Assembly: GCA_002269645.1 (NCBI GenBank)
Contig: NIVC01000314.1
Coordinates: 1-25,436 of the forward strand
DNA from: Macrostomum lignano
Taxonomy: Eukaryota
Direction: 5' to 3'
Length of the DNA: 25,436 nucleotides
A program made the translations under genes and the position numbers. This document shows, piece after piece, positions 1-25,436 of the stretch. The notes below the pieces were generated by a model. That model saw only the letters and a program-made list of their open reading frames with translations. It had not been told where the DNA came from and ran no database searches. The first letter of the stretch is position 1. Each line of letters opens with the position of its first letter.

Positions 1-52
1 ATCAATTTAGGCTACTGACAGTAGTTTCAGAAAAGAAAAAAGTTCGATGGCA

Positions 53-66
53 AATGCGCGGTCTCT
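53..66. repeat. Target-site duplication of the LINE, copy at the element 3' end (AATGCGCGGTCTCT)
   Basis: Exact 14-bp match to 5821-5834; the bases on either side differ between copies. Confidence 0.93.
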
Positions 67-82
67 TGACTTACTTGACTTA
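65..82 (-). repeat. LINE 3' tail (TAAGTCAAG)2 instead of poly(A)
   Basis: Plus strand CTTGACTTA CTTGACTTA at 65-82; the last two nt (AG on minus) overlap the TSD. Confidence 0.8.
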
Positions 83-176
83 GCTGCAGGGTGGTCCGTA
101 GACACAGCGGGGAGGCGAGGGTCGCCCATTCCGCTAGCCCCTGAAGGCCCGCAGACAGGCAGAGGCGTGGGGCCGG

Positions 177-3100
177 TCAGGGTGGTCCGCCGGTCCGTCC
201 TGCAGCGTGATCTTCCGTTGGGAAGAAACTGGCTCGTCTAGTCGCCCGAAGGAACTGGATGAGCCGTGGGATGCTGTCGGGCTGGCAAACCTCGTCAATG
301 GACGGGTTCGGCCCGAGGTAGCGTAGCCGGTCTCTGTTAAAGAAAGGGCAGTGACAGACAAAGTGCTGAGCATCTTCATTGTCGCACTCGCAAAAGGGGC
401 AAATTTCGCTCTCGAGGTCGCCTCGGAGGAAGCAGTGCCTGGCGAGGTAGCCATGGCCGGTAAGGGTCATGACAAGGGCTCGAATATCCTTCCGATTCTG
501 GTTCAGAAGGATGTTTCTGAGCCTGTGAGACGGGCAAGGAACCGCGGCACGAGATTGCCGGCAGTTTTGGGTGCCCGCCCATCTGTCCCTGTGGAGGGAG
601 TCAGCCCAGTCGTCGATCTGACGATTGATGACTGTCAAGGGCATAGGGACCAGGGGGGCAGGGCCGAAAAAAGAGCCAGAGCCGCCCCTCTTGGCGAGGG
701 TGTCTGCCAGCTCGTTCCCCGGAAACCCTGCGTGCCCTGGGATCCACTTCAGCCTGACAGTATTGCTTCTGGCCAGGAGGTTGAGCTGCCGGGCGCAGTC
801 GGCGACTGTCCGGGAGTTCGTTGTGGTGTGGCAAAGGGCCTGTAAGGCCGCTTGGCTGTCGGAGTGGATGACAATAGTCTTTCCTCTCGTAACCTTGGCG
901 TTTATCTCTGCAGCGCAAGAGCTGATGGCAAGGACTTCGTTCTGGAAGACTGTGGAGAGTCTACCAGTGTGCTGGGCATGCGTGGCAATTACGCGGCCGT
1001 TGATGATGATGCAGACCCCAAAGCCGGCGCGACCGTCTTTGATGGATCCGTCCGTGTAGCAATGGACCTCCTGGAAATTCCAGTGGTCATTGGCAGCATC
1101 CCTAGAGGGGATGGTGACCTTGTAGCGCTGAAAGAGGTTGAGAGTGCGGGTTCGCCGTCAGATAGGACGTGGAGCCCGCCGCTGTCTCTCAAGTCCTTGA
1201 GGCAGAGGTCAGCGTGGGGCAGAAGCTTGCGCTTAGCCATGGCCCTATGGGGCTGGATTCGAATGCCAGCGTCAGCTAGACGGCGGGCAGTCTTAGCCGC
1301 TTCCCTGCGGACAAAGATGTCCAGCGGAGGAATGTTGAGGAAGGCGTTGAGGCCATCGTAAGGAGCAGACGGAGGGGCGCTCATGATCGTGCGACAAGCG
1401 CGCCCTTGCGCTCTCCTGAGAGCCTCTAGACAGGTCTTTATCTGCAGGGCGCTAGCCCAGATCAGGCCGCCATACGAGATAGCGGGCCTAACCATTGCAG
1501 TGTAGATCCACCAGAGGCGCGTGGGGGTGAGCCCCCAGGTGGTGCCGACGGCCCTGCGCAATTGCGCGAGGACTGCGAAGGCCTTTTTGGCTTTTGTTTG
1601 AACGTGGGGAGACCAGTTCAGCCTGTGGTCCAGGGTAATACCCAGACATTTAGTCTGCTTGCAGAAGGGGATTTCCCTTCCGTAAAGCGTGAGCGGCCGA
1701 ATCTGCCACTTGGTCCTGCTGGTGAACATGATCGCTGCGGTCTTAGTCTCAGAGAGCCTTAAACCACAGCGGTCCGCCCATTGCTCAGCAGCGTAGATGA
1801 AGTTCTGAAGAAGGTCCCTGAGGGTATCAGGGGACGGACCAGATGCCACCGCGGTGACATCGTCCGCATATCCAACTTTCAGAATGGGGTCAGGCCGAAC
1901 ATCCCGGAGGAGCTCATCAATGACCATATTCCAGAGAACTGGAGACAGCACCCCACCTTGCGGGCTACCTTTGCAGACGGGGACCGTCCTCTGGTAGCCC
2001 AGCAGACTGGCGGTGGCCGTGCGATGGCTGATCATGTACATGATCCATCTGGTGAGATGTGAGTGCGTTAGCCTCTCACAAAGAGCTCTTCGGAACGCCT
2101 CAAAGAGGACGTTATCGAAGGCGCCAATGATGTCCAGGAAGATCCCCAGAGCAAAGCCACTACCAAGCACGGCCTTCTCGAGTTTATCGACCAGGACGTG
2201 CAGCGCGCTTTCAGTGGAGCGACCCGCCCGAAAAGCGTGCTGGTTCTCGCTGAGAGGTTTGTTCTTCAGCTCAACAGAGAGAAGGCGCCAAAGCACCAGT
2301 CTCTCCATCAGCTTGACCAGGGAGGAGGTCAAGCTGATCGGTCTGAAGGATTTGATAGAATGGTAGTCCGGGCGGCCTGGCTTAGGGATAAAGATCACCT
2401 TTGCCTCGGTCCATGCCTGCGGGACATAACCAAGCGTGATGCATGCCCGAAGAAGGCTGCAAAGTTTGCGCAGGAAGCCTGGGCATTTAACCGCCTCTCT
2501 TAGAAGGGCCGGTACAATGCCGTCGGGTCCTGGGGCTTTGAAAGGCTTGAAGGAATTTGCCGCTCTCACAATGCGGTCCTCCGTGATGATAGATGCAGCC
2601 AGCGCGTGACCTCCCTCCGAGTGATCCGGAGTGGTCTGGTTAGCTGGCTCGTTAGGGAAAAACGCAGTGAGCATTACATCAAGCGTTTCCCCTGGGTTGT
2701 CCGTGGACGTACCGTTGGTGCGTTTGACCGAGGAGAGCTTAGACATTTTGTCCAGCGTGAGCGCTTTCACAACTCTGGAGGTGGGGCGTGAGCCCTCTAG
2801 CTCCTCACAGTATTGTCGCCATTTTTGAGCCTTTGCATTCCTAACCTGCCTTTTAAACTCATGAATTGCTTCATGATAGGCGGTTTGGTCTGCAGGGCTC
2901 TTAGTTTTAGTTGCTCTGCGGTGGAGTCTCTTAGCCCTGCGACGGAGGTTGCCGAGCTCGGGATTCCACCACGGCGCCGATTTTTTCCCTTTATAGGCTT
3001 TTAAAGGGCAGGACGCCTCAAAGGCGGCGGTTAGCGTCTCTGTCAAAACAGTCGCGCACTCATCCGCCTCTCGGCACGACGTGATCGTGGATGGTTGGCC

Positions 3101-3880
3101 AGGAGACCGATGGAATTCCTTCAGGGCGAGCCCGAAGGTTTCCCAATCCGTATTTCTGGCGTTCCGTCTCCACATAACACGAGTTGCGCTACGCGCGGCC
3201 ATTAGGTTGAAGGAGATGAACTTGTGATCCGATAGTGAGGACACTGGAAGCACCCGCCACGCCCCAATACTCTGGTAGAGTCTGGGCGTTGCGAGCGTAG
3301 CGTCGATCACCTCCGACCACCGTCCGTTGTCAAAGGTAGGGGTGGACCCAGAGTTGCAGAACTCGAGGGTCGTAGAGGCAACGTAGGCTAGGAGGTCTTC
3401 GCCTCTCTGATTAATGCCAGTGCTGCCCCAGTGAGTGTGGTGGGCGTTGATGTCGCCGGCAACCATGAGCTCGTAGTTTTTGGCAGAGCAGAGCTCTACC
3501 AGCGTAGCGAGGGCTCTGGGGACGACCGCAGCATCGCCTGGTAGGTAAACCGAGGCAATGAGGGTGGTCTTCCCAGGAAGAAGGTCCTCGGATTGGATGA
3601 CGCAGATGTCCCTGTTGGACAGGTCCGATCTGAGCCACGCACTGAGCGTTTTGCTCGCAAAGATGCAAGCTCTGGGAGGCTGGTTGGCCTCGCGAGGGTA
3701 AGTATAAAAACAATTGTAGCCAGCAGGGGCGTTTTGAGGCTTACCTCTGAGAGTCCAGGGTTCCTGGACGAGGATGAGCCCCGGCTTGTCGAGCTCGGCG
3801 TAACGCATAAGGTTGACCGAGGCTGCGACGCAGTGCTGCAGATTAATCTGCAGGCAATGGATTCCCTGGTTGCTGATCAT
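177..3880 (-). CDS. LINE ORF2 (APE endonuclease - reverse transcriptase - RNase H - CCHC), about 1234 aa if one frameshift at 1134-1157 is repaired
   Basis: ATG at 3880 (MISNQGIHCLQINLQHC). APE residues QEPW, SVYLP, GDINAHH, IDATL, SDH; RT YADD. After the frameshift a second frame reads FQRYKVTIPSR...YTDGS...NEVLAI...HSDSQ...WIPGH...LADTLA (RNase H acidic residues intact), then runs open into the 177..644 ORF with CPFC-x8-H-x4-C and stops at 177-179. Confidence 0.9.
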
Positions 3881-3882
3881 TA

Positions 3883-5349
3883 TCACGCAGTTGGGGAATC
3901 GTTGAGCAGGTCATCCTCCTCCTTTTCAGTGGTGGGTGACCCGCAGACCTCCATGGGAGTTTCAGCGTCCTCAGCAGTTAGGGTGGCTGTGGAGTCCTCC
4001 GCGGACGTGAGCCCAGCGTGGACGTTACCGTCGCCTCTCCTGCGTGCTTCGGTGCTGTCACTGCCCGTCCCCTCTGCCTCGTCGGTCAGGTCGATGCGGG
4101 TGGCGCCAGCCTCCTGGTGAGTCACAGACTCGAACCAGTCGGTCGGAGCCTCCCCGCTTAGAGTCTGGCCTTCTGGCTGTTGGGGTGGAGCGCGAGAAGC
4201 GCGGGCCCGCTCACGATGCGCACGAAGGTTCTTGGCCTGGTCCAGCGCGCGCTGGATCAGGCCGGACCTCCGGGTGCTCCTGGCGGGTCTGCGATTGCGA
4301 TTTCCGGTTTCAGCAGCGCGAACTGCCTTACCGGGCATAGGATCGGCCGTTTGCCTCGGCTTCTTTGCCGGAGGAGCCTGGGCCCCAGTTCCGGTTTCGG
4401 AAGCTTTGGCATTCTTGGCTTCATCAGCTTTCCGCTCCTCGCAACGGAGGATGGTCAGCTGAGTCAGACCAATATGAATTGTGGACTTAGGCGGCAAGCG
4501 CTTAGCCCAGTCATCAGAGAGCCCTAGGATCACCGTAGCCCCCTTCTCCTTGCGGGAAGTGGCGTGGTGTAGGAGCCCGTTGACCTTAAGGTCGGGGTGC
4601 AGCTTTAGCAATATTTGCCTAAGCTGATCTCCGGACTTAATGGCACTGCCGGCCGGGATCCAGACGCGAAAGCGCTGGGTCTTCTGTCGTTCGCCCTCGC
4701 TGGCGAAGACGAGCTTGCCGAGCTTCTTGGGCCAGTTCAGCTTTGGCAGAAGCTCGCGTAGATTGCGGCTGCTCTCCTCCGAGCTGCACCAGATGAAGAT
4801 GCAGCCGTCGGTCTTGGCAGACTTGACCACGCTCACAGGGCGGCCCGCCAGGAGCTGGTCGATGAGCGCAGCATCGATGGTGCGCCAGGCACTGTCGAGC
4901 TCGTCGGCCGTGAGGTCCTGCTCTTCCCCGAAGACGATGACCGCCGGTTGGAGCTTGACCTTTGAGGCGTAGTTGGTGGCGGCGGTTCCCGAAGGCCCGG
5001 CCGCGCTTGTAGCAGGTATACTGGGTGGCTCACCAGCGGGGGTTGTATCCTGGGGGGCAGGGGTTGCTGTGGTTCCTTTCGGCCCAACAGCAGCCTCGCC
5101 CTCCCTAGGTTCCCCTTCCGCCGGTGGCCGGCCCGCAGTACCCCGTAGTCGCCGTCGCCGCTCGTTGCGGCGTTGGTTGCGGGTGCGTCGGGCTTCAGCG
5201 GAGGGCCCGGTTGCGCGTGCGGGCATGTCACCAGCCGAGCCGGCGGCAAGCCCATCTGCCCCCGGTGGGGCGGCGCTGGTGCCAGAGTCACCGGCCGGAG
5301 TTGCCGGGGCCCCGGCTTCAGCGGGGGTTAAAGAGGCGGATGACGCCAT
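3883..5349 (-). CDS. LINE ORF1 (about 488 aa; an in-frame ATG at 5451 would give 522 aa), low-complexity ends and a central DUF4780-like domain
   Basis: Open frame directly upstream of ORF2. Ala/Pro/Gly-rich N-terminus, Arg-rich patch RRTRNQRRNERRRRLR, central globular segment (CIFIWC...FRVWIP...VILGL...IHIG) recalling Loa-type ORF1. No CCHC knuckle seen. The domain name is from recall and unverified. Confidence 0.85.
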   Translation of the reverse strand: MASSASLTPAEAGAPATPAGDSGTSAAPPGADGLAAGSAGDMPARATGPSAEARRTRNQRRNERRRRLRGTAGRPPAEGEPREGEAAVGPKGTTATPAPQDTTPAGEPPSIPATSAAGPSGTAATNYASKVKLQPAVIVFGEEQDLTADELDSAWRTIDAALIDQLLAGRPVSVVKSAKTDGCIFIWCSSEESSRNLRELLPKLNWPKKLGKLVFASEGERQKTQRFRVWIPAGSAIKSGDQLRQILLKLHPDLKVNGLLHHATSRKEKGATVILGLSDDWAKRLPPKSTIHIGLTQLTILRCEERKADEAKNAKASETGTGAQAPPAKKPRQTADPMPGKAVRAAETGNRNRRPARSTRRSGLIQRALDQAKNLRAHRERARASRAPPQQPEGQTLSGEAPTDWFESVTHQEAGATRIDLTDEAEGTGSDSTEARRRGDGNVHAGLTSAEDSTATLTAEDAETPMEVCGSPTTEKEEDDLLNDSPTA

Positions 5350-5569
5350 AGCTGAAAGCGGGAAGGAGTGAGCTGAGTCACAAAAGAAAGAGGAAAGAAG
5401 AAAAAGAAAAGGACCGCTAGCGACCGGACAACCCCCGGCCTTCCAGCCCATCGGCACGGTCAAACACCTTAGGCATTAGGGGGTACGTTAAGCAGTACCA
5501 CGGCCTGCAGGCTGGCAAGCCAGACCCGCATACCCAAATTCGGCCGAAGCCACTGGATGGGTCGCCAGC

Positions 5570-5820
5570 GTCGGAGCCCAGTCTGTCCAGCAGCCCTAGG
5601 GTCTGCCTTGAACACACGCGGGGACGAGTACCCTGGGTCGACTTGTGAAACAGCGTGAGGGGGGGGGTCTGCGGCTGCCAGTGGCAAATAGCGGGTGCAG
5701 ACCTCCCTCTCCAGCCTTGACCTGCTGAATATAGGGGCAGGCGTGAAGCATCGCAGACCGTAGCCCTTAGGCCTGGTCTGTCTCATACTTCACTGGCGTG
5801 CTGAATACACCTTCGCGTGC
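5570..5820 (-). ncRNA. Candidate HDV-like self-cleaving ribozyme at the LINE 5' terminus
   Basis: Minus strand: P1 GCACGCG (5820-5814) / CGCGUGU (5620-5614) with G1-U wobble; P2 GUCGACCCA (5642-5634) / UGGGCUCCGAC (5580-5570); P3 GGG (5633-5631) / CCC (5623-5621); L3 UACUCGU (5630-5624); P1.1 AC / GU (5613-5612); P4 5611-5586; J4/2 CAGAC (5585-5581). Folded by hand only. Confidence 0.75.
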
Positions 5821-5834
5821 AATGCGCGGTCTCT
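5821..5834. repeat. Target-site duplication of the LINE, copy at the element 5' end (AATGCGCGGTCTCT)
   Basis: Exact 14-bp match to 53-66. Confidence 0.93.
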
Positions 5835-6065
5835 CTTCCATCATAAATACGCCGTTGCTATCCTGTTGCTTTTGAGAGCTTGAGTTGCGTGACTCGTGCC
5901 CAGCTCAGCTCAGCTGGCTCAGACGTTGAATTCAATTTGATCTTGATTTTGTTAAAAGTAGAATGTTTGTTTCAATTATTGTGTAGATTATTAACTTTCA
6001 CAGCTACGGTAAGAACCCAGTTCAACTCTCGACAAATAAATAAATGAATTAAAAACATTCACATG

Positions 6066-6071
6066 TTTATT
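6066..6071 (-). terminator. Candidate poly(A) signal AATAAA of the lectin gene
   Basis: TTTATT on plus = AATAAA on minus, about 225 nt downstream of the lectin stop, in AT-rich sequence. Confidence 0.4.
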
Positions 6072-6295
6072 GCAGCTTACCAGACAGGCCTTTTAAAGAT
6101 CAAATTTATCTGAAAATTCTCAATATAATATTTGAGTTAGATATGGTTATTTCTGAGTGTTTTAAAGACTGGACGAAAATTTCCTAGACGTGATGCAGTT
6201 AAATTGGGCATAAAAATTTCACGTGAAACGCTTCACTGAACTGCATCGAGACCGCTCGCTTCTGTTGTAAATTCTTTGCTACTCAAGACGCTGCT

Positions 6296-7049
6296 TCAGA
6301 ACACGGACTGGCACTCGCAGATGTACCTGCGAGCACTGATGCAGGAGTCATCGTCAACGCCTCCAGTTGAATGGCCACTCCAAAGATTTGTGCACTCCAA
6401 TGACGCAGCACCGTTCGGCTCTCCAGAGTGCCATACGCTGGCGTTCACGGGCAGGTTGCAGGCGGCCCAGAACCAGTCAGAGTGCGCATTCGAAGTTCCA
6501 GATCCGCCAAGGAAAAAATCGGAGGAGCTGTCAATCAGCTGCTTCAGTGACCTCAGGTGCAGAGCCTCATCAAGGTCGATCGCATCAGAGAACTTGGTCA
6601 GTCCGGGATCCGCACTGCAGGTCAGGTTGGCGTTGTTCCAGGTGAGAGTCTCCGACGTGACCACCTTGTACGAGGTGCCGTATCTCGTGTGCTCGTATCC
6701 GGACGGACACAGGCGACCCGGAGGTACGCCGGGCAGAGACCTCACATACACAGTCACCTGGTGAGTGCAGCTCGGCACAGACTGCACACGGTGACTGCAC
6801 GCATCGAACAGGAACAGCTTGCACTGACAGGCTCCAGCTGTCAGCACTGAGAAGGCCTGACACTTGTCCTTCCTAGCGCAGGCGAGCTGCATTCGAGCGG
6901 AGTGCACAGACCGGACACGGTGCTGGTGAAGTCGGAGCTCACGCAGTCCAGTCCGGTGGTTTGGTGGAATTTCAGCCTGGCGGAGAGGACTCGGACAGCA
7001 CCGCAGGGACCCACAGCAGCAGTAGTGATAGCACAGCTTGCAGCAGCAT
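6296..7049 (-). CDS. Secreted PAN/apple-like + C-type lectin domain protein (about 251 aa), intronless, with two 1-nt frameshifts (about 6987 and 6886)
   Basis: ATG at 7049 gives signal peptide MLLQAVLSLLLLWVPAVLS. A second frame gives RLKFHQTTGLDC...TPLEC; a third gives LACARKDKCQAFSV...CKLF, then CTLD motifs CPSGY, LTWNNANLTC, FLGG, WFW, WHSGEPN, LEC, VDDDSC, RYICE. 754 nt + 2 = 252 codons. Confidence 0.8.
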
Positions 7050-8873
7050 TCAAGGATCAGATCAGTTACAGTTTATTGTGAGCTGCAGGCCCAAGGTCTC
7101 CTACAAGTTTTGGACTGTTGGTCTGCTTGCCTCTCTATTCCGTGTGCGCATTTGTTTCCGAATTTATGATTTTGGGAGATGAATTCCGAGAATGAATCTG
7201 TCGATTTTTTCGTTCTAAAGTTAGTCTGCGGATGCAGAGGAGCGAGCCACAGAACAATGGGGGGTTGCAACAATGGCAGCTGAAGCGTTGCAAACCCGGA
7301 TGTTGCAAACATGTAAAAATTGCTTTTTGTTTTGTTTGACATTGTTTCTTTTGCCTGAGGATGAGAGGGGCTTCCGGAACTCGGTTTCACCCGCAGTGCC
7401 AGTTCAGACGAGAATTTCTACCACTATAAGACTTTTTGATCGTGAACTCAGATTGGGCGCCGCAAAAATAGATTCTTTTCTAAAATTCCTTCTCAACGTT
7501 TACCCGCAACTGACTGAATCACATTTCTTTAACCACTGTATGTACACAGAATACACAGAAATCTAATTCGTACCACTGAGAAAGTTTTCAAAATGAGAAG
7601 ACTGTGCGAATTTTCAGCAGGAAAGTTCTGTGGTATTGAGCGGACTAAATTCCAAAGTACGGCGACCGATCGTGTATAACTCGGTCACATGGAGGAATAC
7701 GATTCTTCGAGTGACATTTGCAACAGACAAAATAGAACCTGATTCTGACTCAGTTAGCAGAACAAATTCAATCTACTTCAATTATTCATTTGCTTCCTAC
7801 TTATAGTAGAGTAAGCAGAAAATTTTTTTGTAAATTTTACGGGCCCCTCAAGGACGTCGGCTAAAAAGCCATCAAACGTGGCTAAATTTTGTGTGACTGC
7901 ATGCAATTCTGCTCACTCCGCTGTCTACGGACCGCACGCCAATACTGTACACTCAGGCACGCACTCATACACGATCAAACAGGGTGTACAGCGGCCCTTT
8001 GACTTTCTAATTGTCCAAGCACGGACACTTGTACACTTTCTAATTCAACAAACACTTGAGCACAGCTCAGCAACAGAAACTGTCTGCAACATCGCCAACT
8101 CCAAGAGCAAATATAATCGTCAACACTGCAGTTTTTATGGTAGAGGAATTTACACGGCTGGCAGCTGTACGTTTTGATGGCGCCGTTTGGTTAGTTCGAT
8201 TCACCCCCTCACCCACCCAACCCGAGTCAGAGCGAATTCCTACTGTGCAAATACTGCACAGTGCAAATACTGCATTGGCTAATAGGATTATCAGAACTAA
8301 GTTAGAATTGCATTCCAGCAGTTCTCATGCTTTGCAGTGAGTCTAATACGAATCCCAACAACTGTCTGTCTGTTGCACCACCTGCGTGCACTCGCGAAAT
8401 CAGCTTTCTAAAATCCAAAATCCAGTGCTCTGGAAATTGTCGCTCTGATTTCTCTAAAGGTAACTTTTAGCCGGCTGTGCCAACAACGCCTCAGTGGGGC
8501 TGCAAAAATTGTTGGCAAGGCTAACAGGCTCCCTCGCTGTGTAGCCACAGTGTGACGCCAGGCTGCACTTGAAAACAGACAAACAGCCTCGACATAGGAC
8601 CGCGCGTGCTCAGAAATGGCCTGATCCCGCCGACCTCAGCACCTGTTGCTACTCTGCGTGGCCCCCTCTCCTAGCGAGGAGAAATTCGGCATGGTGAGGC
8701 TCCCAAATTGGCTCAATAAACGCGTTCTCGGATTAGAGGAGGGTGGGTGACTGGTTTGAGAGTCTTCCTGCCTTCAAGTTGGGCAGACAGACACCAGGCA
8801 GGCTATACGCAAATGCGTAACAGAACGTTTAGGCAAACGAAATTTACTGAGGTCTTCTTCTTCCAATTGTTTC

Positions 8874-8876
<3 letters not shown>

Positions 8877-8963
<87 letters not shown>
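8877..8963. repeat. (AG)43 microsatellite
   Basis: Uninterrupted AG run of 87 nt. Confidence 0.99.
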
Positions 8964-8965
<2 letters not shown>

Positions 8966-9127
8966 CCTCGTGTTGCTATTGGCTCCTCCTAGAAAGAAAA
9001 ATTGGCTCTGCACTTTTACTAACAGCGCTTTCAATTCCATTTAATAGAAAGACAGGCTAATATGGTGTGTTTCCGAGTTCCACTGCCGGCTCCTCTTAAG
9101 CACTAAGCTTAAGCTTTGCCTCTAGGC

Positions 9128-10327
9128 TAACCAAAGACGCATTCCGACAGTTAACCAAAGACGCATTCCGACAGTTAACCAAAGACGCATTCCGACAGTT
9201 AACTAAAGACACATTCCGACAGTTAACCAAAGACACATTCCGACAGTTAACCAAAGACACATTCCGACAGTTAACCAAAGACACATTCCGACAGTTAACC
9301 AAAGACACATTCCGACAGTTAACTAAAGACGCATTCCGACAGTTAACCAAAGACACATTCCGACAGTTAACCAAAGACGCATTCCGACAGTTAACCAAAG
9401 ACACATTCCGACAGTTAACCAAAGAAACATTCCGACAGTTAACCAAAGACACATTCCGACAGTTAACCAAAGACGCATTCCGACAGTCAACCAAAGACAC
9501 ATTCCGACAGTTAACTAAAGACGCATTCCGACAGTTAACCAAAGACACATTCCGACAGTTAACCAAAGACGCATTCCGACAGTCAACCAAAGACACATTC
9601 CGACAGTTAACTAAAGACGCATTCCGACAGTTAACCAAAGACACATTCCGACAGTTAACTAAAGACGCATTCCGACAGTTAACCAAAGACACATTCCGAC
9701 AGTTAACCAAAGACACATTCCGACAGTCAACCAAAGACACATTCCGACAGTTAACTAAAGACGCATTCCGACAGTCAACCAAAGACACATTCCGACAGTT
9801 AACTAAAGACGCATTCCGACAGTTAACCAAAGACACATTCCGACAGTTAACCGACAGTTAACCAAAGACACATTCCGACAGTTAACCAAATAAAAATTCC
9901 GACAGTTAACCAAAGACACATTCCGACAGTTAACCAAATAAACATTCCGACAGTTAACCAAAGACACATTCCGACAGTTAACCAAAGACGCATTCCGACA
10001 GTTAACCAAAGACACATTCCGACAGTTAACCAAAGACGCATTCCGACAGTTAACCAAAGACACATTCCGACAGTTAACTAAAGACGAATTCCGACAGTTA
10101 ACCAAAGACGCATTCCGACAGTTAACCAAAGACACATTCCGACAGTTAACTAAAGACGAATTCCGACAGTTAACCAAAGACACATTCCGACAGTTAACCA
10201 AAGACACATTCCGACAGTCAACCAAAGACACATTCCGATAGCTGACCAAAGACGCATTCCGACAGTTAACCAAAGACGCATTCCGATAGCTGACCAAAGA
10301 CACATTCCGACAGTTAACCAAAGACAC
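9128..10327. repeat. 24-bp minisatellite, consensus CATTCCGACAGTTAACCAAAGACA, about 49-50 copies
   Basis: Head-to-tail units with a few recurring variants (gacac/gacgc, aaccaa/aactaa, gttaac/gtcaac) and one 10-nt partial duplication near 9841-9860. Confidence 0.97.
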
Positions 10328-10389
10328 AAGCGCAAAGACTTGAATAGGGAAACAAGAACGAGGCAACAGGGACAAGAGAGGCTCCGGCA

Positions 10390-11151
10390 ATGTCCGAAGC
10401 CACCGAGAAGACCGAGCTCGTCCGTCGCAGCAGGCCGGCGGTTTCAAGCGCTGCTTCGGCTGGAGGCGACGACGACAAAGACGGACCAACAATAAAAGTT
10501 GGCGAAGTGATCGACGCCCTCGGTGTTGGCCGCTTCCAAGCTCTCCTGACGGTGTTTGCCGGCCTGCTTCTACTAGGAGAGTCCATGGGCATCACTCTGA
10601 TCGGAATTGTGGGCCGCACCATCCAGTGCCAGTGGCAACTGCCCAATCTGAGGCTGGCCATCTTCTCGCTGGCCATTTTCATGGGCTTCCTGCTGTTCTG
10701 CCCGCTGTGGGGCTTCCTGGCTGATCAGCATGGCAGGCGGGGCGTCATGATCCTCGGCATGGCCTTCACCGGCTACTACATGCTCATCTCCGCGCTGTCG
10801 CCCAGCTTCGAATGGCTGGTCTTCCTGCGCACTGTGGCCGGAGCCTTCATGGCAACCACGCCGCAGGGCCTGGTGTACATGGTCGAGTGCTGCCCGGCAA
10901 CCGCCAGGGCCTATCTGTTGAACATCGGCTTTGTCGTCTGGAGTGTCGGCCCCGTGCTGGAGCTCGCCGTCGCTCTGGGACTCAACGCTGCCGGCGTCGG
11001 CAACGAAACCTGGCGGATCCTCGTCATTCTGTCTGCCCTGCCCATCATCGGCAGCTGCGGGGCTTACTGGCTGGTCCCGGAGACGCCTCGGTTCTACCTG
11101 GTGCACGGCCAAATGGACAAGTGCAAGGCTTCGCTCAGGCACATCGCCAGG
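10390..11151 (+). CDS. SVOP-like (SV2-related) MFS transporter, exon 1
   Basis: IDALGVGRFQ, LWGFLADQHGRR (MFS motif A), WLVFLR, YMVE, WRIL, PETPRF; donor AGG|GTGTGT at 11151/11152. Confidence 0.9.
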
Positions 11152-11494
11152 GTGTGTTGCTAGGGGATTAATTGTTTTGGAGAAGATTAGTCAAAGGGCC
11201 GCTGCTGTACACCCCGTGTGTGCGTGTGTACGAGTGCTGTGCCTGAGTACAGTATTGACGCGCTTGTCTGTGCTCAGGAGGCAGCGGAATGGGCAGAATT
11301 GCCTCAGCGCTGGCTGTGCGACGGATGTCTCCACGGTGACCAAAACCCTTCTGCTAATTTATTATTGTAACTGTAGATGATTGAAATTAATGTACGTGAA
11401 TTGAATTCTCCTGGGATTCGAATTTTGGGGAAGATTCTGCCCAGAAATCGATTGGCAAAGTTTTACAAGCCAGATAAAACCGAACCGCACCAAG

Positions 11495-11869
11495 GTGAAC
11501 GGTCGCGAGTCTGACTTTGACTGGGACAAATTGCGCATCAGCCAGGAGGCCAAGACGGCGGAGGCGCCCCGCGTCAAGTGGCTGTTCAGCAGGAGGCTTC
11601 GCTCCCTCACGCTGGGCCTGGCTGCCATCAGCTTCCTGACAAACTTCACCTACTACGGCGGCGTTCTGTTCGCCCAGCAGCTCGTCCAGGAGTCCGGCAT
11701 GAGCAACAGCGTCGCCGAGGTGCTGCAGTCCAGCTGCGGCGGCGCCGACTGCCGGCCGCTGTCGCAGCGCGACTACGTCAACCTGCTGGTGACGGCCTTG
11801 TCGGAGGTGCCCGGCACAGTTATCGCTCTGTCCGTCAGCGCCTACCTGGAAAGGCGGCGAATGCTGCAG
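11495..11869 (+). CDS. SVOP-like MFS transporter, exon 2
   Basis: Phase-0 join gives HIAR-VNG. LFSRRLRSLT, FTYYGGVL, C-x4-C..LS..DY.NLL.T.LSEVPG match the SVOP pattern. Acceptor AAG|GTG at 11494 (an in-frame alternative CAG at 11473 would add 7 aa); donor CAG|GTGGTT at 11869/11870. Confidence 0.85.
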
Positions 11870-12015
11870 GTGGTTTGGGACCGGCAGTTGCTAAGGGGTC
11901 ATTGTGGGCACTGTGTCGTGTGTGAATTGCCGCAGTGAAGGGTTCATGGTTAGGATCCAGTTGGAGACACGGTGAATGTCATATTAGGGATCATCAACTT
12001 CATTCATTGTGGAGT

Positions 12016-12076
12016 AGGTCATAGCGAGATCATAGTGGAGCAGGTCATAGCGGGGTCATAGTGAAGCAGGTCATAG
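12016..12076. repeat. Short degenerate repeat (RGGTCATAG core) in MFS intron 2
   Basis: AGGTCATAG or GGGTCATAG at 12016, 12042, 12053 and 12068. Confidence 0.6.
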
Positions 12077-12159
12077 TAGTGGATAGTAGGATCATGTTGG
12101 GGCATGGCGGCAGTCAGCAGGCTCATGGTGGATAAAGTTGCCACAATCCTTCCGCGCAG

Positions 12160-12525
12160 GTGACCGCAGGCCTGGCTGGTGGCTTCACCCTGCTACTCAT
12201 GCTGAGCAGCCTGGCACCCCGCAGCGCCCCCCTGCTGGTCAGCCTGCTGTTCTTCGCCCGCGGCTCCGCCGTGGTGACCATCAACATCAGCAACATCTAC
12301 GCGCCGGAGGCGTTCCCCACAAGGGTGAGAGCGCTGGGCGTCGGGCTGATCCAGCTCACCGGCAAGTGCGGCTGCATCCTGACGCCCCTGATCGCCCAGG
12401 TGGTCATGCCGGCGTCCCGGATTGCTGGCCTCGTGGTCTACGCGGGCGCCTTCGTCGTCGTGGTACTGCTGGCGGCCTTCTGCCTGTCCCGAGAGACCAA
12501 GGACGCCGATCTAGAGGACCACTGA
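12160..12525 (+). CDS. SVOP-like MFS transporter, exon 3 (spliced CDS 1503 nt, 500 aa)
   Basis: Acceptor TCCTTCCGCGCAG|GTG; YAPEAFPTRVRALGVG, GCILTPLIAQV, LSRETK; stop TGA at 12523-12525. Confidence 0.9.
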   Translation: MTAGLAGGFTLLLMLSSLAPRSAPLLVSLLFFARGSAVVTINISNIYAPEAFPTRVRALGVGLIQLTGKCGCILTPLIAQVVMPASRIAGLVVYAGAFVVVVLLAAFCLSRETKDADLEDH

Positions 12526-12599
12526 TCCGAGCGCTGAGCCGTCCGACTCTGTTGTGAAGCGTCTTTAAGGCCATTCTGATCCTGTAATTACTCCTGCAT

Positions 12600-12917
12600 C
12601 CTGACCCATGCTGACCCATGCTGACCCATCCTGACCCATCCTGATCCATCCTGACCCAACTTGACCCATCCTGACCCAACTTGACCCATCCTGACCCACC
12701 CTGACCCATCCTGACTCATCCTGACCCATGCTGACCCATCCTAACCATGCTGACCTATCCTAACCATCCTAGCCATCCTGACCCATCCTGACTCATCCTG
12801 ACCCATCCTGACCCATCCTAATCCATCCTGACCCAACTTGACCCATCCTGACCCACCCTGACCCATCCTGACTCATCCTGACCCATCCTGACCCATCCTG
12901 AACCATCCTGACCCCTT
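12600..12917. repeat. 10-bp tandem repeat (CCTGACCCAT)n, about 32 copies
   Basis: Begins about 75 nt after the MFS stop codon; variants include ctgactcatc, ttgacccatc, ctaaccat. Confidence 0.95.
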
Positions 12918-13542
12918 CCCTAGCATCCGATGACCTCATTCTTGATTTGAAATTCGACTCCCATCCCAGACCATCCACCATGTCGACGTTCATCACCTAA
13001 CAAGCAACTGCGTTCGCATTTCGCTTTTAAATGAATTACGTAGTTACCAGTCTTGTCGTTTTACCTGATAACCAATTAGCAATCCAATTCAAATTTATTA
13101 GTATATTATTATTATTGAGATATTATTCAGAAAATACAATTGTCTTAACCTGAAAAAATTTTAATTTCCAAACTAGTGAAACTTAACTGACTACTGCTCA
13201 AATTACGAGTAGTATCTTGTGGATACTTGTAGTAACCGATTCCGATATTAAAAATGGCAGCAAACACCTTAAGGTCGAGCGCGCACCATCTAAAAAAGTC
13301 GCTGGTCTCAAGTAGCATTCTAGGAAAAAAAGCCCGCAGTTTGATAAGAGCCTCGGACAAAACAAAGCCTCGGACTCCGTTTGAGATTTAGAAGTACAGA
13401 AGGCGAGATATACTCGAATTAGTGCTCAAAAACTGAAGACATTCAATCTCACCAATGCAGTTTGAATTGCTGCAAAAGTGGCATCCTTCCGCTTCGTTAA
13501 CATGCGATTGCCAAATAAGCATAAGCATAGAGTCATGACAAG

Positions 13543-13662
13543 TCAATCAATCAATCAACCAACAAACTGATCAATTAACGAATCAATCAATCAATCAATC
13601 AACCAATCAATCAATCAACCAATCAATCAACCAATCAACCAATCAACCAATCAATCAATCAA

Positions 13663-13698
<36 letters not shown>

Positions 13699-13702
13699 CC
13701 AA

Positions 13703-13754
<52 letters not shown>

Positions 13755-13766
13755 CCAATCAATCAA

Positions 13767-13830
<64 letters not shown>

Positions 13831-13944
13831 CATACCAATCAATCAATCAATTAATCAATCAACATACCAATGAATCAATCAATCAATCAATTAATCAATC
13901 AATTAATCAATCAATCAATCAATTAATCAAACAATCAATCAATT

Positions 13945-13983
<39 letters not shown>

Positions 13984-14056
13984 TAATTAATCAACATACC
14001 AATCAATCAATCAATCTTAATCAATCAATCAATCAATTAATCAAACAATCAATCAA
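13543..14056. repeat. (AATC)n tetranucleotide microsatellite with AACC/AATT interruptions, about 510 bp
   Basis: Visible directly in the sequence. Confidence 0.97.
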
Positions 14057-14855
14057 CAAAGCATCTAAAAACTTCAGACTAATTGGCTAATTGATAATTT
14101 TGTCTTAAAAACGAAAATTTCCTATCTCAGTTTGATTTCAAAGAAAAGTTACATGCAGCGATAGGTAAACTTTGTTGCACAAGAGATTTTGTAATTCAGC
14201 ATTAAGTTTAGTCACTGAATTCAGAATACAAGCAGTGTTGAATTTGCTATCAGATAAATTTGTTTATTACAATCATCGTACGAAAATGTTCAAGCCAGAA
14301 TTAACACGTGTCTTGGAAAGTATTGCTGAGAAACTAACAGGCTCTCATATCTAACAGATTTTAAAACTTAAATTTCCAAGAAATTACACGTCAGCTGAAG
14401 GCTGCACTTTGAATTCTGCAGAAAAATTGTTTATTCATTGAATGACCGCGAGAGATAACGAGGCAAAAGTGTTTAAGCGTGTAATAACATCAACAGTTCA
14501 AACCGACAGTCTCTTATCAAGCTGTTCTAGCAATGCCTATAGAGGGCGTAGAATCGGGCATGTAGCGAGAGGAAGCCGTAACTTAACACCTTAATAAACA
14601 GATACTCCTAGATTACAAACAAAGTGTTGAGCTAGTGTAGGCTCGAACAAATAAGATTTTTTAAGTGCCATTACGAGAGAAATGGGTTCCAGTCAGCATA
14701 AGTAACCAAATTATAAATAGTGTTGTACATGCGCAGCGTATTGATTGATTGATGTCCTTCTCTCAATGACTCAAGTCAGTCAGGCCAACGGGTCCTCGAG
14801 ATGTACGGACTCGTCAGCGGCAGTCGTGGATCGCCGGAACGCGAACGGCGACTCC

Positions 14856-16491
14856 TCACTTGAAACAGTTGCTGATGCGCTCTTCGTCGTCGTCGTCTTC
14901 GTCGCCTGGAACCAGACTGCGTCGCTGCTCGCCGTCGCCAAACTGCTGCTGCTGGCGTCGGATAGAGCACCGACGCGCTAGCAGGACTGAGCCAGCCATC
15001 AGTGCGGCCAGGAGCAGCACTCCAGCAGAGATGGCCACGGGCAGAACCCAGGCAGCAAGCTTGGCTTTGCCCGGAATGGCCGGATTCTCTGTGGGACTCT
15101 GAGTAGTAGCAGTACTAGTAGTGGTAGCAGTAGTAGTAGTAGTAGAGTTACAATCGGCAGGCTTGCAGTCGGTCAGTTTGATCGACTTCCCGCTGGCCTG
15201 GTCGCGACACGTCACCTGGTCGAGCTTGTAGAATTTCTTGCGAATGGCATCGGACCCGAGCTGCTTGCTGAGCCACAGCAGGCTGCAGTTGCACACCAGC
15301 GGGTTGCCAGCAAGCCGGAGGCCGCCGTCAGCCAAGCTGGCCAGACCGGGCAGCGGATTCTCGCTGTCGCCGTCCAGCCCGCCGATGGTCGTCACGCCAG
15401 CGTTGGACAAGTCGAGTCGGCGAAGGGTCGGCTGGCCGAACGTGTCCGAGGTCCACTTGGACAGGCGGGTCCCAGACAGATTGATGTCCGTCAGCTTTCT
15501 CAGGTTGGACAGCTGAGCATCCAGTGACGTCAGCGGGCACTGGTTGAGGAACAGGTAAGTCAGGCTGGTGCCGCCCTCCAGGGCGTTCGGCTGGATGCTC
15601 GACAGCTTCTGGCTGCCGTCCAGGTGCAGGATGTCCAGACTGGGGAAGTTGCCGCTCGGCAGGAAGCCGTCGGGCAGCTCAGTCCAGCCAGTGGATTTCA
15701 GGGTCAGGCCGAGGAACTGATTGCTGAAGCGGGCAGCGCTGAAGGCAGCCGCCACCTGCTCGACGGGCAGGTCCGGGTTCTGGCTGAGATCCAGGCTGGT
15801 GAGGTGATCAGCCAGGGGCAGCAGGGCCGTGGGGTCCAGGGCAGTCATCTTGACGCTGTTGAGCTTCACGGATTTGAGAGAACCAGCAGCACCGAGGGCT
15901 GCCAGGGTGGCGTTGCTGAGCTGGGGGAAGGTGTTCTTGGTGAGGACCAGAGACTCCAGCTTTCTGCACTTGGCATACGAATCCGGCGCTGCCGACCCAG
16001 TGAGGAGGTTCTCATCGATGCCCAGGTGAGTGAGGCTGGATCCGACATCATCGCACAGATCGGGCCAGTCGCTGAGTTGATTTCTGGTCAGGTAGAGCCG
16101 GCTGAGACTGCTCAAGCCGGTGAGGTTGCCAGGTCCGATTTTCTCCAGCTTGTTGTCAACCATGCTCAGCTCCTCCAGTTTGGACAGATTCTTCAACTCA
16201 TCGTTAATTTTCGAGATGCTGTTCCCATTGAGAATGAGCACCTGAGTGTCCACCGGGATGCCGTCCGGGATGCTGGACAGGCCATGGCAGGTCACCTGTT
16301 CTTCTTGACGCCGTGCCTTCGCATCCAACGGTGCAGTTGCACTTCTCTGGACAGTCCTTTTCAGCGCCTGTGGCGGCGGCCCGGTCGGCCGGTTGTGGCT
16401 GGCGGACCATCAGGAAGATCAGTGGAACGCAGATCAGAAGACCAACGATCGACAGCTTCATCAGCGGTCTGCGTGACTTTGAGCTGGCCAT
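14856..16491 (-). CDS. Single-pass leucine-rich-repeat membrane protein (signal, LRRNT, about 13 LRRs, LRRCT, Thr stalk, TM, short acidic tail); frame break at about 16290-16320
   Basis: ATG at 16491; hydrophobic LSIVGLLICVPLIFLMV and CPEKCNC in one frame; VTCHGLSSIPDGIP, LxxLxLxxN repeats, GNPLVCNCSLLWL, poly-Thr, TM WVLPVAISAGVLLLAALMAGSVLLA and tail ending DEDDDDEERISNCFK in the other frame. Confidence 0.88.
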
Positions 16492-16508
16492 GATGATCGG
16501 GTTTTGAT

Positions 16509-16540
16509 CTGGGGAAGCGAGTGTGAAAGACGAAGAGTGA
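16509..16540 (-). promoter_or_regulatory. Polypyrimidine tract + CAG splice acceptor 17 nt upstream of the LRR start codon
   Basis: Minus strand TCACTCTTCGTCTTTCACACTCGCTTCCCCAG|ATCAAAACCCGATCATC-ATG. Confidence 0.5.
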
Positions 16541-17020
16541 ATTGACTCGAATTCTATTAAAGCTTTATTAGATTTGGATTAGATTCTTGTTGCTTAAAGC
16601 CAGCCAGTTAAAGAGGGGTTAATAAGCTTTTCGTGAATAAGAGCCAGGCCATTTCTTGGAAATTCCGACCCTGAAGTCCTGTGCTATTTTTAGCTCAGAG
16701 TACACTGGTGACTGTGGCCAGCTGCCGAGGGGGATTGGCTGGCCCAACGACACAAAAGCAGTCCTCTACATATTGGCATGGCATCATGACTAAAAATAGT
16801 CTGGTTAACGGAAGAAATTTTCGGTTTCACTTCAAGAATTGCAGGAACTGAGAAATTATTCGTGAATAATGCCCACAAGAGTTAGTATTTTAGAGGTCAG
16901 CACACGAACAAAGCACTTGTGCAATGCGACATCAGTGAGCTCAGTTTTTGGTCAGGGCAATGTTGATAGCACAAATAGAGAATTAATAATCCATACTCGT
17001 ATCAGTTATCAATATCATTG

Positions 17021-17407
17021 GACAGTTCTCATCAGTTCTCATCAATTCTCATGAGTTTGTATTAGTTCTCATTAGTTCTAATCAGTTCTCATGAGTTTGT
17101 ATTAGTTCTCATTAGTTCTAATCAGTTCTCATCAGTTCTCATCAGTTCTCATCAGTTCTCATCAGTTCTCATCAGTTCTCATCAGTTCTCATCAGTTCTC
17201 ATCAGTTCTCATCAGTTCTCATCAGTTCTCATCAGTTCTCATCAGTTCTCATCAGTTCTCATCAGTTCTCATCAGTTCTCATCAGTTCTCATCAGTTCTC
17301 ATCAGTTCTCATCAGTTTTCATCAGTTCTCATCAGTTTTCATCAGTTCTCATCACTTCTCATCAGTTCTCATAAATTCTAATCAGTTCTCAACAGTTCTC
17401 AACAGTT
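17021..17407. repeat. 10-bp tandem repeat (ATCAGTTCTC)n, about 38 copies
   Basis: Homogeneous core at about 17121-17310 with degenerate edges. Confidence 0.96.
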
Positions 17408-17920
17408 ACAGCAACAAGGACACTCTGATGTCAATTTTCATTTTAAACGGTAGCTTTTTTGAAGCAGACTTTGCGCCAAAGGAAACGTTCCAACACTCCT
17501 ACTTACTGCCTACCTAATAGTAGCCAGTGTGGTACTTTTAGGCAAGCAAATTTTTTTGCGGGCATCGGCAGAATTGAAAGCGGAATTGAATTTCACTGAT
17601 ATATAGGAAGAAATGTTCTCTCTGTGCAATCACGCCAATACGCCAAAAAATCATTTCAATTTTCAGCTATCGGGGTCAGCGCTTATTCATAAGCTGTGCT
17701 GTGGAACTGAGAGGCACAGATCTGTCCTAGATTTTAATCCGGTTCACACATTAGATGCCGATTTGCTTCTGAAGGATTTGCTTCTAATTCTTAAGGTTTT
17801 GCTTCAAGACAGCTTGACCTGGTACTAGTCTTAGATTCACGCTCAATTCACGCTCCACTCACTCTCTATTCACACTTCTTCACACTTCTTTCACACACAA
17901 TTCACACTCGATTCATGCTC

Positions 17921-18758
17921 CATTGGGGTCATGATAGTCACATTGAAGTCAGGAGAGTCACATTGAGGTCAGGAGAGTCACATTGGGGTCAGGAGAGTCA
18001 AACTGGGGGTCAGGAGATTCACATTGAAGTCAGGAGAGTCACATCGGGGTCAAGAGAGTCACATTGGGGTCAGGAGAGTCACATTGGGGTCAGGAGAGTC
18101 ACATTGGGGTCAGGAGAGTCACATTGGTGTCAGGAGAGTCACATCGAGGTCAGGAGAGTCACATCGGGGTCAAGAGAGTCACATTGGGGTCAGGAGAGTC
18201 ACATTGGGGTCAGGAGAGTCACATTGGTGTCAGGAGAGTCACATTGGGGTCAGGGGAGTCACATCGGGGTCAGGGGAGTCACATCGAGGTCAGGAGAGTC
18301 ACATTGGAGTTAGGATATTCACATTGGGGTCAGGGGAGTCACATTGGGTCAGGAGAGTCACATTGGGGTCAGGGGAGTCACATTGGGTCAGGAGAGTCAC
18401 ATCAAGGTCAGGAGAGTCACTCCGGGGTCAGGGGAGTCACATCAAGGTCAGGAGAGTCACTCCGGGGTCAGGAGAGTCACATCAAGGTCAGGAGAGTCAC
18501 TCCGGGGTCAGGGGAGTCACATTGGGTCAGGAGAGTCACATCAAGGCCAGGAGAGTCACATTGGGGTCAGGGGAGTCATACTGGGTCAGGGGAGTCACAC
18601 TGGGTCAGGGTAATCACACTGGGTCAGGGGAGTCACATTGGGTCAGGAGAGTCACATCGGGGTCAGGGGAGTCGCATTGGGATCAGGGGAGTCACTCCGG
18701 GGTCAGGGGAGTCACACTGGGTCAGGGGAGTCACATTGGGGTCAGGGGAGTCACATTG
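17921..18758. repeat. 19-20-bp minisatellite, consensus GGGGTCAGGAGAGTCACATT, about 43 copies
   Basis: Head-to-tail units; 19-bp variants become common in the right half. Confidence 0.96.
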
Positions 18759-19049
18759 AACCCAGAGAGGTTAAATTTGGGGGTCCAACTTGTGTTCACG
18801 GGATGGCACAGGTATCGCAGAGTGGATCAACAATAAATTTGGCAACTAGCATTCTAAAGCTTCCAGTCCGGAATGCTACAACCAAGGACTTCGTATAGAT
18901 GTCCATGCCAGGGTTGGCCAATAAGCGATCGTCACTCAAATAACTTAAATAAGCAAGCAATATTGCCGCAGAAGGCAGCCTGTCTTGCAGTCCTGCAGCT
19001 TGTCAAGCAAACTTCTCTGCAATCTCGCCTACAAACGGAATCCCCCAGC

Positions 19050-19429
19050 ATGCAGGAGGAGTTCAACTGCCTGACCGTCAACGCCACCGAGTACACCGAC
19101 CTGCTGCACATTGAATCGCTTCGACTGTCGCTGGCGGCCATCTGGGTGGCCGTGGGGCTGGCCATGTTTGTCGGCAACCTGCTGGTCATTGGGTCCATCG
19201 CTGCCTACAGGGCGATGCGGACCGTGACCAACTGCTACATTCTGAACCTGGCCATCACGGATCTGCTCGTGTCCGTCATTGTCCTGCCGCTGAAGGGAGT
19301 CCAACTGCTGGGACCCTGCTGGCTGTCCGCCAAGATCTTCAACTCGCTTGGCTGCGCTGTGGTCACCTTCTTCCTGATGCTGCTGGTGTTCACCAGCCTG
19401 CTCACTCTGGTGGTCATCTCGCTGGAGCG
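19050..19429 (+). CDS. Class A (rhodopsin-like, peptide-receptor-type) GPCR, first coding exon (N-terminus to TM3); the remainder must lie beyond the window
   Basis: MQEEFNCLTVNAT (N-glycosylation sequon), TM1 GNLLVI, MRTVTNCYILNLAITDLL (TM2), TM3 ending ISLER; donor GAGCG|GTGAGG splits the Arg codon of the E/DRY motif. Confidence 0.88.
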
Positions 19430-19453
19430 GTGAGGGAAATCTGCCCCCCCCTA

Positions 19454-20670
19454 TAATTAGGCGCCACAGACAAACACCTAATCAGGCATCACTGAGACAG
19501 ACACCTAATTAGGCATCACTGAGACAGACACCTAATTAGGCATCACTGAGACAGACACCTAATTAGGCATCACTGAGACAGACACCTAATCAGGCATCAC
19601 TGAGACAGACACCTAATCAGGCATCACTGAGACAGACACCTAATTAGGCATCACTGAGACAGACACCTAATTAGGCATCACTGAGACAGACACCTAATCA
19701 GGCATCACTGAGACAGACACCTAATCAGGCATCACTGAGACAGACACCTAATTAGGCATCACTGAGACAGAAACCTAATTAGGCATCACTGAGACAGACA
19801 CCTAATTAGGCATCACTGAGACAGACACCTAATTAGGCATCACTGAGACAGAAACCTAATTAGGCATCACTGAGACAGACACCTAATTAGGCATCACTGA
19901 GACAGACACCTAATTAGGCATCACTGAGACAGACACCTAATTAGGCATCACTGAGACAGAAACCTAATTAGGCATCACTGAGACAGACACCTAATTAGGC
20001 ATCACTGAGACAGACACCTAATTAGGCATCACTGAGACAGAAACCTAATTAGGCATCACTGAGACAGAAACCTAATTAGGCATCACTGAGACAGACACCT
20101 AATTAGGCATCACTGAGACAGACACCTAATTAGGCATCACTGAGACAGAAACCTAATTAGGCATCACTGAGACAGAAACCTAATCAGGCATCACTGAGAC
20201 AGACACCTAATTAGGCATCACTGAGACAGACACCTAATTAGGCATCACTGAGACAGAAACCTAATTAGGCACCACTGAGACAGACACCTAATTAGGCATC
20301 ACTGAGACAGACACCTAATTAGGCATCACTGAGACAGAAACCTAATTAGGCACCACTGAGACAGAAACCTAATTAGGCACCACTGAGACAGAAACCTAAT
20401 TAGGCACCACTGAGACAGAAACCTAATTAGGCATCACTGAGACAGACACCTAATTAGGCATCACTGAGACAGAAACCTAATTAGGCACCACTGAGACAGA
20501 AACCTAATTAGGCACCACTGAGACAGACACCTAATTAGGCATCACTGAGACAGACACCTAATTAGGCATCACTGAGACAGAAACCTAATTAGGCACCACT
20601 GAGACAGAAACCTAATTAGGCACCACTGAGACAGAAACCTAATTAGGCACCACTGAGACAGAAACCTAAT
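19454..20670. repeat. 27-bp minisatellite AGACAGACACCTAATTAGGCATCACTG (about 45 copies), left part, inside the GPCR intron
   Basis: Head-to-tail units, most carrying the palindrome CCTAATTAGG (some have the CCTAATCAGG variant); starts about 24 nt after the splice donor. Confidence 0.97.
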
Positions 20671-20882
20671 TGTAATTGCCTCGCAATATTATTATCAATT
20701 TGTTCTAAATAGGCAAGTGAGTTATATTATAAATGTACATCTTGTGTCGCATGAGTCATGTACGCCGTATTATTGATTTGTACGCGTAAAACCTCAAATA
20801 TATATATATCGCTAACTGGCCAGTTTGGGCCCCGTAATTTATTTTTCTCGCTCAGCTTAACACGCGGCCTTCAGACTTTACA
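20671..20882 (+). repeat. 5' LTR (212 bp)
   Basis: Identical by eye to 25051-25262; 5-bp terminal inverted repeat TGTAA/TTACA; TATAAAT at 20728-20734. Confidence 0.97.
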
Positions 20883-20883
20883 G

Positions 20884-20899
20884 TGGCGTCGCAAGCAAG
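20884..20899 (+). promoter_or_regulatory. Primer-binding site TGGCGTCGCAAGCAAG (tRNA-Ser-like pattern, tentative)
   Basis: TGG starts 1 nt after the LTR. TGGCG-N6-GCARG resembles the complement of eukaryotic tRNA-Ser 3' ends; the tRNA identity needs the host tRNA set. Confidence 0.65.
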
Positions 20900-20919
20900 C
20901 CCACTTGGTCCAGTCACTC

Positions 20920-23900
20920 ATGGCTCAATTCATCTCACTGCCACCCCCTGAGCAATTCAGCACTAGTGCAGATCAACAGAATGCCGGTAAACGCTGGAAC
21001 AAATGGTCCGATCATTTTTGTGACTTTATCGAAGCGTCAGGCATCAAAGACGAAACTCAGAAGTGCAAGCTCCTGGCCTACACGGCCGGCAGAGAAATCG
21101 CGCAAATCATTAAAGACCTGCCAGATGACAAGAAAGACAGCCTCGAAACTCTGCTCGCAGCAATAAAAGAGCACTTCAAGGAGCGCAACAACATCGTATT
21201 TGCCCGCTATCAGTTTCGTCTATGCGTTCAGCAAACCGGAGAGCCAGTGGACTCCTGGTACTCCCGACTCAACTCAGCGGCCGAGACATGCGAGTTCTCA
21301 GCACTCAAGGACTCCCTAATCAGAGATCAGATAGTGGCGACATGCTGCTCCGATAAACTTCGGCGAAGATTGCTGCAGGAGTCCAACATCTCTCTCGGCG
21401 ATGCGTTGAGACAAGCGCGCGCGTTTGAAGCAGCAGAAGAGCAGGCCACGGCCATTGAGAACTCCAGTAGCATCGCAGCAGTGCACAGAGCGGCACCGAA
21501 GCAGTTCAGAGACAGCGGAACGCGCCCGAACAGTCAGCGGGTCCCTGGTGGCCAAGCAAACAGCGGCCCAACCAGCTGCTATCGATGCGGCGAACGCGGG
21601 CACAGCTCATGCAACGCGGCAAAAGGCAAAACCTGCCTGGCATGCGGCAAGCCAAACCATCTCGCCAAAGCATGCAGACAACGCAGGCCTCAAACAAGCT
21701 CCAGCATCAACGCCGTAGCGGACAAAGAAGCTGAGGCGGTCTTCATCGATCACGATTCGCTAAATGAGGAGGCCTTCACTATCCAGTCGCAAAAAACGGC
21801 ACCCAGACGCAACTCCGCCAACACTAATCTGAGGATCGAGGGCAAGGACTTCATCGTACTCGTGGATAGTGGAGCCAGCTGCAACGTCATGAGCGAGGAG
21901 AACTTCCGGCGGCTAAGAAATGTTCGACTGCGCAGCGCCATCCATCCAATTTTCAGCTACGGGTCCACAACGCCTCTCCAAGTCCTGGGTGTCGCTGACC
22001 TCAACGTGAGCACCGCAGCTAGCAGACAACTAGCTTCATTCTACATCACCAAAGGCTGTGGAACCACACTACTCGGTCGAGAAACCGCTTTCAACATGGG
22101 AATTCTGCACATCCAACATCCAACAGTTGAAGTCAACTCGGTGCAGACCACGGAAAATCTAGCCGCATCAGGTATTCAAGAGCTGTTCTCCAAGTACAGA
22201 GATGTCGACCAAGATCTTCCAACCGAACTCCGCATCAGCAGCATCCTTGGTGAGTTTAAGTCAATCTTCGAAGGCCTTGGCTGCGTTAAGGGCGTCGAGG
22301 TCGACGTTCGTCTTCGACCAGAAGCTGTCCCAGTCTGTCACCCACCCTCCAGAGTTCCCGTACACCAGCGGTCGGCGGTCATCGCGGAACTTCGGGCTCT
22401 CCTCGACCAAGGAATCATCGAGCGCGTCAACGGCCCGTCACCGTGGGTCTCCCGCATGGTTGTCGTCCCAAAAGAAGGCGGTGGCATCCGCATCTGCCAA
22501 GACCTGCGCGACGTCAACTCATTTGCCGTGCCAGAAAAGCAGCCCATCCCAACCTTTGAGGAGATCACGGACGAAATGGCGGGTTCCACGGTATTCAGCG
22601 AGCTCGACATCGTAAAGGCTTTCCACCAAATTCTTGTCAAACCGGAATCCCGTCACGTCTTCACCTTCAGCACCCCACTGGGTCTCATGCGACTGACCAG
22701 ACTCAGCATGGGATTCACCAACGCATCCGAGATATTGCAAAGGGTTATGACAGGCGTCCTGAGCGGCCTTGACGGTGTCCGATGGGCACACGATGACATC
22801 ACCGTCTTTGCGAGCACGATGGAAGAGCACAACATCCGACTAAAACAGTGCTTCAAGCGCCTACAAGACCATGGAATCACACTCAACCCGAACAAGTGTC
22901 GCCTGGCACAGCCTTTCATCGATTTTCTTGGTATGCGCATCAGCGCACGAGGCGTTCAGCCTGCAGCCGAGAAGATCAAGGCCGTCAAAGACTTTAAGGA
23001 GCCAACAAATGTGTCAGAGCTGCGCTCATTCCTCGGTTTGGCCACCTACCTGTCCAGGTTCGTTCCGAACTTCTCAGATCTGACGCAGCCAATGCGAGAA
23101 CTGCTAAAAAAAGGTCGTAAATGGTGCTGGTCAGAAAGGCAACAAAAAGCATTCCTGCAAACAAGAGCAGCGATCTGCAATGAGAGCGTCCTGGCCTTCT
23201 TTGACGTGAATCTCCCAACAGAAGTTCATGTGGACGCCTCGCCAGTCGGCCTGGGTGCCATTCTCAGCCAAGTGGATGAGAAAGGCGTTCGCAAACCGGT
23301 CGCCTTCGCCAGCAGGTCGCTCACGCCAGTTGAGCAGCGATACGCTCAAATTGAACGCGAGGCGCTTGCGGTGAAATTCGGGTGCCTACGTTTCGAGCAC
23401 TACCTCAGCGGCTGCCCAGATCTCACAGTCATCACGGATCACCGCCCATTAGTCCCGCTTTTTCAACCTGGTTCCAGGCCTCCACCAAGGATTGAACGGA
23501 TGGCTTTAAGAGTGCAGCACCTCAAATTCAAGCTCATCTATCAGCCGGGGCCACAGAATCCAGCGGATGTCCTCAGTAGACAACCTGAAATGCAGACAAA
23601 GGACAACCCCGGGGAACTCCTGGACAGACGCTTCATCAACGCAGTCGCCATCGGCTCTACTCCGAAAGGACTGAACTTTGCAACAATTCAGGAGGCTTCA
23701 AAGTCAGACGGCACGATCCAAGCAGCTCTATCAGCTCTACGAACTGGCCAATGGGACAAGCAGAACAGAAATCTTCGAGCTTTGTCCTGCCTGCAGCAGG
23801 AGCTTTCAGAACATGACGGCGTGCTACTACGGAGCTCGTTGATCGTGATCCCGAGCAGCTTACGTCGGACGGTGCTCCAGCTGGCACATGCAGGCCACCA

Positions 23901-24929
23901 ATGCTGCCGAAAAACTATGGACAGACTGCAAACCAAAGTATGGTGGCCAGCGATGAGAAGCGACTGCCAGACGTTCGTCCAGTCTTGCTTCCCCTGCCAA
24001 GCGACATCGCCGAAGAGCCTCGCACCGCCACCACTCTCACCGTCGCAACTTCCGGACGGAGCATGGCTGGTTCTTGGAATGGACTTTTACGGCCCAGTCC
24101 AAGGGAAAATGCTTCTGGTGACAACCGATCTCTTTTCAAAATTTCCCGAGGTCGACATAGTCAGCTCAACATCAGCAGAGGCAGTGCTTCCGCATCTCCG
24201 GACTCTGTTTAGCAGATACGGCATCCCGTTGGAAATCGTCAGCGACAATGGACCTCCGTTTAACTCGGCAGAATTCACAAACTTCCTCTCAGAGTTCGGC
24301 ATCAAGCATCGCCGGATCTGTCCGCTGCACCCCGAGGCGAACGGAGCGACCGAGCGAGTCAACAGGTGCATCAACAAGGTCATCAGAGCGGCCATCGCAG
24401 AAGGACGCAACTGGCGCACCGCACTCGACGACTGGCTGCTCGCTCATCGCGTCACTCCGCACTCGCAACCGGCGTGGCACCAGCCGAACTGCTCATGGGC
24501 CGAGCTCTCAACGACGGCCTCCCGTCAATCCAACCATCGCAACCTGTGCAGCACGACCGAGCCGAACTCGCAAAGCGTCACGAGGCCTACAACAACCAGA
24601 TGGCAGCAGGTTTCAACCGCTCCAGGAGGGCCAAGGCAGCCAATGTCAAGCCGGGTTCGGCGGTTCTCCGCAAGCGGACGAGACGCACGAAAATTCAAAC
24701 GCCTTTCGAGCTCGAACCCTGGACCGTCACCGACAGGCGAGGCGATTCCTACGTCCTGCGGCAAGGCGACCGGACATGCACTCGCCACCTGACGCACATC
24801 CGGCCTCTGACAGCGACCGAGGACCCACCACCAGAAGCGGACGCTGGCGCCGCCTCGCCGGAGCGCGGCATTGCTGAGAGGCCGCACCCGAGAGCGGCCA
24901 AGGACAAGCCTATCAGCTACAGAGTTTGA
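20920..24929 (+). CDS. gag-pol: Gag-Pol polyprotein (about 1336 aa) with a 1-nt frameshift at about 24465 near the end of the integrase core
   Basis: MAQFISLPPP start. Knuckles CYRCGERGHSSC and CLACGKPNHLAKAC; protease LVDSGAS; RT ELDIVKAFHQI, WAHDD; RNase H VDASPVG, YAQIERE, TDHRPL; integrase H-H-C-C, MDFYGP, SDNGPPF, NGATER. CAC TCG (G)CA ACC joins the 24366..24929 frame (ATGVAPAELLMGR...). Confidence 0.93.
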
Positions 24930-25041
24930 CGGGTTTTGACGGGTAACTGGTGCTAAGGGCTGAGACAAATGTTTTTTTACCCTTAATGTTTTATTCCTTT
25001 TCCTTATCCTTTTAATCCGCAGTTTGAGCTTTTTCGTTTTT

Positions 25042-25050
25042 GGGGAGAAG
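25042..25050 (+). promoter_or_regulatory. Polypurine tract GGGGAGAAG
   Basis: Directly abuts the TG of the 3' LTR. Confidence 0.85.
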
Positions 25051-25262
25051 TGTAATTGCCTCGCAATATTATTATCAATTTGTTCTAAATAGGCAAGTGA
25101 GTTATATTATAAATGTACATCTTGTGTCGCATGAGTCATGTACGCCGTATTATTGATTTGTACGCGTAAAACCTCAAATATATATATATCGCTAACTGGC
25201 CAGTTTGGGCCCCGTAATTTATTTTTCTCGCTCAGCTTAACACGCGGCCTTCAGACTTTACA
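25051..25262 (+). repeat. 3' LTR (212 bp)
   Basis: Identical by eye to 20671-20882. Confidence 0.97.
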
Positions 25263-25436
25263 TAATTAGGCGCACTGAGACAGACACCTAATTAGGCGCC
25301 ACTGAGACAGACACCTAATCAGGCATCACTGAGACAGACACCTAATCAGGCATCACTGAGACAGACACCTAATCAGGCATCACTGAACAGACACCTAATT
25401 AGGCATCACTGAGACAGACACCTAATCAGGCATCAC
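25263..25436. repeat. 27-bp minisatellite, right part (resumes after the LTR element, truncated by the window end)
   Basis: Same unit as 19454-20670, resuming in register at TAAT-TAGG. Confidence 0.96.

What the first reader, a model, noticed from the sequence alone, without database searches (positions are those of the whole stretch)
5570..5820. HDV-like double-pseudoknot ribozyme whose cleavage site is exactly the TSD-defined 5' end of a Loa-like LINE
Seen: on the minus strand every element of the HDV fold occurs in the correct order. P1 GCACGCG/CGCGUGU is 7 bp with the G1-U wobble at the scissile position. P2 GUCGACCCA/UGGGCUCCGAC is 9 bp with two bulged Cs. P3 is GGG/CCC; L3 is UACUCGU; a 26-nt P4 hairpin follows; J4/2 is CAGAC, fitting C-N-R-A-N with the putative catalytic C at 5585. 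L3 has AC where HDV has CC, and the J1/4 partner is GU where HDV has GG, a compensatory change in P1.1. G1 (5820) is the first base inside the independently defined 14-bp TSD. Established: HDV-like ribozymes process the 5' ends of R2, R4, SART, Baggins (Loa) and RTE elements in arthropods, nematodes and chordates. Inference: this is an active or recently active member, and I know of no description of this variant (A-U P1.1, 171-nt J1/2) or of one in a probable flatworm host. A second candidate J4/2-P2' (CGAAU-UUGGGU, about 5532-5542) lies downstream, and a competing helix GCUGCUGGA/UCCAGUGGC could give an alternative fold.
Basis: partly seen in the sequence, partly recalled or inferred. Interest (0 to 1): 0.88.

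Follow-up and report, generated by a model that had tools for sequence, protein, structure and literature searches.

The report
HDV-like ribozyme at a flatworm LINE's 5' end
The first ~250 bases of a jumping gene (a LINE retrotransposon) in what is very probably the flatworm Macrostomum lignano can fold into a self-cutting RNA of the well-known HDV-like type. The predicted cut falls exactly at the element's first base, which makes this a solid new example of a known trick rather than a new kind of thing.

Summary

Chance does not explain it. With the 5'-terminal 7-mer fixed, a loose HDV-like descriptor hits 30 of 20,000 shuffles, and 3 of 20,000 with a 7-bp P1.

Two relatives carry the same core. 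One of them, L005 (63% ORF2 identity, 55% UTR identity), begins at the base homologous to G5820. It keeps every pair through six compensatory double changes: two in P1, two in P1.1 and two in P2. The 171-nt J1/2 is a conserved structured domain closed by a helix next to P1 and P2.

A distant relative, L008, has a compact HDV-like ribozyme that Rfam nearly recognises. It also starts exactly at its own TSD-defined 5' end.

The novelty claims fail:
- Separations of 23 to over 700 nt between the two P1 strands are published for R2 ribozymes.
- A planarian R2 ribozyme structure has been predicted.
- A P1.1 with an A-U pair appears in the Rfam F. prausnitzii consensus.

Cleavage was not tested, and this copy has an ORF2 frameshift.

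Verdict: a real feature and a new member of a known kind.

The parts
5821..5834 (-). 5' copy of the target-site duplication AGAGACCGCGCATT
   Evidence: Exact 14/14 match with 53-66; 0.01 matches expected by chance.
53..66 (-). 3' copy of the target-site duplication
   Evidence: It follows the element's 3' end ...CAGCTAAGTCAAGTAAGTCAAG.
67..5820 (-). Full-length LINE: 5' UTR, ORF1, ORF2 with APE, RT and RNase H, and a short 3' tandem repeat
   Evidence: TSD. Pfam Exo_endo_phos_2, RVT_1 and RNase_H. Colinear with P0002 at 63% identity.
5814..5820 (-). P1 5' strand GCACGCG; predicted scissile bond is 5' of G5820
   Evidence: Pairs with 5620-5614. In L005 the homologous strand is GCCUGC at contig bases 1-6, with two compensatory double changes.
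5643..5813 (-). J1/2, a 171-nt structured peripheral domain. It has a closing helix at 5810-5800 / 5654-5645 and a conserved long hairpin at about 5793-5743.
   Evidence: MFE -70.1 kcal/mol, z = -3.2, with the two ends paired. The same architecture is found in L005. The inner hairpin is kept with 3 compensatory changes.
5634..5642 (-). P2 5' strand GUCGACCCA
   Evidence: Pairs with 5580-5570. Two compensatory double changes against L005, one of them shared with L001. Relatives have two extra base pairs, inserted on both strands.
5621..5633 (-). P3 (GGG/CCC) enclosing L3 UACUCGU
   Evidence: P3 is invariant in W, L005 and L001. L3 fits U-N-N-N-C-G-U in all three and in L008.
5614..5620 (-). P1 3' strand CGCGUGU, directly after P3
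5612..5613 (-). J1/4 GU, the partner of L3 A5629 and C5628 (P1.1)
   Evidence: W has A-U and C-G. L005 has C-G and U-A, so both pairs changed and both are kept. L001 has C-G plus a U.U mismatch.
5586..5611 (-). P4 hairpin
   Evidence: Present in the MFE. L001 has GGCAGACC/GGUCUGCC. L005 has an unrelated sequence that forms a 10-11 bp hairpin at the same place.
5581..5585 (-). J4/2 CAGAC with the putative catalytic C5585
   Evidence: A C directly 3' of P4 is kept in all three: W GGA-C-AGAC, L001 GAA-C-GUG, L005 UAG-C-UGC. L008 has CUAAC.
5570..5580 (-). P2 3' strand UGGGCUCCGAC
5532..5562 (-). Conserved hairpin just 3' of the ribozyme: ACCCA ... GGC-UUCG-GCC ... UGGGU.
   Evidence: It folds in W, L001 and L005. 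L005 has CCGGGU here, which cannot pair with its own P2 strand CUCAGA.
3883..5451 (-). ORF1 (no Pfam match; possible ATG starts at 5451 or 5349)
   Evidence: 62-71% identical to P0001 and 35% to L005 ORF1.
180..3886 (-). ORF2 (APE, RT, RNase H), broken by one frameshift between 1145 and 1130
   Evidence: tblastn with P0002 switches frame at residues 905/911.
6296..6907 (-). Upstream host ORF with a C-type lectin domain on the same strand; a possible source of read-through transcription
   Evidence: Pfam Lectin_C, E = 2.3e-5. Whether it is expressed, or co-transcribed with the LINE, is inference.

Best explanation
The 5' UTR of this APE-RT-RNase H LINE encodes a large HDV-like self-cleaving ribozyme. 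The host is Macrostomum lignano or a very close relative.

Proposed mechanism:
1. The element is transcribed as part of a longer RNA, from an upstream host promoter or from heterogeneous start sites.
2. The terminal heptamer GCACGCG pairs with CGCGUGU 200 nt downstream to form P1.
3. P2, P3, P1.1 and P4 complete the nested double pseudoknot.
4. The 171-nt J1/2 folds into its own domain. Its closing helix holds the far ends of P1 and P2 together.
5. C5585 in J4/2 catalyses scission of the bond 5' of G5820.
6. The released RNA starts with a 5'-OH at the element's first base, so full-length reverse transcription yields copies that begin exactly at G5820.

Shown here: the sequence features, their statistical excess, the conservation and covariation, and the exact coincidence with the TSD.

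Inferred: catalysis, co-transcription, and the 'pinch' role of the J1/2 closing helix.
For: 1. All helices are present at the stated coordinates.
2. G5820 is the first base after an exact 14-bp TSD.
3. The anchored shuffle test gives 30/20,000, or 3/20,000 with a 7-bp P1. The same test on L005 gives 94/10,000.
4. L005 is only 55% identical in the UTR and begins at the base homologous to G5820.
5. L005 keeps every pair. The double changes are two in P1 (A-U to C-G, C-G to U-A), both P1.1 pairs, and two in P2. P3 is invariant, and P4 is replaced by a different hairpin.
6. L001 shares the P2 compensation and the core.
7. L3 fits U-N-N-N-C-G-U, and a C directly 3' of P4 is conserved.
8. The J1/2 domains of W and L005 each fold with z about -3 and have a closing helix beside P1 and P2. 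The inner hairpin covaries. This matches the published P1.2 'pinch' (PMC4908430).
9. The relative L008 has a compact HDV-like ribozyme scoring 31.9 bits against drz-agam-1 (E = 0.012) and 32.2 bits against HDV-F-prausnitzii. Its first base is the first base after a 12-bp TSD.
10. HDV-like ribozymes at the 5' ends of baggins, R4, Dong, L1Tc, RTE and R2 are established (PMC3774820, PMC6765202).
Against: - No Rfam HDV-like model matches the window, even at E <= 10. The 171-nt insert and the pseudoknots are the likely reason, but this is still a failed test.
- Only two close relatives could be retrieved, and L001 lacks the P1 5' strand because its contig is cut about 40 nt short.
- L001 has a U.U mismatch in P1.1.
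- J4/2 after the C is not conserved (AGAC, GUG, UGC).
- In L005 the C could be paired at the base of P4.
- P1 in L005 is 6 bp and starts with G-C rather than G.U.
- The core alone is not more stable than shuffles in W (z = -0.28).
- No cleavage assay and no RNA 5'-end data exist.
- A precise 5' end could also come from a fixed transcription start.
Confidence: 0.8

Rival explanations
1. The fold is a real, conserved 5' UTR RNA structure but no longer, or never, cleaves. It could instead serve translation initiation, protein binding or RNA stability. The exact 5' end would then be set by a fixed transcription start of an internal promoter.
For: Catalysis is untested. J4/2 beyond the C is variable and L001 has a P1.1 mismatch. 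No Rfam match. Many LINEs of the I/jockey group use internal promoters (background knowledge). HDV-like ribozymes have also been linked to translation initiation (PMC4908430 introduction).
Against: Covariation specifically preserves P1 between the terminal heptamer and a site 200 nt away, and also preserves the 2-bp P1.1. These features matter for positioning the scissile bond. L3, G1 and the C are conserved. L008 in the same clade has a near-canonical ribozyme at its TSD-defined end. The first bases GCACGCG and GCCUGCA do not resemble each other as an initiator motif would.
Confidence: 0.13
2. Chance resemblance: a GC-rich UTR in which a reader who already knew the 5' end could assemble an HDV-like drawing.
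For: The descriptor with J1/2 up to 400 nt is unspecific, with about 12 distinct loci in 51 kb. The core z-score in W is -0.28.
Against: The anchored test gives 0.15%, or 0.015% with a 7-bp P1. Six compensatory double changes occur with no broken pair in a relative that is 55% identical. L005 starts at the homologous base.
Confidence: 0.03
3. The ribozyme is real but uses a different P1. The candidates are the second GCACGC at 5801-5796, and the strand just 5' of P2 (the compact form suggested by GCUCGC at L001 76-81).
For: GCACGCC at 5801 gives a 6-bp P1. In L001, GCUCGC pairs over 6 bp with GCGAGC and leaves a 2-nt J1/2.
Against: The TSD puts the element's end at 5820, not 5801. The 5801 site is not complementary in L005. 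The strand 5' of P2 is UUUCAC in W and cannot form P1. In W and L005 that strand is the 3' arm of the J1/2 closing helix. Cleaving there would discard the conserved J1/2 domain, which the copies retain.
Confidence: 0.04

Closest known systems
HDV-like ribozymes at the 5' ends of non-LTR retrotransposons that cleave at the element's first base (baggins, R4, Dong, L1Tc, RTE)
   Same: The position (first bases of the element), the fold order P1-J1/2-P2-P3-L3-P3'-P1'-J1/4-P4-J4/2-P2', G1 at the cut, and the presumed role of freeing the element RNA from a co-transcript (PMC3774820, PMC6765202).
   Different: The host is a macrostomid flatworm and this LINE family has not been described. J1/2 is 171 nt and structured. 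P1.1 has one A-U pair. No activity data exist.
R2 ribozymes with very long J1/2 (silkmoths 216-498 nt; P1 and P1' separated by up to over 700 nt in honeybee)
   Same: P1 is formed between a distant 5' strand and the 7 nt directly after P3/L3. The J1/2 loop is large, and part of it is needed for activity in silkmoth (PMC3774820).
   Different: R2 is site-specific in 28S rDNA and often cuts inside the 28S sequence. R2 has a restriction-like endonuclease and a single ORF. The silkmoth ribozymes lack P4, whereas this one has P4 and cuts at the element's own first base.
drz-Agam-2-1 and other large HDV-like ribozymes with a P1.2 peripheral helix
   Same: J1/2 forms a stable domain whose closing helix sits next to the distal ends of P1 and P2, the published 'pinch' that speeds cleavage about 1000-fold (PMC4908430).
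   Different: Here the domain is a multibranch of about 165 nt with a conserved inner hairpin. Its effect on rate is untested.
The compact HDV-like ribozyme of the related LINE in L008 (sub-threshold Rfam drz-agam-1 / HDV-F-prausnitzii match)
   Same: Same LINE group (ORF2 36% identical, APE-RT-RNase H). The ribozyme's G1 is the first base after the TSD. L3 is UCCACGU, J4/2 is CUAAC, and P1 opens with a G.U pair.
   Different: L008 has a short J1/2, a canonical CC/GG P1.1, an ORF1 with DUF4780, and a (TAA)n tail. The window element has a 171-nt J1/2, an AC/GU P1.1, an ORF1 with no Pfam match, and a TAAGTCAAG repeat tail.
Twister-variant ribozymes of Schistosoma mansoni non-LTR retrotransposons
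   Same: A flatworm LINE whose 5' end is proposed to be processed by a small self-cleaving ribozyme (PMC8501958).
   Different: A different ribozyme class (twister versus HDV-like) and different LINE families.

Membership tests
HDV-like self-cleaving ribozymes | Nested double-pseudoknot order P1, P2, P3, P1', P4, P2', with P1' directly after P3 | tested here: met
   All strands are present in the right order at the stated coordinates. P2, P3 and P4 appear in the nested MFE.
HDV-like self-cleaving ribozymes | P1 of about 7 bp, starting with G at the cleavage site and supported by covariation | tested here: met
   W has GCACGCG/CGCGUGU with G.U first. L005 has GCCUGC/GCAGGC. There are two compensatory double changes.
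HDV-like self-cleaving ribozymes | 3-bp P3 closing a roughly 7-nt L3 that carries the conserved U...CG nucleotides | tested here: met
   GGG/CCC is invariant. L3 is UACUCGU, UCUCCGU and UUCUCGU, compared with UCCuCGu and UCUaCGU in the Rfam consensus lines.
HDV-like self-cleaving ribozymes | P1.1: two pairs between L3 and J1/4 | tested here: met
   W has A-U and C-G. L005 has C-G and U-A. L001 has C-G plus a U.U mismatch.
HDV-like self-cleaving ribozymes | Catalytic C at the start of J4/2 | tested here: inconclusive
   A C directly 3' of P4 is conserved in all three sequences. The following bases vary, and its role can only be shown by mutation.
HDV-like self-cleaving ribozymes | Site-specific Mg2+-dependent self-scission giving a 5'-OH at G1 | not testable with these tools
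   This needs in vitro transcription or RNA end mapping.
HDV-like self-cleaving ribozymes | Match to a curated Rfam HDV-like covariance model | tested here: not met
   No hit at gathering score or at E <= 10 in 5300-6000. The models do not allow a 171-nt J1/2. The relative L008 scores 31.9 bits against a gathering score of 37.
Ribozyme-processed LINE 5' end | The cleavage site coincides with the element's 5' terminus as defined independently | tested here: met
   A 14-bp TSD ends at 5821. The L005 contig starts at the homologous base. L008 behaves the same way.
Loa / Baggins clade of LINEs | Phylogenetic placement of the RT with Loa/Baggins reference elements | not testable with these tools
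   Only the domain content is shown: APE, RT and RNase H, two ORFs and a short 3' tandem repeat. No Repbase references were available.

The most novel reading that the evidence does not exclude
The four strands around the J1/2 domain may form a conserved strand-exchange switch. The strands are A (P1 5'), B (just 3' of P1), C (just 5' of P2) and D (P1').

- In every lineage A resembles C and B resembles D, although the sequences differ between lineages. W has GCAC / GUGU / CACA / UGUG. L005 has CCUGC / GCAGG / UCUGC / GCAGG. L001 has C = GCUCGC and D = GCGAGC.
- The RNA can therefore adopt either A:D plus B:C (P1 plus the closing helix, the active form) or A:B plus C:D (an inactive form).
- This could be a co-transcriptional folding guide or a regulated on/off step for cleavage in a natural HDV-like ribozyme.
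Probability: 0.15. Interest if true: 0.55.

Novelty: new member of a known kind. Interest (0 to 1): 0.36.

Why it matters
This adds a well-supported HDV-like ribozyme to a free-living flatworm model, Macrostomum, in an RNase H-bearing LINE family not described before. It shows that this LINE group uses both compact and large-J1/2 versions of the ribozyme.

The W/L005 pair gives natural covariation for the 2-bp P1.1 and for a long-range P1. It also gives a conserved, structured J1/2 domain that could be used to test the 'pinch' model on a natural sequence.

For genome annotation, it provides a rule for the exact 5' end of this family. It does not change how these ribozymes or LINEs are understood.

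Tried and rejected
- Rfam at gathering score on the whole window, and at E <= 10 on 5300-6000, gave only spurious miRNA hits.
- A metagenome scan with a core pattern returned 3 chance bacterial hits and missed even L001's sample.
- The ORF1 search found one homolog. An ORF1-core profile search found nothing useful.
- Scans of genome contigs and viral contigs with the ORF1 profile and with a 19-base core pattern gave no relatives. The 9 hits from the pattern scan of genome contigs lie in bacterial genomes and were not inspected; I take them to be chance matches.
- An exact look-up of the window's ORF1 and ORF2 variants found none in the collection.
- The contig of P0003 has no DNA on hand. The contigs of P0038, P0045 and P0029 start inside ORF1, so they have no UTR.
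- L006, L007, L009 and L011 showed no convincing HDV-like core with the descriptor or with Rfam.
- L010 has a partial candidate (P1, P3, L3, J1/4 GG) but no clean P2 and no Rfam hit.
- Rejected: the second P2' at about 5536, the competing helix, and the P1 at 5801. None of the three is conserved in relatives.

Full report
**What is in the sequence.** Read on the minus strand, the window holds a full-length LINE.
- An exact 14-bp direct repeat, AGAGACCGCGCATT, lies at 5821-5834 and 53-66. Only 0.01 matches are expected by chance.
- The element is therefore 67-5820, and its first base is G5820.
- It has a 357-nt 5' UTR and an ORF1 (5463/5451 to 3883) with no Pfam match.
- Its ORF2 carries APE and RT domains (3886-989). 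The RNase H domain continues in another frame (1148-180).
- tblastn with the closest full-length relative places a single frameshift between 1145 and 1130. This copy is therefore not autonomous.
- Fragments that are 97-98% identical are named Macrostomum lignano in UniRef.
- About 475 nt upstream on the same strand there is an ORF with a C-type lectin domain. Read-through transcription into the element is therefore plausible, but this is an inference.

**Checking the observation.**
- P1: 5820-5814 with 5620-5614, 7 bp, G.U first.
- P2: 5642-5634 with 5580-5570, 9 bp with two bulged C.
- P3: GGG/CCC.
- L3: UACUCGU.
- J1/4: GU, pairing with A5629 and C5628.
- P4: 26 nt, 5611-5586.
- J4/2: CAGAC, with C5585.
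- J1/2: 171 nt.

The nested MFE of 5642-5570 returns P2, P3 and P4.

**Is it more than chance?** A descriptor that allows J1/2 up to 400 nt is unspecific. It hits about a dozen distinct places in the window. One of them is a second possible P1, GCACGC at 5801.

The TSD fixes the 5' end independently, and that changes the test. With the terminal 7-mer held and the rest of the UTR shuffled with dinucleotides preserved, the descriptor hits 30 of 20,000 shuffles. With a 7-bp P1 it hits 3 of 20,000.

**Relatives.** Only two close relatives could be retrieved.
- L001 is a JGI metagenome contig whose ORF1 is 62-71% identical.
- L005 is a Logan contig with ORF2 63% identical and the UTR 55% identical.
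- Both carry the same core.
- L005 begins at the base homologous to G5820, with GCCUGCA.

The pair table compares W with L005:

| Helix | W | L005 |
|---|---|---|
| P1, pair 1 | G.U | G-C |
| P1, pair 3 | A-U | C-G |
| P1, pair 4 | C-G | U-A |
| P1.1 | A-U and C-G | C-G and U-A |
| P2, 5636/5578 | C-G | U-A |
| P2, 5641/5571 | U-A | C-G (also in L001) |
| P3 | GGG/CCC | unchanged |

- P2 also gains two base pairs in both relatives, through insertions on both strands.
- P4 is replaced in L005 by an unrelated sequence that forms a 10-11 bp hairpin.
- No pair is broken in W or L005. L001 has one U.U mismatch in P1.1.
- L3 keeps the form U-N-N-N-C-G-U in all three.
- A C directly 3' of P4 is kept in all three, although the rest of J4/2 varies.
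- L001's contig stops about 40 nt short of the expected 5' end, so its P1 5' strand cannot be seen.

- The second P2' (UGGGU at 5536-5532) pairs with ACCCA at 5562-5558. Together they form a hairpin conserved in all three sequences. In L005 the equivalent bases cannot pair with L005's own P2 strand.
- The competing helix is strong in W at -13 kcal/mol. It is absent in the relatives, at -4.2 and -4.6 kcal/mol.
- The P1 candidate at 5801 is not complementary in L005.

**The J1/2 domain.**
- In both W and L005 it folds into a closed multibranch domain (z = -3.2 and -2.8).
- Its closing helix lies 3-4 nt after P1 and 2 nt before P2. The coordinates are W 5810-5800 / 5654-5645 and L005 11-19 / 154-162.
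- The inner long hairpin (about 5793-5743) is conserved, with three compensatory changes.
- This is the architecture published for large HDV-like ribozymes. There a P1.2 helix 'pinches' P1 and P2 together and speeds cleavage by nearly three orders of magnitude (PMC4908430).
- The strand just 5' of P2 at first looked like an alternative compact P1 in L001 (GCUCGC). It is the 3' arm of this closing helix.
- In each lineage that strand resembles the P1 5' strand, and the helix's 5' arm resembles P1'. An alternative inactive pairing (A:B plus C:D) is therefore possible in all three. With three sequences this is only a lead.

**A positive control from the clade.** L008 is a 297-kb ENA contig whose ORF2 is 36% identical.
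- It carries an element bounded by the 12-bp TSD TACGAAAAATGC and a (TAA)n tail.
- The first base after the 5' TSD, G4025, is also the first base of two sub-threshold Rfam matches. These are drz-agam-1 (31.9 bits, gathering score 37, E = 0.012) and HDV-F-prausnitzii (32.2 bits).
- This LINE group therefore does place HDV-like ribozymes exactly at the element's 5' end.
- The window element is a version with an expanded J1/2. The Rfam models do not allow such an insert, which probably explains why Rfam finds nothing in the window.

**Comparison with what is known.**
- HDV-like ribozymes at the 5' ends of R2, R4, Dong, baggins, L1Tc and RTE are established (PMC3774820, PMC6765202).
- In R2, P1 and P1' are separated by 23 to over 700 nt. 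Silkmoth J1/2 loops of 216-498 nt cleave in vitro (PMC3774820).
- A structure for the planarian Schmidtea R2 ribozyme is given in the same paper.
- The Rfam F. prausnitzii consensus printed has L3 UCU... with J1/4 AG. That is a P1.1 containing an A-U pair, exactly as in L005.
- In Schistosoma, LINE 5' ends are processed by twister variants (PMC8501958).
- No paper in the library links Macrostomum with ribozymes.
- The long J1/2, the flatworm host and the A-U P1.1 are therefore not new in kind. What is new is this family and this host genus.
- Assignment to the Loa clade could not be tested.

**Verdict.** My confidence that the family's 5' UTR is a self-cleaving HDV-like ribozyme cutting 5' of G5820 is about 0.8. 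Catalysis remains unproven, and the main rival (about 0.13) is a conserved but non-catalytic structure with the 5' end set by transcription start. It is a new member of a known kind, and interest is moderate to low.

Noticed in passing
L008 4013-4122 and 9891-9902: A distantly related LINE (ORF2 36% identical, (TAA)n tail) is bounded by the 12-bp TSD TACGAAAAATGC. The first base after the 5' TSD is also the first base of a sub-threshold Rfam drz-agam-1 / HDV-F-prausnitzii match.
   Followed up: yes
window 5820-5807, 5650-5643 and 5620-5613 (-); L005 1-15, 158-162 and 189-194; L001 76-81 and 109-114: The P1 5' strand resembles the strand just 5' of P2, and the strand just 3' of P1 resembles P1'. 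This holds in each lineage although the sequences differ. An alternative inactive pairing (A:B plus C:D) therefore competes with P1 plus the J1/2 closing helix.
   Followed up: partly
window 5562-5532 (-): A conserved hairpin lies immediately 3' of the ribozyme: ACCCA...UGGGU enclosing a GGC-UUCG-GCC stem-loop. It is present in W, L001 and L005. Its function is unknown.
   Followed up: partly
L005 1 and about 5955-6492: The Logan contig (run ERR14788467) starts exactly at the element's first base but reads about 540 nt past the element's 3' end into the flank. This would fit a cleaved read-through transcript if the run is RNA. The library type could not be checked.
   Followed up: partly
window 1130-1145 (-): A single frameshift in ORF2 lies between the RT and RNase H domains. 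The relatives have one continuous ORF2 of about 1230 aa.
   Followed up: yes
window 5801-5796 (-): A second copy of GCACGC lies 19 nt inside the element and could form a 6-bp P1. It is not conserved in L005.
   Followed up: yes
window 6296-6907 (-): An ORF with a C-type lectin domain lies on the same strand about 475 nt upstream of the LINE's 5' end. It is a possible source of co-transcription.
   Followed up: partly
window 20758-24792 (+): An uninterrupted 1344-aa Ty3/gypsy-type gag-pol ORF with protease, RT, RNase H and integrase domains and a PNMA-like gag.
   Followed up: no
window 9096-10492 (-): Two ORFs with repeated Defensin_3-like cysteine motifs lie in a strongly strand-skewed, AT-richer stretch. 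I could not tell whether this is a real gene or a repeat artefact.
   Followed up: no
L010 250-335: Another relative (ORF2 36% identical) has a partial HDV-like candidate near its apparent 5' end. It has P1 GUCGGCA/UGCCGAC, P3 CCC/GGG, L3 UCCACGA and J1/4 GG, but no clean P2 and no Rfam hit.
   Followed up: partly
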